From Gemmatimonadales bacterium (GTDB lineage Bacteria > Gemmatimonadota > Gemmatimonadetes > Gemmatimonadales > GWC2-71-9): a stretch of 64,000 nucleotides of DNA. The notes below the pieces were generated by a model. It was given only the letters and a program-made list of their open reading frames with translations. It was not told the origin of the DNA and searched no databases. The stretch covers positions 1 through 64,000 of the forward strand of contig JBFJCP010000005.1 in NCBI GenBank assembly GCA_041615815.1, written 5' to 3'. Both the position numbers and the translations under genes were made by a program. This document shows positions 1-64,000 of the stretch, piece after piece; position 1 is the stretch's first letter, and the number at the start of each line of letters is the position of its first letter.

Positions 1-2204
1 CGATCACGGCGACGGCAGACGCGACGGTGATCACGCAGACGGCGGCGGTGACGGTGAATGTGGGGGCGGTGAGTGCGGGCAATTCGACGGTGAGCGCCAA
101 CCCCACGACGATCACGACGGATGCGGGGCAGTCGAGCACGATCACGGTGACGGCCCTCGACGCGAACAGCAATCCCATTCAGGGGGCCACCGTCACGCTG
201 TCGGCCACCGGGACGGGCAACACGATCACGCAGCCGGCCTCGACCACCAACGCGAGCGGGGTGGCGACCGGGACCATTAGCTCGACGGATCCAGGTGACA
301 AAACGGTCTCGGCGGACATCGACGGCACCGGCGTGACGCAAACGGCGGTTGTCACGGTAAACGCTGGCGCCGCCGCCCAGCTCTCCATCACCACCCAACC
401 GTCAACGTCGGCCGCGAACGGGGCGGCCTTTGCCCAGCAACCGGTGATTCAGCTGGAGGACAGCAACGGGAACCCCGTGAGCCAGAGCGGCGTGGACGTC
501 GAAGTGCAGATCAACAGTGGTGGCGGAACCCTGGGTGGAACGACGCCCGTTCAGACCAATGCCAGCGGGGTGGCGACCTTCAGTGGCTTGTCGATCACCG
601 GGACCGTGGGCGATCGGGATCTTCTTTTTTTTTCGACAGGCCTGACGTCCGTTACGTCGAACATGATCTCCATCACCCCGGGCACGGCCGATCCGGCCAC
701 CTCACAGATCACCGCCAATCCCACATCGATCCAAGCAGACGGCTCCTCGACCTCCGCCATCACGGTGCAGCTGCGGGATCAGAGCAGCAACAACCTGACG
801 AGCGGTGGGGATAACGTGACCTTGCAGACGGATGCCGGGTCGCTGTCCACCCCCGTCACCGACGTTGGCGACGGCACGTACACGGCGACGCTCACGAGCT
901 CGACCAACGTCGAGACGGCCACGATTACGGGGACCGTCAATAGTTCGGCGATCACGGACAATGCCACCGTGAACTTCACGGCCGGCGCCGCATCGCAGTT
1001 GGTCTTCACCGTAGGACCGGCGAGCACGGACGCGGGCGTGAACTTCACACCCGCGTTGACGGTCACGGCACAAGACGGCTCCGGCAACACGGATCCCAAC
1101 TTTACGGACGACGTCACGGTAGCCATCGGGACCAATCCATCGAGCGGCGTGCTCGACGGAACGGTGACCGTTGCTGCCATCGCGGGCGTTGCCACGTTCT
1201 CGAATCTCAATATCGATGAGGCCGGGAACGGCTACACGCTCACGGCTTCGAGCGGCGCGATGAACACCACAAGCAGCGCGTTTAACATCACCGCCGGTAA
1301 CGCCACGGTCCTCGTGTTTACGGGGAACCCCGGCAATGCCGTCGCGGGAGCGACGCTCACCCCAGTGGAAGTCACGGCCAGGGATAGCGTGGGCAATACG
1401 GACCCCTCGTTCGGCGACAACGTGGTTGCGAACATCGGCACGAATCCGGGTAGCGCTGGGCTCAACGGCACGACTTCCGTCGCGGCCGTCTCTGGGGTGG
1501 CCACCTTCAACACGCTCAACATCACGGTCGCCGCCACCGGATATGACCTCACGGCCTCATCAGGGGTCTTGACCGGAGCCACGTCCGGGTCGTTCGACAT
1601 CACCCCCGATGTGGTGAGCGCCAGCGTCTCGACCGTCACCGCGAATCCCTTGACGATCACGACCGACAGTGAGAACAGCACGCTCACCGTGACCGTGCTC
1701 GATCAATTCAGCAATCCCATCCAAGGCGTGCTCGTCACGCCCTCGGCCACCGGGACCGGGAACACCCTGAGCGCCGCCGGCAACACCAATGCGAGCGGCG
1801 TCTACAGCGGAACGCTGAGCTCCACCGACGTGGGAGACAAGACGGTCTCGGCGGATGCCGGGGGAACGGCGCTCAATCAGATGCCCGTGGTCACGGTGAA
1901 CCCCGGGGCCGCGAGCGGCGCCACCTCGCAGATTACGGCCAGCCCCACCTCGATCGCGGCTGATGGCGTGACGACCTCGACCATCACTGTCCAATTGATG
2001 GACGCCAATGGCAATAACCTCACGACTGGTACGGATACCGTCGTGCTGAGCACGACGGCGGGAACGTTGTCCATCGTGACGGACAATAACGACGGTACCT
2101 ATACGGCCACGCTGACCTCCAGCACCACGGTCGAAACGGCCACGGTGACGGGGACCGTGAACGGAGGTAATATCACGGACAACGCCACGGTGGACTTCAC
2201 CTGA
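1..2204 (+). CDS. Large Ig-like repeat surface protein (Big_1/invasin-type domains), 5' truncated by the window edge
   Basis: Frame is open from base 3. T/S/V/G/A-rich tandem ~100-aa beta-sandwich repeats with Big_1/invasin motifs (STITVTALDANSNPIQGATVT, ADGSSTSAITVQLRD, DNNDGTYTATLTS). Confidence 0.85.
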   Translation, partial: ITATADATVITQTAAVTVNVGAVSAGNSTVSANPTTITTDAGQSSTITVTALDANSNPIQGATVTLSATGTGNTITQPASTTNASGVATGTISSTDPGDKTVSADIDGTGVTQTAVVTVNAGAAAQLSITTQPSTSAANGAAFAQQPVIQLEDSNGNPVSQSGVDVEVQINSGGGTLGGTTPVQTNASGVATFSGLSITGTVGDRDLLFFSTGLTSVTSNMISITPGTADPATSQITANPTSIQADGSSTSAITVQLRDQSSNNLTSGGDNVTLQTDAGSLSTPVTDVGDGTYTATLTSSTNVETATITGTVNSSAITDNATVNFTAGAASQLVFTVGPASTDAGVNFTPALTVTAQDGSGNTDPNFTDDVTVAIGTNPSSGVLDGTVTVAAIAGVATFSNLNIDEAGNGYTLTASSGAMNTTSSAFNITAGNATVLVFTGNPGNAVAGATLTPVEVTARDSVGNTDPSFGDNVVANIGTNPGSAGLNGTTSVAAVSGVATFNTLNITVAATGYDLTASSGVLTGATSGSFDITPDVVSASVSTVTANPLTITTDSENSTLTVTVLDQFSNPIQGVLVTPSATGTGNTLSAAGNTNASGVYSGTLSSTDVGDKTVSADAGGTALNQMPVVTVNPGAASGATSQITASPTSIAADGVTTSTITVQLMDANGNNLTTGTDTVVLSTTAGTLSIVTDNNDGTYTATLTSSTTVETATVTGTVNGGNITDNATVDFT

Positions 2205-3775
2205 TGATTTGCCCGCGCTGTTCTGTCGCCGAAGTCTCTGCGGAGACGAACCAATGCATCCTCTGCGGGTTCACGCCGACCGCGGCGGTCATGGTGGATA
2301 CCGCGGCAGCCGAAGAACTCCAGGAAATCGTACAACGGCCGCTCGCGGGGCGGTTCGAGATTCAGCACCTCATTGGTCGGGGGCGGGCGTCCTTCGTGTA
2401 CGCGGCCCAGGAAGCGGAGACCAACCGCAAAGTGGCGCTCAAGATCATCCCATTGAGTGGACCGCTGGACGCGGATCTGGTGAGGCGTTTCGATCGCGAG
2501 GCCGCACGTGCCACCTCGCTCCGACACTCGCATATCGTGCCGATCTTCGGCAGTGGCGCATCCGGCTCACTCCTATGGTACTCGATGGAACACGTGGAGG
2601 GCCGCTCCCTCGCCGAACTGCTGCGCGATCAAGGGCCCATGGACATGGAGTCCTGCCTCCGGATGCTGGATCAGGTCGCGAGCGCACTGGATTATGCACA
2701 TCGTCGTGGCGTCGTCCACGGCAACCTGAAGCCCACCAACATTCTGGTGGACGAAGACGGGTGGGTCCGGGTGACGGACTTCGCTGTGATGCGGTCGTTC
2801 AATCGGCCGGTGAGCGCCGCCGTGGGCATGCCGCCCATGCGCACCCCCGAATACATGGCACCCGAGCAGTTCTTTGCCCGAGGCGAGAGCGCCAGTGCCG
2901 ATCAGTACGCCATGGCGGTCATCACCTACGAATGTCTCAGCGGGACGCTGCCGTTCGTGGGCGATTCGTTTGAGGAGGTTGCGCGTCTCCATCAGGAGGA
3001 GAGCCCCAGCCGGTTGAGCGATGTGAGAGACGATATCCCGTTGCTCATCGCGGATGCCGTCGAGCAGGCGATGCGAAAACGGCCCACAGACCGGTTTGCC
3101 AACGTGCTGGATTTCGTGACGGTGTTGCGGGGCGGCCCGCCGCAAGGGACGGAGCCACTCGCTCCGGCGGCCGAGCCCAGAGGCGCCCCACAGGTGCTGA
3201 CGATTCAGGCCCCACGCCGACGGTGGCCTGTCTTGTACCTCATGCTCGCCGCGCTGGTAACGGCCGCTGTCGTCGTCGTGCTGATGCTTGCCAAGAGTGC
3301 GGCTGGGCCTGCCACCTTCGACGAGAGTGAGTTCGCGCAGGCCACTCCGCCGGACACTCCACCGGTGACCGTGGCGGAGCCCGCACAACCGATGCCGGCA
3401 ACGGATGCCGGCGCCCCCACCGACCCGTCCTCCCAGCAACAAACGGACACCCGGCCGGAGCCCGTCGCGACCACGCCAGAACCGGCACCGCCCCGGACGA
3501 CGACCCCGCCGCCAACGCCGCGGCCGGCCGCCCGGTCCGCCACGATCACCGATTCGGCACGGCTCTTTGTGAGCGCCCGACCCTGGGGTGCGCTCTATCT
3601 GGACGGTGAGTTCTTGGGGAATACCCCCAAGGCAGCGCTCGGCCTGGCTCCAGGCTTGCATACGATTCGGATCGAGCGGGATGGGTACGAACCTTATGAG
3701 CAGGAGATCGACGTGGGACCCGGCGAAGAAGTGCGCTTGACGGACATCGTCCTCACACCGCGGCTGCCCGAATGA
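2204..3775 (+). CDS. Membrane-anchored Hanks-type Ser/Thr kinase-like protein (probable pseudokinase): N-terminal Zn ribbon, TM helix, Pro-rich linker, C-terminal PEGA domain
   Basis: VALK, RFDREA, YMAPE and SADQY motifs; CPRC...CILC; TM WPVLYLMLAALVTAAVVVVLML; PEGA-like ARPWGALYLDGEFLGNTP. TGATG overlap with the upstream gene. Confidence 0.9.
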   Translation: MICPRCSVAEVSAETNQCILCGFTPTAAVMVDTAAAEELQEIVQRPLAGRFEIQHLIGRGRASFVYAAQEAETNRKVALKIIPLSGPLDADLVRRFDREAARATSLRHSHIVPIFGSGASGSLLWYSMEHVEGRSLAELLRDQGPMDMESCLRMLDQVASALDYAHRRGVVHGNLKPTNILVDEDGWVRVTDFAVMRSFNRPVSAAVGMPPMRTPEYMAPEQFFARGESASADQYAMAVITYECLSGTLPFVGDSFEEVARLHQEESPSRLSDVRDDIPLLIADAVEQAMRKRPTDRFANVLDFVTVLRGGPPQGTEPLAPAAEPRGAPQVLTIQAPRRRWPVLYLMLAALVTAAVVVVLMLAKSAAGPATFDESEFAQATPPDTPPVTVAEPAQPMPATDAGAPTDPSSQQQTDTRPEPVATTPEPAPPRTTTPPPTPRPAARSATITDSARLFVSARPWGALYLDGEFLGNTPKAALGLAPGLHTIRIERDGYEPYEQEIDVGPGEEVRLTDIVLTPRLPE

Positions 3776-4827
3776 AGCCGCGTGCCCCCCTGTTGCTCGT
3801 CCTGGCCGCCTTCCTCGGCGGCGCGGCCAGCGGGGAGGCGCAGGATCCCGGCGCCCTGGTCGAGCAGGCCGTCCGGGCCTACGGCGACCTGGCGCTGGAC
3901 GACGCCGCCTGGTTGCTGCGACGTGCGCTCAACGTGTCCGGGCCCCGCGACCTTTCGGATTCCGTGCGCTCACAGGCCCTCATGTTCCTCGGTGCCACCG
4001 AGGTGTTGCGCAACAACGCCGATTCGGCCGGTGCGGCGTTTCGGCGGCTCATATTCATTGCGCCACGCTACAAGCCGGACCAGCTGATCTTCCCGCCCGA
4101 TGTCACGGCGGTCTTCGAAACGGTGCGCCAGCAGACCAAGACCATCGACGTCGAGGTGCCGGGCGAGGCGGACCTTCGGCTTGGCCAGGACCGGTTCTCG
4201 CTCTGGGCATACGCGAGCTCACCACACGAGATGCGTGCCGAGCTCACGTATGACGATGGCAGACTCGCACGCACGCTGTACACCGGGCCCATCGGTGACA
4301 GCCTGCGACTCCAGTGGGACGGACAGGACGCCAACGGCCGGACCGTGGAGTCGGGACGCTTTCTCCTGAACGTCGTGTCCCGCGATGCGACGGGCCAGAT
4401 GATTCGGCTCACCCGGGTACCGCTGGACGTCGACGTTCGCCTGCGGGATACGATTCCGCATCCCGACGCGCCGGCCGACTCCATACTGCTCCCCGAGTCA
4501 TACCAGCGGGGACCGAGTCTCGAGGCGCTCATTGGCGGGCTCGCCGTTGGCGGTGCCGTCCTGCTGTTGCCTTCGGTCGTGGCTCCCGAGGCGAACATCA
4601 CGGGCGGACGGTTCGCAGTTGCGGGTGGGATCTCGATCGCTGGTATCGTCGGATTCGTGACCCGGCGCCCCGGTAAGCCTATCCCCGAAAACGTTGCGAC
4701 CAATCAACTCCTCCGCGATACCTGGCGGGACAGCGTCGAAGTGGTCACACAGCTCAACGCGCGCCGTCGCCAGGATGTGCGCTTCCGGATCCGGGCGGGC
4801 ACTCCCATTCGGATCGAGGGACTGTGA
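3772..4827 (+). CDS. Exported/membrane protein with TPR-like helices, FlgD-type Ig domain and two C-terminal hydrophobic segments
   Basis: Signal peptide; LQWDGQDANGRTVESGRF matches the FlgD_ig motif; ATGA overlap with the kinase gene. Confidence 0.7.
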   Translation: MKPRAPLLLVLAAFLGGAASGEAQDPGALVEQAVRAYGDLALDDAAWLLRRALNVSGPRDLSDSVRSQALMFLGATEVLRNNADSAGAAFRRLIFIAPRYKPDQLIFPPDVTAVFETVRQQTKTIDVEVPGEADLRLGQDRFSLWAYASSPHEMRAELTYDDGRLARTLYTGPIGDSLRLQWDGQDANGRTVESGRFLLNVVSRDATGQMIRLTRVPLDVDVRLRDTIPHPDAPADSILLPESYQRGPSLEALIGGLAVGGAVLLLPSVVAPEANITGGRFAVAGGISIAGIVGFVTRRPGKPIPENVATNQLLRDTWRDSVEVVTQLNARRRQDVRFRIRAGTPIRIEGL

Positions 4828-5492
4828 CCATGAGCCGGATCCTGCGCGTGCTGCTCGCTGGAGCGCTGCTTCTGCTCACCAGTCCGGTGGTGGCACGGGC
4901 CCAGCTTCCCAGGGGGCGGGTGTCGGGGACGCTCGTGCTGACGCGACTGGATACCGAAGTGGTGCCCCTGGGCGGTCAGGCCACCAACGAGAGCTTCACC
5001 GGCTTGGCCTATGGGTTCGAAGGGGCCCTTCCCCTGTGGAAGCTCGAACTGGGCCTGCGGTACATCAACGGCTCCCTCGATAATGGCGATGGCAACGTCG
5101 ATCTCGACTTCGTCGAGGGCGAAGTCTTCCTCGGCCTGCGCCCGTTGCCGTGGGTGGTGCTGAAGGCAGGACCGCACGCCAGATCCTTCAAGACGGTGGC
5201 GGGCGTGGAACGGTGGCTGTTTTGGGAGATCCGCGCACGGGCGGAGGCCGGGCTCCTCTCCCCCCGACTGGGTACGTATTTCGAATTCTGGGGTGCCTTG
5301 GTCGGGGACGTGAATTTCGGACGGAGCTTCGGGAGCGGGCGCGGCGCGGAGGCTGGATTGACCTATGAGCTGGGCTCGGTGCCGCTCTGGGGACGCCTTG
5401 GGTATCGGGTGGATCGAGGAACGGTGGGTGGCGGGTCGCGCTTCGATTCGGTTCAGGAAGTCTTGATCGGCATCGGGTACGGCTGGCGGTAA
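4824..5492 (+). CDS. Putative outer-membrane beta-barrel protein
   Basis: Signal peptide ending ARA-Q, alternating aromatic/Gly beta strands, C-terminus VLIGIGYGWR; GTGA overlap (alternative ATG at 4830). Confidence 0.65.
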   Translation: MTMSRILRVLLAGALLLLTSPVVARAQLPRGRVSGTLVLTRLDTEVVPLGGQATNESFTGLAYGFEGALPLWKLELGLRYINGSLDNGDGNVDLDFVEGEVFLGLRPLPWVVLKAGPHARSFKTVAGVERWLFWEIRARAEAGLLSPRLGTYFEFWGALVGDVNFGRSFGSGRGAEAGLTYELGSVPLWGRLGYRVDRGTVGGGSRFDSVQEVLIGIGYGWR

Positions 5493-5514
5493 AGGACGCT
5501 CCTGCCACACACGA

Positions 5515-6441
5515 TCATTCCCGCACAACACTGCGCAGCACGAACCAAAGATTGGCCGGACGCTCGGCGAGGCGCCGCATGTACCAAGGGAACCACGCGT
5601 TGCCGTAGCTGATCAGCACCCGCACCCGGTGTCCCTCCGCAACCAGCCGTCGCTGCGCGCTGCGTTGAATACCAAACAGCATCTGAAATTCGTAGCGGTC
5701 ACGTGGGACTCGGTGGGAGTCCGCGTACGCTGTGATCCGTTGGATCAGCCGCGGATCGTGGGTGGCGATGCCATGAGGAGGGCCGCCGCCGCCGTCGGTC
5801 AACAGCCGGGTTGCCAGCGTGAAGAAACTCTCGTCCACATCGTGCTTCTTGGGGAACGCCACCGTTTCGGGCTCCCGATACGCTCCCTTGACCACACGGA
5901 TGATGGGGGAAAGCGATCCCAGTGCCCTCAAGTCCTCTTCCGTGCGGTAGAGATACGACTGAAGGCAGAGGCCGACGTTGGCGTGGTCGGATCGGACTCG
6001 GCGGTACAGTGCCAACGTCGCGCCCACATATGCCGAGCTCTCCATGTCGATCCAGACCACGTTGCCCGCCTCGTGGGCGCACTGCGTGAGGCGACGAAGC
6101 TCCTCTTCGCACGCGTCGAAACTGATATCGAGTCCGAGTTGTGTGGGCTTGATCGAGAGGTGTGTGGGGAGAGATCGTCGATCGATTTCTCGCAGCGCGG
6201 CGACGTAATGGCGCGTCACCGCCTGCGCTTCCTCTAGATCGGTCACGTTCTCTCCCAACCTGGTGAGGATGGTGGCAATACCAGATCGCTGGAGCTCCTG
6301 CGCGGCAGCGAGCGCCGCCTCGACTTCTTCGCCGGGCATGAAGCGCCGCACGGCTCGCCGGGCGAACCGGCGGCCTGTGACCTGTCGCTCGAGCCAGCGG
6401 CTCTGCGATCCTTTGAGTAGTGCCGTACGCAGGATGTTCAT
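5515..6441 (-). CDS. Monofunctional proline dehydrogenase
   Basis: LSIKPTQLG, WIDME, LQSYL, RVVKGAY, IATHD, EFQML and WYMRRLAERPAN motifs; 308 aa. Confidence 0.93.
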   Translation of the reverse strand: MNILRTALLKGSQSRWLERQVTGRRFARRAVRRFMPGEEVEAALAAAQELQRSGIATILTRLGENVTDLEEAQAVTRHYVAALREIDRRSLPTHLSIKPTQLGLDISFDACEEELRRLTQCAHEAGNVVWIDMESSAYVGATLALYRRVRSDHANVGLCLQSYLYRTEEDLRALGSLSPIIRVVKGAYREPETVAFPKKHDVDESFFTLATRLLTDGGGGPPHGIATHDPRLIQRITAYADSHRVPRDRYEFQMLFGIQRSAQRRLVAEGHRVRVLISYGNAWFPWYMRRLAERPANLWFVLRSVVRE

Positions 6442-6460
6442 GATCTGACGGCGAGGCCTA

Positions 6461-6547
6461 CGGAGAGGGTGGGATTCGAACCCACGAGACCCTTGCGAGC
6501 CTACCGGTTTTCGAGACCGGCTCCTTCAACCACTCGGACACCTCTCC
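6461..6547 (-). tRNA. tRNA-Ser(CGA)
   Basis: Reverse complement GGAGAGGTGTCCGAGTGGTTGAAGGAGCCGGTCTCGAAAACCGGTAGGCTCGCAAGGGTCTCGTGGGTTCGAATCCCACCCTCTCCG: acceptor stem, CGA anticodon loop, long variable arm, TTCGAAT T-loop, G discriminator; CCA not encoded. Confidence 0.97.
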
Positions 6548-6591
6548 CGGGCGTGCATAATACCGGGGTCAGGTAGTACTTTCCACCCCGC

Positions 6592-7548
6592 ATGCCAGCC
6601 GACGTCGTGATCGCGGCGGAGCTCAGGGAGCTGATCCCCGAGCACGCCCTTCGCCACCTCTCGGTCCGCTGGTTGCCGGCGGACAGCGAGATCCCCAGCG
6701 GCGATTTTGTCGCGCTCATTCCGCTGCTGTCCCGTCGGATCGGACCGGGCGAGCTGGATGGGCTCCCGCGGCTCAAGATCATTGCCAACTGTGCTGTAGG
6801 GGTGGACAACATCGACCTTCCCGCCGCAGCCAGACACGGCGTGATCGTGACGAACACGCCGGATGTGCTCACGGAGGCAACAGCGGATCTGACGTGGGCC
6901 CTCATCTTGGCCGTGGCGCGCCGACTGAAAGAAGGACAGGCGCTCCTCGCCGGCGGCAAATGGACGGGCTGGCACCCCACCCAACTCCTCGGTCTCGAAC
7001 TCGGTGGGTGTACGCTGGGCATCGTGGGCGCCGGCCGGATTGGCCAGGCGGTGGCACGGCGAGCCGTGGGATTCGACATGTCCATTCTGTACACGGCGCG
7101 CTCCACTAAGAAGGAACTAGAGCGCGCCACCGGTGCGGCGCGCGCCGACCTCCGCCTCGTGTTGGAGCAGAGCGACATCATCACCCTCCATCTGCCGTCG
7201 ACACCGCAAACACGGGGCATCCTGGGCCGCGAGCAGTTGGCTCAGCTCAAGGAGGGGGCGCTGCTGATCAATACGGCTCGCGGCGATCTCGTCCACGAAT
7301 CGGCGCTCGTCGAGGCACTCGAGAGCGGACGCCTCGGTGGTGCGGGACTCGACGTGTTTCCCGAGGAGCCTTCGGTCCCTGCGGCCCTGGTGAACCATCC
7401 ACGGGTGGTGGCGGTGCCCCACATTGGGAGTGCCACCACGGCAACCCGGCGGGCCATGGCTGAGCTCGCCGTTCGGAACGTGCAGGCCGTGTTGGATGGC
7501 GAGGCACCCCTTACGGCGGTCGTTGACGGCATCCCTGGTGGTCTCTAA
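6592..7548 (+). CDS. D-isomer-specific 2-hydroxyacid dehydrogenase (glyoxylate reductase/D-glycerate dehydrogenase type)
   Basis: VGVDNID, VTNTPDVLTEATAD, GAGRIG, INTARG, GLDVFPEEP and PHIGSAT motifs. Confidence 0.92.
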   Translation: MPADVVIAAELRELIPEHALRHLSVRWLPADSEIPSGDFVALIPLLSRRIGPGELDGLPRLKIIANCAVGVDNIDLPAAARHGVIVTNTPDVLTEATADLTWALILAVARRLKEGQALLAGGKWTGWHPTQLLGLELGGCTLGIVGAGRIGQAVARRAVGFDMSILYTARSTKKELERATGAARADLRLVLEQSDIITLHLPSTPQTRGILGREQLAQLKEGALLINTARGDLVHESALVEALESGRLGGAGLDVFPEEPSVPAALVNHPRVVAVPHIGSATTATRRAMAELAVRNVQAVLDGEAPLTAVVDGIPGGL

Positions 7549-7562
7549 CTTGGCGCCCAGTT

Positions 7563-8114
7563 ATGCCGGCTGACGAACGAGTGACCCTCTTCGACGCCCG
7601 CGCCGTTGCGCGGGCGCTTGAGCGTATGTCGGAAGAGATCGTGGCGTTCGCCGAAGGCACGGCGCGCCTGGTGCTCGTGGGGATCCAGCGGCGGGGAGTC
7701 GAGCTCGCGGAGCGTCTGGCGAGCCTGATCCAGCAACGAGGTGCCGCGACCGTGCCCTTGGGTGCCCTCGATATCACCTTGTACCGCGACGATTTGGAGA
7801 CCGTGGGCCCCAGACCGATCGTGGGCGAGACGCGGTTGCCCACCGTCCTGGATGGCAAGTGCGTCATGATCGTCGACGACGTGTTGTACACCGGCCGGAC
7901 TATCCGCGCGGCCATGGACCACCTGGCGGATTTCGGACGTCCGGCGCGGATCGGACTGTGCGTGCTCGTGGATCGAGGAGGGCGGGAGCTTCCGATCCAA
8001 GCTGACATCGTCGGAGAGCGAGTGGACGTGAAAGCCGGAGACCGGGTCGATGTGTGCACGCAAGAACGCGATGGGCGGGACGCGGTCGAGCTCGTGCGCC
8101 GGAAGGCCAAATGA
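7563..8114 (+). CDS. pyrR: Bifunctional pyrimidine regulator PyrR/uracil phosphoribosyltransferase
   Basis: [29 protein letters not shown] and [12 protein letters not shown] motifs. Confidence 0.96.
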
Positions 8115-9079
8115 CGCCGTCGCTGGGCAAGGACCTGTTGGGACTCGAACCGCTGACGGCGGAGCAGATTCTGCTGATCCTCGATACCGCGGAGCCGTTC
8201 AAGGAGGTGAGCGAACGCGCCATCAAGAAAGTGCCCACCCTGCGAGGCAAGACCATCGTCAATCTCTTCTTCGAACCGTCCACCCGCACGCGGATTTCCT
8301 TCGAATTCGCCGAAAAGCGTCTGTCTGCGGATACGGTGAACGTGGTGGCCAAAGGCTCCTCGGTGGAAAAGGGAGAGAATCTGGTCGACACTGCCCGAAA
8401 CCTCGAGGCCATGCGCATTGACATGGTGGTGGTTCGGCACCCGTCAGCCGGTGCCGCGGCGTTTCTCGCCGATCGCATTCGATCCAATGTCATCAATGCC
8501 GGAGACGGAAAGCACGAGCACCCCACCCAGGCACTCCTCGATTTGCTCACCATCCGGGACAAGCTGGGGCGGATCGACGGGGTGAAGGTCTGCATCTGCG
8601 GGGACATCCTCAACAGCCGCGTGGCGCGAAGCAATATTTGGGGCTTGAGTAAGCTGGGGGCGCAGGTGGCGGTGTGCGGTCCAGGGTCCCTCCTTCCACG
8701 CGGCATCGAAGATCTCGGCGTGTGCGTCTTTCGGCGCGTCGAGGAAGCCATCGAATGGGCCGATGTTCTCAACATTCTCCGGCTCCAGTTGGAGCGCATG
8801 CAGGCGGGCTACATCCCATCGCTGCGTGAGTACTACCGAGTGTTTGGCGTGACGGAGGAGCGGCTTGCCCGGGCGCGCCATCCTCTCCTGATCCTTCATC
8901 CCGGTCCCATGAATCGCGGGGTTGAAATCGATTCACGCGTGGCCGACGGACCGCACAGTGTGATTCTACACCAGGTGACCAACGGTATCGCGATTCGGAT
9001 GGCGGTGCTCTACCTGCTGGCCGGCGGCAGCCCCGAGTTGGCGGAAGCGGCCAAAGGGTCGCGGGAAATGACGCCGTGA
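8111..9079 (+). CDS. pyrB: Aspartate carbamoyltransferase catalytic subunit
   Basis: [28 protein letters not shown] and HPGPMNRG motifs; start re-called to ATG 8111 (ATGA overlap with pyrR). Confidence 0.96.
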
Positions 9080-10362
9080 GGCCGGTCCTCCTGCGAGGCG
9101 GACGCGTCATCGATCCATCGCAGTCGCTGGACGACGTCGCGGATGTGCTCATGGCGGACGGCAAGATCGTGGGCCTCGGTTCCAACTTGTCCGCGCCGGA
9201 CGAGGCCCAGATCGTCGAGGTCACGGGCTACGTGGTTGCTCCGGGGTTCGTGGACGTCCACGTGCACCTGCGCGAACCCGGCCGCGAAGACGCGGAGACC
9301 GTGGCGACGGGAGCGAGAGCGGCGGCTAGCGGCGGTTTCACCTCCGTGTGTGCCATGCCCAACACGGACCCGGTCACCGACAACCAGGCGGCGGTGGGGT
9401 TTATCGTGAAACAGAGCGCGGCTGCCGGGGGGGCACGAGTCTACCCAATCGGTGCAATCTCACTCCGGCAAGAGGGGACGCAGCTTGCGGAGTTCGGCGA
9501 ATTGGTGGGGGCGGGTGCGGTGGCCGTGAGCGACGACGGCCGTCCCGTGGTCTCGAGCCAGCTCATGCGGACGGCGCTCGAGTATGCCTCGAGCTTCGGC
9601 ATTCCGGTGGCGGACCACTGCGAGGAGCCCACCCTCGCGGCCGGCGGTGCCATGCACGAGGGCGTCGTGTCGACCAAGTTGGGGCTCAGGGGAATCCCGG
9701 CGGCGGCGGAGGAGATCATGGTGGCGCGCGATATCCTCCTGGCAGAGCTCACGGGTGGCCACGTCCATCTTTGTCATGTTTCGACTCGGGGATCAGTGGA
9801 TCTGATTCGTCGGGCCAAGGAGCGCCACATCAACGTGACGGCAGAGGCTACGCCACACCATTTCGCCCTCACGCACCATGCATGCGAAGGCTACAACACG
9901 AACGCCAAGATGAATCCGCCCCTGCGGGAGGCGGAGGACGTGGAGGCGGTGAGCCAGGGTCTTAAGGACGGTGTGATCGAGATCATCGCCACTGACCACG
10001 CGCCTCATCACTATGAGGAGAAGGAGCGGGAATTCGACGATGCGCCCTTTGGGGTCGTGGGGCTGGAGACCGCACTGGGCCTCGGGATCACTCAGCTGGT
10101 GAAACCGGGCTATCTTTCGCTACCAAAGCTGATTACGCGAATGAGCACGGAGCCGGCCAGGGTGTTTCACCTTCCGGGTGGCACGCTCCGACGCGACGCG
10201 GTGGCGGATGTGGTGGTGTTCGATCCGGAGGCCCATTGGGTGGTGGATCCAGCAGCCTTCCACTCGAAGAGCCGCAACAGCCCATTTGCGGGCTGGACCC
10301 TCCAGGGGCGCGTGGAGCGGACGTATGTGGGGGGGGTGGCGGTCCATGGCCGGGGAGGGTGA
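9076..10362 (+). CDS. pyrC: Dihydroorotase (type I)
   Basis: [29 protein letters not shown] and SKSRNSPF motifs. Confidence 0.96.
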
Positions 10363-11040
10363 GTGCGACGCGACATCGCCAAACAGATCGCCTGGTGCTG
10401 CCGCCACATGGCGGACGCGGGGTTGATTGCCGGGCAAGATGGCAACGTGGCCGTCCGTGTGGGTGCGGATCGCGCTCTCGTCACGGCCACGGGGCTCCTG
10501 AAGGCGGCAGTGACGGCGGACGACATCGTCGAGGTGGATCTGAGCGGCCGCCACGTGCGGGGCCAGAAGCGCGCGTCCAGCGAGCTGGACATGCACTTGC
10601 GCATCCTCCGGCACCGCGCAGACGTGGGAGCCGTGGTCCATGCGCACCCGCCGGTGGCCACGGGGTTTGGCGTGGCGGGCGAAGCATTTGACGATTGTGT
10701 GTTGCCTGAACTTATCTTCCAGGTCGGGCACGTCCCCCTGGTCCCGTATGGTACGCCGGGGACGCCGGAGCTCGGGGATCAGATCGAGCCTTATCTGGCC
10801 GATTTCAGCGTGCTCGTGCTGGCCAATCACGGCGCGGTGGCGATGGGTCCGACGCTCACGGATGCGCTGATCCGGATGGAGAGCCTGGAGCACGCGGCCA
10901 AGATCATCTTGACCGCCCGGCTCCTCGGCCGGGTGGTACCGCTGGAACCGGGGCAGGTTCAGCAGTTGGAAGTGTTGCGGCGTGGCCGCAATCTTGCGGA
11001 GCCGTACCCAGGATGCCCCATTCCCGGAGCGGAGGCGTAG
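10363..11040 (+). CDS. Class II aldolase/adducin family protein
   Basis: DGNVAVR, SSELDMH, VVHAHP and LANHG metal-binding motifs. Confidence 0.9.
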   Translation: MRRDIAKQIAWCCRHMADAGLIAGQDGNVAVRVGADRALVTATGLLKAAVTADDIVEVDLSGRHVRGQKRASSELDMHLRILRHRADVGAVVHAHPPVATGFGVAGEAFDDCVLPELIFQVGHVPLVPYGTPGTPELGDQIEPYLADFSVLVLANHGAVAMGPTLTDALIRMESLEHAAKIILTARLLGRVVPLEPGQVQQLEVLRRGRNLAEPYPGCPIPGAEA

Positions 11041-11838
11041 ATGGCGAAGGGATCAGCCAAGTCCACAGCTGAGATTCAGCGGCTTCTCACGGAGAAGCAG
11101 CAGATCGAGCAGTGGCTCGAGCGGCTGAAGATGGCGGCGGACAAGACGCCTCACCATGTGCGGGATCGCGTAGCCGGCGACTACGAAAAGCGCCTGCACG
11201 GCGTGGTGGAGGAGCTCCAAGGGTATCGGGACGAGCTGGCCACGGGTCTCCAGCGGCAGCTCTCCAAGCGCGAGGAGCTGCGGAAACAGGAAGGAGAAGC
11301 GGCCGAGCGTCTGGCGGAAGCGGAACTCAGACACACGGTGGGTGAGTACGACGAGTCGCGGTGGACGGAGCTCAAGACTGGGATCCTCGAGTCGTTGGTG
11401 GAAATCCGAGAAGGTCTGAAAGGGGTGGACAGCGAGATCAAGACCCTGGAGAGCGTCGTCTCGCTCCTCGAGCCCGGCCAGGGCGCCGTGGGCGCGTTTG
11501 GAGACGAGGATGAAGATCAAGGAGAGTCCGCTGGCGTACTCGCGGGAGACGATGGCACGGGGGACGAGGGCGATCACCCACCGGCGGACGCGTTCGACGA
11601 GTTGGCCTTCTTGAAATCCGTTACGGCGGAGAACGCGGCGGCGCCCGCGCCGGAAGGGGAACCGTCGTTTACGGCGGCCATGGCGGAGGACGCCATGCCC
11701 CAGCCCGCGCCGAATCCGCCTCGTCCGTCGGCGCGTACCGCGTCCAAGAAGACCTTGAAGTGTGTTGAGTGTGGGACAATGAACCTTCCCACGGAGTGGT
11801 ACTGCGAGCGCTGCGGCGCTGAGCTCGCGGCGCTCTGA
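11041..11838 (+). CDS. Hypothetical coiled-coil protein with acidic linker and C-terminal zinc ribbon
   Basis: E/L/Q/R-rich heptad helix; CVECGTMN...WYCERCG; starts immediately after the upstream stop. Confidence 0.75.
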   Translation: MAKGSAKSTAEIQRLLTEKQQIEQWLERLKMAADKTPHHVRDRVAGDYEKRLHGVVEELQGYRDELATGLQRQLSKREELRKQEGEAAERLAEAELRHTVGEYDESRWTELKTGILESLVEIREGLKGVDSEIKTLESVVSLLEPGQGAVGAFGDEDEDQGESAGVLAGDDGTGDEGDHPPADAFDELAFLKSVTAENAAAPAPEGEPSFTAAMAEDAMPQPAPNPPRPSARTASKKTLKCVECGTMNLPTEWYCERCGAELAAL

Positions 11839-11844
11839 CGGCCA

Positions 11845-12099
11845 CTACGCCATTCCCGCAACGACCTTGGCCAGCCGGCGTTTGTGCCGGGCGGCCGTGT
11901 TGGGTTTCATGAGGCCCTTGCGGGCTGCGCGATCCAGCAGTTGCTCCGCGTCCCGAAAAGCACGCTGAGCGGCATCGGCCGACGACGCGGCGCGCACATG
12001 CTTGATCGCGGTCCGCACGGCGGAGCGTTGTTTGCGGTTCCGGGTCCTCGATTTCACCGCCTGGCGCATGCGCTTCTTGGCGGAAGCAATGTTCGGCAC
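11845..12099 (-). CDS. rpsT: 30S ribosomal protein S20
   Basis: MPNIASAKKRMRQ...LDRAARKGLMKPNTAARHKRRL; GGAG RBS upstream. Confidence 0.97.
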   Translation of the reverse strand: MPNIASAKKRMRQAVKSRTRNRKQRSAVRTAIKHVRAASSADAAQRAFRDAEQLLDRAARKGLMKPNTAARHKRRLAKVVAGMA

Positions 12100-12143
12100 A
12101 TCAACTCCTTACGGTCCGTCGGTCTCGTCTACAGCGGGCCGGA

Positions 12144-12172
12144 AGTCTATCGCGCAAGTGCTGTTGCGTCAA
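12144..12172 (-). promoter_or_regulatory. Sigma70-type promoter for rpsT
   Basis: Minus strand TTGACG-N17-TAGACT. Confidence 0.6.
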
Positions 12173-12184
12173 GGCTCTACGCCT

Positions 12185-12213
12185 TTGACACTCTCTCCCG
12201 TCGCGGTTAGCTT
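12185..12213 (+). promoter_or_regulatory. Sigma70-type promoter for the scpA...coaX operon
   Basis: TTGACA-N17-TAGCTT, back-to-back with the rpsT promoter. Confidence 0.65.
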
Positions 12214-12497
12214 TCTGCCGCAAACCAACCTACGGAATTCGCGCTCCAGGGTGAAACTGTTGCTCTTCGCGACCTCCGCGCTCCTGATCGATCGAGTGGG
12301 CGCGACGACGTTCGTAGCCAGATGACGAACACTGGCCCCGACCTGATGACCCCCGTCTGGGGCGTTGAGACTCATGTGCCCGGCAATGGTCGAGCGCCGA
12401 GGGCGCGCCACAGCGGGCTGCAGAGTATTGGACGACGCGGCGGCTTCCCACGCATGGGAAGGCGATGGGTCGTCGGAGAGCCGTCTCGTTGTCGGCA

Positions 12498-13238
12498 GTG
12501 AGCGCGCCACCTATCGCCCCAGCGAGCGATACACCGTTCATCGTTCGCCTCGAAGCGTTCTCCGGTCCACTCGATCTCCTGCTGCATCTCATTCGGCACC
12601 AAGAGATCGACATCAGCGACATTCCGATCGCCCAAATTGCCGATCAGTTCTTGGATGCGATCGACGCGCTGGGGCTCAACGAGGCGGCCGATTATCTGGA
12701 GATGGCTGCTCGCCTGTTGCGTATCAAGGTCCAGATGCTGCTTCCTCGTCCATTCGACGAGGACGACTGGGAAGATCCGCGGGCCGAGTTGGTCCGCCGA
12801 TTGCTCGAGTACGAACAGATCCGCGAGCTGGCCTCGTGGTTGGGGACGCAGGCGGAGTTCCGATCAGAGCGGTTCCCCCGCGGATGGATGCCGCCGGGGC
12901 CGGAGCCGGATCCTCCTCCCCTCGTCGTTGATCTGTCCGACCTCCTCGCTGCCGTCGAGCGGGTGGTCGAGGCGATGCCGCAACCTGTGGTCCATCGTGT
13001 CATCCCCCGTCCGCTCGACGTGGAGGGGGCAACGCGCCGCATCGTGGCGCTGATGGAAGAGCGCGCCGAGCTCGACTTCCGCGAGTTATTCACCACCACT
13101 GACATCACCGTCGCCGATGTGATTTCGGCGCTTATTGCGTTGCTCGAACTGGCGCGGACGGGCCACCTAGCCGTGACCCAGCCGCACCCCTTTGGGCGAC
13201 TGATCATCACACGTGCATCGCCGCAGCCAACTGTTTGA
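12498..13238 (+). CDS. scpA: Segregation and condensation protein A
   Basis: FSGPLDLLLHLI, YLEMAARLLRIKVQMLLP and DPRAELVRRLLEY motifs; GTG 12498 preferred (ATG 12465 alternative). Confidence 0.93.
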   Translation: MSAPPIAPASDTPFIVRLEAFSGPLDLLLHLIRHQEIDISDIPIAQIADQFLDAIDALGLNEAADYLEMAARLLRIKVQMLLPRPFDEDDWEDPRAELVRRLLEYEQIRELASWLGTQAEFRSERFPRGWMPPGPEPDPPPLVVDLSDLLAAVERVVEAMPQPVVHRVIPRPLDVEGATRRIVALMEERAELDFRELFTTTDITVADVISALIALLELARTGHLAVTQPHPFGRLIITRASPQPTV

Positions 13239-13764
13239 GGCGGCGCTGTTCTCGGCAGCCCGCCCGTTGAGCCAGGACGATCTGGCGGCACTGGATCGGG
13301 AGGCGACGGCCGAGGAAATCGCCGAGGCCGTCGAGGAGCTCCGTCGTCACTATCAAATGAATGGCGAGCACGGCGTCGAATTGGTGGAGGTCGCCGGGGG
13401 ATTTCAGCTCCTCTCCCGGCCCGAGTTCGCGGATGCCATTGCGCAGGCCCACTTGGTGACGAGGCCGCGGAAGCTGTCCGGGGCGGCACTCGAGACCCTG
13501 GGTGTCATTGCGTACCGCCAGCCGGTGGCGAGGGCGGAGATCGAGGAGATTCGGGGGGTCTCGGTCGAGGGCGTGTTGCGCTCGCTCCAAGATCGAGGAC
13601 TCATTGACGTCGTGGGACGGGCCGAAGGGATGGGACGACCGCTGCTCTACGGCACCACCCAAACGTTCCTGGAGCTTCTCGGTTTGGGTTCCTTGGACGA
13701 ATTGCCGAGAGTGGAAGAACTTTCGGTAGCGCTCCGGCCGCTCGCGGAGATGGGTGAATTGTGA
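13213..13764 (+). CDS. scpB: SMC-Scp complex subunit ScpB
   Basis: EAALF, LETLGVIAYRQPV, IEEIRGV and GRPLLYGTT motifs. Confidence 0.95.
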   Translation: MHRRSQLFEAALFSAARPLSQDDLAALDREATAEEIAEAVEELRRHYQMNGEHGVELVEVAGGFQLLSRPEFADAIAQAHLVTRPRKLSGAALETLGVIAYRQPVARAEIEEIRGVSVEGVLRSLQDRGLIDVVGRAEGMGRPLLYGTTQTFLELLGLGSLDELPRVEELSVALRPLAEMGEL

Positions 13765-14486
13765 GCGTGATGCGGTTGCAGCGGGCGCTCGCCCGCGCTG
13801 GTGTTGCCTCGCGTCGGGCCTCAGAAGAGCTGATCCGAGCGGGCCGCGTGCGGGTCAATGGCGAGGTGGCGCATTTGGGAATGAGCGTCGATCCGCACAC
13901 GGATGTCGTGACCGTCCGCGGCCGACGTGTTCGGGCCCCAGCCATCACGTGGATCGCGTTACACAAGCCGATTGGATACGTGGTGACCCGCCGGGATCCC
14001 CGAGGCCGTCGCACGGTCTTCGAATTGGTGCCCGAGGTCCCAGGGCTGACCTACGTGGGGCGGCTGGATGTCATGACGTCGGGGTTGCTGTTGTTGACGA
14101 CGGACGGTGAGGCCGCGCATCGATTGATGCATCCGCGGTTCGCGGTAGAGCGGACGTATCGGGTCCTGGTTCACGGACGCTCCGAGAGCCAGATCCGCGC
14201 GGCCCTCGATGCCGGCGTGAGCATCGATGGGCGTCCTGTGCGGATCGTCCAATACCGGCTGCGGCCCGCAGAGGGCCGATCGCTCGATCTTCAACTCACG
14301 CTGGCCGAGGGACGGTATCGCATCGTGCGGCGGATCTGCGATCGCCTCGGGCTCAAGGTGGAACGGCTCACCCGGCTCAGCTACGGTCCCATTCGGCTGG
14401 GCAAACTCGAGACGGGGAACTGGCGATATCTCTCGCAGGCTGAGCGGAAGGCGCTGCGCGCCCAAGGCGTCGCCGCCGCTTCGTGA
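13761..14486 (+). CDS. rluB: rRNA pseudouridine synthase (RluB/RsuA family) with S4 domain
   Basis: RLQRALARAGVASRR, HKPIG and VGRLD motifs; canonical position after scpB. Confidence 0.88.
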   Translation: MSVMRLQRALARAGVASRRASEELIRAGRVRVNGEVAHLGMSVDPHTDVVTVRGRRVRAPAITWIALHKPIGYVVTRRDPRGRRTVFELVPEVPGLTYVGRLDVMTSGLLLLTTDGEAAHRLMHPRFAVERTYRVLVHGRSESQIRAALDAGVSIDGRPVRIVQYRLRPAEGRSLDLQLTLAEGRYRIVRRICDRLGLKVERLTRLSYGPIRLGKLETGNWRYLSQAERKALRAQGVAAAS

Positions 14487-14492
14487 GGTGGA

Positions 14493-16127
14493 ATGGATCT
14501 CGAGAATAAGCGTATTCTGATCTTAGGAGGAAGCGGCCTGGTGGGGCAGGCCGTGGCGCGCCGGCTGCTACAGTTTCGGCCGGCGCTGCTGGGATTGGTG
14601 GCACTCCGAGAGGAAGAAGTCCAGACGGCCTCCGACGCACTTGCGCCGTTCGCCGGCGACACGGCCATCGAGACGGCTTGGGGGGATGTCTTTCTTCCTG
14701 CCGACGTCGCTCAGCGCGGGCGGGGGGCCGTGCTCTCGGATCCGTCGTTGCGTGCCAGAGTTCTTCGTGATCTCCTGGAGGAGCTCACGACCGCCATCGT
14801 GGAGCGCAGCTACCTCTTCCAGCTCTTTCAACGGTTTCGACCGGACGCGGTAGTCGACAGCATCAATACGGCCACGGCCTTCGCCTACCAAGACGTCTTC
14901 GCCAGTGCCCGTCGGCTCATCGAGGCCGGCGCGCAGGGGGGAGCCACCAAGGATATGGTGGAAGCCCATGTTCTGACGATTCCCACGCCACAGCTCATCC
15001 GGCACATGCAGATCCTGGTCGAGGCTATGCGGGTAACGCACACCAAAGCGTACGTGAAGATCGGAACAAGCGGCACTGGTGGGATGGGATTCAATGTTCC
15101 CTATACACATTCCGAAGAGCGGCCCTCGCGCACGTTGCTCACGAAATCAGCCATGGCGGGCGCGCATTCGCTCCTATTGTTCCTGCTTGGTCGCACTCCC
15201 GGTGCGCCGGCAACGGTCGAGATCAAGCCGACGGCCACCATCGCCTGGAAGGATCTCTGCTTTGGGCCTATTCGACGCCACGGTGGGCCCATCAAGCGAT
15301 TCGACTGTCCCTCGCCCATTCCACTGGCCCGCGCGTTTGGCGCGGATGCCGTTGGGTGGAGCGACACAGGAGAAGTAATCGAGTCGGTGTTCGCTGATGT
15401 GGGGGAGAACGGGGTGTTTGCGCGTGACGAGTTCGAAACGGTCACCGCCCTGGGGCAAATGGAGTTCATTACGCCTCAAGAGATTGCCGATTATGTCGTG
15501 ATGGAGCTCCAGGGTCGGCCAACGGGGCGGGATATCGTAGCGGCCCTCGATGCGTCCACAGCGGGACCAACGTACCGGGCGGGCATCCTCCGCGATGCCG
15601 CCGTGGCCCGGCTCCGTCAGCTGGAGGCAGAGCATCAGGTGCGATCGGTGGCGTTCGAGATGCTGGGACCCCCTCGGCTCACGAAACTGCTCTACGAAGC
15701 GCATCTCTGGTCCCGCCTGCGTGGCTCCGTCCGTGAGCTCGCCAACAGCAAATCCAAGGCGCTCGCCAACGAGGCGGCGGCACTCCTCGCCAGTGACCGT
15801 GAGCTGCGGTCGGTGATCGTGTCGATTGGTCTTCCGGTGATCCTTCCCGGTCCCGAGGTTTATAGGGGTGGGGAGGTGTTGATGCCACCAGACGGCGACG
15901 ATCTGGATCGTGTCGTGGCGCGAGGGTGGGTCGATGTGCGGCCGGCGAACTGCGAGGTCTGGATCGAACGGGCGCGGCGTGTCGTGGGACAGGCCCATGA
16001 CCGGCTGCCGGAAGACGGGAGCGGTATGGAATGGAACGCGATGAGTCCTGACGACCAGATCGTGCCCTCTCGGTTCGCGACCTGGATCTTCCGGCACGAG
16101 GATGATGGGGAGCGGATCAAACGATGA
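14493..16127 (+). CDS. Uncharacterised NAD(P)-binding Rossmann-fold (short-chain dehydrogenase-like) protein
   Basis: ILILGGSGLVG dinucleotide-binding motif; second Gly-rich motif KIGTSGTGGMG; 544 aa; GAGGTG RBS. Confidence 0.7.
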   Translation: MDLENKRILILGGSGLVGQAVARRLLQFRPALLGLVALREEEVQTASDALAPFAGDTAIETAWGDVFLPADVAQRGRGAVLSDPSLRARVLRDLLEELTTAIVERSYLFQLFQRFRPDAVVDSINTATAFAYQDVFASARRLIEAGAQGGATKDMVEAHVLTIPTPQLIRHMQILVEAMRVTHTKAYVKIGTSGTGGMGFNVPYTHSEERPSRTLLTKSAMAGAHSLLLFLLGRTPGAPATVEIKPTATIAWKDLCFGPIRRHGGPIKRFDCPSPIPLARAFGADAVGWSDTGEVIESVFADVGENGVFARDEFETVTALGQMEFITPQEIADYVVMELQGRPTGRDIVAALDASTAGPTYRAGILRDAAVARLRQLEAEHQVRSVAFEMLGPPRLTKLLYEAHLWSRLRGSVRELANSKSKALANEAAALLASDRELRSVIVSIGLPVILPGPEVYRGGEVLMPPDGDDLDRVVARGWVDVRPANCEVWIERARRVVGQAHDRLPEDGSGMEWNAMSPDDQIVPSRFATWIFRHEDDGERIKR

Positions 16128-16158
16128 TGCAGCTGGACCGGGAACGGGAGACCCCTGA

Positions 16159-17133
16159 ATGACCTCGAGGGCCGTGCAGACGGGCGACCCGCCCGTCACT
16201 GTCGCCATCGTCGACGAAGTCGCCAAACGCGTCGTCGGGCAGGATGCCATGGTGGAGCGCCTGTTGATAGGGCTCCTCGCGGGCGGCCACCTCCTGCTCG
16301 AAGGTGTCCCCGGACTGGCAAAGACACTGGCGGTGCGAACGCTTGCCGAAACGATCCGCACGACCTTTCAGCGCATCCAGTTCACTCCTGACCTGCTTCC
16401 GGCGGACGTCATTGGCACGATGGTGTTCGATCAACGGACCGGCGAGTTTCGTCCCAAACGGGGACCGTTGTTCGCCAATATCGTCCTGGCTGACGAGATC
16501 AATCGCGCGCCCGCGAAGGTGCAGTCCGCGCTGCTCGAGGCCATGCAGGAGAAGCAGGTCACCATTGGCGGCGAGACCTATCCGTTGTCGGAGCCGTTCC
16601 TCGTACTGGCCACGCAGAATCCCATCGAGCAAGAAGGGACCTACCCGCTGCCGGAAGCCCAGCTCGACCGGTTCATGCTGAAGATCAAAGTAGGCTATCC
16701 GTCGCGTGACGAAGAGAAGGAAATCCTGTGGCGCATGGCGGGCGGGCAGGCCATCCCGGTCTCCCGCGTGGCGGGACCGGAGGACATCCTGGCTCTGCGT
16801 CGCACCGTGGCCGAACTGTACATGGACCAGAAAATCGTCGACTACATCGTCGACATCGTGCGGGCAACGCGAGCTCCCCAGGGTGTTGGGCTGCATGACG
16901 TCAAGCCGCTCATCGCCTACGGGGCGAGCCCCCGGGCGTCCATCTATTTGGCGCAGGCGGCACGCGCGCATGCCTACGTCCGAAGCCGGTCCTACGTGGT
17001 CCCCGAAGACGTGAAAGCCATGGCACCGGACGTGCTGCGGCACCGCGTCCTCCTGACGTTCGAGGCCGAGGCCGAAGATGCCACGTCGGACGACATCATC
17101 GGCAAGATCCTGGAGGCAGTCGACGTCCCGTGA
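16159..17133 (+). CDS. moxR: MoxR family AAA+ ATPase
   Basis: EGVPGLAKT, RIQFTPDLLPAD, LADEINRAP and ATQNPIEQEGTYPLPEAQLDRF motifs. Confidence 0.96.
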   Translation: MTSRAVQTGDPPVTVAIVDEVAKRVVGQDAMVERLLIGLLAGGHLLLEGVPGLAKTLAVRTLAETIRTTFQRIQFTPDLLPADVIGTMVFDQRTGEFRPKRGPLFANIVLADEINRAPAKVQSALLEAMQEKQVTIGGETYPLSEPFLVLATQNPIEQEGTYPLPEAQLDRFMLKIKVGYPSRDEEKEILWRMAGGQAIPVSRVAGPEDILALRRTVAELYMDQKIVDYIVDIVRATRAPQGVGLHDVKPLIAYGASPRASIYLAQAARAHAYVRSRSYVVPEDVKAMAPDVLRHRVLLTFEAEAEDATSDDIIGKILEAVDVP

Positions 17134-18026
17134 AGGTCGGCACCGGCGCGATCAGCCCCGACGTACTCCGCCAAGTCAAGACCATTGAGCTCCGCACCCG
17201 GCGGTTGGTCAATACGCTCTTCGCCGGCGAATACCGCTCCGTCTTCCGCGGTCAGGGGATGGAGTTTTCCGAAGTGCGTGCGTATCAACACGGCGACGAT
17301 TTCCGTTCCATCGACTGGAATGTCTCGGCCCGGATGGGCTCACCCTACGTGAAGATCTTCGAGGAGGAACGCGAGCTCACGCTGCTCCTCGTCGTGGACC
17401 GATCCGGGTCGTTCGAGTTTGGATCGCCACTGGCGAAGTCGGAGCTCGGGGTGGAGGTCGCGGCGGTCCTGGCGTTGGCGGCCGCCCGACAGGACGATCG
17501 CGTGGGCGCCCTCGTGTTCTCCACGAGAGTTGACCACGTGGTTCGTCCCGCCAAGGGGAGACGCCACGCCCTCCGGGTCATTCGAGATCTGCTCGCGTTC
17601 CGCCCGGACGAGCGCGGGACGAATCTGGCCGCCGCGCTCGTGTACGCGTCACGTCTCCTACGCCATCGCGGCGTGGTGGTGGTGCTTTCCGATTTTCGGG
17701 CGGCGGGTTGGGAGGAACACCTCCAACGACTGGCGGCGAAGAATGACGTCGTGGCCATCACGGTGGACGATCCCAGGGAATACACGCTCCCCGAGTCCGG
17801 CTGGGTAGAGGTCGAGGATGCAGAGTCGGGGGTGCGAACGTTGGTGGACACCTCACATGAGCCCACCAGGCTCGGGCTGGCCATGGCAGCGGAGGAACGG
17901 CGGCTGGCGCGCGCGCGCGCGTTCAAGCAGGCCAGAGTGGATCACGTGGCCCTGCGGACGGACCGCCCTTACGCCGAGGCGCTGCATCGCGCGTTCGCGG
18001 CCAGAGCCCGGAGACTCCAGCGGTGA
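17130..18026 (+). CDS. DUF58 family protein
   Basis: GEYRSVFRGQGMEFSEVRAYQHGDD, IDWNVSAR and VLSDF motifs. Confidence 0.93.
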   Translation: MKVGTGAISPDVLRQVKTIELRTRRLVNTLFAGEYRSVFRGQGMEFSEVRAYQHGDDFRSIDWNVSARMGSPYVKIFEEERELTLLLVVDRSGSFEFGSPLAKSELGVEVAAVLALAAARQDDRVGALVFSTRVDHVVRPAKGRRHALRVIRDLLAFRPDERGTNLAAALVYASRLLRHRGVVVVLSDFRAAGWEEHLQRLAAKNDVVAITVDDPREYTLPESGWVEVEDAESGVRTLVDTSHEPTRLGLAMAAEERRLARARAFKQARVDHVALRTDRPYAEALHRAFAARARRLQR

Positions 18027-18859
18027 TGGGCGTCCTCGCCTTGCTCGTGGTCCAGGCGGCGTCCTGGCAGATCACGCCGGACTCCGTGACCGTGGGTGAT
18101 ACCGTATGGATCGAACAGCGCATCGCAGTGGGTGCCGGTGCTCGTGCTCGCGTCGAGCCCTTCGAGCCGACCGAGACGGTGGAGCCATTGATGGGGCCGG
18201 CGGTGGAGTCGAAAGGGGACGTGTTGGTGATTCGGTACGCCGTGGCACTGTTCGAGCCGGGACGCATCACGTTGACCTTGCCGGCTATTGAGGTGCAATA
18301 CCCGGATGGCCGCGCGACGCCGGTACCAGCCACCACCACCGCGGTCACCGTGTGGTCGGTGCTGCCGCAAACGGACCCACGACCGGATCCCAAGCCCTCC
18401 CTCGGTCCGTTTCCACGTTTCCCCACCCGATGGCTTCCGCTCGTGCTCCTTGTGGGCGTCGTGCTCGCCGCGCTCGTGGGCTGGGCGATCCGGCGTCAGT
18501 GGCCCCGCCCCCGGCCAGTGTGGCGGACGCGCGCCCACGGTGAAGGAGCGGCGCCCACGGAGCTATGGGCGGAGGCCGGCGAGCCCCGCGCGGTCGCCGC
18601 CGCGGTGGCGGCAGCCCTCCGGTCGCGTATGGCAGAAGAGTTGCCGGCGGCGGCGAAGCATCTCGAGGTCGGTTCTTGCCTCGAGGTCATCGAGCGCGAT
18701 AAACCGGACTGGCCGGTGCGCGAGCTTCGCGAGGTGCTGACCGCCCTGGACCGGGTGCGGTTTGCGCCAGCGGTGTCGAATGAGATCCGGGACTTGACCC
18801 GGCGCGCCGAGGCACTGGCGGACGAGCTCCAAGGAACGGCAAGCGAGGTAGCGTCGTGA
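18026..18859 (+). CDS. Hypothetical membrane protein of the MoxR/Bat operon
   Basis: Signal-like N-terminus, beta-rich domain, one TM helix; lies between DUF58 and the batA-like gene with overlapping junctions. Confidence 0.7.
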   Translation: MGVLALLVVQAASWQITPDSVTVGDTVWIEQRIAVGAGARARVEPFEPTETVEPLMGPAVESKGDVLVIRYAVALFEPGRITLTLPAIEVQYPDGRATPVPATTTAVTVWSVLPQTDPRPDPKPSLGPFPRFPTRWLPLVLLVGVVLAALVGWAIRRQWPRPRPVWRTRAHGEGAAPTELWAEAGEPRAVAAAVAAALRSRMAEELPAAAKHLEVGSCLEVIERDKPDWPVRELREVLTALDRVRFAPAVSNEIRDLTRRAEALADELQGTASEVAS

Positions 18860-19839
18860 TCTCCTTCGCGAGACCAATCATGCTGCTGTTGCTCCTTGCC
18901 ATTCCGCTATGGTGGTGGTGGCGCCGCCGACGGGGAGCGCCCTCGGCGAGCTACAGCGATGTCCGCGAATTGGCAGGTCCATCAGCACAGCGGCGCTGGC
19001 TGGCCGCCGTGCCACCGGGGCTGCGTTCGGTGGTGCTCGGTTCCTGGATCGTCGCGGTGGCTGGACCGCAGCTGGGTGGTGCCACCGTCGAGCGAACCAG
19101 CGAGGGCATCGCCATCGTCCTCGCGGTCGATGTGTCCAGCAGCATGTTGGCGGAAGACTTTGCCCCGTCCAATCGTCTCGACGTCGCAAAGGAGCAATCC
19201 ATCGATTTCGTCCGCGGGCGCGAGTTCGATCGGATCGGATTGGTTGCCTTTGCCGGTGAGGCGCTCACCCGTATGCCCATTACGGTGGACTACGCCGTGC
19301 TCGAGGAGGCGGTGCGCAATCTCCGCGTGGGTGAGCTCGACGACGGCACAGCCATCGGCACGGCCATTGCGACCGCGGCCAACCGGCTCCGGCGAGCGCC
19401 GGGAGCCAGCAAGGTCATCGTGCTTCTCACCGACGGTGAAAACACCCGCGGCATGCTGGATCCTCGCACCGCCGCCGAAGCCGCCGCGTCCGTGGGCGTG
19501 AAGATCTACACCATCGGGGTTGGCACCGAGGGCGAAGCGCCACTCCCCATCGGTCGGGGTCCGCAGGGTCAGTTGCGATACCAGACCCTCCCGGTCCGGA
19601 TCGACGAGGAGCTACTGCGAGATATCGCGGATCAAACCGGCGGGAGGTACTTCCGTGCGACTGACCCCGGCGCACTCAATCGCGTGTTTCAACAAATCGA
19701 TCAGCTCGAGACCACGCCCGTGATCGTCACGCGTTTCACGCAGTTCGACGAGGCGTACCGGCCGCTGCTCCTCATTGGCCTAGCCGGGTTGCTGGTCGAG
19801 TTGATCCTGTCGGCCACGGTCGTGGTACGCGTCCCCTGA
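18856..19839 (+). CDS. batA: vWA domain membrane protein, BatA-like
   Basis: MIDAS DVSSSM, LLTDGEN, IYTIGVG and TGGRYFRA motifs; N- and C-terminal TMs. Confidence 0.88.
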   Translation: MISFARPIMLLLLLAIPLWWWWRRRRGAPSASYSDVRELAGPSAQRRWLAAVPPGLRSVVLGSWIVAVAGPQLGGATVERTSEGIAIVLAVDVSSSMLAEDFAPSNRLDVAKEQSIDFVRGREFDRIGLVAFAGEALTRMPITVDYAVLEEAVRNLRVGELDDGTAIGTAIATAANRLRRAPGASKVIVLLTDGENTRGMLDPRTAAEAAASVGVKIYTIGVGTEGEAPLPIGRGPQGQLRYQTLPVRIDEELLRDIADQTGGRYFRATDPGALNRVFQQIDQLETTPVIVTRFTQFDEAYRPLLLIGLAGLLVELILSATVVVRVP

Positions 19840-21470
19840 TGGCGTTCGATACTCCGTGGCTGCTCTGGTTCGCACCCGTCGTCGGGTTTCTGGTCTGGGG
19901 GCTGGCGTTCTGGGCCCGCGGCGCACGGGTGCGCCGGGCCGAGCGGTGGTCCGAGGAGCTCGGCATGCGGGCGGCCCGATTGGGCCGGTTCGGCGCGGTC
20001 GCGCTGGGGGTGGCCGGCGTCAGTGCGGTGGTCGCGTTGGCCGGTCCCCGCTGGGGCAGTCGGACGGTGGTGACGGACACCAAGGGCCTGAGCCTGGTCA
20101 TCGCCGTGGACATTTCGCGCTCGATGCTGGCCGAGGATGCGGCGCCATCCCGTCTGGCCCGAGCCAAGCGCGAAGCCCGCAGGCTGGTGCACGACCTTCG
20201 CGGTGACCGCGTGGGTCTGATCGCCTTTGCGGGTGGGAGCTACATCACGTCACCGCTCACGGTGGATCCGGGGGCGCTCCAGCTGCTCATCGAGGGTCTG
20301 GATCCGGATATCGCCAGTCGGGGCGGAACGACCCTGGCCCGAACGCTGCGGCAGGGGCGCGACCTGCTGTTGGCCGGTGAAGAAGTTGCCGACCGGGTGC
20401 TGGTAGTGTTCACCGATGGTGAGACCCATGACTCGCTGGGTCCCGTATTGGAAGAGGCCCAGCGGCTTCGGCGTGCCGGCATCCGTCTGATTCTGGTCGC
20501 CGAGGGTGGACGGGAACCGGCAAACATCCCTGTGCGCGATCTCGACGGGACGTTCACGGGGTATCAGCGCGATCCTCGAGGCACCGTCGTGCAGACGTGG
20601 CGACGCGACGATGTCCTGGGTGCCGTGGCGGATGCCGCAGAAGGTGTCGTGGTAGCGGCGGAGGTCAACGATCAAGCCGGTGCGGCGCGTGACCTCGTCG
20701 AGTCCTTCAAACGGGCGCCTCTTGCGACGACCACCTCGGTACACGACGTGTCTCGAGCGTGGATTCCGTTGTTGGTGGCCGTCATCGTGTTGCTCGTGCA
20801 CACGGTCACTCGTCGGTCTATGGCACTGGCGGTTTTCCTGCTCAGCGTGGGAGCAGCGCCGATGGTGCGGGCACAGGCGCCGCGCAATACCGCCGATGAT
20901 GCGTGGGAGCGCGGTGCGCTGCGGGATGCCGCGAATCGATACTTGTCGCAAGTCCGGCGAGGCGAGGGTGGCGACACCGTGTGGTACAATCTGGGGACGG
21001 CGGCCATGGCCATTGGCGATACTGGTGTGGCGCGGCGCGCGCTCGAGCGGGCAACCCGATCTCTCGAACCGGACGTCCGATTCCGCGCGTTGTATAATCT
21101 CGGCTTGTTCGACCTGCGTCTCGCCGAGGCGGACTCCGCTGGACGGAGGGAACGGCTGCAAGCAGCACGCCGACGCTTTCGAGAGGCCTTGCTGCTCGAT
21201 CCCGATCACGCCGATACCAAGTGGAATCTCGAGCTCACGATCGAACGATCACCGCCGAGCAGTGGCGGGGGAGGGGCCGCGCCACCCCCACAGGGTGGCG
21301 GCGGGGGTGGTGGTGGGGGACCGGCCCAGCCCCAACCGTCGGGCGGCCTCACACCGGAGCAAGCGGAGCAGATTCTCAACTCGATCGCCGAGGAAGAGCG
21401 GCAGACGATGCTCGAGCGGAACCGCCGGCGTCGGCAATTCGGTGAGCGACGGGAGGACAAGGATTGGTAG
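19839..21470 (+). CDS. vWA + TPR protein (BatB-BatC-like fusion)
   Basis: DISRSM and FTDGE vWA domain, then TM, TPRs (WYNLG, LYNLG, KWNLEL) and a BatC-type tail ending KDW. Confidence 0.82.
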   Translation: MAFDTPWLLWFAPVVGFLVWGLAFWARGARVRRAERWSEELGMRAARLGRFGAVALGVAGVSAVVALAGPRWGSRTVVTDTKGLSLVIAVDISRSMLAEDAAPSRLARAKREARRLVHDLRGDRVGLIAFAGGSYITSPLTVDPGALQLLIEGLDPDIASRGGTTLARTLRQGRDLLLAGEEVADRVLVVFTDGETHDSLGPVLEEAQRLRRAGIRLILVAEGGREPANIPVRDLDGTFTGYQRDPRGTVVQTWRRDDVLGAVADAAEGVVVAAEVNDQAGAARDLVESFKRAPLATTTSVHDVSRAWIPLLVAVIVLLVHTVTRRSMALAVFLLSVGAAPMVRAQAPRNTADDAWERGALRDAANRYLSQVRRGEGGDTVWYNLGTAAMAIGDTGVARRALERATRSLEPDVRFRALYNLGLFDLRLAEADSAGRRERLQAARRRFREALLLDPDHADTKWNLELTIERSPPSSGGGGAAPPPQGGGGGGGGGPAQPQPSGGLTPEQAEQILNSIAEEERQTMLERNRRRRQFGERREDKDW

Positions 21471-23803
21471 CCGCCGCCCTGGGGATGTGGCTCCTGGCGC
21501 AACAGATCCAGGTCTCGGCACGGGTAACGCCGGACCAGGTGCTGCTCGGCGACTCGGTCGTGTTCTCGATCACCGTGCGGACCCGTGGGGATCAGCCGGT
21601 GCAGATCGTGAACCCGTCCTTCAACGGGCTCGAGATCCAAGCCAGTCGCGAACAGACGCAGGTGACGCTGGATGCGGGCGAAGCGGCACGTATCACCCGC
21701 CGCGATCTGACGCTGCGGACGCTCCGCGCGGGGACGATCACGATCGGTCCGGTGCGCGTGCGTCAGGGCGACGAAACAAGCGAAACCGCTCCGGTGACCC
21801 TCGAGGTCTCCGCCGCGGGTGCCGCTGGGACCAATGCGCTGAGCGGACGGATCCGTGGTCTCGTAGCGCGAGCGCCGCCACCACGCCTGGGAGCGGATGA
21901 AGTGGGCGCCACGGTGCTCGTGTCGGACGAGACGATTCTCCTCGGGCAACAACTCGACCTCGTTGTGATCGCATGGTTCCCGCGTTCGATTCGGGCGAGA
22001 CTGAGAAATCCGCCGACCTTGCGGCCACCGCAGCTTCAGGGCGCGTGGTCGTATCAACGCCCGAGCCCCGCAGGAATTGCGCTCAGTCGGCGTGTTGGCG
22101 GCCTGTGGTACGATCTGTTCGTCCATCATCAAGCCGTCTTTCCGCTGTCGGCCGGCGCGGCGGCCATCGGCGGGGCCACGGTTTCGTACAGCCTGCCCCT
22201 CACGTACTCGTTTCTCAGTCGCGAGCTGCGTCACGAAGTGGAGACGTCGCCCCTGTCGATCCTCGTGCGAGACCTCCCCCCCCCGCCGGCAACGGCGTTT
22301 CACGGAGCCGCCGGCGTCGATCTCTCGTTGGAGGTGGCCGGAGAGACGAGCGAGATTCCGCGCGGTGGTGCGATTCAGATGGCGGCAACCGTCAGCGGGA
22401 TCGGAAACGTTGCGCTCTGGCCGGAACCCGAGATCGCGTTCCCACCCGGTCTGCGAGTGTATCCGGGAGACGTGGAAGTCTCGCTGACGGCCGAGAACGG
22501 TCGATTGGGTGGATCCAAAACCTTCCATTACCTCGCGGTCGGAGATTCGGTTGGCACGTTTCGCGTGCCCGCCACGAGCTATGCGTACTTCGATACGGAT
22601 CGCGGCCGCTACCGCCTGCTCGAGTCCCCTGCCTGGCTCGTAGCTGTCACAGGTCGGACCGGCGCGCCGCTCGTCGAAGCTCGCGGCGTGACCCTGATGC
22701 GGCCCCGCCGGGGAGCCAGGCTCGACGCGGCCCTCCGCCGTGCCTCGCCGGCGATCTGGCTCTTCCTGTTGCTCGTTCCGCCGCTCGTCGTGCTGGGGCT
22801 GCGGATCACACCGCGGCTGTGGGCACGCTGGAGGGCAGCCCGCACAGAACGGCGCCGGTCCAGCGAGGATGGACTCACTCGGCTGGACTGGGAGTTCGAC
22901 GACGTGCTGGGTCGATTGGTGGCGGACGCCTCAACCAGGGATGGCGACGAGTTGGCGGACGCGCTTCGAGCGGCGGGGGTCGAAGCGCCAGTGGCGTCGC
23001 ACGCCGCGAGGGTCCGCGACCGGCTTCGTCTCGCCCGATATGGTCCAGCGGGTGCGACTGACACCGATGAACTGACCGCGGAGGTCCAGGAGGTACTCCG
23101 CGCGCTCATGGGGAGTGCCCCGCGCTCGAGAAGGGCGAGTGTCGTGGGGAGTGTTGCGGTGGTGCTGATGCTCGGATGGGTTCCGAGTATGCACGCCCAG
23201 GCTGCGGAAACGCTCTTTGAAGCCGGCGCGGTACGGGCTGCGGCGGACAGTTTTGCACGCCGAGCATCCACCGACCCCGTGCAACCGGCCCATTGGTACA
23301 ACCTGGGCAGTGCGCGCTACCGCCTGGGCGATCGCTCCGGCGCCCTCGCCGCGTGGGTGCGGGCGGCGCGGCTGGCACCGCGCGACGCATCGGTCAACCG
23401 GTCACTGACTCTCGTGCCCGCGCCAGATCCGCTGTCGGCGCAGCTCACGTGGGTTTCGCCTATCACACCGGTCGAGGCGGCCGTGGCTGCGTCCGCGTGC
23501 TGGCTCCTGGCGTGGATCCTGATCGTGCGGCGCACGCGGCGGCGGTACGTTGTCCCCCTGCTCGCCGCTGCGATGGGGCTGGCCGCCTATGGTGTGTGGG
23601 TTCAGTACCGTTACGACAGGCCTCTCGCCGTCGCCGCCGTGGATGGCGGATTTCGGGCTGCCCCGTTTGGGTCAGCACCGGTCACCCGTGGGCTGGCTGA
23701 AGGTGCCGTGGTGCAGATTGTGGATCGCTGGGGTGAGTGGGTTCTGGTGGGGCGCGGGACCGAGCGGGGATGGGTGCTTCGCCGCGAGCTCACCTCGCTC
23801 TGA
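21464..23803 (+). CDS. BatD-like protein fused to TPR and SH3-like domains (BatD-BatE-like)
   Basis: BatD-type beta domains, TM, then WYNLGSARY TPR and C-terminal GEWVLV...ERGWV. Confidence 0.75.
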   Translation: MVAAALGMWLLAQQIQVSARVTPDQVLLGDSVVFSITVRTRGDQPVQIVNPSFNGLEIQASREQTQVTLDAGEAARITRRDLTLRTLRAGTITIGPVRVRQGDETSETAPVTLEVSAAGAAGTNALSGRIRGLVARAPPPRLGADEVGATVLVSDETILLGQQLDLVVIAWFPRSIRARLRNPPTLRPPQLQGAWSYQRPSPAGIALSRRVGGLWYDLFVHHQAVFPLSAGAAAIGGATVSYSLPLTYSFLSRELRHEVETSPLSILVRDLPPPPATAFHGAAGVDLSLEVAGETSEIPRGGAIQMAATVSGIGNVALWPEPEIAFPPGLRVYPGDVEVSLTAENGRLGGSKTFHYLAVGDSVGTFRVPATSYAYFDTDRGRYRLLESPAWLVAVTGRTGAPLVEARGVTLMRPRRGARLDAALRRASPAIWLFLLLVPPLVVLGLRITPRLWARWRAARTERRRSSEDGLTRLDWEFDDVLGRLVADASTRDGDELADALRAAGVEAPVASHAARVRDRLRLARYGPAGATDTDELTAEVQEVLRALMGSAPRSRRASVVGSVAVVLMLGWVPSMHAQAAETLFEAGAVRAAADSFARRASTDPVQPAHWYNLGSARYRLGDRSGALAAWVRAARLAPRDASVNRSLTLVPAPDPLSAQLTWVSPITPVEAAVAASACWLLAWILIVRRTRRRYVVPLLAAAMGLAAYGVWVQYRYDRPLAVAAVDGGFRAAPFGSAPVTRGLAEGAVVQIVDRWGEWVLVGRGTERGWVLRRELTSL

Positions 23804-25512
23804 TGGGACGGATCGCCGTATTGCCGTCCCACGTCGCAGACCAGATCGCGGCGGGCGAGGTCGTAGAGCGCCCAGCGTCGGTGGTGAAAGAACTGGTCGA
23901 AAACGCCCTGGATGCCGGGGCGATGGCGGTGTTGGTCGACCTCGAAGACGGCGGGCGCAGCCTGATCCGCGTAAGTGACGACGGGGCGGGGATGGATCGC
24001 GACGACGCGTTGGTTGCGCTCGACCGGCATGCCACGAGCAAGATCCGATCGGCGGCCGAGCTCGTGGGCGTTCCGACGTACGGTTTCCGCGGTGAAGCCC
24101 TGCCGGCGATAGCGTCGGTGTCCCATCTGGAGCTGGAGACGTCGCCCCGTGCCGACGACGAGGCGGTGGGCACGAAAGTCACGAGCCGCGGTGGGACACG
24201 AGCCGCGGTGGAGGATGTGGCGCGAACCCCCGGGACCACGGTGACGGTTCGCCGTCTGTTCTACAACACGCCAGCGCGCCGGAAATTCCTGCGCTCCCAG
24301 CGCAGCGAGACGCGAGCAGCAGTGGAAGCCGTCACGATTCTGGCCCTGGCTCGTCTGGATGTGGCCTTCACGCTCACGAGCGACGGACGGGTGCGCATCG
24401 ATGCACCGCGCGTCGCGAAGGTCGCCGATCGGATCGCCGCATTGTTCGGGCGATCGACCGCTGAGAGTCTCGTGTCCGTCGAACATCAGTACGGGGACGT
24501 GGCGGTACGAGGGTTTGCGCAGCGTCCGGCGGATGCAAAGACAGCCGGACGCAGAGCCTACTTCTTCGTGAACGGCCGTCCGTTTCGCGATCCGTTCTTG
24601 GTGCGCGCCGCGGAGGCCGGGTATCGGGCCACGATCGCCGCGGGGCAACGTCCCACGCTGTTCCTGTCCTTAGGGCTTCCGGGCGATCGCGTGGACGTGA
24701 ATGTCCACCCGCAAAAACTGGAGGTCCGGTTCCGCGATCGGCGATTGGTGGAACGCACGGTCGAGGAGGCGATCAAGCACGCGCTGCGGCCGCTCGAAGC
24801 GGCGGCCGTCGTGGGACGCGGAGCTCCGGTTGGCGTCCTCGCGGGTGACCGCGGTGACGCAGGCGCTGTCGGGATCCTCCCGCCTCGTGCCACCTTGTTC
24901 GACCGGGCTGGAGCGGCAACGCCAGGAAGGCGGCCTGGAGCGCCCGAGCACGAGATCTTGCAGGTTTTCAACACCTACCTGGTATTCGAAACACCCGAGG
25001 GTGTGGCCATCGTCGATCAGCACTCGGCACATGAGCGTGTGCTCTACGAGCGAACCATGGCGGAGCTGCGCGGTGAGGGGAGCGCGGCGCAGCGTCTCCT
25101 CCTCCCAATGACCATCGACCTCTCCCCTAACGAGCTGGAGGCCGTGGACCAGCACGCCGATCTACTCTCGAGTGTCGGGTATGAGATCGACCCCTTTGGT
25201 GGGCAATCGGTCGTGATCCATGCGGTGCCTAACCCCCACCCGCGGTTCGACGCCCGCCACTGCGTGGAAGAGCTGGTGGCGGATCTCGCGCGTGGCCGCT
25301 TCGGCGCCCTGGCCAACCGGCTCGAGCGTTTCGCGGCCACGTATGCCTGCCGTGCCGCCGTCAAAGCCGGCCACACCTTGGACGCTCGGGAGCGACGCGA
25401 GTTGTTGCGGCGGCTGTTTGCCTGTGAGCTGCCGCCCCACGACGTGCATGGCCGGCCGACCATCGTGCAACTGCCGAAGGGCGAACTGGAGCGTCGGTTT
25501 GGCCGGACATAG
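23803..25512 (+). CDS. mutL: DNA mismatch repair endonuclease MutL
   Basis: IAAGEVVERPASVVKELVEN, HATSKI, GFRGEAL, VDVNVHP and DQHSAHER motifs; start re-called to ATG 23803. Confidence 0.97.
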   Translation: MGRIAVLPSHVADQIAAGEVVERPASVVKELVENALDAGAMAVLVDLEDGGRSLIRVSDDGAGMDRDDALVALDRHATSKIRSAAELVGVPTYGFRGEALPAIASVSHLELETSPRADDEAVGTKVTSRGGTRAAVEDVARTPGTTVTVRRLFYNTPARRKFLRSQRSETRAAVEAVTILALARLDVAFTLTSDGRVRIDAPRVAKVADRIAALFGRSTAESLVSVEHQYGDVAVRGFAQRPADAKTAGRRAYFFVNGRPFRDPFLVRAAEAGYRATIAAGQRPTLFLSLGLPGDRVDVNVHPQKLEVRFRDRRLVERTVEEAIKHALRPLEAAAVVGRGAPVGVLAGDRGDAGAVGILPPRATLFDRAGAATPGRRPGAPEHEILQVFNTYLVFETPEGVAIVDQHSAHERVLYERTMAELRGEGSAAQRLLLPMTIDLSPNELEAVDQHADLLSSVGYEIDPFGGQSVVIHAVPNPHPRFDARHCVEELVADLARGRFGALANRLERFAATYACRAAVKAGHTLDARERRELLRRLFACELPPHDVHGRPTIVQLPKGELERRFGRT

Positions 25513-26422
25513 ACCGCTGATACCGGTGCTCGTGGGACCTACCGCCGTTGGCAAGACGGCGGTGGCTCTCGAGTTAGGGCAGCGCTGGCCAGTGACCGTG
25601 ATCTCAGCGGACTCTCGACAGGTGTATCGCAGGCTCGACATTGGCACCGCGAAGCCCACACGCCAGGAGCGCGCGCTCGTTCCCCACGTGGGAATCGATG
25701 TCGTCGATCCGGGCGATCGATACAGCGCGGGTCGATTCGCGAGAGATGCGGTATCCTGGCTGGAGGCGGTTGACGCTGATCGCCTTCCCATGGTCGTAGG
25801 CGGCACCGGGTTTTACATTCGCGCCCTCGCAGACGGGCTGTTTCGCGAGCCGCCGTTCGATCCGGCGCAGCGCGAGCGGCTCCGGCGGTGGGTACGCCAT
25901 GCCCCACGCCTCGGTCGCTGGGCCTCTCGCCTGGATCCGGCGTTTCGCGGTGGGGGCCAGCAGCGGGCGGCCCGCGCGGTCGAGATCGCCCTGCTGACCG
26001 GTCGTTCCCTCTCTTGGTGGCAGCACACGGCGCGGCAGGAAGGCATCATGCGTCCGTGGTACGTCAAGCTGATCGTTCCCCGAGCGGTGCTCCACAGGCG
26101 AATCACGCAGCGGGTGCACGCCATGCTCGAGTCCGGCCTTGTCGCGGAGGTAGAAGGGGTGCTGAAAGCGGGCGTGGCGGCGGGTGCACCCGGACTCGAC
26201 GGGGTGGGCTATCGGCAAGTGGTCCAGCATCTCGAGGGGAGCCTGCCGCGCGACCGTCTTGCGGAAGCGATTGGCGGCGCCACGCGGCAATATGCCAAGC
26301 GACAGGAGACCTGGTTTCGACACCAGCTCGCCGGCCATCCTGTGCTGACCCTCGACGCGACGGCATCCCCAGCCGGTTTGGTAGATCAGATCGTGGGGCA
26401 TTGGGAGGAGCGAGGTCGATAG
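25499..26422 (+). CDS. miaA: tRNA dimethylallyltransferase
   Basis: GPTAVGKT, SADSRQVY, DIGTAKP, VGGTGFY and TRQYAKRQETWF motifs; TTG start at 25499 inferred. Confidence 0.95.
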   Translation: MAGHRPLIPVLVGPTAVGKTAVALELGQRWPVTVISADSRQVYRRLDIGTAKPTRQERALVPHVGIDVVDPGDRYSAGRFARDAVSWLEAVDADRLPMVVGGTGFYIRALADGLFREPPFDPAQRERLRRWVRHAPRLGRWASRLDPAFRGGGQQRAARAVEIALLTGRSLSWWQHTARQEGIMRPWYVKLIVPRAVLHRRITQRVHAMLESGLVAEVEGVLKAGVAAGAPGLDGVGYRQVVQHLEGSLPRDRLAEAIGGATRQYAKRQETWFRHQLAGHPVLTLDATASPAGLVDQIVGHWEERGR

Positions 26423-27550
26423 ATGCGCATTGGAATCACGTGTTATCCCACGTATGGTGGCTCTGGTGCCGTGGCCACGGAATTGGCGCTCGAACTGGGA
26501 CGGCGGGGACACGATGTCCATCTCATTTCGTATGCGTCGCCGTTTCGCCTGCGCGGTTTTGCCGAGCACGTCTATTACCACGAAGTCGATATGAGCGGTG
26601 CGTATCCGCTGCTCGAGTACTTCCCCTATTCGATGGCCCTCTCCGTCAAACAGCACGAGATCGCGCTGCGGGAGAACCTAGAGGTGCTCCACGTGCACTA
26701 CGCGATCCCCCATGCGCCAGCGGCGTTCCTGGCCAAGCAGATGTTGTTGGAGGGCGGTCGTGACATCAAAGTGATCACGACGCTTCACGGAACCGACATC
26801 ACTCTGGTGGGGCAGGAGAACTCGTTTTTCACGGTCACGAAGTTCGCGATCGAGCGGTCGGACGCCGTCACGGCGGTCTCCAATTTTCTTCGCGATGAGA
26901 CGTACCGCGCGTTCGAGTGCCGGCGTTGCGATATCGAGGTGATTCCCAACTTCGTGAACCTGAGCGAGTACTATCCCGACGATGAGGAGCGGTGTCGGGC
27001 GTCCTTGGCGCCACCCGACACGAAGGTGCTCATGCACATTTCGAATTTCCGGCCCGTGAAGCGCGTTCCCGACATCGTGCGGTGTTTTGCCCAGATCCAA
27101 CAGGTGGTGCCCAGCGTGTTGGTGTTGGTGGGCGACGGGCCACAGCGTCCCGAGGTGGAGGCCGAGGTCGGACGTCTCGGGGTGGAGGGCGCCGTTCGGT
27201 TCCTTGGCAAGGTGAATGTCGTGGCGGATCTGCTGCGCGCGGCGGATCTCTATTTCCTCCCCAGCTCGTCCGAGTCGTTTGGTCTGAGCGCCCTCGAAGC
27301 GATGGCGTGCGGGGTTCCCGTCGTCGGCACCAATGTGGGTGGTCTTCCGGAGGTGGTCAGAGACGGTGTCACCGGTGCCTTGGTGCCGGTGGGAGACGTG
27401 GATGCCATGGCCCGCCGCGCCATCGAGTTGCTACAGCCGGAACAGTGGGCGCGGGGTCGAGCCGCAGCGATAGAGCGCGCCAAGGATTTTGCCGCGGACC
27501 TGGTCGTCCCGCGGTATGAGGCGCTGTACGAGCGCGTGGTGCGAGGATGA
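26423..27550 (+). CDS. bshA: N-acetyl-alpha-D-glucosaminyl L-malate synthase
   Basis: MRIGITCYPTYGGSG, LHVHYAIPHA, TTLHGTDITLVG, HISNFRPVKR and ESFGLSALEAMACG motifs. Confidence 0.93.
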   Translation: MRIGITCYPTYGGSGAVATELALELGRRGHDVHLISYASPFRLRGFAEHVYYHEVDMSGAYPLLEYFPYSMALSVKQHEIALRENLEVLHVHYAIPHAPAAFLAKQMLLEGGRDIKVITTLHGTDITLVGQENSFFTVTKFAIERSDAVTAVSNFLRDETYRAFECRRCDIEVIPNFVNLSEYYPDDEERCRASLAPPDTKVLMHISNFRPVKRVPDIVRCFAQIQQVVPSVLVLVGDGPQRPEVEAEVGRLGVEGAVRFLGKVNVVADLLRAADLYFLPSSSESFGLSALEAMACGVPVVGTNVGGLPEVVRDGVTGALVPVGDVDAMARRAIELLQPEQWARGRAAAIERAKDFAADLVVPRYEALYERVVRG

Positions 27551-28332
27551 CATGGTGGCAAGCGCTGGTGCTCGGTGTGGTGCAGGGCCTCACGGAATTC
27601 TTACCTATCTCGAGTTCTGGTCATCTCGTCGTCGCGGAGGCGGCCATCGGGTTACGAACGCCGGGTGTCGTGGTCGAAGTGGCGCTGCACGTGGCGACGT
27701 TGCTCGCTGTAGTACTCGTGTATCGCGCACGCCTCTGGGAACTCATGGGTGGAACGCTTCGAGGAAATCGCGATGCCATGCGGTACGTAGGGTTGCTGAT
27801 CATCGGTACCGTCCCCGCGGCGCTGGCCGGGCTGCTTCTCGAGGAGTTCTTCGAGCGAGTGTTCGACTCGCTGTTGTTCGTGGGAATTCACTTTCTCCTC
27901 ACCGGGGGCATTCTCTGGAGCACGCGGTGGGTGATGGGGCAGGGGACCGAGGCGCTTCCGACCGCGCGGGGAGCGGTCGGGATCGGCATTGCGCAGGCGC
28001 TGGCCATTCTCCCCGGCATCTCGCGGTCTGGCACCACGGTGGCTGCCGGCCTCTGGCTGCGTCTCGACCCGGTGCGGGCGGCAGAATTCTCCTTTCTCTT
28101 GGCACTTCCAGCGATCGCAGGCGCGGCGATCCTCCAACTTCCGGATCTTTCGATTGGCGTGGGCAGCGTGGGGGCCGGATCCCTGGCCATGGGCTTCGTC
28201 ACGGCACTGGTGGCCGGTGTCGTGGCCATCCGGCTGCTCATCGCCTTGCTACGGCGCCGCGCGTTCTACCAGTTCGCGCCGTACTGCTGGGCGCTTGGCG
28301 CGGTCACCATCGTCTGGGCACTGATTCGCTGA
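27547..28332 (+). CDS. uppP: Undecaprenyl-diphosphate phosphatase
   Basis: VQGLTEFLPISSSGHL, PGISRSGTT and AAEFSFLL motifs. Confidence 0.95.
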   Translation: MTWWQALVLGVVQGLTEFLPISSSGHLVVAEAAIGLRTPGVVVEVALHVATLLAVVLVYRARLWELMGGTLRGNRDAMRYVGLLIIGTVPAALAGLLLEEFFERVFDSLLFVGIHFLLTGGILWSTRWVMGQGTEALPTARGAVGIGIAQALAILPGISRSGTTVAAGLWLRLDPVRAAEFSFLLALPAIAGAAILQLPDLSIGVGSVGAGSLAMGFVTALVAGVVAIRLLIALLRRRAFYQFAPYCWALGAVTIVWALIR

Positions 28333-29072
28333 TGGCGTACGACGGTTTGGGTCCCGATGAGCTGCAGCACCGCCTCGGAGTGCCGCATCTCCTTTGTTTG
28401 CGAAAAGTGACCAGCACGCTCGACCTGATCCATGAGCTGGCACAGGATGCCGCGCCCACCGGCACGTTGGTCTTGGCGGACGAGCAAGTGGCTGGGCGTG
28501 GGCGACAGGGCCGGTCGTGGCACAGTCCGCCGGGGGTTGGTGTCTGGATCGGTTTGTTGCGGCGCCCAGAGCGCAAGCCGGAGACGGGGGTGTTCGCGCT
28601 TCGGGTGGGACTGGTGCTGGTCGACGCGCTGGCGACTCTGGGAATCACTGCGCGGATCAAATGGCCCAACGATGTCGTGGTGCGCGGAAGAAAGCTCGCT
28701 GGGGTGTTGTGCGAGACGCGGTGGCTGGGGGCGCGGCTTCGGTGGATGGCCGTGGGGGTCGGTATCAATGTGCATCACCCGCTCCCGGACGAGGTGACCC
28801 ATACGGCCATCGCCCTCGCCGAACTGGTGCCGACGGTCTCTCGCGTGGCGGTGCTTGAGGCGCTGGCGCCACGGCTGGTTGCGCTCTCGGACGAGCCAAC
28901 GTTGAGTGACGGCGAGCTGGCGGCGTACCGACAACACGATGCCCTCATGGGGCACGAGCTCGTGGAGCCGGTTCGCGGACACGCCAAGGGGATCGATCAC
29001 GACGGAGCGCTCCTCGTGCAAACGCCACATGGTGTGGAGCGTGTTGCCGGAGGGCACATTGTCGCCGCGTAG
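28332..29072 (+). CDS. birA: Biotin-[acetyl-CoA-carboxylase] ligase (no N-terminal HTH)
   Basis: QVAGRGRQGRSW, IKWPND, KLAGVL and GVGINV motifs; start re-called to ATG 28332. Confidence 0.93.
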   Translation: MAYDGLGPDELQHRLGVPHLLCLRKVTSTLDLIHELAQDAAPTGTLVLADEQVAGRGRQGRSWHSPPGVGVWIGLLRRPERKPETGVFALRVGLVLVDALATLGITARIKWPNDVVVRGRKLAGVLCETRWLGARLRWMAVGVGINVHHPLPDEVTHTAIALAELVPTVSRVAVLEALAPRLVALSDEPTLSDGELAAYRQHDALMGHELVEPVRGHAKGIDHDGALLVQTPHGVERVAGGHIVAA

Positions 29073-30036
29073 CTCGCCATTGTGGATCCGGCTGGCGGCG
29101 GCCGGATTGGCGCTCTTCGCCTCGTGGTGGATGTGGCATACCGCCATGGTGCGAAACCTCGGGGGAAGCGCCGTTGCCGCGCTGAGTCTCGGCGTGGTAG
29201 CGGTGTTCGTGCTTCGCGGCACCCACCAACCGTTGGGGTTGTGGCCCGGTCGGTTTGCGCGCAAGCGGTTCTGGCTCCCCGTCGCCGTGGCAATGCCGAT
29301 CGTCTTCGCGGCGCTCATTGCGTTGGGGGGCGCGAGCGATGCGGTATCCGATGTAGCGCGCGCCGTCGTCACCGAGAACCGGGGTGCCGTGGTTCTGGTC
29401 ATCGCCGGCGGAATTGCCTGGGCCTTCGGGGTCGGGCTCGTGCGGCAACGCCCCTACGCCACGTGGTATGGGACGGCGCTGCTGTGCGCTGCGGTGCCCG
29501 TGATGGCGGGCTGGCTCACCGGATGGGATCCCGTGCCGGGACAGACTGAGGGGGGAGTGACCGTGGGGATTGCCGGCCTGGTGTTTTGGGGTGCGGCCGA
29601 GACGGCCCGTGTACTTGTCAGCGAGGAGCTGGCGTTTCGGCGTATGCTCATCGGCGCTCCCGAACGCGGCGGGGTCCTTCTGATCGTGGGCGCTGCCGTC
29701 GTGGCGGCTGCGTGGGTGCCCGTGGTGTTTGGTGACGCTCCGCTGTTGAGTCCTGTCGTGTTCCACGGATTCCTCGTGGCGATCGTGAGCGGCGGGCTGT
29801 ATGTCCTCTCGCGGTCACTCATGGTGGCCGCGCTCTACCACGGGATCTACCTGGCGGCGCTGGTGAGTTTCACGATCGGGATGGTGGATGGGCGTTTGCT
29901 ATACGCGCCCGCCGCCCCTACCGCGTCGATCATTGCCACGGCCGTGATCGCCGCAAGCGTGAGCGCAGTCGTCGGGCGGCGGCGTGGATGGATCGGTCAG
30001 CTGGTCGAGGAGCAGAGCCATGCTGCTGGCGATTGA
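29059..30036 (+). CDS. Multi-pass membrane protein, CPBP/CAAX-protease-like (degenerate)
   Basis: Many TM segments; SEELAFRR and SLMVAALYHG resemble CPBP motifs 1 and 4; start uncertain. Confidence 0.6.
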   Translation: MSPRSSPLWIRLAAAGLALFASWWMWHTAMVRNLGGSAVAALSLGVVAVFVLRGTHQPLGLWPGRFARKRFWLPVAVAMPIVFAALIALGGASDAVSDVARAVVTENRGAVVLVIAGGIAWAFGVGLVRQRPYATWYGTALLCAAVPVMAGWLTGWDPVPGQTEGGVTVGIAGLVFWGAAETARVLVSEELAFRRMLIGAPERGGVLLIVGAAVVAAAWVPVVFGDAPLLSPVVFHGFLVAIVSGGLYVLSRSLMVAALYHGIYLAALVSFTIGMVDGRLLYAPAAPTASIIATAVIAASVSAVVGRRRGWIGQLVEEQSHAAGD

Positions 30037-30799
30037 TATCGGGAACACGGAGATCACGCTGGGCTTGTTCGAGGCGGACCGCTTGCTGTCGCATTGGCGT
30101 ATCACGACCGTGACTCGACGCACACCCGACGAATGGGGGACGCTGCTGACGTCCTTTCTCAGCCACGCGGGCCATTCCACGCACGAAGTCCGCGCGAGTA
30201 TCGCAGCATCCGTGGCACCGGCGGTCACGGAGGCGTTACTCGACGGTGTCCAGGCGGCGGTAGGCGTGCGCCCGGTCGAGGTGGGGCCCCGGTCCGCGCT
30301 CCCCATTGTGCTTGACGTCGAGGATCCGCTCACCGTCGGGGCGGATCGCGTCATCAACACCCTGGCCGCCGCGCACATCTTTCGGCGGGACACGATTGTG
30401 GTGGATTTTGGAACGGCTACGACGTTCGACTGCATTACGGCCGACAGCCGATTTCTCGGCGGTGTGATCGCGCCGGGTTTGCGCACAGCGGCAGACAATC
30501 TCAGCCAGCAGACCGCCAAGTTGCCGGCCACCGAGCTCGTTCCGCCGGCTACAACCATCGGCCGTCGGACGGAGGACTGCATTCGGGCCGGCGTGTTGTT
30601 CGGCACCGCCGATGCCGTCGATGGGCTCGTCCGCCGGATCAAGCATGAGTGGCCCACCAACACCGTCCCGTACGTCGTGGCCACCGGAGGGTTGGCGGTC
30701 AAGATGGGGCCGCTGTGTCAGGAGATCGAACACGTGGAAGAGAACCTGACCCTCCTGGGTCTCAAGATCGCCGCGGGTCACCTCGAGCTGTGTTGGTGA
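30020..30799 (+). CDS. coaX: Type III pantothenate kinase
   Basis: LLAIDIGNT, VGADR, VVDFGTATT, GGVIAPG and VATGG motifs. Confidence 0.96.
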   Translation: MLLAIDIGNTEITLGLFEADRLLSHWRITTVTRRTPDEWGTLLTSFLSHAGHSTHEVRASIAASVAPAVTEALLDGVQAAVGVRPVEVGPRSALPIVLDVEDPLTVGADRVINTLAAAHIFRRDTIVVDFGTATTFDCITADSRFLGGVIAPGLRTAADNLSQQTAKLPATELVPPATTIGRRTEDCIRAGVLFGTADAVDGLVRRIKHEWPTNTVPYVVATGGLAVKMGPLCQEIEHVEENLTLLGLKIAAGHLELCW

Positions 30800-31263
30800 C
30801 GGTGATACCCAGCCCTCGGACGAGGGCGGTGGGGAGGCTCGCAGCGATGCTGATCCTCCTTGGTCTCGCGCCTGCCGTCACGGCGACGGCGCAGGACGGT
30901 GCCGAGTCGGCGATTCGGCAGGCAGAAACGCGGCGATTCCAGGCCCTGGTCCAACAGGATACCGGTGCGCTGACCCCGCTCCTCGGCGACGATCTCACCT
31001 ACGTGCACACGAACGGAAAGCGGGACACGAAGCGGACGTTGCTGGACGCGGTACGATCCGGGCAGTTGGTCTACGAGGAGATCACCCCGCAAGAGACGCA
31101 TGTCCGGGTGTTCGACGACATGGCAGTGGTCACCGGTCGTATCTGGATGCGGGCGGGGACGCGCATCCAGATGCTGGGGTTCAGCCTCACGTACACGAGT
31201 GTCTACGTGCGGCGCCAGAATCGCTGGCTGCTCGTCGCGTGGCAGTCCACCCGTTCGTCCTGA
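30796..31263 (+). CDS. Exported NTF2-like/DUF4440 protein
   Basis: Signal peptide; DDLTYVHTNG, VRVFDDMAVVTG and WLLVAWQST; GTGA overlap with coaX. Confidence 0.8.
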   Translation: MTVIPSPRTRAVGRLAAMLILLGLAPAVTATAQDGAESAIRQAETRRFQALVQQDTGALTPLLGDDLTYVHTNGKRDTKRTLLDAVRSGQLVYEEITPQETHVRVFDDMAVVTGRIWMRAGTRIQMLGFSLTYTSVYVRRQNRWLLVAWQSTRSS

Positions 31264-31307
31264 CCGGTGTGGTCGTCACATTGCAACGCCGAACGTGGGA
31301 GATATCG

Positions 31308-31787
31308 ATGAGAATGATCGGGTTGTTTCTTGGCGTCCTGACCGTGGCGCCGGTGGGCACGGTGGCGGCACAGAGCGCTTCCGCCGAAAGCGCGGTCATG
31401 GACGTTGTCTACCGGTTGTTCGACGCGATGCGTGCGGGAGACAGCGCGTCCGCTCGATCGCTGTTCGAGCCCGATGCCCGGCTCCTTGGGATCGCCAGCC
31501 GAGACGGAGTCAAGCAGATTCGCGCGCTGCCCATCGATCGGTTCGTGCAGGCCATCGGATCGCCGCACGAGCAGGTCTGGGACGAACAGATTTGGGATTG
31601 GGAGGTACGAATCGATGACGATCTGGCCACCGTGTGGACGAAGTACGCGTTCTATCTCGGGGAGACATTCAGTCATTGCGGTGTCGATGCCTTCCAGCTG
31701 CTCCGGTCCGCAGACGGGTGGAAGATCGTGAGCCTCGCGGATACGCGGCGTCAGGAAAGCTGCGAGTTGCCGCCGTCGCAACGTTGA
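31308..31787 (+). CDS. Exported NTF2-like (lumazine-binding/SnoaL-like) protein
   Basis: Signal peptide; LFDAMRAGD, LATVWTKY, SHCGVDAFQL and GWKIVS; GGAG RBS. Confidence 0.8.
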   Translation: MRMIGLFLGVLTVAPVGTVAAQSASAESAVMDVVYRLFDAMRAGDSASARSLFEPDARLLGIASRDGVKQIRALPIDRFVQAIGSPHEQVWDEQIWDWEVRIDDDLATVWTKYAFYLGETFSHCGVDAFQLLRSADGWKIVSLADTRRQESCELPPSQR

Positions 31788-31848
31788 ACCACGTACTCCT
31801 TTGCTGTACCTTCAGGCGGCCTCGACCTTTCATTGCTAGGAGCGTTCG

Positions 31849-32466
31849 ATGGCAGTATCGGCTGAGCCCACGGGGCTCGAGCGTTACGACGTCCGCACCA
31901 TTGTGGGTAAGGGTGCGGTGCTTGGTTTGATCACCGTAGTGGGCGTCGTTGTCTTCGCGTTGGTATCTCGGCCGATGGACGGCACCGTGGAAACGGTGGT
32001 GCAGTCCGTGTTGATCGTGGCCGGTGGCGCGGTGTTCGCGTACTACCCGGCGGCGGCCGTGCGGCCGGTGACGACCGATGCCATCGCGTGGGCGGCGACG
32101 TTGGGGCTGATCGGCGCGCTGGTGTTCACGGTGCTCGATACCGCGATCCTCCGACCCGTGAATCTCTATCACTGGACGTGGGATGAGATCGGTGGGGGCA
32201 GTGGGTTCTGGTATATCTCGGTGTGGTGGATGGGCGCCGCCGTCCTCGCGTGGCTTGGCTCGTGGGCATACGCACGGGCCGCACGTGGACAGGGGGGCGT
32301 CAACCTTCCGATGCTCGCGGGTCAGACCGTGGGTGTCGCCATCCTCCTGTTTGCGATCCTCGTGCTAACCGGTCTTGCACCGTTCCACAGCGCCATCGCT
32401 GCGCTCGCCGTTTCCCTCGCGCTCATCGTCCAGGTTCCGCTCGCTGCGATGCTTGCCCGGCGGTGA
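31849..32466 (+). CDS. Hypothetical multi-pass membrane protein
   Basis: About six TM segments; AGGAG RBS; GGGSGFWYISVWWM segment. Confidence 0.7.
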   Translation: MAVSAEPTGLERYDVRTIVGKGAVLGLITVVGVVVFALVSRPMDGTVETVVQSVLIVAGGAVFAYYPAAAVRPVTTDAIAWAATLGLIGALVFTVLDTAILRPVNLYHWTWDEIGGGSGFWYISVWWMGAAVLAWLGSWAYARAARGQGGVNLPMLAGQTVGVAILLFAILVLTGLAPFHSAIAALAVSLALIVQVPLAAMLARR

Positions 32467-32705
32467 CCGAGGCCGATCGCGGGCGGCCTGTCCGCCTGAT
32501 CGGATGGCTGCTCACGCCCCTGGTGGCGTGGGCAGCTTCGTTTGTGGGGGGGTGGTTTGGGGCGGTCGTCACCAGCGGCCTCCAGTCCGACGCGGCGCGG
32601 CTCGCCGGTCTTCTGGGTGGGGCGGCGTTGGGAGGGGCGGCGGGCATCGCGGTCTGGGTGTTTGTCCTGCGCCGTCGAGGCGCCCGCTCGACGGACGACG
32701 CGTGA
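32463..32705 (+). CDS. Small hypothetical membrane protein
   Basis: GTGA overlap with the upstream gene; two hydrophobic helices (GWLLTPLVAWAASF; GLLGGAALGGAAGIAVWVFVL). Confidence 0.6.
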   Translation: MTEADRGRPVRLIGWLLTPLVAWAASFVGGWFGAVVTSGLQSDAARLAGLLGGAALGGAAGIAVWVFVLRRRGARSTDDA

Positions 32706-32718
32706 GTGGCGCCGAGGC

Positions 32719-33627
32719 TCAGCGATCTCGTTCCCGCGAGGTCATGGCGTCGTACACCAGCCCGACCCACTGATCGGGCTCGAAGTATCCGCCGCCCCAG
32801 GCGCCATCGAAGCGAGCAGTCGGTTTCGCCGCGACGATCTCTTCCTTGGTTTTCCCCTCCGCGATCAGGCGGCGCATGTGCTCGCGCACGGTCACGAGCA
32901 TGTCCCGGTATGCCAGAAGATCGCCTCTGGTGGCAAGCGCACCGTGCCCGGGGATGATGGCCGTTTGGTCGTTCGCGATGCCGAGGACGCGGTCCACCGC
33001 GGCGACCACACCATCCAGCGTTCCGCCGCTCGATGCGTCGATGAAGGGATACATCCCGTGAAAAAACACGTCGCCCATGTGGACGACGTTGGCGCGCTCA
33101 AAGTGAATGATGGCGTCGCCGTCCGTATGGGCGGCTGCGACATGAAACACTTGAATCTCGTCGCCATTCCAATGAAACGTGACGCCGTCGGAGAAGGTGA
33201 TGACCGGTAGCGCGCCTGGCGGCGATGCCGGTGACGCTTGATTGAAGGCTACGATGAACTGGTCGACGCTCATTCGCTGGCGGACGTTCTCGTGTGCCAC
33301 AATGAGGGCGCCGGCCTCACCGAGATTTTCGTTTCCCCCAGTGTGGTCCCCATGCCAATGGGTGTTGACGACGAACCGGATGGGGTGTTCGGTGAGCGCG
33401 CGAACGGCTCCCACGATCTTCTCGGTGATCGGGGCGTATTGATCGTCCACCAAGAAGGCGCCATCGGGCCCCACGGACACCCCGATATTGCCGCCCTGAC
33501 CGGTCAACATGTGGACCCCGCGGCCGGCTGACTGAGAGCGGATCTGCACGTCTTGCGGGTTTTGCGCCGCCAAGAGTGAGACGGTGGTGAAGGAGAGGAT
33601 CAGGACATAGGAAGGCCCACGAGCCAT
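32719..33627 (-). CDS. Exported MBL-fold metallo-hydrolase (cyclase-like)
   Basis: NTHWHGDHTGGN, AHTDGD, HMGD and IPGHG motifs; signal peptide after ATG 33627. Confidence 0.9.
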   Translation of the reverse strand: MARGPSYVLILSFTTVSLLAAQNPQDVQIRSQSAGRGVHMLTGQGGNIGVSVGPDGAFLVDDQYAPITEKIVGAVRALTEHPIRFVVNTHWHGDHTGGNENLGEAGALIVAHENVRQRMSVDQFIVAFNQASPASPPGALPVITFSDGVTFHWNGDEIQVFHVAAAHTDGDAIIHFERANVVHMGDVFFHGMYPFIDASSGGTLDGVVAAVDRVLGIANDQTAIIPGHGALATRGDLLAYRDMLVTVREHMRRLIAEGKTKEEIVAAKPTARFDGAWGGGYFEPDQWVGLVYDAMTSRERDR

Positions 33628-33774
33628 GGGATCGCTCCGAAATTGAAGGTCGCGGAAGGGAAATCGGGTCGCGTGCACACTGGAACCACCTTGGGAACCG
33701 GGTGTCCTCACAGGCCCGCCGGTGTCCAGGTCAAGGTATCTTTCCTCTCACACTGAAGCTAACGGGGCATCCCC

Positions 33775-34959
33775 ATGCACGGGATCGTAGAACCCGCGGT
33801 CTTCGAACGGATGGTAACGCTCCGCCGTGAGTTTCATCGCCATCCCGAGTTGAGCTGGCAAGAACGCCGGACCGCCGAACGAGTTGCCACGGCCCTGGAG
33901 GCGCTAGGGATTCCGTGGCGGTCGGTGGCCGGTACCGGGATCGTCGCCGATCTCCCCGGACCATCCGGCGTGCCGCGGATCGCCCTGCGCGCGGACATGG
34001 ACGCGCTCCCCATTCACGAGGAAACCGAGCTGCCATTCGCCTCCGAGCACGAGGGTGTCATGCATGCGTGCGGCCACGACGGCCACACCAGCATCCTGCT
34101 CGGCGCAGCCGAACTCCTGACTCGGGATCGAGAATTGCCTGCACCTGTGCGCCTGGTGTTTCAGCCAGCGGAGGAGGTCGGGGCAGGCGCGCAGGCGCTC
34201 GTGCAGGCCGGTGTGCTCGACGACGTCGCCGCGATATTCGGAGGGCACATCGACCCTCGGTACCCGCGCGGTCACCTCGTCATCTCCGACGGGATTGTGA
34301 ACGCCTCATCCGACGCGTTTCGGATGACCGTGACCGGGCGTGGTGCGCACGGGGCGAGACCGCACGAAGGGATCGACGCTCTCGTCGCCGCGGCGAGCAT
34401 CGTGTTGCAGCTCCAAACCCTGGTGTCTCGCGAGGTCAATCCCGCGGATCCGGCCGTGCTCTCCGTGGGGCGTTTCAACGCCGGCACCGCGAGCAATGTG
34501 TTGGCTGCCCGTGCGGACCTGGGTGGAACGATTCGCGCGCACGACCCCGCGGTACGGGATCAACTCATCGAAGGGCTCCACCGCGTCGCGGAGGCGACCG
34601 CGAACGCCACGCGCACGACCGCCCTCGTCGAGATCACCGAAGGGACGCCCGCGGTGCGCAACACCCCGCGGATGGCGGCCATGGCCCGAGAGGCGGCCGG
34701 ACGGATCGGCGACGTGCCGGTGGAGCCGCTTCGGGACGCCAACCTCGGCGGTGAGGACTTTGGGTGGTATTTGGACGCGGTTCCAGGCTGTTTCATTCGG
34801 TACGGTGCCGGAGTCCCGGATACCGAGCCTGCCCCGGCCCACTCCAGTCGCTTCATGTTCGATGAAGCGGTGCTCGCGTATGGCGCTCGATGGCTGTACG
34901 AGATGGCACGCATGGTCGGTGAACACGTCCGAACCGGTGCATCGCTCGACGACCGGTAG
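33775..34959 (+). CDS. M20 family amidohydrolase (Acy1/hippurate hydrolase-like)
   Basis: HRHPEL, RADMDALP, HACGHDGH, FQPAEE and GEDF motifs. Confidence 0.93.
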   Translation: MHGIVEPAVFERMVTLRREFHRHPELSWQERRTAERVATALEALGIPWRSVAGTGIVADLPGPSGVPRIALRADMDALPIHEETELPFASEHEGVMHACGHDGHTSILLGAAELLTRDRELPAPVRLVFQPAEEVGAGAQALVQAGVLDDVAAIFGGHIDPRYPRGHLVISDGIVNASSDAFRMTVTGRGAHGARPHEGIDALVAAASIVLQLQTLVSREVNPADPAVLSVGRFNAGTASNVLAARADLGGTIRAHDPAVRDQLIEGLHRVAEATANATRTTALVEITEGTPAVRNTPRMAAMAREAAGRIGDVPVEPLRDANLGGEDFGWYLDAVPGCFIRYGAGVPDTEPAPAHSSRFMFDEAVLAYGARWLYEMARMVGEHVRTGASLDDR

Positions 34960-34975
34960 GTGCCCAGGGCAGCGT

Positions 34976-36100
34976 TCACCGGTTCTCGAACACCTCCTGG
35001 TGCACCGTGAGGTGTTCGAGCCGGTCGCGATTCACTTCGACACCGAGGCCCGGCCGGTCGAACGGGACCGTGATCAGTCCATCGGCCATCGTCCACTCCG
35101 GCGCCACGATGTCCTCATGCCAGTATCGGCTCGACGGGCTCACGTCGCCTGGGATTGTGAAGTTTGGGAGCGATGCGAGCGCCACATTGTGAGCCCGGCC
35201 GATTCCCGACTCCAACATGCCACCACACCACACCGGGATAGCGTGTGCAGCCGCGATATCGTGAATCGCGAGGGCTGCGGTGAGCCCTCCCACCCGACCG
35301 GCCTTGATGTTGATGATCCGACCGCTCCCCAAGTGGATCATATCCGCCGCCCGGTCAGGTGACGTGATCGACTCGTCGAGGCAGAGCGGCGTGCGCAATT
35401 GGCGCTGAAGCTCCGCATGACGCAGCAGGTCATCGGTCCCCAACGGTTGCTCGATCATCATGAGGTTGTACGGATCCAAGGTCTGCAGACGCTCGGCGTC
35501 TTCCAGGCGATACCCGCCATTGGCGTCGGCCATAATCGGGGCGTCTGGTCCCGCGGCCTCCCGGGCGGCGCGGATATACGGCTCGTCGGCACCGGGTGCG
35601 ATCTTCACCTTGATGCGGCGATACCCCGCCGCCAGGGCGGTCCCGACCCGATCGGCCAGATCTGACGGCCGCTCCTGGATCCCGAGCGAAATCCCAGTCG
35701 CGATCTGCTGCCTCGCACCCCCGAGTGAGCCGGCCAGGGAGACCCCGAGTTTCATGGCGGCGAGGTCCCACGACGCCATTTCCACGCAAGCCTTGGCCAT
35801 GCGGTGTCCGCGGAACGCGTCGTCGAGTGCTCGCGCGAGCGCCTGCGGGTTCTCGAAGGTCCGACCCACTACCACCGGGGCGATCCATTCGCGAAGCGCC
35901 AGCCAGGCGGTGTCGATCGTCTCTGGCGAGTAGTTGGGCCGTTCGCCGGCCACACACTCGCCCCAGCCCACCGCTCCGTCGGCGTCGACCACCTCCACCA
36001 GCGCGATCCGCCTCGCCTGCGAGACGCCTGACGAGATGCGAAACGTCTCCTTGAGATCCATCCGAATCTCGCGAACGACGATGCGATCCAGCCGAAACAT
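34976..36100 (-). CDS. menC: NSAR/OSBS subfamily enzyme (N-succinylamino acid racemase/o-succinylbenzoate synthase)
   Basis: Enolase-superfamily motifs KVK, DAN, EQP, DES, INIK and WCGGMLESGIGR. Confidence 0.88.
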   Translation of the reverse strand: MFRLDRIVVREIRMDLKETFRISSGVSQARRIALVEVVDADGAVGWGECVAGERPNYSPETIDTAWLALREWIAPVVVGRTFENPQALARALDDAFRGHRMAKACVEMASWDLAAMKLGVSLAGSLGGARQQIATGISLGIQERPSDLADRVGTALAAGYRRIKVKIAPGADEPYIRAAREAAGPDAPIMADANGGYRLEDAERLQTLDPYNLMMIEQPLGTDDLLRHAELQRQLRTPLCLDESITSPDRAADMIHLGSGRIINIKAGRVGGLTAALAIHDIAAAHAIPVWCGGMLESGIGRAHNVALASLPNFTIPGDVSPSSRYWHEDIVAPEWTMADGLITVPFDRPGLGVEVNRDRLEHLTVHQEVFENR

Positions 36101-36103
36101 GGG

Positions 36104-36913
36104 TCAGCTCTCTCGCGTCAGGATGTAGCGGGAGGCGGCGACGTCGTCACGCACGAATCCACGCACTTCGTACCCGCTGGCTAGGTAGTGTTGGAAGATC
36201 CGCCGGGTGAACATGCGCCAGCTGCGAGCGGCGTCGGGATCGCGCTGCTTGAGTGCTTGAATGTCCTCGGGCACTTCGAGCCATACGCTCGGTGCGGTCG
36301 GGAGCGCCTCGACGACCGAATCTGTGAGGGTGAGCGTCACGCCGGGCGGATGGACGGGGGAGGGGCGTGGGGTCTTCTCCTGTAAGTTCCATGCGACCAC
36401 GAAGCGATCACTCCCAATCACGCTATCCGTCGTGCTGTGTGGGCTCTGGCCGTACATGTCCGGGACATACTCCACTACCCGGGCGCCCAGTCGATTCAAG
36501 TTCAGGTGCGCGTTACGCGCCACGAGCGGGTCGTACGTCCAATACATGCGCTCGACACCCAGTGCCAGGAGACGGGACTGCTGGTAGTGCTTGAGGCGGC
36601 GGCCAATGCCCCGATCTCGTAGCGAAGCGGTCACCGCCAGCATGTGTGACCAGTGGGCAGGTGTACCGTCTCTGAGGCCCGTCAACCCGTACACGAAACC
36701 CACGAGCCGCCCGCTTTGGTCAAAAGCGCCGGCAGCGATACCACCCACCATTTGCGAGACCTTGAGCATGGCGGGGGGGACGAGCTCGCGAAAGTCATCT
36801 CCCCACGTTTCTCGTTGCAGCGCCACCGCGGCCTCGAAATCTGCTTCGGTTGCCAGGTCGCGAATGCGGGGATCGGAGGTCTCGCTCGAGGGCGGGTGCG
36901 CGTTGTCGGTCAT
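36104..36913 (-). CDS. GNAT acyltransferase, probable D-amino acid N-succinyltransferase
   Basis: HWSHMLAV, RGIGRRLK and WTYDPLVARNAHLNLNRLGA motifs; directly upstream of the NSAR gene. Confidence 0.82.
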   Translation of the reverse strand: MTDNAHPPSSETSDPRIRDLATEADFEAAVALQRETWGDDFRELVPPAMLKVSQMVGGIAAGAFDQSGRLVGFVYGLTGLRDGTPAHWSHMLAVTASLRDRGIGRRLKHYQQSRLLALGVERMYWTYDPLVARNAHLNLNRLGARVVEYVPDMYGQSPHSTTDSVIGSDRFVVAWNLQEKTPRPSPVHPPGVTLTLTDSVVEALPTAPSVWLEVPEDIQALKQRDPDAARSWRMFTRRIFQHYLASGYEVRGFVRDDVAASRYILTRES

Positions 36914-37115
36914 CCAAGGTTTCCCGTTGGTTGAGAAGATGTCGGAGGGGTGGTACGGGGGACAAGAGCGAGTCTGGGAACCGGATTCACCCGTAGCTTG
37001 TTTTTCTGTATTGAATCAGTCCAATGTTTTCGCTTGGGGTTGACACAAGGGATTGTGGCAATCACCGTTACGCTCTCCAACGGTCGCCCTACGCAACTCT
37101 CTTCCTGGAGGCGTG

Positions 37116-37691
37116 ATGCGCATCGAGTCCCGCATCGCCGGTTTCCTCTCCGTGGCCGCGCTGGCACTGACAGCGTGTTCCGGCGGGGAGCAGCAGACGC
37201 AGGCGAATCCCTGTAACCCGTGCGCGGCCGCTGCGACAATCGACGCCGCGCTCATTACGCAAGGCACCAACACGCTGCATACCGAAACGCCCACGGCGCA
37301 GCTCGTGGCCCGGGGCACGGAGTTGTGGAACGACAAGTCGCTCTCCGCGAGCGGTGGCGTCGCCTGCTCCACGTGCCACGTGAACAACTACGCTCAGATG
37401 CAGGCGACGTTTGCCGAGGCCTACCCACACCAGGTGGCCATGGCCAAGCAGCGCGCCGGCCTCGATCAGGTGACGGCGGCCGAAATGGTGCAGCTCTGCG
37501 TGGTCATCCCGATGGGTAGCGAGCCGCTCGCATGGAACTCCGTGGAGCTAGCCGCGCTGACGGCCTACGTCCGGAATATCCAAGGCGGCTTCGACCCGTC
37601 GATGGCCACCGCCAATCCGTGTAATCCATGTGCCGGAAATCCATGTAACCCCTGCGGGGGGAACCCCTGCAATCCGTGTGGGGGTGGGTAG
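37116..37691 (+). CDS. Lipoprotein monoheme cytochrome c (SoxA/TsdA-like domain) flanked by NPC repeats
   Basis: GGAGG RBS; lipobox LTAC; CSTCH; AYP...EMVQLC...PMGSEPL...SVELAALTAYV; 2 N-terminal and 6 C-terminal NPC motifs. Confidence 0.85.
   Translation: MRIESRIAGFLSVAALALTACSGGEQQTQANPCNPCAAAATIDAALITQGTNTLHTETPTAQLVARGTELWNDKSLSASGGVACSTCHVNNYAQMQATFAEAYPHQVAMAKQRAGLDQVTAAEMVQLCVVIPMGSEPLAWNSVELAALTAYVRNIQGGFDPSMATANPCNPCAGNPCNPCGGNPCNPCGGG
37614..37688 (+). repeat. Coding tandem repeat NPCNPC(A/G)G x3
   Basis: Synonymously diverged codons encoding NPCNPCAGNPCNPCGGNPCNPCGGG. Confidence 0.9.
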
Positions 37692-37797
37692 GCAACCACC
37701 TGGGCTCGTGCTGACGATACCGGGGTTGACAGGCCGAGCGAGCGTGGTCAGGGTACTGGCTCGGAAGAAGACTCGATCACCCGTCCTTGGAGGAGCG

Positions 37798-38007
37798 ATG
37801 CGTAGCGCCAAACGGACAGCCTATCTCTTTGCCGCCCTCCTGTTCGCCGTGGGCGCATGCTCAGGTGGCCAGGAGGCTGGCGCCGGTGAGGCGGCCAACC
37901 CCTGTGCGGCCAACCCGTGCGCAGCCAACCCGTGTGCGATGGCTGACTCGATGCCGACGAACCCTTGCGCGGCCAATCCGTGCAACCCCTGCGGTGGGGG
38001 GCACTAG
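37798..38007 (+). CDS. Small Cys-rich NPC-repeat lipoprotein (69 aa)
   Basis: GGAGGAG RBS; lipobox VGAC; mature region GEAANPCAANPCAANPCAMADSMPTNPCAANPCNPCGGGH. Confidence 0.85.
   Translation: MRSAKRTAYLFAALLFAVGACSGGQEAGAGEAANPCAANPCAANPCAMADSMPTNPCAANPCNPCGGGH
37891..37992 (+). repeat. Coding 15-bp repeat (AANPC)n
   Basis: GCGGCCAACCCCTGT-GCGGCCAACCCGTGC-GCAGCCAACCCGTGT plus further copies downstream. Confidence 0.9.
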
Positions 38008-38052
38008 CCGATCGGACGCTGGCGTTGTGGGGTTGATCAGCACGCCCGAGCA

Positions 38053-39288
38053 TTGAGCACGCTGCACCACGTGGCCCGGCGTCGATGCGCCGGGCTGTGT
38101 GTTTCGGTTCTGTTCCTGGTTTCGATCGTCGCGTGCGTTGACCGGGCGGCCGTCGGGCCCGGGGACCAGCGGGTTTTTGCCACGCTGGACGCCTTTGTTG
38201 GCGCCTACTGGGAACGTCCCATTCCGCTCCAGGGCACCCCACCCGACCGTTTTTCCCTCATCGAGGTTTCGTTGAGTCCCAGCGACTGTGGGCGGTGTCA
38301 CATCCCCCAGTACGAGGATTGGCAAACCACGCTCCACGCGGCTGCCTATTCGCCGGGGCTCTCGGGCCAACTCGTCGATCACGAGGCGAGGAATTATGCG
38401 TTTGTCCGGTCGTGTCTTGCGTGCCATGCACCGCTGGGCGAGCAGTCCGCCTGGGTGCCGGACGCCGGCGGGCGACTGGTGCGAAATCCGTCTTTCGATG
38501 CGGCCTTGCAGCAGAAGGGATTGGTGTGCGCCGCGTGCCACCTGCGGGGCTGGCAGAGGTACGGACCCCCGCGACGCGACGGCTCGCTGGATCCGGCACC
38601 GCCCGGAACGGCGCACGCCGGCGCCATCCGCAGCTCGTATTTCGAGGACCCTCGCTTCTGTGGCAGCTGTCACCAGTTTGCACAGCCGGCCCCGAACGGA
38701 AAATCACTCCAAAACACGCTTGTCGAGTGGCAACAGAGCCGGTACGCTCGCGAGGGCATCGTGTGCCAGACGTGCCACATGCCCGATCGGCGCCATCTTT
38801 GGCGAGGGATCCACGACTCCGCCATGGTGGATAGCGGAGTGACGATCCGCTGGATCGAGCCTACCCGGGGCGAGATCGCCCTTCGCGTGACGAATACGGC
38901 CACGGGACACCGCTTCCCCACGTATGTGACCCCCAAGGTGCAAGTCGTCGTGGAGCTCCTGGACACAGCGCGGGTGCCCCTCGCCGGTGCGGTGAGCGAA
39001 GGCGTGATCGGGCGTGCCGTGGTCTCGACGAGTAGTGGCTGGGTGGAACAATGGGATACCCGGCTACCGCCTGACAGCAGCATGGCGGTGTCGGTGCCGC
39101 GGCAGCCCGCCGCACGGTTTGCGCGCGGGCAGGTGCACGTGTTTCCCGATGGTTTTTATAACACCATGTTCGCCGGAATGCTGGCGCGTTCGCTGAGCGA
39201 TACGGCGCGGGTGTTGATCACTGAAGCCCATCGCCGAACCGTCGAGAGCTCGTACCTGTTGTTCGATTCCACGATCGCCCTGCCCTGA
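38053..39288 (+). CDS. Pentaheme c-type cytochrome lipoprotein (c554-like domain)
   Basis: Five CxxCH motifs (CGRCH, CLACH, CAACH, CGSCH, CQTCH); lipobox IVAC; TNTATGHRFPT motif; start uncertain (TTG 38053 or GTG 38071). Confidence 0.88.
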   Translation: MSTLHHVARRRCAGLCVSVLFLVSIVACVDRAAVGPGDQRVFATLDAFVGAYWERPIPLQGTPPDRFSLIEVSLSPSDCGRCHIPQYEDWQTTLHAAAYSPGLSGQLVDHEARNYAFVRSCLACHAPLGEQSAWVPDAGGRLVRNPSFDAALQQKGLVCAACHLRGWQRYGPPRRDGSLDPAPPGTAHAGAIRSSYFEDPRFCGSCHQFAQPAPNGKSLQNTLVEWQQSRYAREGIVCQTCHMPDRRHLWRGIHDSAMVDSGVTIRWIEPTRGEIALRVTNTATGHRFPTYVTPKVQVVVELLDTARVPLAGAVSEGVIGRAVVSTSSGWVEQWDTRLPPDSSMAVSVPRQPAARFARGQVHVFPDGFYNTMFAGMLARSLSDTARVLITEAHRRTVESSYLLFDSTIALP

Positions 39289-39295
39289 GACCGGG

Positions 39296-40201
39296 TCAGC
39301 TCGCGGGGACGATCATCACCCGGTTGCTGGTGAACAACGGAATCAACAGACGGTCTCGCCGCGCGTCGTATCCGATATCGGCGGGTGCCTCGACGCTGTC
39401 CACCACCGTGGTGAATTGGCCGCCGGGACCCATTCGATAGACGGCCTGTCCCTCCCAGCTGGACACCAACAGGGCGCCCTGCGACGTTCGCACCACCCCA
39501 TCCAACTGGCCCGCAGGCGGTCTTGGCAGCCCACTGGTTTGCCCGTTGGTGGGGTCGATCTGAAACACGGCCCCCGACCCGAAGGAAACGAGCACCAGGC
39601 GATCGGGTCCGGCGGCCAGCCCGTTGGGTCGGCCCAGCGGATCACCGGCCGTGATACGCGTGGGTGTGCCGTCTGGGTCGAAACGGTAGACCGCGTCTGT
39701 TCCGGACGGCGCGAATCCGTCCGGTCCAGCGCGCAGGCCGCTGTCGCTGACGTAGACCACGCCGCTCGTATCCACTGCGATATCGTTCAGGAACGACGAG
39801 CCGGGAACGTTCCAGCGACCGATTGGGGTTCCCGTGACACGGTCGAACAGCCGGACGGCGGTGATGTCGGCGACGAACAGCGTGTCGCCACTCATTCCCA
39901 TGCCCTTGGGCGCGTTGAGCGTGACTCCCGCACCGGCACCGTCGATCCATTTGAGCGTCTGGACGCTGCCATCGGGTTGGAGCCGTGAGATGAAGCCGTT
40001 GCCATCGGTGGCCAGTGGGCCGCCGTTGATATTGGAGACGAGGTAGACGTCCGCGATCGAATCGTGCAGTACCGATTCCGGTGTCTGAAAGCCGACCTCG
40101 GCCACGATGATGGGAAGCTCGCCGGACTCCTCCGCTCGGTCGGTACCGCAACCCGCGCCGACGGGGACGAGGAGCACGAAGTACAGGATGCGCATGAGCA
40201 T
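39296..40201 (-). CDS. SMP-30/gluconolactonase-like beta-propeller lipoprotein
   Basis: GAGC lipobox; FQTPESV, DGNGFISRL, LNAPKG, FLNDI, PNGL and LDG propeller motifs. Confidence 0.82.
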   Translation of the reverse strand: MLMRILYFVLLVPVGAGCGTDRAEESGELPIIVAEVGFQTPESVLHDSIADVYLVSNINGGPLATDGNGFISRLQPDGSVQTLKWIDGAGAGVTLNAPKGMGMSGDTLFVADITAVRLFDRVTGTPIGRWNVPGSSFLNDIAVDTSGVVYVSDSGLRAGPDGFAPSGTDAVYRFDPDGTPTRITAGDPLGRPNGLAAGPDRLVLVSFGSGAVFQIDPTNGQTSGLPRPPAGQLDGVVRTSQGALLVSSWEGQAVYRMGPGGQFTTVVDSVEAPADIGYDARRDRLLIPLFTSNRVMIVPAS

Positions 40202-40338
40202 GACTCCATTTACGAGATCGGGTCTGGGGCCCCAACATACGCCCTGGCGGACGGGCCGGCCACGGGATCGAGGAGGTGTGACGAATGCCACGGTGGGCCT
40301 CGGATGCCCGGGCTAGCTTGCCGGGCATCGAAGGCACA

Positions 40339-40752
40339 GTGAAGGCGTCCGCCGTCGTGGGCGGGACGGGAATGCTCCTTGTCGGACTGTCCTTGCTCTC
40401 AGCGGGCGCCTGCGGTTCCGATCGTCCGGGGTCTTCCTCGAGAGAGGTGCCTCGGGTGTTGGCCCCGACTCCCGCCGCGTTCGCGCGCGGCGAGTCACTC
40501 TACCTCGCTCACTGCGACCGGTGTCATGGTCACCGGGCCACGGGCTCGGAGATCGGACCGCCGCTGGTGCATTCGACGTACGAGCCCCGCCATCACGCGG
40601 ACGCGGCGTTTGTCTTGGCTGTGCGGAACGGTGTTCGAGCCCACCACTGGCCGTTCGGAGACATGCCGCCGGTCCCTGGGCTCAGCGAGGACGACGTCGC
40701 CTCGATCGTCGCGTATGTCCGATGGCTTCAGCGTGAGGCGGGCATCAACTGA
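40339..40752 (+). CDS. Monoheme cytochrome c (His-rich), probable lipoprotein
   Basis: CDRCH; GPPLVH...EPRHH...GVRAHHWPFGDMP; AGAC lipobox; start uncertain. Confidence 0.85.
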   Translation: MKASAVVGGTGMLLVGLSLLSAGACGSDRPGSSSREVPRVLAPTPAAFARGESLYLAHCDRCHGHRATGSEIGPPLVHSTYEPRHHADAAFVLAVRNGVRAHHWPFGDMPPVPGLSEDDVASIVAYVRWLQREAGIN

Positions 40753-40782
40753 CGCGCACCCGTTTGAGCTGAGGAGGTTCTC

Positions 40783-41175
40783 ATGCGTTCACCAACCCGT
40801 GGTCTCATTGCCCTGACGGCGCTCGTGTTCGCCGCGCCGGCGGCCCTGGTGGCACAAGACACCAAGGTTGGGGTGGAAGCAACGCTGGCACAGGATGTCG
40901 TGGACCGGATGCCTGTGGGAGCCGCCACGACGTTCGCCCCCGACGTGGGCAAGGTGTACCTCTGGACCAAGGTCCACGGGGCCGACGGCACCCAGATCTC
41001 GCACGTGTGGATCCACGGATCTCACGAGGCGGTGGTTGAGTTGCCCGTGGGCGGTTCGCCGTGGCGCACTTGGAGCAGCCGCACGATCAATCCGGAGTGG
41101 ACCGGTGAGTGGCGGGTCGAAGTGCGGAACGCCGCTGGTGATGTGCTCGAGACGATCACCTTTACGATTGGGTGA
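40783..41175 (+). CDS. DUF2914-like exported protein
   Basis: GAGGAGG RBS; signal peptide; VYLWT, ISHVW, WRTWSSR and GEWRVEV. Confidence 0.8.
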   Translation: MRSPTRGLIALTALVFAAPAALVAQDTKVGVEATLAQDVVDRMPVGAATTFAPDVGKVYLWTKVHGADGTQISHVWIHGSHEAVVELPVGGSPWRTWSSRTINPEWTGEWRVEVRNAAGDVLETITFTIG

Positions 41176-41198
41176 CGCCCTCGCTGTCCCATGCTGAC

Positions 41199-41230
41199 GC
41201 GGCCGCGGGTGCTTGCCCGCGGCCGCTTTC
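41199..41230 (+). terminator. Intrinsic terminator hairpin between convergent genes
   Basis: GCGGCCGCGGG-TGCTTG-CCCGCGGCCGC (11-bp stem) followed by TTTC. Confidence 0.65.
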
Positions 41231-41247
41231 GCTTGCGGCTTGCGCGG

Positions 41248-41973
41248 TCAGGGTGTGAAGGCGTTGACCACCGTGGCCACGCCGAGGTTGAAGAGGGTCC
41301 AGAGTCCGGCAACGACGAGCAACGGTGACGTGAGGCTTCGCGAGCCAGTTTTGACTTGGTTGCCCAAGGCCAGCAAGAACACGTTCCACGCGCCGAACAG
41401 TGTAAACCGGCTGGCCAACACGTAGCGGAACGTTTGGGGGGTGTCGTCGAAGAGGAAACTCAGCGACCAGTTGCTCGGATCGGGCACTTCGAAACCCGGC
41501 ACACCGGCTCGCATGAGTCCCACCGTGAGGAGGATGCCCGCCAACTGGGGGAGATAGCTGTGCATGACGATCGCGAACTCGTCTGCGAACCGCAGGGGCG
41601 ACGCGGCGGTGGCTCCGAAGACCCACAGGAGAATCAACGAAACGACCGTGAGACTCACGACGGCGAAGACCGTTCCCAGGCCGAAGATGAGCAACCGCGC
41701 CTTGGGGGTCGCCGCTCCCTCGACCATCGCCCGCGCATTCTCGTCGGTGAACCGCTCGGGCGAACGGGCCTGGAACGCGGCCGCTCGTTGGCGGGCCGCG
41801 TCTTCCAGTGCTGCCCGGGGAGGGCCGAACGCGCCCACCGCGGAAGCCAACACGATGAGCAAGAGCGGAACGCCCCACCGGGGGCGTCGTGCCAGGTCCT
41901 CGAACACCTGACGAGGCTCGTCGAACGTGCGGAGCGCGAGCCACCAACTGGGTCGTGACCGATCGTCGGACAT
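41248..41973 (-). CDS. Yip1-family membrane protein
   Basis: EPRQVFEDLARRPRWGVPLLL followed by about five TMs; alternative TTG start at 41988 overlapping the upstream stop. Confidence 0.75.
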   Translation of the reverse strand: MSDDRSRPSWWLALRTFDEPRQVFEDLARRPRWGVPLLLIVLASAVGAFGPPRAALEDAARQRAAAFQARSPERFTDENARAMVEGAATPKARLLIFGLGTVFAVVSLTVVSLILLWVFGATAASPLRFADEFAIVMHSYLPQLAGILLTVGLMRAGVPGFEVPDPSNWSLSFLFDDTPQTFRYVLASRFTLFGAWNVFLLALGNQVKTGSRSLTSPLLVVAGLWTLFNLGVATVVNAFTP

Positions 41974-41984
41974 GGTGACGCCGT

Positions 41985-42941
41985 TCAACAGGCCTGCTGC
42001 GGCGCGTAGGGGCCTCGGACGGCTCGACTCACCACCTGGATTTGGGTGACGGTCCAGTCTGCCTGCGTGCCCACGGGGCCGATCACCGCGTATCGTGCGT
42101 CCCCGTCCACCAGGATGCCCGTGACTCGTGGCCGCAACTCGACGATCACGTCGTAGCAACCGTTGGGTGGGCGCACCGCCGCCCGCAGCGTCTGGACCGG
42201 TCTGGCATCAAGCGATTCATAGACCGTATATCCCTCTCGGGTGATGGGCGGGCTGCCCGCTTGCACGCCGTCCTCCTCTGGATTCGCGAGCAGGGCCAGA
42301 GCGCCTTGAGCATTCTGCGGCGACATTCCGATCCGTAGTCCGGCCCAGGTGCGGTTGGGGACACGGAATGTCAGGGCGTAGACGCGTCCATTCAGGGCGT
42401 CCACGACCAGATCCGATCCGTACGAATACCGCGCCAAGCTTGGGGCGGTGGGGTGGGCTTCTGGTGGTTGGGTGCCCAACATGGCGAACACCGTGGTGAC
42501 GGGGGTGTTGGGCTCGATGGGTAGGGGACGGACCTCTCCCTGGTATGGCACCGGATGGGGTTGCGCGACGAATTGCGGACCGGACGTGAACAACACGAAG
42601 AGACCCAGGACCGCGACGAGTGCGGCGCCGACGAGAATGGTCCGGGGACGCCCCAATTGCCACAGGAACTCCATGATCCGGCTGGTCTCGACCACCGGTG
42701 TGCGCGGCTGGGCCGTGACCGGTGTTGGTCCCCCGGGCGGCGTCCGGTCCAGCACGGGAGCGCCGTCACGCTTGATCGTCCCCGCTCCGTCGCGCTCCTC
42801 ACGGCGTTTGGTCGCGCGGGCGAGCTCCCGCATGATCACGGCCTCACCGCCCCCCGCTTTCTCGCGGGCGCACGCAGGACAACCACGAGGATTCTCGTCG
42901 TTGTAGGGGATCTTGTGCGTGGGACAGCGGACCAGGGCCAT
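41985..42941 (-). CDS. Hypothetical membrane-anchored protein with N-terminal Cys/His cluster
   Basis: CPTH...CPAC, Pro-rich linker, one TM, C-terminal domain; co-oriented with dcd. Confidence 0.7.
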   Translation of the reverse strand: MALVRCPTHKIPYNDENPRGCPACAREKAGGGEAVIMRELARATKRREERDGAGTIKRDGAPVLDRTPPGGPTPVTAQPRTPVVETSRIMEFLWQLGRPRTILVGAALVAVLGLFVLFTSGPQFVAQPHPVPYQGEVRPLPIEPNTPVTTVFAMLGTQPPEAHPTAPSLARYSYGSDLVVDALNGRVYALTFRVPNRTWAGLRIGMSPQNAQGALALLANPEEDGVQAGSPPITREGYTVYESLDARPVQTLRAAVRPPNGCYDVIVELRPRVTGILVDGDARYAVIGPVGTQADWTVTQIQVVSRAVRGPYAPQQAC

Positions 42942-42949
42942 GGCGACGG

Positions 42950-43510
42950 CTAGATTCGGGGCAGGGTCACGCCTTGCTGCGCTTGATACTTCCCGCGCTT
43001 GTCGGCGTAGGACACTTCACAAACATCGTCCGCATCTGCCTCGAAGAATAACACCTGTGCGATGCCCTCGTTGGCGTAGATCTTGGCGGGCAGGGGGGTG
43101 GTGTTGGAGATCTCGAGGGTCACGTGCCCTTCCCATTCCGGCTCGAAGGGCGTCACGTTCGTGATGATCCCGCAGCGGGCGTAGGTGCTCTTCCCGACAC
43201 AAATGGTGAGCACCTGACGGGGAATCCGAAAATACTCCACCGATCGGGCCAGCGCGAAGGAATTCGGAGGGATGATACACGAGTCTCCCTGCACCTCGAC
43301 AAACGACATGGGATCGAAGGCTTTGGGATCCACCACCGGGGAGTGCGCATTGGTGAAGATCCGGAATTCTCGGGCCACACGCATGTCATATCCGTACGAC
43401 GACAGCCCGTAGCTGATGACGTCGGCACGAACCTGGGAGTCGGCGAAGGGCTCGATCATGCCGTGTTCCATCGCCATGGTGCGGATCCAGCGGTCAGATT
43501 TGATGGACAT
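42950..43510 (-). CDS. dcd: dCTP deaminase
   Basis: [34 protein letters not shown] and RGKYQ motifs. Confidence 0.97.
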
Positions 43511-43588
43511 AGGGCTCCAAACGATAACGGTCGTCTGATGGGTCGCCGAAAGATACGTAGCCTTAGCCGTTGCGCCACTTGAGTTTGC

Positions 43589-43618
43589 TTGACACCCCGT
43601 CTCACCCGTGGGTAATTT
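43589..43618 (+). promoter_or_regulatory. Sigma70-type promoter of the nuo operon
   Basis: TTGACA-N18-TAATTT. Confidence 0.65.
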
Positions 43619-43631
43619 GAGTCCGCCGAGA

Positions 43632-43649
43632 TAGTGAAATTTTTCACGA
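43632..43649 (+). promoter_or_regulatory. Rex-like operator
   Basis: TAGTGAA-ATTT-TTCACGA versus the Rex consensus TTGTGAA-N4-TTCACAA (12/14); lies between the -10 box and the nuoA RBS. Confidence 0.7.
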
Positions 43650-43661
43650 GCTGGGAGACGG

Positions 43662-44018
43662 ATGCTCCGCGAGTACATACCGCTGCTCTTGTTGATCGGA
43701 TTCGTGATTGCCAATGCGGTGGCCATGTTGGCGGTTTCGGTGCTCGTCTCCCCGCAACGGCCCACCGTCGTGAAGGCCACTCCGTACGAGTCGGGCATGC
43801 CCCCGCTCGGTGGCACACGGGAGCGCTTCAGCGTGAAATTCTATCTCGTGGCCATGTTGTTCATCGTGTTCGATATCGAGGCGGTGTTCATGATTCCGTG
43901 GGGGGTCGCGTACCGGCAGCTCGGGCTCTTCGGGCTCGTGGAAATGCTGATCTTCATCCTCATCCTGTTCGTGGGCTACATCTACGCGTGGAAGCGGGGA
44001 GCGCTGGAATGGGATTGA
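43662..44018 (+). CDS. nuoA: NADH-quinone oxidoreductase subunit A
   Basis: [20 protein letters not shown] and KRGALEW motifs. Confidence 0.97.
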
Positions 44019-44650
44019 TCGCAAAGAACCCGACCACTTCGGGAGCGCCGGGTGGCGCATCCCGCAACGTGGTATCGCAGGTTTCGCCCAACTGGCTGAC
44101 GACGCGGCTCGATTTTCTGGTCAACTGGGCGCGGGCCAACAGCCTGTGGCCCATGCCGTTCGGCACGGCGTGCTGTGCCATCGAATTCATGGCGACGGCG
44201 GCCGGTCGGTTCGATCTCGCCCGATTTGGCATGGAGCGCATGAGCTTTTCCCCGCGCCAGGCGGACGTCCTCATTTGCGCGGGCCGATTGCCCTTCAAGC
44301 TCGCCCCGGTGATCCGGCGGATCTATGATCAGATGCCTCAGCCCAAATGGGTGATCTCCATGGGCGCGTGCGCGTCCTCCGGTGGGATCTTCGACAATTA
44401 CGCCATGGTGCAGGGGATCGACACCGTGGTGCCTGTGGATGTCTACGTGCCGGGGTGCCCCCCGCGCCCGGAAGGCTTGCTGTACGGCATCCTGTTGCTG
44501 CAGAAGAAGGTCAAGGGCGAAACGCTGCTCGATCCCACCATTCGGGACGAGCATCTCGTCGAGGCCGGTGGCTTGCGAATGCCAGCGCGCCTGGTGGATG
44601 AGCTGTCCGAGCCCTTCGGCAATTCCATTCACCAGACCCGCTCCGCGTAG
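44009..44650 (+). CDS. nuoB: NADH-quinone oxidoreductase subunit B
   Basis: [23 protein letters not shown] and VPGCPPRPE motifs; start re-called to ATG 44009. Confidence 0.96.
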
Positions 44651-44656
44651 CACTCG

Positions 44657-45307
44657 GTGAACGCATCCGTCGACGCCCTGCGGCGTCAGTTCGGCGAGGC
44701 CATCCTGCGTGCCTCCGAGTCGTGTGGGACCACCATCGTGCACGTCGCGGGAGGCCGGGCGCGCGAGATCCTGGCCTGGCTCAAAGACACCCCGCAGCAC
44801 GAGTACAACTATCTCGTGGACATCACCGCTGTGGAATATCGTGACCCCGAGCGTGACCTGGAGGTTGTGTATCTGGTGCGCTCTCTCGAGCGACAGACCG
44901 AACTGCGGATCAAGGTCGACCTTCCCAAGACGAATGCACTCGAGGTGGACTCGGTGGTGGGGTTGTGGCGAGGCGCCGATTGGATGGAGCGTGAGGTGTA
45001 CGACATGTTCGGCGTGCAGTTCCGGGGACACCCGGACCTCCGCCGCATCCTGATGTGGGAGACGTACGCCGAGGGCTATCCGCTCCGGAAGGACTTTCCG
45101 CTCCGGGGCCGGTTCTCCCGCTCGGAGCAGGTGCGGCAGGCGCTCAACGCGAATCCCGAAGCGCATTATTCCCTCGAAGAGCTGTCCATCTTCGGTGCCT
45201 ATCACGACCTGCCCATGGACATGCGGGAGCGCTTGGCGCGCGGTGGTCGGGGAGAAATCCCCGAACCTCGCGTCCCGGATGAGGTTGGACCGGACGAGCA
45301 TGAGTAA
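44657..45307 (+). CDS. nuoC: NADH-quinone oxidoreductase subunit C
   Basis: EREVYDMFG, GHPDLRRIL and YPLRKDFP motifs. Confidence 0.96.
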   Translation: MNASVDALRRQFGEAILRASESCGTTIVHVAGGRAREILAWLKDTPQHEYNYLVDITAVEYRDPERDLEVVYLVRSLERQTELRIKVDLPKTNALEVDSVVGLWRGADWMEREVYDMFGVQFRGHPDLRRILMWETYAEGYPLRKDFPLRGRFSRSEQVRQALNANPEAHYSLEELSIFGAYHDLPMDMRERLARGGRGEIPEPRVPDEVGPDEHE

Positions 45308-46583
45308 GAAGCGGACCGTCGAATTAGGCGTGGCCACCACCGGGGTGGACGCCCAGGGCCGGGCGGCACGCGTGCCCCTCGGTGTCGTCACGGAGCCACC
45401 GCCGGAGCCGGACTTCAATGCGGAACACATGTTGGTGAACCTCGGCCCGCAGCACCCCGCTACCCACGGGGTCCTACGACTGGTGGTCGAGCTCGACGGC
45501 GAGGTGGTGATCCGGGTCATCCCGCACGTCGGGTATTTGCACTCGGGGTTCGAAAAGCTGGGCGAGTACCGGCATTACAACCAGATCGTCCCGCTCACGG
45601 ATCGAACGGACTACCTGGGGCCCATGGCCAACAATGTCGGTGTGGTGCTGGCGGCGGAAGCATTGATGGGGATCGAGGTCACGGAGCGTTGCAAGGTCCT
45701 GCGGGTCATCGCGTGCGAGATGAGTCGCATCATCTCCCATCTCGTGTGGCTCGGAACGACCGCCATCGACATCGGCGCCTTCACGCCCTTCCTGTGGACG
45801 TTCTACGAACGTGAGCGGATCTACAATCTGCAGGAGATGTGGACCGGAGCCCGTCTTACGACGAGTCTCACCCGGGTAGGGGGGCTGATGGCCGATATCC
45901 CGGACGGGTTCGTGGAGGGGCTCCGAGAGGCCTGCCGGCTACTGCCCAACGTGCTGGATGAGGTGGACCGACTCCTCACACGCAACGCCATTTGGTGCTC
46001 GCGCACGCAGGGGATCGGGGTGCTGACCGGTGAGGAGGCGATCAACTATTCCCTCTCGGGTCCGATGCTTCGGGCCAGCGGCGTAGCGTACGACGTGCGA
46101 AAAGACCGTTCGTACCTGGACTACGAGACCTACGACTTCGACGTTCCGATCGGTGAGCACGGCGATGTCTACGACCGGTATCTCGTTCGACTGGAAGAGA
46201 TCAGGCAATCCGTCCGGATTCTGGAGCAGGCACTCGATCGGTTACCGGATGGTCCCATCAATGTGGACGATCCGCGCGTCATTCTTCCCCCCAAGTCGGC
46301 AGCCATGAACGACATGGAAGCGATGATCTTCCACTTCAAACAGGTCATGGAGGGCGTTCCCGCTCCAGTGGGCGAAGCCTACGTATCGATTGAGAATGGG
46401 AAGGGAGAGCAGGGGAACTACTTCGTGTCCGACGGAACGGCCAAGCCGGTTCGATGGAGGATCCGCCCGCCATCGTTCATCAACCTGGCGGTGCTCCCGA
46501 AGATGTCCGAAGGGCACCTGCTGTCGGATCTCATCGCCATCAATGCCAGTGTGGACATCGTCATGGGCGAAGTGGATCGGTAG
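45300..46583 (+). CDS. nuoD: NADH-quinone oxidoreductase subunit D
   Basis: GPQHPATHGVLRL, DRTDY and DIVMGEVDR motifs; start re-called to ATG 45300. Confidence 0.96.
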   Translation: MSKKRTVELGVATTGVDAQGRAARVPLGVVTEPPPEPDFNAEHMLVNLGPQHPATHGVLRLVVELDGEVVIRVIPHVGYLHSGFEKLGEYRHYNQIVPLTDRTDYLGPMANNVGVVLAAEALMGIEVTERCKVLRVIACEMSRIISHLVWLGTTAIDIGAFTPFLWTFYERERIYNLQEMWTGARLTTSLTRVGGLMADIPDGFVEGLREACRLLPNVLDEVDRLLTRNAIWCSRTQGIGVLTGEEAINYSLSGPMLRASGVAYDVRKDRSYLDYETYDFDVPIGEHGDVYDRYLVRLEEIRQSVRILEQALDRLPDGPINVDDPRVILPPKSAAMNDMEAMIFHFKQVMEGVPAPVGEAYVSIENGKGEQGNYFVSDGTAKPVRWRIRPPSFINLAVLPKMSEGHLLSDLIAINASVDIVMGEVDR

Positions 46584-46596
46584 CCGCGGGACGCCA

Positions 46597-47094
46597 ATGA
46601 CCGTACGCGAGACTACGTACGAGCCGGTCTTCACCGGCGACAGACGCCGCGAGCTGGAGGCGCTCCTGGGACGCTATCCCGTCAAACAAGCGGCTCTGCT
46701 GCCGGCGTTGTGGATGGTGCAGGAGGATCGGGGTTGGATCTCCGACGCGGCCATGGCGGAGGTGGCGGACGTGCTCGATCTGACCCCCGCGTACGTCAAG
46801 GGAGTCGTCACGTTTTACACGATGTACCACCAGCATCCCGTGGGTGAACACTTCGTGCAAGTGTGTACCACGACACCCTGCAACATCTGTGGTGCGGAGG
46901 ACGTGGTCCGAGCCCTGTTGGAACACACGGGTTGTGGGGAGCTCGGGGCCACGTCCCCGGACGGCAAGTTCACCGTGATCGAAGTCGAGTGCCTGGGCGC
47001 GTGCGGTTTTGCCACACCGATTTTGATCGACGACGACTTCATCGAGGACGTGACACCGCAGCAGGTGCCGGCGCTCGTGGCGAAATACCGATGA
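46597..47094 (+). CDS. nuoE: NADH-quinone oxidoreductase subunit E
   Basis: VVTFYTMY, VCTTTPC and ECLGAC [2Fe-2S] ligands. Confidence 0.95.
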   Translation: MTVRETTYEPVFTGDRRRELEALLGRYPVKQAALLPALWMVQEDRGWISDAAMAEVADVLDLTPAYVKGVVTFYTMYHQHPVGEHFVQVCTTTPCNICGAEDVVRALLEHTGCGELGATSPDGKFTVIEVECLGACGFATPILIDDDFIEDVTPQQVPALVAKYR

Positions 47095-47245
47095 GCACGA
47101 GCCGTTCGAGCCACGACGTGTCCGCCGCTCGGCCCACCCGGGCGTCTGGCGAGGTGCGGCGTGCTTCTCGCGCGGCTGCCCTCTCAACGGCGGGCGGGTG
47201 TGCAGGCGGCCGCCGTCGTCGGGGATCGGGAAGGGAGGAGTCCTA

Positions 47246-48553
47246 GTGGGCTATCCACATGAGCCGCATCCCAACGAAACCCTCGTCCTGAGCGAACACT
47301 TCGGCAACGCGGACGCACGATCGTACGATGGCTGGGTCCGACGGGGCGGGTACCACGCCCTCCAACAAGCGCTCGCGATGGAGCCGGCAGAGATCATCGA
47401 TCAGGTGAAGGCCTCCGGGCTGCGTGGGCGTGGTGGCGCGGGCTTCCCGACGGGACTCAAGTGGTCCTTCATGCCGAAGGAGAAGTCGAAGCCCCACTAT
47501 CTCTGCTGCAACGCCGACGAATCAGAGCCGGGGACATTCAAGGATCGAGAGATCATGCGGTGGACACCGCATCAGCTCATCGAGGGATGCGCCATCGCCC
47601 AATACGCCATCCAGGCGGAGATCACGTACATCTATATTCGTGGCGAGTTCACCGAGCCTCTGGCCATCATGCAGGCTGCGCTCGACGAGGCGTATGACCG
47701 GGGCGTGCTCGGCGCCAATGCCATGGGCACTGGCACGCGCATCGACATGTACATCCATCGCGGTGCGGGGGCGTACATCTGCGGAGAGGAAACCGCCCTC
47801 ATGAACTCCATTGAGGGCAAACGGGGGAACCCACGGGTCAAACCACCGTTCCCCGCTGCGTACGGTGTGTTCGGCATGCCCACCACGATCAACAACGTGG
47901 AGACCCTGGCCGCCGTGCCGCATATCCTCAACCGGGGCCCCGAGTGGTACAAACAACTCTCACGCTCGAGTCCGAAGAGCACGGGCACCAAGCTGCTCAG
48001 CGTGTGCGGGCACGTCCGGAAGCCCGGGAACTACGAGTTGGAGATGGGCTTTCCGCTCCGTGAGCTGATTTACGAGCTGTGTGGGGGTATGCGCGACGGG
48101 CGCACGCTCAAGGCGTGCATTCCCGGCGGTTCTTCGGTCCCGATCCTCGACCGGGACGAGTCCGAGGGTTGTTTGTTGGACTACGAGGGAGTGGTGGATG
48201 CCGGGTCGATGCTGGGCTCCGGCGGCGTGATCGTCTTCGACGATAGCGCGGACATGGTCTATCAGATCATGCGTCTGGCGCGGTTCTATGCTCACGAGTC
48301 GTGCGCGCAGTGTACCCAATGCCGGGAGGGGACCGCGTGGACCGTGCGCATCCTGGAGCGGATTCTGGCCGGGGAGGGGGAAATGCGGGATCTGGATCTC
48401 TTGCTCGACCTCGCGGAGCAGATGACCGGCCGCACCATTTGCGTCCTGAGTGATTCCTGCGCTGCCCCCGTCGTGAGCGGTATCAAGAAATTCCGGAGTG
48501 AGTTCGAGGCCTACATCCAGGGCGCCCGGCGCCCGGCGCTGGCGGTCGTGTAG
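47246..48553 (+). CDS. nuoF: NADH-quinone oxidoreductase subunit F
   Basis: GLRGRGGAGFPTG, NADESEPGT, YICGEETAL and ESCAQCTQCREG motifs; GGAGGAG RBS before GTG 47246. Confidence 0.96.
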   Translation: MGYPHEPHPNETLVLSEHFGNADARSYDGWVRRGGYHALQQALAMEPAEIIDQVKASGLRGRGGAGFPTGLKWSFMPKEKSKPHYLCCNADESEPGTFKDREIMRWTPHQLIEGCAIAQYAIQAEITYIYIRGEFTEPLAIMQAALDEAYDRGVLGANAMGTGTRIDMYIHRGAGAYICGEETALMNSIEGKRGNPRVKPPFPAAYGVFGMPTTINNVETLAAVPHILNRGPEWYKQLSRSSPKSTGTKLLSVCGHVRKPGNYELEMGFPLRELIYELCGGMRDGRTLKACIPGGSSVPILDRDESEGCLLDYEGVVDAGSMLGSGGVIVFDDSADMVYQIMRLARFYAHESCAQCTQCREGTAWTVRILERILAGEGEMRDLDLLLDLAEQMTGRTICVLSDSCAAPVVSGIKKFRSEFEAYIQGARRPALAVV

Positions 48554-48556
48554 GAC

Positions 48557-50143
48557 ATGACGCAACCCGACCTCGTGACCCTCACCATCGAAGGCGTCGA
48601 GGTGACGGTTCCCAAGGGAACCACGATCCTCGAAGCGGCCAAGCAGGCCGGCGTGCTGATTCCCCATTACTGCTATCACCCGGGGCTCCCGATCGCCGGC
48701 GTGTGCCGCATGTGTTTGGTGGAAGTCGAGGGCATGCCCAAGCTGCAGATCGGCTGCCAAGCCCTGGTGGCGGACGGACAGGTGGTTCGCGTCTCCTCGC
48801 CGGAGCCGCAGGAGGCGCGGCAGAGTGTGCTGGAGTTCCTTTTGATCAACCATCCGCTCGACTGTCCGATCTGTGACCAGGCCGGCGAGTGCGAGCTGCA
48901 AGACTTCGTCTTCCAAGAGGGCCGGCCGCGGACCCGCTACACGCCAACGTATCCCAAGCGGTATAACCCCGCCGAGGATTTTGGCGGTGACGTCATCTAC
49001 GTTCCCAATCGCTGTATCCTCTGCACCCGATGTGTGCGATTCATGGATCACGTGGCCGAAGATCCGATCCTCAACGTCTCAGAGCGGGGGGATCGGGCGT
49101 TCATCGGCATACACCCCGACCGTGCACTGGATCACGCCTGGGCCGGGAACGTGGTAGATCTGTGTCCGGTGGGATCACTGCTCTCCAAAGACTTCCTGCA
49201 CAAGGCCCGCGCCTGGGAGCTCGATAAGACTGCGAGCATCTGTACCGGTTGCTCACAGGGCTGCAACGTCAATCTCGATTCCCGGAACAACGTGGTGGTA
49301 CGTGTTCGTCCGCGGGCCAACCAAGAGGTCAATCGGTACTTCATCTGTGACCACGGGCGGCTCCACTATCGCTGGATGAACCGGGGAGATCGCATCGAGG
49401 CACCGCTCGTGCGCCAGGGTGGGGAGCTGGTGGCGACGGATTGGGACCACGCGTTGTCGACCACCGGGGCCGCGCTCAACGGTGCTGCCGGAAAAGCCGT
49501 GGCGTTGGTATCGCCTGGTGCATCCTGCGAGGCTCTCTTCCTGGTCAGCCGGGTGCTGCAACAGTTCGAGTGCCGCGGGGCGTTTCGGGTGCCGCGGGTA
49601 AACGGCGAGCAACCGCTACCGGGAGTTCCTGGACTGGCCTTGCGGTCCGAACGGGCACCCAACGTGACCGGCGCAACGCTGCTCGGCTACGAGGACGACT
49701 TCGCCGCGGCACTGGAGGCCATTGCCGATGCCAGCGTCGTCCTGGTGCTCGACGAGTCGCTGGAGGAGGTCTCGCCGGAGCTTCTCGAAGCTCCTGGCAC
49801 GTTCATTTACCTCGGGACGGTCATGCCGGAGGCGGCGCGCGGCGCCCACGTGGTCCTTCCCGTCGCCAACGTCGCGGAGGAAGACGGCACATTCGTGAAT
49901 CGCGACCACCGGGTGCAGCGGTACGTCCAGGCCAAGGCCACACCGGGCATGGCTCGACCGGCCTGGTGGGTGCTGAGCGAGCTCGTGAGTGAGCTCGAGG
50001 GCGGGGACGTGCCTACCGAGGCCGCAGCGGTCTTTGCGCGCCTCGCGACGGAGCACGCGACCTTTGACGGTCTGTCGTATGGCCAGCTCGGCTATCGGGG
50101 GGTGATGCTGGCCGATGCGCGCGCGCCCGAGGTCACCCGATGA
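48557..50143 (+). CDS. nuoG: NADH-quinone oxidoreductase subunit G (short form)
   Basis: CYHPGL..AGVCRMC, HPLDCPICDQAGEC, CILCTRC and CTGCSQGC...CDHGR motifs. Confidence 0.93.
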   Translation: MTQPDLVTLTIEGVEVTVPKGTTILEAAKQAGVLIPHYCYHPGLPIAGVCRMCLVEVEGMPKLQIGCQALVADGQVVRVSSPEPQEARQSVLEFLLINHPLDCPICDQAGECELQDFVFQEGRPRTRYTPTYPKRYNPAEDFGGDVIYVPNRCILCTRCVRFMDHVAEDPILNVSERGDRAFIGIHPDRALDHAWAGNVVDLCPVGSLLSKDFLHKARAWELDKTASICTGCSQGCNVNLDSRNNVVVRVRPRANQEVNRYFICDHGRLHYRWMNRGDRIEAPLVRQGGELVATDWDHALSTTGAALNGAAGKAVALVSPGASCEALFLVSRVLQQFECRGAFRVPRVNGEQPLPGVPGLALRSERAPNVTGATLLGYEDDFAAALEAIADASVVLVLDESLEEVSPELLEAPGTFIYLGTVMPEAARGAHVVLPVANVAEEDGTFVNRDHRVQRYVQAKATPGMARPAWWVLSELVSELEGGDVPTEAAAVFARLATEHATFDGLSYGQLGYRGVMLADARAPEVTR

Positions 50144-51351
50144 CGCCCGAGCTCAAGGGGTTCCTCCTTCTCGCCACGCTCCGCATTCTCGTCATCTTCA
50201 CGGCGCTCAATGTGGGGGTGATGCTCGTGATCTGGGCGGAGCGGCGGGTGAGTGGTCTCATGCAGGATCGCTTGGGTCCTAACCGCGTCGGTCCCGCGGG
50301 CCTCCTGCAATCGGTGGCTGACGGCATCAAGAACTTCATGAAGGAAGAGACCTTTCCGTCGCAGGCGGAGCCGTGGCTGTTCCTGCTTGCGCCCAGCTTG
50401 TCGTTTGTGCCCGCACTGCTGCTCTTCGCCGTGATTCCAGTGGCGGCGCCGTTGCCGGTCTCGTTGGACATTTCGGTCCCGCTCCTGGGCCGTTTCGTGT
50501 ACGATGGGGCCATGCCGATGCTGATCGCCGATCTGCCGATCGGATTCCTCTTGATCCTGGCGATCTCGAGCCTGGGCGTGTACGGGATTGTCCTGGCGGG
50601 TTGGGCGTCGAACAGCAAGTACGCGTTTCTGGGTGGGCTGCGCGCGAGCGCTCAGATGATCAGCTACGAGGTCGCCCTCGGCATGAGTGTGATCGGGGTC
50701 TTGATTCTGGCGGGAAACGTCACGCTCTCGGACGTGGTGGCGGCACAACAGCAATCGGTCTGGTTCGTCATCGCGCTGACCGTGGGGTTCCTCATGTTCA
50801 TGATCTCGGCGTTGGCGGAGACCAATCGCCTCCCCTTCGACTTGCCGGAGGCCGAGGCCGAGTTGATCTCGGGATATCATACCGAGTACAGCTCAATGAA
50901 GTTTTCGTTCTTTTTCATCGCGGAATACGCTGCACTGATCACGATGTCCGCGCTGATCGCCACGTTGTTCTTTGGCGGTTGGGACATTCCATTCACCAGC
51001 TGGGATGAGGGCGAGCCGAGTGTCCTGCGGTCGCTTGCCACGCTGGTGGCGTTCAGCACCAAGACACTGTTTTTCATCTTCACCTATATCTGGATCCGGT
51101 GGACGCTGCCCCGCTTCCGATACGATCAACTCATGTCCCTGGGCTGGAAGTTCATGCTTCCCCTGGCGCTCATCTACATCGTCTTGATCGCCGTGGTGGT
51201 CTGGGTGCTCGACGATGCTGGCGTGGGCTTCGGGGCGACGTATGGACTGATCCTTTTTGCCGTGAACGCCGTGCTCTTGCTGACCCTGATCTGGGGAGTG
51301 GATCGGGGACGGCTGCTTAGCGGCACACGTCCGCGTGCGCGAGAGGCCTGA
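50140..51351 (+). CDS. nuoH: NADH-quinone oxidoreductase subunit H
   Basis: QDRLGPNRVG, AQMISYE, AETNRLPFDLPEAE and PRFRYDQ motifs. Confidence 0.97.
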   Translation: MTPELKGFLLLATLRILVIFTALNVGVMLVIWAERRVSGLMQDRLGPNRVGPAGLLQSVADGIKNFMKEETFPSQAEPWLFLLAPSLSFVPALLLFAVIPVAAPLPVSLDISVPLLGRFVYDGAMPMLIADLPIGFLLILAISSLGVYGIVLAGWASNSKYAFLGGLRASAQMISYEVALGMSVIGVLILAGNVTLSDVVAAQQQSVWFVIALTVGFLMFMISALAETNRLPFDLPEAEAELISGYHTEYSSMKFSFFFIAEYAALITMSALIATLFFGGWDIPFTSWDEGEPSVLRSLATLVAFSTKTLFFIFTYIWIRWTLPRFRYDQLMSLGWKFMLPLALIYIVLIAVVVWVLDDAGVGFGATYGLILFAVNAVLLLTLIWGVDRGRLLSGTRPRAREA

Positions 51352-51857
51352 TGCCGATCGGTGTGAAAGTCGTACAGCGTCCGGGTGCAGAAGTGAACTA
51401 TCTGCGAGCCGCGCTGAAAGGGATGGCGCTGACGTTCCGACATCTGTTCCGTCCCAAGGTGACCATGCAGTATCCGGAGGAGAAGGCGACGCCGGAGTGG
51501 TCCATTTCACCCCGGTGGCGCGGAACGCACCGCATGCTCACCGACGAGCAGGGGCGGGCTAAGTGCGTCGCCTGCGGCCTTTGTCCCCAGATCTGTCCTG
51601 CAAACTGCATCAAGCTCGTGCCCGGCGAGGACGAGGAAGGGCATCGATATCCACTGATCTACGAGATCGACGAGTTCCGCTGCATCTTCTGCGGGTACTG
51701 CCAGGAGGTATGTCCGGAGGAAGCGATCCACGTGGGTGTGCACTACGAAAACTCCGAATACGAGCGCCAGCGCTTCGTCTACGACCTGGAGCGTCTGTGT
51801 GCTCAGACCCATCCGGTGTCGTCGTTGTGGGATCCGGCGGATCCCCAGGGCGAGTGA
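51351..51857 (+). CDS. nuoI: NADH-quinone oxidoreductase subunit I
   Basis: CVACGLCPQICP and CIFCGYCQEVCP ferredoxin motifs. Confidence 0.96.
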   Translation: MPIGVKVVQRPGAEVNYLRAALKGMALTFRHLFRPKVTMQYPEEKATPEWSISPRWRGTHRMLTDEQGRAKCVACGLCPQICPANCIKLVPGEDEEGHRYPLIYEIDEFRCIFCGYCQEVCPEEAIHVGVHYENSEYERQRFVYDLERLCAQTHPVSSLWDPADPQGE

Positions 51858-51858
51858 C

Positions 51859-52374
51859 GTGACGCAGATCGTTTTCTGGGTGTTCGCCGGGGCGGCGATC
51901 GTCTCGGCGTTTCTATGCATTACCCGCCGGAGCCCGGTGGCCAGTGCGCTCTGGTTGGTGAACACCCTTTTTTCCCTGGCGGCGCTCTTCGTGCTGCTGG
52001 AAGCGCACTTCATCGCCGCCATTCAGGTTTTGGTATATGCCGGCGCCATCATGGTCTTGTTCCTCTTTGTGATCATGCTGTTGAATCTCGGTCGCGGCGA
52101 ACCCAGTGACATGGTGGGATGGGTTGGCCGGTTCGTGATGCTCGCGATTGGAGGGTTGCTCGCCGCGGAGTTGTGGGTGGTCACGAGCGTGATTCCCGTG
52201 GATGCCATCCGCCTCCCGGCCGGAACCATCGTGCAGATGACGCAGGAGCAAGGGGCCGTGGGGGTGATCAGCGGACCACTGTTCCGCGACTACCTCGTGC
52301 CGTTCGAAATCACCTCGATCTTGTTACTGGCAGCCATCGTGGGTGCGGTGGTGCTCGCCAAGAGGCGGCTGTAG
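51859..52374 (+). CDS. nuoJ: NADH-quinone oxidoreductase subunit J
   Basis: [19 protein letters not shown] and [10 protein letters not shown] motifs. Confidence 0.96.
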
Positions 52375-52666
52375 TGCTACTCGGTGAATCGCTTGCGGTC
52401 TCGGCCATTCTGTTCAGCCTTGGTGTGGCGGGCGTGCTCCTGCGCCGAAACGCGATCATCATCTTCATGTGCGTCGAGCTGATGCTCAACGCGGTGAATC
52501 TCTCGTTCGTCGCGCTGGCGCAGCAGTTGGGACACAGCGGTCAGGTCATCGTGTTCTTTGTGATGGCCGTGGCCGCTGCGGAAGCGGCGGTGGGACTGGC
52601 CATCATCATCGGCATCTACCGACATAAGCCGACGGTCAACGTCAAACAGATCAACCTCCTGAGAGG

Positions 52667-52670
<4 letters not shown>
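52374..52670 (+). CDS. nuoK: NADH-quinone oxidoreductase subunit K
   Basis: [16 protein letters not shown] and [11 protein letters not shown] motifs. Confidence 0.96.
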
Positions 52671-54643
<1,973 letters not shown>

Positions 54644-54649
54644 CGCGCC

Positions 54650-56176
54650 ATGAACTACGGGGCCTGGGTGCTGGACCTGTTGTTGATCGTCCCACTGGTT
54701 GGTGGGCTGCTCCTGATGTTGCGACCGGCACGCGAGGCCAAAGTCCTGGCACTCATCGTAGCCCTCGTCGAGTTTCTCCTCTCCGCACCCTTGTGGTGGA
54801 TGTTCGACCCTGGGACCGCGGCCATGCAGTTCGAGGCGGTGCATGCGTGGATTCCGAGCTGGGGAATCACGTACCGTGTGGGGGTCGACGGTATCTCACT
54901 GTTCATGGTGTTGCTCACTACGCTCACCATGCCGCTCGCCGTACTCGGCAGCTGGAGTTACATCAAGGACCGCCAACGAGGTTACTACGCGCTGTTGCTG
55001 ATGCTGACCACGGGTATGCTGGGTGTCTTCGTCGCACTCGATCTCTTTGTGTTCTACGTTTTCTGGGAGATCATGCTCATCCCGATGTATTTCATCATCG
55101 GGGTGTGGGGTGGTGCCCGCCGTCTCTACGCCGCGATCAAGTTCTTCGTGTACACGTTCATGGGATCGCTGCTCATGCTGGTAGCGATCCTCTCGTTGTA
55201 TTACCTGGTGGGGCGTGCTACCGGCGTTTACTCGTTCAGCTACGAGCATATTCTCGCCAACGCGAGCGTTGCTGACCGATGGGGATTCTGGTTGTTCGGC
55301 GCCTTCTTTCTCGCGTTCGCGATCAAAGTACCGATGTTCCCCTTTCACACCTGGCTCCCAGATGCACACGTCGAGGCACCCACGGCCGGCTCCGTGATCC
55401 TCGCAGGGATCCTGTTGAAAATGGGGACGTACGGTTTCCTGCGGTTCGCGCTGCCGTTTTTCCCCGAGGTGGCGTTGCATCCAACCATCGTGACCGTCGT
55501 TGTGGGTCTTGCCGTCATCGGGATCATCTATGGCGCACTGGTGGCGATGGTCCAGCCGGACTTCAAGAAACTGATAGCCTATTCGTCCATCAGTCACCTG
55601 GGCTTCGTGATGTTGGGGATCTGGGCGCTGACGCTACAGTCGGTACAGGGCGCCATCATCATCATGATCAATCACGGGATCTCCACCGGCGCGCTCTTCT
55701 TCTTGGCAGGCATGTTGTACGAGCGGCGGCACAGCCGGGCCATTGCGGATTTCGGAGGCATCGCCCGCGTCGTGCCGGCGTTTGCAGCGGTGCTGACCGT
55801 CGTGGCGCTCTCGTCCATCGGGTTGCCCGGCACCAATGGATTCATCGGTGAGTTCCTGGTGTTGCTCGGATCGTTCCCGGAGTATCCTTGGGCCACGGCC
55901 GCCGCCACGACGGGTGTGATCTTCGCCGCCGCCTACCTGCTGTGGGCACTCCAACGCATCATCTACAACAAGTTGGACGATCCCGAGAACGAGCGAATGC
56001 CCGATCTCAGTCGGCGGGAGCTAGCGGTGTTGGCACCGCTGCTGGCGTTGATTCTGTGGGTGGGGCTGTATCCCGCACCGTTTCTGTCGAGAATCGAGGC
56101 GTCGGCCAATGCTCTGATCGAGCAGGTGCGGAACGACGAGCCGCAGATGGTCTTGGTCGAAGAGGAGGGCCGATGA
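54650..56176 (+). CDS. nuoM: NADH-quinone oxidoreductase subunit M
   Basis: FWEIMLIP, KVPMFPFHTWLPDAHVEAP and LPGTNGFIGEF motifs. Confidence 0.97.
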   Translation: MNYGAWVLDLLLIVPLVGGLLLMLRPAREAKVLALIVALVEFLLSAPLWWMFDPGTAAMQFEAVHAWIPSWGITYRVGVDGISLFMVLLTTLTMPLAVLGSWSYIKDRQRGYYALLLMLTTGMLGVFVALDLFVFYVFWEIMLIPMYFIIGVWGGARRLYAAIKFFVYTFMGSLLMLVAILSLYYLVGRATGVYSFSYEHILANASVADRWGFWLFGAFFLAFAIKVPMFPFHTWLPDAHVEAPTAGSVILAGILLKMGTYGFLRFALPFFPEVALHPTIVTVVVGLAVIGIIYGALVAMVQPDFKKLIAYSSISHLGFVMLGIWALTLQSVQGAIIIMINHGISTGALFFLAGMLYERRHSRAIADFGGIARVVPAFAAVLTVVALSSIGLPGTNGFIGEFLVLLGSFPEYPWATAAATTGVIFAAAYLLWALQRIIYNKLDDPENERMPDLSRRELAVLAPLLALILWVGLYPAPFLSRIEASANALIEQVRNDEPQMVLVEEEGR

Positions 56177-57684
56177 CACCCGTCATCGACCTCACCGCAC
56201 CCGGTGGGATCGCCTTGGCCCTCTTGCCAGAGCTGATCCTCACCGGGTGGAGCCTCGTGGTGCTGCTGGCCGTGTCCTGGCGCCACGAGACCGAGGAAGA
56301 TCAACGATTCGTCGGACGGCTCACGCTGCTCGCCCTGGTCACCACGTTGATCGTCGTGTTGTGGTTCTGGATCTCGGGTGTCCGCGCCGAAGGTCTACCT
56401 TCGATGATTGCGCTGGACGGATTCCGATACGCGACCTCGACCATCTTCCTCATCGGCGCCATTGCGGCGGTACTCTTGTCGCTGGGGTATCTCGGGCGTG
56501 AGCAGCTAGTGGTGCCGGAGTATTACGTGCTGGTGCTACTCGCCACGGTGGGGATGATGTTCATGGGTGGGGGCGCCGATCTGATCGTCATCTTTCTTGG
56601 CCTCGAGCTCATGTCGGTTTCCGTGTACGTGCTATCGGGGATCAATCGTCGAAGCGTGTTCGCCGCCGAGGCCGCCCTCAAGTACTTCCTGCTCGGCGCC
56701 TTTGCATCGGGGTTCTTCTTGTACGGCATCGCCCTAATTTACGGCGCGACCGGGACGACGAGTCTGAGCCTCATCTACGTGCAAATCGTGGGGCTCGGCC
56801 TCTCCAGCAACATCATGCTGCTGGTGGGCACCGCCATGCTCATCATCGGATTTGGCTTCAAGGTGGCGGCGGTTCCATTCCATATGTGGACGCCCGATGT
56901 CTATGATGGGGCGCCGACCCCGGTAACCGCCTTCATGGCGGCCGCGGTGAAAGCCGCTGGGTTCGCCGCGCTGATCCGCGTGCTCCTCCAGGCATTGGGG
57001 CCGAGTGACGTGGTCTGGGCCCAAGGCATATGGTGGCTCGCGGTGCTCACCATGCTGGTCGGGAACCTGGTGGCCCTGGCGCAACGGAAGCTGAAGCGTA
57101 TGCTGGCGTACAGCTCCATTGGGCACGCGGGTTATCTGCTCGCTGCCGTGACCGCGGGCACGGAGCTCGGAGCGGCGGCCTTCCTGTATTACGTGTTTGC
57201 GTACACCTTGATGACGGTGGGCGCCTTCGCCATTCTCGCCGCCGCCGGGCGCGATGGTGAACGGGAGGTGACCATCGACGACCTCAGTGGGCTCGCCGCG
57301 CGCCGTCCGTGGATGGCGTTCGGGATGGCCGTCTTTATGCTCTCCCTGCTTGGGTTTCCCGGTACGGCCGGCTTCATCGGGAAGTGGTTCATTCTGTCCG
57401 CGATCATCGATGCAGATTACGTTCTGTTGGCGGTGATCTTGGTCGTGGCAAGCGTTATTTCGGCGGGATACTACCTCCCGGTGATCATGGTCATGTACAT
57501 GAAACCGGCGCGTTCACCAGAGGCCCACGAGGGAACCGCATTGTTCGGCATGGCCAGGTGGGTCGTGGGTGTTGCGGCCGTGTTCCTCCTTGTCTTTGGG
57601 TTCTGGCCCAATCGCGTCATGGACCTCGCGAGAAACGGGAGCGAAGAGCTCGTGCCCCCCGCCGTGATCAGCGCGTCGCAGTAG
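56173..57684 (+). CDS. nuoN: NADH-quinone oxidoreductase subunit N
   Basis: EAALKYFLLG, FKVAAVPFHMWTPDVYDGAP and KRMLAYSSI motifs; start ATG 56173. Confidence 0.96.
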   Translation: MTPVIDLTAPGGIALALLPELILTGWSLVVLLAVSWRHETEEDQRFVGRLTLLALVTTLIVVLWFWISGVRAEGLPSMIALDGFRYATSTIFLIGAIAAVLLSLGYLGREQLVVPEYYVLVLLATVGMMFMGGGADLIVIFLGLELMSVSVYVLSGINRRSVFAAEAALKYFLLGAFASGFFLYGIALIYGATGTTSLSLIYVQIVGLGLSSNIMLLVGTAMLIIGFGFKVAAVPFHMWTPDVYDGAPTPVTAFMAAAVKAAGFAALIRVLLQALGPSDVVWAQGIWWLAVLTMLVGNLVALAQRKLKRMLAYSSIGHAGYLLAAVTAGTELGAAAFLYYVFAYTLMTVGAFAILAAAGRDGEREVTIDDLSGLAARRPWMAFGMAVFMLSLLGFPGTAGFIGKWFILSAIIDADYVLLAVILVVASVISAGYYLPVIMVMYMKPARSPEAHEGTALFGMARWVVGVAAVFLLVFGFWPNRVMDLARNGSEELVPPAVISASQ

Positions 57685-57721
57685 CGCGCCGCGTTCTTTC
57701 CCCCCGCTTCAGGAGGACGTC

Positions 57722-59095
57722 GTGAACGTCCCGCCCGTCATCTTCCGCCAGTACGACATTCGTGGCGTCGTTGGACGCGACATCACTAGTGCGGTTGCGC
57801 ACGCCATTGGTGCTGCTCTCGCGACGCTAGCTGCAACGAAGATCGGGAAGCCGCCCCGACTCGCGGTGGGGCGGGACAACCGACCGTCTGGCTCGGAACT
57901 CGCCCGTGCCGTCTGCGAGGGCATCGCCAGCACCGGCGGCACCGCCATCGACATCGGGATGCTCCCAACACCCGCTCTGTACCTGGCGCTCGCGGAGTTG
58001 GCGGTGGATGGCGGCATCCAAGTGACGGGATCGCACAACCCGCCGGAGTTCAACGGCTTCAAGATGGCGGCGGCGGGCGAAACCATTCACGGAGAGGCGA
58101 TTCAACAACTGCGTCGCCTGATCGAAGACGACGCGACGCACGTGGGCAACGGCGGGATCGCATCCGACGAGACGGTGCTCGAACGGTACGTGAATGCCAT
58201 CGTGCAACGGAATGGCCCACTGGCACGGCCAATTCGCGTCGTCGTGGACTGTGGCAACGGCATCACCAGCGTCGTTGCAGAAGCGGCACTCACGCGCATC
58301 GGAGCAGACGTCATTCCGCTCTATTGCGAGTCGGACGGGACCTTTCCCAACCATCATCCCGATCCGACGGTGCCGGACAATTTGGCAGATCTCGTCGCAG
58401 CGGTCCGCCGCACCGGTGCCCACCTCGGGATTGCCTTCGACGGGGACGGTGATCGCATTGGGGCCGTCGACGAACAGGGTGAGATCATCTTCGGTGATCA
58501 GCTCCTCATTCTGTTTGGCCGGGACCTCGTGGATCGCATGGGGCCGGGTCATCACGTGATCTTCGACGTCAAATGCTCGAATGTGCTCGCGCAGCAGCTG
58601 GAGAAGGCCGGATTGGTCCCCACCATTTGGAAGACCGGCCACTCCCTGATCAAAGCGAAGATGAAAGAGCTTGGCGCGCCGCTCGCAGGCGAAATGAGCG
58701 GCCACATGTTCTTTGGGGGTGACTACTACGGCTTCGACGACGCGCTCTTCGCCGCTGCTCGGCTTCTGGCATACCTCGCCACACGCCAGGGAGGGTTGGG
58801 GACGCAGCTCGCGGACGTCCCCCGGACCGTGGCAACGCCCGAGCTTCGAATCGACTGTGCCGACGACGCCAAGTTCGCCGTCGTGGAAGCAGCCGCACGG
58901 TACTTTGCCGACCGTTATGAGGTCTTGACCCTGGACGGCGTGCGTATCGCGTTCCCCGATGGCTGGGGTCTCCTGCGCGCATCGAATACACAGCCCGTCC
59001 TCGTGCTCCGATTCGAGGCAGGCTCCCGCGAAAACCTCGAGGCGTACCGCGGCGAGGTCGAGGGTTGGCTGCAGGAGCACGGCGTCACGGTGTAA
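57722..59095 (+). CDS. Phosphomannomutase/phosphoglucomutase
   Basis: IFRQYDIRG, TGSHNP, FDGDGDR, GEMSGH and RASNTQP motifs. Confidence 0.95.
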   Translation: MNVPPVIFRQYDIRGVVGRDITSAVAHAIGAALATLAATKIGKPPRLAVGRDNRPSGSELARAVCEGIASTGGTAIDIGMLPTPALYLALAELAVDGGIQVTGSHNPPEFNGFKMAAAGETIHGEAIQQLRRLIEDDATHVGNGGIASDETVLERYVNAIVQRNGPLARPIRVVVDCGNGITSVVAEAALTRIGADVIPLYCESDGTFPNHHPDPTVPDNLADLVAAVRRTGAHLGIAFDGDGDRIGAVDEQGEIIFGDQLLILFGRDLVDRMGPGHHVIFDVKCSNVLAQQLEKAGLVPTIWKTGHSLIKAKMKELGAPLAGEMSGHMFFGGDYYGFDDALFAAARLLAYLATRQGGLGTQLADVPRTVATPELRIDCADDAKFAVVEAAARYFADRYEVLTLDGVRIAFPDGWGLLRASNTQPVLVLRFEAGSRENLEAYRGEVEGWLQEHGVTV

Positions 59096-59098
59096 CGC

Positions 59099-61690
59099 AT
59101 GTGGCTCCGGCGGAAGTGGTGGCAGGTTTTCGGTATCGGAGTGCTGGGCGTGCTCGTGGTTGGTCGATGGCTGGCGGTCTCGAGCGCGCATCGTCTATGG
59201 TGGGAAGCCGTCGGCGGCGGCACCACCCATCGCGCGATCGCCAGCCTGCAACAGATGCTGCTGGTGACGGCCTTCGCCGCGGCCCTCGTGTGGTGCGTCG
59301 GCAACTTCTACCTGGCCTATCGTTCCGTCGGCGCGGTGCGGGTCCCCCGCCGCCTCGGCAACCTCGAAATCTCCGAAGCGTTGCCGCGTCGGTATCTGAT
59401 GATTGCCGCGATCCTGTTCGGCGTCCTCCTCGCCCTCGCGCTGAGTCATGGTGCGGACGAGTGGTGGCACGCCCGCGCGCTGGCGGGCCTGGTGAACACC
59501 GTGGGCGTGGCCGATCCGATCCTGCAACGTGACGCCTCGTTCTACCTCTTCGTGCTGCCATGGCAACGAACCGTCCACAGCTTCGTCACCGTCTTGAGCG
59601 GCATCGTCCTTGGCGTGGTGGCCGTGCTCTACGCGGCGGTTGGCGCCGTCCGATGGCAGGAGCGCCACGTGCGGGTCACACCGTTGGCACGCCGCCATCT
59701 GGGGGGCTTGCTCGCCGCCTTTGCGCTCGCCCTGGTTTGGGGCTATCGGCTGGAGCCGATGGAATACATAGCGGGAATCCACAATGTCCCCCTCGATGAC
59801 GTCCTAGTCGGCGTGCGGCTGCCGGCCGCTCGCATCCTCAGCATCATTGCGCTCGTCGCCGCCACCGCATCGATCGCGTGGATTTGGATTCCCCGCGCCG
59901 TGCTCGTCGTGGTACCGTGGATCGTACTGGGCGTCGTGTCGTTCTTCGGGCACTACGTGGTCCCGGCGTTTGCGGGATCAGTACGCCCAGCTGGTGAGCT
60001 CACCCTCGACGTGGTGGAGGCTGTTCGCCCCACGCTGCTGGAAATGGCCTACGGGGCCCGTCCAGTCGAAGTGATCGCGTCACCACCGGTCGAGCCGGAT
60101 CCTTCCATCCTCCTTCGCGAGGGTCCCCGGTTGAGCGCGGTCCCGGTCTGGGATGCGTTCGCGGCCACGGTATTGTTGAACCGGTCGGCGCCGCGGCGTC
60201 CCTTCACTCGGTTTTCCCGGGCTCACCTCGTGGCGGTCCCGCACACCGACGGATCGCTGGTCCCGGTGTTGATCGGTGTTCGCGAAATCGATCTCGAGGC
60301 AGCGCGAGCGGCTGGGGCGGAAATCACCTGGGAGCGGGTGCACGGCGACCCCTATGGCTACGCCTCGGGCGCGGTCGCGATCGCGGCCCATCGCGTATCG
60401 CCGGCGGGACTCCCGCTGTTCGTCGCGGGGTTTGGCCCGGGTGTCGGCCTGAGTGACGAGCCGGTGGATCTCGCGCTGCGAGAGAGCGAGATCTTTTTTG
60501 CGCCATCGACGACCGAGTTCGCCGTCATGCCAGCCAGGACGGCCGGTATCATCGGTGTACGAGCGGGCGGGCTCTTCCGCCGGTTGGCGCTGGCGTGGGC
60601 GCTCCAGAGCCCCAAGCTCGTCACATCCGGCATGGTCACGGACTCGTCGCTCGTACTCTGGCACCGGTCGGTGGCCGAGCGCCTCGAGCGCTATGCTCCG
60701 TTTGCAGAATTCGGCGACCCCTATCCCGTCGTCGTCGAGGGTCGGATGTACTGGATCGCGCCGGGATACGTGATGTCGGAGGGATTCGCGGCGACGCCGC
60801 GCGCCGAGTGGCGCGGGCGCAGCGTCCGCTACTTCCGCTCCAGCCTCGTCGGAGTGGTGGAAGCCTCTTCGGGGTCCACGCAGGTGTTCCTGGGCGGGGA
60901 TCCAGACCCCCTGAGCGCGGGTTGGGCCGAGCTCGCACCGGATATCGTGCAAGATGCCTCGCAAGTACCGGAACCCCTCCGTTCGTTCCTTCGCTACCCA
61001 CGAGAGCTGTTCGACGTGCAGCTGTCCATTCTGCGCCAGACAAGATTGGCCGCGGACGTACCAGTGGATCCGCTCGTGCCGTTTGGCGCCTCCGACCCGA
61101 GAGCGCGGGCGCACACGGAGGTGCATTGGTGGCTCGGCCCAACGGCGCTGGACTCACTCGCCCGCCTGCGGCTGATGTCGACCTTCGAGGTCGGTGATCC
61201 TGCCGTCATCGTGGCGGTGGTGGAAGGGACCGTGGTCGACGGCGCGCTTCAGCTCGCGCTCGTTAGACTGCCGGCTCCGTTTGACGCGGAAGGGCCGTCG
61301 GTGCTGCCGCGCCGGCTCGCCCTGATGCGTCCGCCGGGGATGGACGGCGTGGATGGCGCCGTGCGAACGGTTGTGCTCGAGGACGGCGTGCTTCGGCTCC
61401 AACCCCTCTACAGTGGATCCGCCAACGACCTGAATGGCGCGCCACGGCTGATCGAGCTGGGTGTGGCCTGGGGAAACCAGGTGGCTCGGGGCCCCACGCT
61501 GGCCGATGCGGTGGCGGCGATGCCGAGTGGCGGGGCGCTCGGGACCACTCAGGTACCGCGCTGGAGTGAAGCCCGTCAGTGGTTCCGGCGGCTCGACTCA
61601 GCACGGCAAGTGGGTGACTGGACGGCCTTTGGGCGTGCCTACGATCGCCTGAAGCGGTTGCTCGGCGCTACGGTGGATAGCGCGCCCTGA
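59099..61690 (+). CDS. UPF0182 family membrane protein
   Basis: About seven N-terminal TMs; DPILQRDASFYLFVLP, GDPYPVV, LRYPRELF and GDWTAFG. Confidence 0.85.
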   Translation: MWLRRKWWQVFGIGVLGVLVVGRWLAVSSAHRLWWEAVGGGTTHRAIASLQQMLLVTAFAAALVWCVGNFYLAYRSVGAVRVPRRLGNLEISEALPRRYLMIAAILFGVLLALALSHGADEWWHARALAGLVNTVGVADPILQRDASFYLFVLPWQRTVHSFVTVLSGIVLGVVAVLYAAVGAVRWQERHVRVTPLARRHLGGLLAAFALALVWGYRLEPMEYIAGIHNVPLDDVLVGVRLPAARILSIIALVAATASIAWIWIPRAVLVVVPWIVLGVVSFFGHYVVPAFAGSVRPAGELTLDVVEAVRPTLLEMAYGARPVEVIASPPVEPDPSILLREGPRLSAVPVWDAFAATVLLNRSAPRRPFTRFSRAHLVAVPHTDGSLVPVLIGVREIDLEAARAAGAEITWERVHGDPYGYASGAVAIAAHRVSPAGLPLFVAGFGPGVGLSDEPVDLALRESEIFFAPSTTEFAVMPARTAGIIGVRAGGLFRRLALAWALQSPKLVTSGMVTDSSLVLWHRSVAERLERYAPFAEFGDPYPVVVEGRMYWIAPGYVMSEGFAATPRAEWRGRSVRYFRSSLVGVVEASSGSTQVFLGGDPDPLSAGWAELAPDIVQDASQVPEPLRSFLRYPRELFDVQLSILRQTRLAADVPVDPLVPFGASDPRARAHTEVHWWLGPTALDSLARLRLMSTFEVGDPAVIVAVVEGTVVDGALQLALVRLPAPFDAEGPSVLPRRLALMRPPGMDGVDGAVRTVVLEDGVLRLQPLYSGSANDLNGAPRLIELGVAWGNQVARGPTLADAVAAMPSGGALGTTQVPRWSEARQWFRRLDSARQVGDWTAFGRAYDRLKRLLGATVDSAP

Positions 61691-61739
61691 TGGTGGCTTG
61701 CTGCCAGCACGGTCCCCCAGTACCTTGCACGGCTCTGTC

Positions 61740-62693
61740 ATGGCCAATCCCGGGACCATCGTCATCGCGTTGGGGGGCAACGCCCTCGCGCCGGCCGGTA
61801 CTTCTGCGACGATCCACGAACAATTCCGTCACACTCGGACGTCGCTGGCTGCCGTGGTGGCGCTTGCCCACGAGGGCTGGCACATTGCGATCGTTCACGG
61901 CAACGGCCCTCAGGTGGGTGACGCGCTGGAGCGCAACGAGCGGGCCATGCCGGCCGTGTCGCCACTCCCGCTGGGTGTGCTGGTCGCTGCCACCGCGGGT
62001 TGGATCGGATACATGATTCAGCAATCGCTCCAGAATGCGTTGCGCGCGGCGGGTCTACACCGCGACGTCCTGACCGTGATCACGCAAACGGAGGTGGAGC
62101 CCCGCGACCCGGAACTCGCGCGTCCCACGAAGCCGATCGGTCACGCCCTCGAACCGGAGCAGACCGCGGCGCTCGGGGCCCGCGGCGTCGCCGTGGGTCG
62201 TGATGGGCGAGGTCGGTGGCGGCGATTGGCGCCGAGTCCGGTTCCGGTGAACGTGGTCGAAGCCGAGGCCGTGCGCCAACTCGTGGACGAAGGCAAGATC
62301 GTCATCGCGGCGGGTGGGGGTGGACCACCGGTCTATGCGGACCATCACGGCGCGTGGGAGGGGGTGAATGCGGTCGTCGACAAGGATCGCGCGGCGGCCA
62401 TTCTGGGGCACCGGATTCACGCCGACTCACTCCTGATCTTGACGGACGTGGACGCCGTGTATCGGGGATGGGGGACCGACGCTGCCGAGGCGCTACGGCG
62501 TCTGCATCCGGATGAGGCCACGGCGCTGATCGAGAGTGGTGAGTGCGGGGTCGGCATGCACTCAAAGGTCGAAGCGGCCGTGTCGTTCGTGCGAGCCGGC
62601 GGGCGTCGGTCGATCATCGGCCACCTGGAACACGGCTTGGAGGCCATGCGCGGCGAAACGGGGACGGTGATTACCGAGGAGTCTGGCGAGTGA
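61740..62693 (+). CDS. arcC: Carbamate kinase
   Basis: IALGGNAL, HGNGPQVG, TKPIG, AGGGGPPV, VVDKDR and LTDVD motifs. Confidence 0.93.
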   Translation: MANPGTIVIALGGNALAPAGTSATIHEQFRHTRTSLAAVVALAHEGWHIAIVHGNGPQVGDALERNERAMPAVSPLPLGVLVAATAGWIGYMIQQSLQNALRAAGLHRDVLTVITQTEVEPRDPELARPTKPIGHALEPEQTAALGARGVAVGRDGRGRWRRLAPSPVPVNVVEAEAVRQLVDEGKIVIAAGGGGPPVYADHHGAWEGVNAVVDKDRAAAILGHRIHADSLLILTDVDAVYRGWGTDAAEALRRLHPDEATALIESGECGVGMHSKVEAAVSFVRAGGRRSIIGHLEHGLEAMRGETGTVITEESGE

Positions 62694-63829
62694 ACCTACA
62701 CGAATATCAGGCGCGGGCGCTGCTGCAAGCAGCCGGGGTGCCCGTTCCCGACGGTGCCGTGGCGAGTACCCCCGTCGAGGTGGAGACGGCGGCCAAGGCC
62801 TTGGGTGGTGCGGTTGTCGTGAAGGCCCAGGTGCACGCCGGTGGCAGGGGCAAAGCGGGCGGCGTCAAGCTCGCGAAGTCCGCGACGGAGGCGCGACAAC
62901 ACGCCAAGCAGATCCTCGGGATGACCATCAAGGGTCTGACCGTCGAGAAGGTGCTGGTGGTCCCGACCGTCGACATCGTGTCGGAGAGCTATGTCGGGGT
63001 CATCGTGGATCGGGCCAGTCAGGTGCCGGTGTTGATGGTGAGTCCCGCTGGGGGGATCGATATCGAGGAAGTGGCCGCCAAGACACCCGAGAAAATCTTT
63101 CGTAGTGCGATCGATCCTCGCTACGGGCTCCTGTCCCACCAGGCAATGGGTCTCGCCTTTCGTCTCTACGACGACGTCCGGCATGTGCGCGCGGCCGCCA
63201 CCATCATGCGACAGCTCTATCACGCCTTCCAGGCGGCGGGTGGATCGCTGATGGAGATCAATCCCCTGGTGCTCACCGCGGACGGTGCCGTGGTGGCGTT
63301 GGACGCCAAACTGGCGGTGGACGACAACGAACTCGGCCGCCGTCCAGGGATCGCCAAACTCCGTGATCTCTCAGCTGAAGAGCCGGCGGAGGTGGAGGCA
63401 CGCGAGGCTGGCCTCTCCTATATCAAGCTCGATGGCCGTGTGGGGTGCTGTGTGAACGGGGCGGGGCTCGCCATGGCCACGATGGACTTGGTGAAGTACT
63501 ACGGGGGTGAGCCAGCCAACTTTCTGGATATCGGTGGTAGCAGCAGTCCCGAGAAGGTGATCACGGCCCTCAAGATCATCACCAGCGATGCCAACGTCCA
63601 GTCGATCCTGTTCAACATTTTCGGTGGGATAACGCGTTGCGATGACGTGGCCAACGGGATCGTGGCGGCCACATCCAAGAGCCAACTGGACCGCCCTATG
63701 GTGATTCGTCTCACCGGAACCAACGAAGATCAAGCCGTTGAGATTCTGCGTGCCGCCGGGTTCGAGGCCCTGACCGACATGGACGACGCGGTGAAGAAAG
63801 CCGTCAGACTGGCGAGTGAGGCGGCATGA
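62690..63829 (+). CDS. sucC: Succinyl-CoA ligase (ADP-forming) subunit beta
   Basis: [31 protein letters not shown] and [10 protein letters not shown] motifs; GTG 62690. Confidence 0.97.
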
Positions 63830-64000
63830 GCATCTTCATCGATCGAGCGACGAAACTGGTGGTCCAAGGCATCACCGGCCGGGACGGGTCCTTCCACGCC
63901 CAACAGATGCTGGAGTACGGAACCCAACTGGTGGCGGGGGTGACGCCGGGTAAGGGGGGCCAGGAGTTTGCAGGCCGAGTACCGATCTTCAACACGATGG
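63826..64000 (+). CDS. sucD: Succinyl-CoA ligase subunit alpha, 3' truncated by the window edge
   Basis: Translates as [24 protein letters not shown]...[19 protein letters not shown] overlap with sucC; not in the ORF track. Confidence 0.95.

Follow-up and report, generated by a model that had tools for sequence, protein, structure and literature searches.

Three genes in the window, the 64,000-nucleotide stretch of Gemmatimonadales DNA analysed here, form a real and so far undescribed module that recurs across bacterial phyla and would represent a new form of sulfur chemistry involving haem and cysteine. In this module a cysteine-less pentahaem cytochrome pairs with one tripeptide, Asn-Pro-Cys (NPC), which takes two forms: the arm of a sulfurtransferase, and free or fused repeats. 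The case appears evenly balanced that NPC would act as a docking cysteine arm carrying sulfane sulfur to the pentahaem cytochrome, with the repeats as a multivalent sulfur or thiol buffer. No description of an NPC repeat or NPCGG module was found in the literature covered, which stopped short of subscription journals and bioRxiv supplements.

Gene layout and genomic context

The three genes lie on the + strand in the order monohaem cytochrome (191 aa), NPC peptide (69 aa), and pentahaem cytochrome (411 aa). The lipoprotein status of all three comes from reading their lipoboxes by eye (LTAC, VGAC, and IVAC). The open reading frames confirmed the initial annotation in its description of three predicted lipoproteins with eight NPC motifs, six NPC motifs, and five haem sites. 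The features discussed below are as follows.

37116..37691, + strand: NPC-flanked monohaem cytochrome c with a SoxA/TsdA-like domain, predicted lipoprotein, 191 aa; eight NPC, one CxxCH
37206..37223, + strand: N-terminal NPCNPC pair of the monohaem cytochrome
37365..37379, + strand: haem-binding CSTCH of the monohaem cytochrome, residues 84-88
37485..37499, + strand: Met124 to Cys128 of the monohaem cytochrome; Cys is the putative distal ligand, Met stands at the TsdA/SoxA Arg position
37614..37688, + strand: C-terminal array of the monohaem cytochrome, six NPC, ending NPCGGG
37798..38007, + strand: free NPC-repeat peptide, predicted lipoprotein, 69 aa; six NPC, ending NPCNPCGGGH
38053..39288, + strand: pentahaem cytochrome c of MccSep/ExtKL type without the catalytic Cys or Sec, predicted lipoprotein, 411 aa; five CxxCH
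38068..38101, + strand: hairpin of 15 pairs with a T-rich tail, located where the pentahaem gene begins, a possible partial terminator (weak, with 2 such found against 1.8 expected)
38707..38712, + strand: Leu219-Gln220, at the position of MccSep Cys239 (haem 2 distal ligand) by profile alignment
38920..38928, + strand: Thr290-Tyr291-Val292 in a conserved GHxFPTY loop, at the MccSep Asp323-Gly324-Sec325 loop

The pentahaem gene starts at either TTG 38053 or GTG 38071, and no sigma-70 promoter was matched at the locus. GC content (0.63-0.66) gives no sign of a foreign origin, and the closest relatives are from Gemmatimonadota. On the opposite strand lie a GNAT and MenC-like pair upstream and a beta-propeller protein downstream, all of which are outside the module.

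Among 58,853 six-frame stop-to-stop segments of at least 40 aa from the 4.19-Mb genome, only the monohaem cytochrome and the 69-aa peptide carry NPC in at least two copies. Their 14 motifs are encoded with AAT and AAC, all four Pro codons, and both TGT and TGC, bearing out the synonymous divergence of repeat codons described in the initial annotation. Tandem Repeats Finder detected a single degenerate array with a 15-bp period and 84% matches; at the DNA level the sequence is only weakly repetitive. The suggestion that NPCNPC yields CxxC pairs is borne out by four pairs in the monohaem cytochrome and holds less well for the 69-aa peptide, which has just one.

Recurrence of the module

The initial annotation had proposed a conserved module and named absence of co-occurrence elsewhere as grounds for giving it up; instead, NPC repeats and these cytochromes co-occur in three phyla. 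In-frame NPC arrays were present in 5 of 301 Gemmatimonadota genomes, spanning four families, and the pentahaem cytochrome was found in exactly those five (5/5 array carriers versus 0/296 other genomes). Four further genomes matching the array pattern (G098, G214, G159, and G005) were excluded before this count, their arrays being DNA-level repeats whose period is out of frame. None of the 124 genomes of the window's own family contained an NPC array or the pentahaem.

Of 400 Gammaproteobacteria, 14 encoded the monohaem cytochrome and 23 the pentahaem; both occurred together in 10 genomes against 0.8 expected, a difference whose significance is inflated by relatedness, and in 4 of the 14 cytochrome-bearing genomes no pentahaem was matched. 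A same-strand NPC gene lay within 3 kb of 19 of the 23 gammaproteobacterial pentahaems and within 7 kb of 20, compared with 4 of 300 random windows of the same genomes and 3 of 24 ordinary rhodanese loci at the 3-kb distance. The three pentahaems with no NPC gene in the surveyed sequence were those of G468, where the upstream region is cut off, and of G544 and G563, which sit on long branches. G074 and G104 carry unlinked copies of the pentahaem.

The window's order of cytochrome, peptide, and pentahaem is repeated in G370 and G669, and the pentahaem adjoins an NPC peptide in a Dadabacteria genome. Of the cytochrome loci, 14 of 56 from GTDB and 10 of 80 from metagenomes had a pentahaem gene no more than 2 kb away; many of these loci are short or near-copies. 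The full triad was rarer (1/56, 4/80, and 2/13). A second apparent free-peptide locus among the 56 (L041) was rejected, as it looks like a frameshifted cytochrome tail, leaving the count at one. Because 19 of 23 pentahaems are linked to an NPC gene while the full triad is rarer, the constant element of the module is the pentahaem together with some NPC-bearing protein. The tree did not show NPC-linked pentahaems as a single clade.

A pentahaem cytochrome without the catalytic residues of MccSep

The nearest named relative of the pentahaem is MccSep/ExtKL, encoded with extHIJKL in Geobacter sulfurreducens (PMC13510729, PMC5877670), with which it shares five collinear haem motifs and an alignable counterpart of the Sec-bearing loop. 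MccSep is described as a polysulfide reductase in which haem 2 is ligated by His122 and Cys239 and Sec325 attacks the substrate (PMC13510729). A profile of 14 pentahaem orthologues aligned through all five haems to residues 32-323 of MccSep (9wt8/9wt9, E 4e-8); the same profile also aligned to cytochrome c552 (5ze8). The position of Cys239 is occupied in the window protein by Leu219 or, when the Thr residues that follow are brought into register, by Gln220; that of Sec325 is occupied by Val292, where relatives read GHxFPTY(V/L/M/I) with no in-frame stop. The alignment itself stops at Asp323, opposite Thr290, and the next two positions were placed by extension. MccSep Arg83 falls in an insertion and is unmatched in the pentahaem profile.

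Placed in this way, the alignment shows that the window pentahaem lacks both Cys239 and Sec325 of MccSep. Moreover, after the first haem every pentahaem relative examined (14 of 14 and 19 of 19) is free of non-haem Cys. The window protein also differs from MccSep in its NCBIfam score (NF040886, 38 bits against a cut-off of 250) and in its NPC-bearing partners. The distant alignment suggests that haem 2 may be open at its distal site. Since five further His residues are invariant or nearly so among relatives, the protein may instead be an all bis-His wire. A wire was the only role that the initial annotation had given it, which sits poorly with its being the gene most tightly tied to NPC. Structure prediction gave a poor model of the pentahaem (pLDDT 57), and a predicted complex with the monohaem core scored 0.01, giving no answer either way.

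An NPC-tailed rhodanese beside the sister pentahaems

Seven gammaproteobacterial pentahaems form a sister clade (support 100/100). Downstream of the pentahaem in six of the seven are a trihaem cytochrome and a porin-like gene; G340 has neither there. A rhodanese-like gene that matches ExtH below its cut-off lies upstream. The porin of L257 is ExtI (346 bits, cut-off 150), such that the sister clade has an ExtH-like rhodanese and an ExtI porin as extHIJKL does, and the order of rhodanese upstream and porin is also seen around extKL in Geobacter (PMC5877670). In four of the seven loci YeeE is also encoded upstream, accompanied by TusA and by small conserved genes, an arrangement like that of the YTD cluster (PMC9676032). 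Canonical ExtH was absent above cut-off from 401 Gammaproteobacteria and 5 other genomes.

In all six linked loci the C-terminus of the ExtH-like rhodanese is a Gly/Ser linker followed by a single NPC, which lends independent support to the sulfur-carrier arm proposed in the initial annotation. Among its 120 best relatives, 117 end in NPCG or NPCGG and all 120 in N-x-C-G, although the query profile contained the motif and these relatives are close kin. They share a conserved rhodanese-type Cys loop, and those with names belong to Thioalkalivibrio, Thiobacillus, Thermithiobacillus, and Sideroxydans; one of them comes from Thioalkalivibrio sulfidiphilus HL-EbGr7. The tail was absent from all 25 other complete rhodanese-type proteins examined; the unlinked ExtH-like protein of G468 ends in QGCG.

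Proposed function

These three genes would constitute an envelope thiol-sulfur module in which NPC units act as flexible cysteine arms. The repeats may load persulfide or polysulfide sulfur, or oxidise to disulfides, and an NPC Cys could then occupy the distal position left free at haem 2 of the pentahaem, providing in trans what MccSep provides in cis. An S-S bond would be cleaved or formed at haem 2, with electrons running along the haem chain, in the direction of either reduction and detoxification or oxidation. The monohaem cytochrome, predicted to be His/Cys-ligated and bearing arms of its own, may be a secondary redox partner, while the repeats would supply capacity and the lipid anchors would hold the parts together.

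We tentatively extend this to a wider proposal, conceivable but somewhat on the doubtful side, of a widespread periplasmic sulfur-carrier code in which a portable NPC Cys completes a cysteine-less MccSep-type pentahaem in trans to give a selenium-free polysulfide oxidoreductase. If true, the carrier-completed enzyme would work in sulfur oxidisers as well as in sediment heterotrophs, and the repeats would store sulfur and be rechargeable. Haem chemistry in which an enzyme borrows its ligating Cys from the repeats of a partner would be unusual. The broader question is what bacteria do with polysulfide outside the cytoplasm, from taking it up to storing it and turning it over. The Discussion of the MccSep paper leaves the periplasmic sulfur-transfer partners unidentified (PMC13510729); the module offers a candidate carrier motif together with its enzyme, and it would allow a repeat family that has no name, matched by 391 representatives, to be assayed directly.

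The carrier reading draws on the co-occurrence and linkage of the genes, the missing MccSep residues, and the NPC arm of the rhodanese in the sister clade. In its favour, too, 8 of 24 dereplicated non-Gemmatimonadota loci of at least 8 kb have YeeE close to the cytochrome. Several observations count against it. The window's genome has no match to YeeE or SoxY and no ExtH-like rhodanese (best E 2e-6), while containing 12 rhodanese-domain matches, and NPC arrays also flank unrelated domains of no known sulfur role. YeeE occurs in only one of the five Gemmatimonadota carriers. The pentahaems without a linked NPC gene, the cytochrome-bearing genomes without a pentahaem match, and the QGCG end of the G468 protein also count against this reading.

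The monohaem cytochrome

The monohaem cytochrome carries two NPC motifs after its lipobox and six at its C-terminus, which ends NPCNPCGGG. It has 739 relatives, and all 120 of those listed have 2 to 31 NPC motifs around a constant core. The domain matched Pfam PF21342 (33.3 bits, cut-off 27), and the score against the whole-protein family TIGR04484 was below its cut-off (29 versus 110 bits). The core was modelled with a pLDDT of 96.5, and its closest structure was the N-terminal part of SoxA (1h31_A, residues 52-145; Z 9.0, rmsd 3.0, 94 aligned), followed by roughly tied matches to hydrazine synthase gamma (Z 8.3) and TsdA (Z 8.0 and 7.8, the latter 4v2k_A). Foldseek returned nothing at E 0.001 or better (top match TsdBA, 3e-3), and single-sequence PDB searches returned nothing useful. 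The Pfam match and the model together predict a SoxA/TsdA cytochrome c fold for the domain.

Cys128 is invariant in 61 of 61 alignment rows, a Cys lies 40 residues past the haem His in 99 of 119 relatives, and this residue is likely the distal haem ligand. The invariant His105, Met109, and Met124 are alternative candidates, the structure model containing no haem. For TsdA, Arg119 is reported to bind thiosulfate and to be invariant across TsdA and SoxA; it precedes the ligand Cys123 by four residues (PMC4423706). Met replaces Arg at the equivalent position (Cys-4) in 119 of the 120 relatives listed, while Cys-14 is Ala, Ser, or Gly in the family and Cys+4 is Pro, with no Arg at Cys-4 or Cys-14 and no Ser at Cys+4. 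Because of these differences, the monohaem cytochrome is probably not a thiosulfate enzyme. Fewer than three NPC motifs were found in 6 of 56 GTDB cytochrome loci (one of the six cut by a contig end), so the arms are dispensable for the domain.

SoxY carries sulfur on an arm of sequence GGCGG. The likeness of the window locus to SoxAX-SoxY and TsdA lies in the monohaem fold, the conserved Cys at ligand spacing, and the flexible Cys-Gly-Gly arm of the rhodanese and window proteins. It differs from them in the three residues just described, its single domain, its many Cys per carrier, and a genome without SoxY, which was absent from all five Gemmatimonadota carriers and present in 9 of 22 other genomes tested. 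While the conserved module and the sulfur-carrier arm of the initial interpretation are supported, its SoxA-like chemistry of haem 1 on a Cys tail is not, given the Arg-to-Met replacement and the existence of NPC-free members. Nor does a terminal CGGG find support as a conserved SoxY-like end, since CGG is the terminus of only 2 among 83 free peptides and GG follows the last NPC in 22 of the 120 cytochromes listed.

The NPC repeat family and alternative roles

The 69-aa peptide matched no Pfam or NCBIfam entry and no named family in a protein atlas. A profile of NPC-repeat peptides matched 391 representatives; the 97 fusions included 38 cytochromes of the monohaem family, 24 proteins with an unnamed small domain, 8 P460-type, 4 YceI, and 2 YHS proteins. 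Cornifin Pfam matches on the repeats were taken as low-complexity matches. The Cys-every-fifth RiPP family CefA (NF038108) did not match the window peptide, and one P460 fusion scored 19.9 bits, below the cut-off of 30. Arrays flank both ends of the domain in 32 of 38 cytochromes, 23 of 24 small-domain proteins, and 4 of 4 YceI proteins, a placement on unrelated domains that would suit generic assembly tags that cross-link exported proteins by disulfides with no carrier role. Such tags would predict neither the link to a pentahaem nor the loss of the catalytic Cys in that partner, nor a single-copy arm on a rhodanese, and we regard this explanation as very unlikely.

The repeats might instead bind soft metals (Cu, Ag, Hg, and Cd) as a metallothionein-like envelope buffer, with the cytochromes setting the metal/thiol redox state. 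This is improbable in our judgement, although the Cys density is high, CxxC pairs are present, and some gammaproteobacterial versions are rich in His and Met. Its genomic support is scattered, comprising a multicopper oxidase (L003), a heavy-metal ATPase with a MerR regulator (L136), a divergent pentahaem next to which MerT and an HMA protein are encoded (L263), and 6 of 24 loci with an ORF assigned a cupredoxin-like fold by eye. No metal transporter recurs among the neighbour clusters, repeat number ranges from 2 to 31 among the cytochrome relatives listed, and the lone terminal NPCGG of the rhodanese is an arm rather than a chelating array. Bufferins and their kin are exported Cys-repeat peptides that bind metal after modification by MNIO enzymes. 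The window peptide is likewise an exported Cys-repeat peptide, with a different motif, repeats fused to enzymes, and a genome without MNIO. The absence of sox and MNIO genes from the window, as first annotated, extends to the 95.7%-complete genome, which has no SoxY or MNIO-family match, and MNIO (PF05114) is also missing from the four other Gemmatimonadota carriers, so that MNIO modification is unlikely here. One MNIO gene occurs in L244, 6 kb away behind unrelated genes. Judged from these sequence comparisons, the module is not Sox, TsdA, MccSep, or bufferin.

Alternatively, the repeats might act as a sacrificial thiol sink that takes up oxidants such as hypochlorous acid or peroxide and is restored by the haem proteins. 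This would be the Cys counterpart of MrpX of Azospira suillum, a methionine-rich peptide cycled with its reductase YedYZ (MsrPQ) (PMC4623255). Both are small, exported, low-complexity peptides built on one sulfur amino acid, with a redox enzyme as neighbour and often an ECF sigma and anti-sigma pair nearby. They differ in the use of Cys rather than Met, in c-type haem enzymes rather than a molybdoenzyme, and in DUF3379 rather than the NrsF described for MrpX beside the sigma factor. The chemistry would be as in the sulfur-carrier reading, with a different substrate.

Genes near the cytochrome in the 24 dereplicated non-Gemmatimonadota loci fit an oxidant sink to some extent: AhpD/CMD-like (7), ECF sigma (8), RclR-like (2), glutaredoxin (1), and pyridine-nucleotide disulfide reductases (3), with glutathione reductase confirmed at L246. 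AhpD-like genes also adjoin NPC-free cytochromes, and RcsA, an AhpD-like protein, is reported to degrade HOCl (PMC9751292). However, the RclR-like match reached 128 bits against a family cut-off of 400, and the sole 'chlorite dismutase' neighbour, a Pfam assignment in L097, is HemQ and was dropped. None of these genes adjoins the window locus, and the single NPC arm of the rhodanese would be left unexplained. We consider an oxidant sink unlikely.

Occurrence in plasmids and sequencing runs

Plasmid searches returned one partial match to the cytochrome, none to the peptide or rhodanese, and only distant multihaem matches. The whole stretch was found within one contig in two of four sequencing runs (X1 and X5), near-identical to the window and possibly its source. 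Both of these runs are marine metagenomes.

Genes flanking the module

The regions on either side of the module, together with a predicted structure within it, contain the following features:

34976-36913, - strand: GNAT gene paired with a MenC-like enolase, the two oriented away from the module
38068-38101: hairpin with a T-rich tail, at the start of the pentahaem gene
40285-41175, + strand: 1 kb downstream, another exported monohaem cytochrome together with a DUF2914 protein

An M20 peptidase adjoins the enolase/GNAT pair; such combinations are characteristic of pathways built on N-succinyl amino acid racemase. The second monohaem cytochrome and the DUF2914 protein are absent from the conserved neighbours of the module. 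The hairpin could lower expression of the pentahaem gene relative to the two NPC genes; its count in the hairpin scan was no higher than expected by chance. Elsewhere, eight large multihaem ORFs with 8 to 18 CxxCH motifs apiece are clustered in genome G000 (contig C20, 55770-88602), and this cluster may donate electrons to the pentahaem cytochrome or accept them from it.

Related loci in other genomes

A cassette comprising genes for an NPC peptide, an NPC cytochrome, DUF6969, a cupredoxin-like ORF, DUF302, YeeE, an ECF sigma factor with DUF3379, and DUF3179 was observed repeatedly in proteobacteria (L121:7504-14245, L114:7470-14288, L249:7560-11948). In the genome of the window, DUF6969, DUF302, YeeE and DUF3379 had no match, and DUF3179 was present in several copies. 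Gammaproteobacteria also carry an ext-like sulfur operon (L257:6835-14910 in genome G472; likewise L258, L262 and L265), which in L257 contains YeeE, TusA, three small genes, an NPCGG-tailed ExtH-like rhodanese and a cysteine-less pentahaem cytochrome, followed by a small C-x-C protein, a trihaem cytochrome, an ExtI porin and a two-component system.

Several other proteins were also identified. Proteins P0125, P0134, P0136, P0154 and P0158 share an unnamed domain of ~85 aa, with no match in Pfam or NCBIfam, that is flanked on either side by NPC arrays in 23 of 24 members. One lipoprotein (L167:7099-7476, genome G104) combines four NPC motifs with a Met/Asp-rich segment, resembling a hybrid of the methionine-rich exported peptide MrpX and the NPC peptide. 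In genome G401 (L248:7647-10291), one cytochrome and two peptides have NPC interspersed with CGAC and CC motifs, and are closer to metallothionein-like proteins than are the NPC proteins of the window. Finally, an NPC-free cytochrome bears an acidic (EGEA)n extension at two loci (L253:7843-8541, L047:4079-7584), with a small leader-like ORF and an ATP-grasp gene of the tubulin-tyrosine-ligase-like kind nearby, possibly representing an unrelated peptide-modification system.
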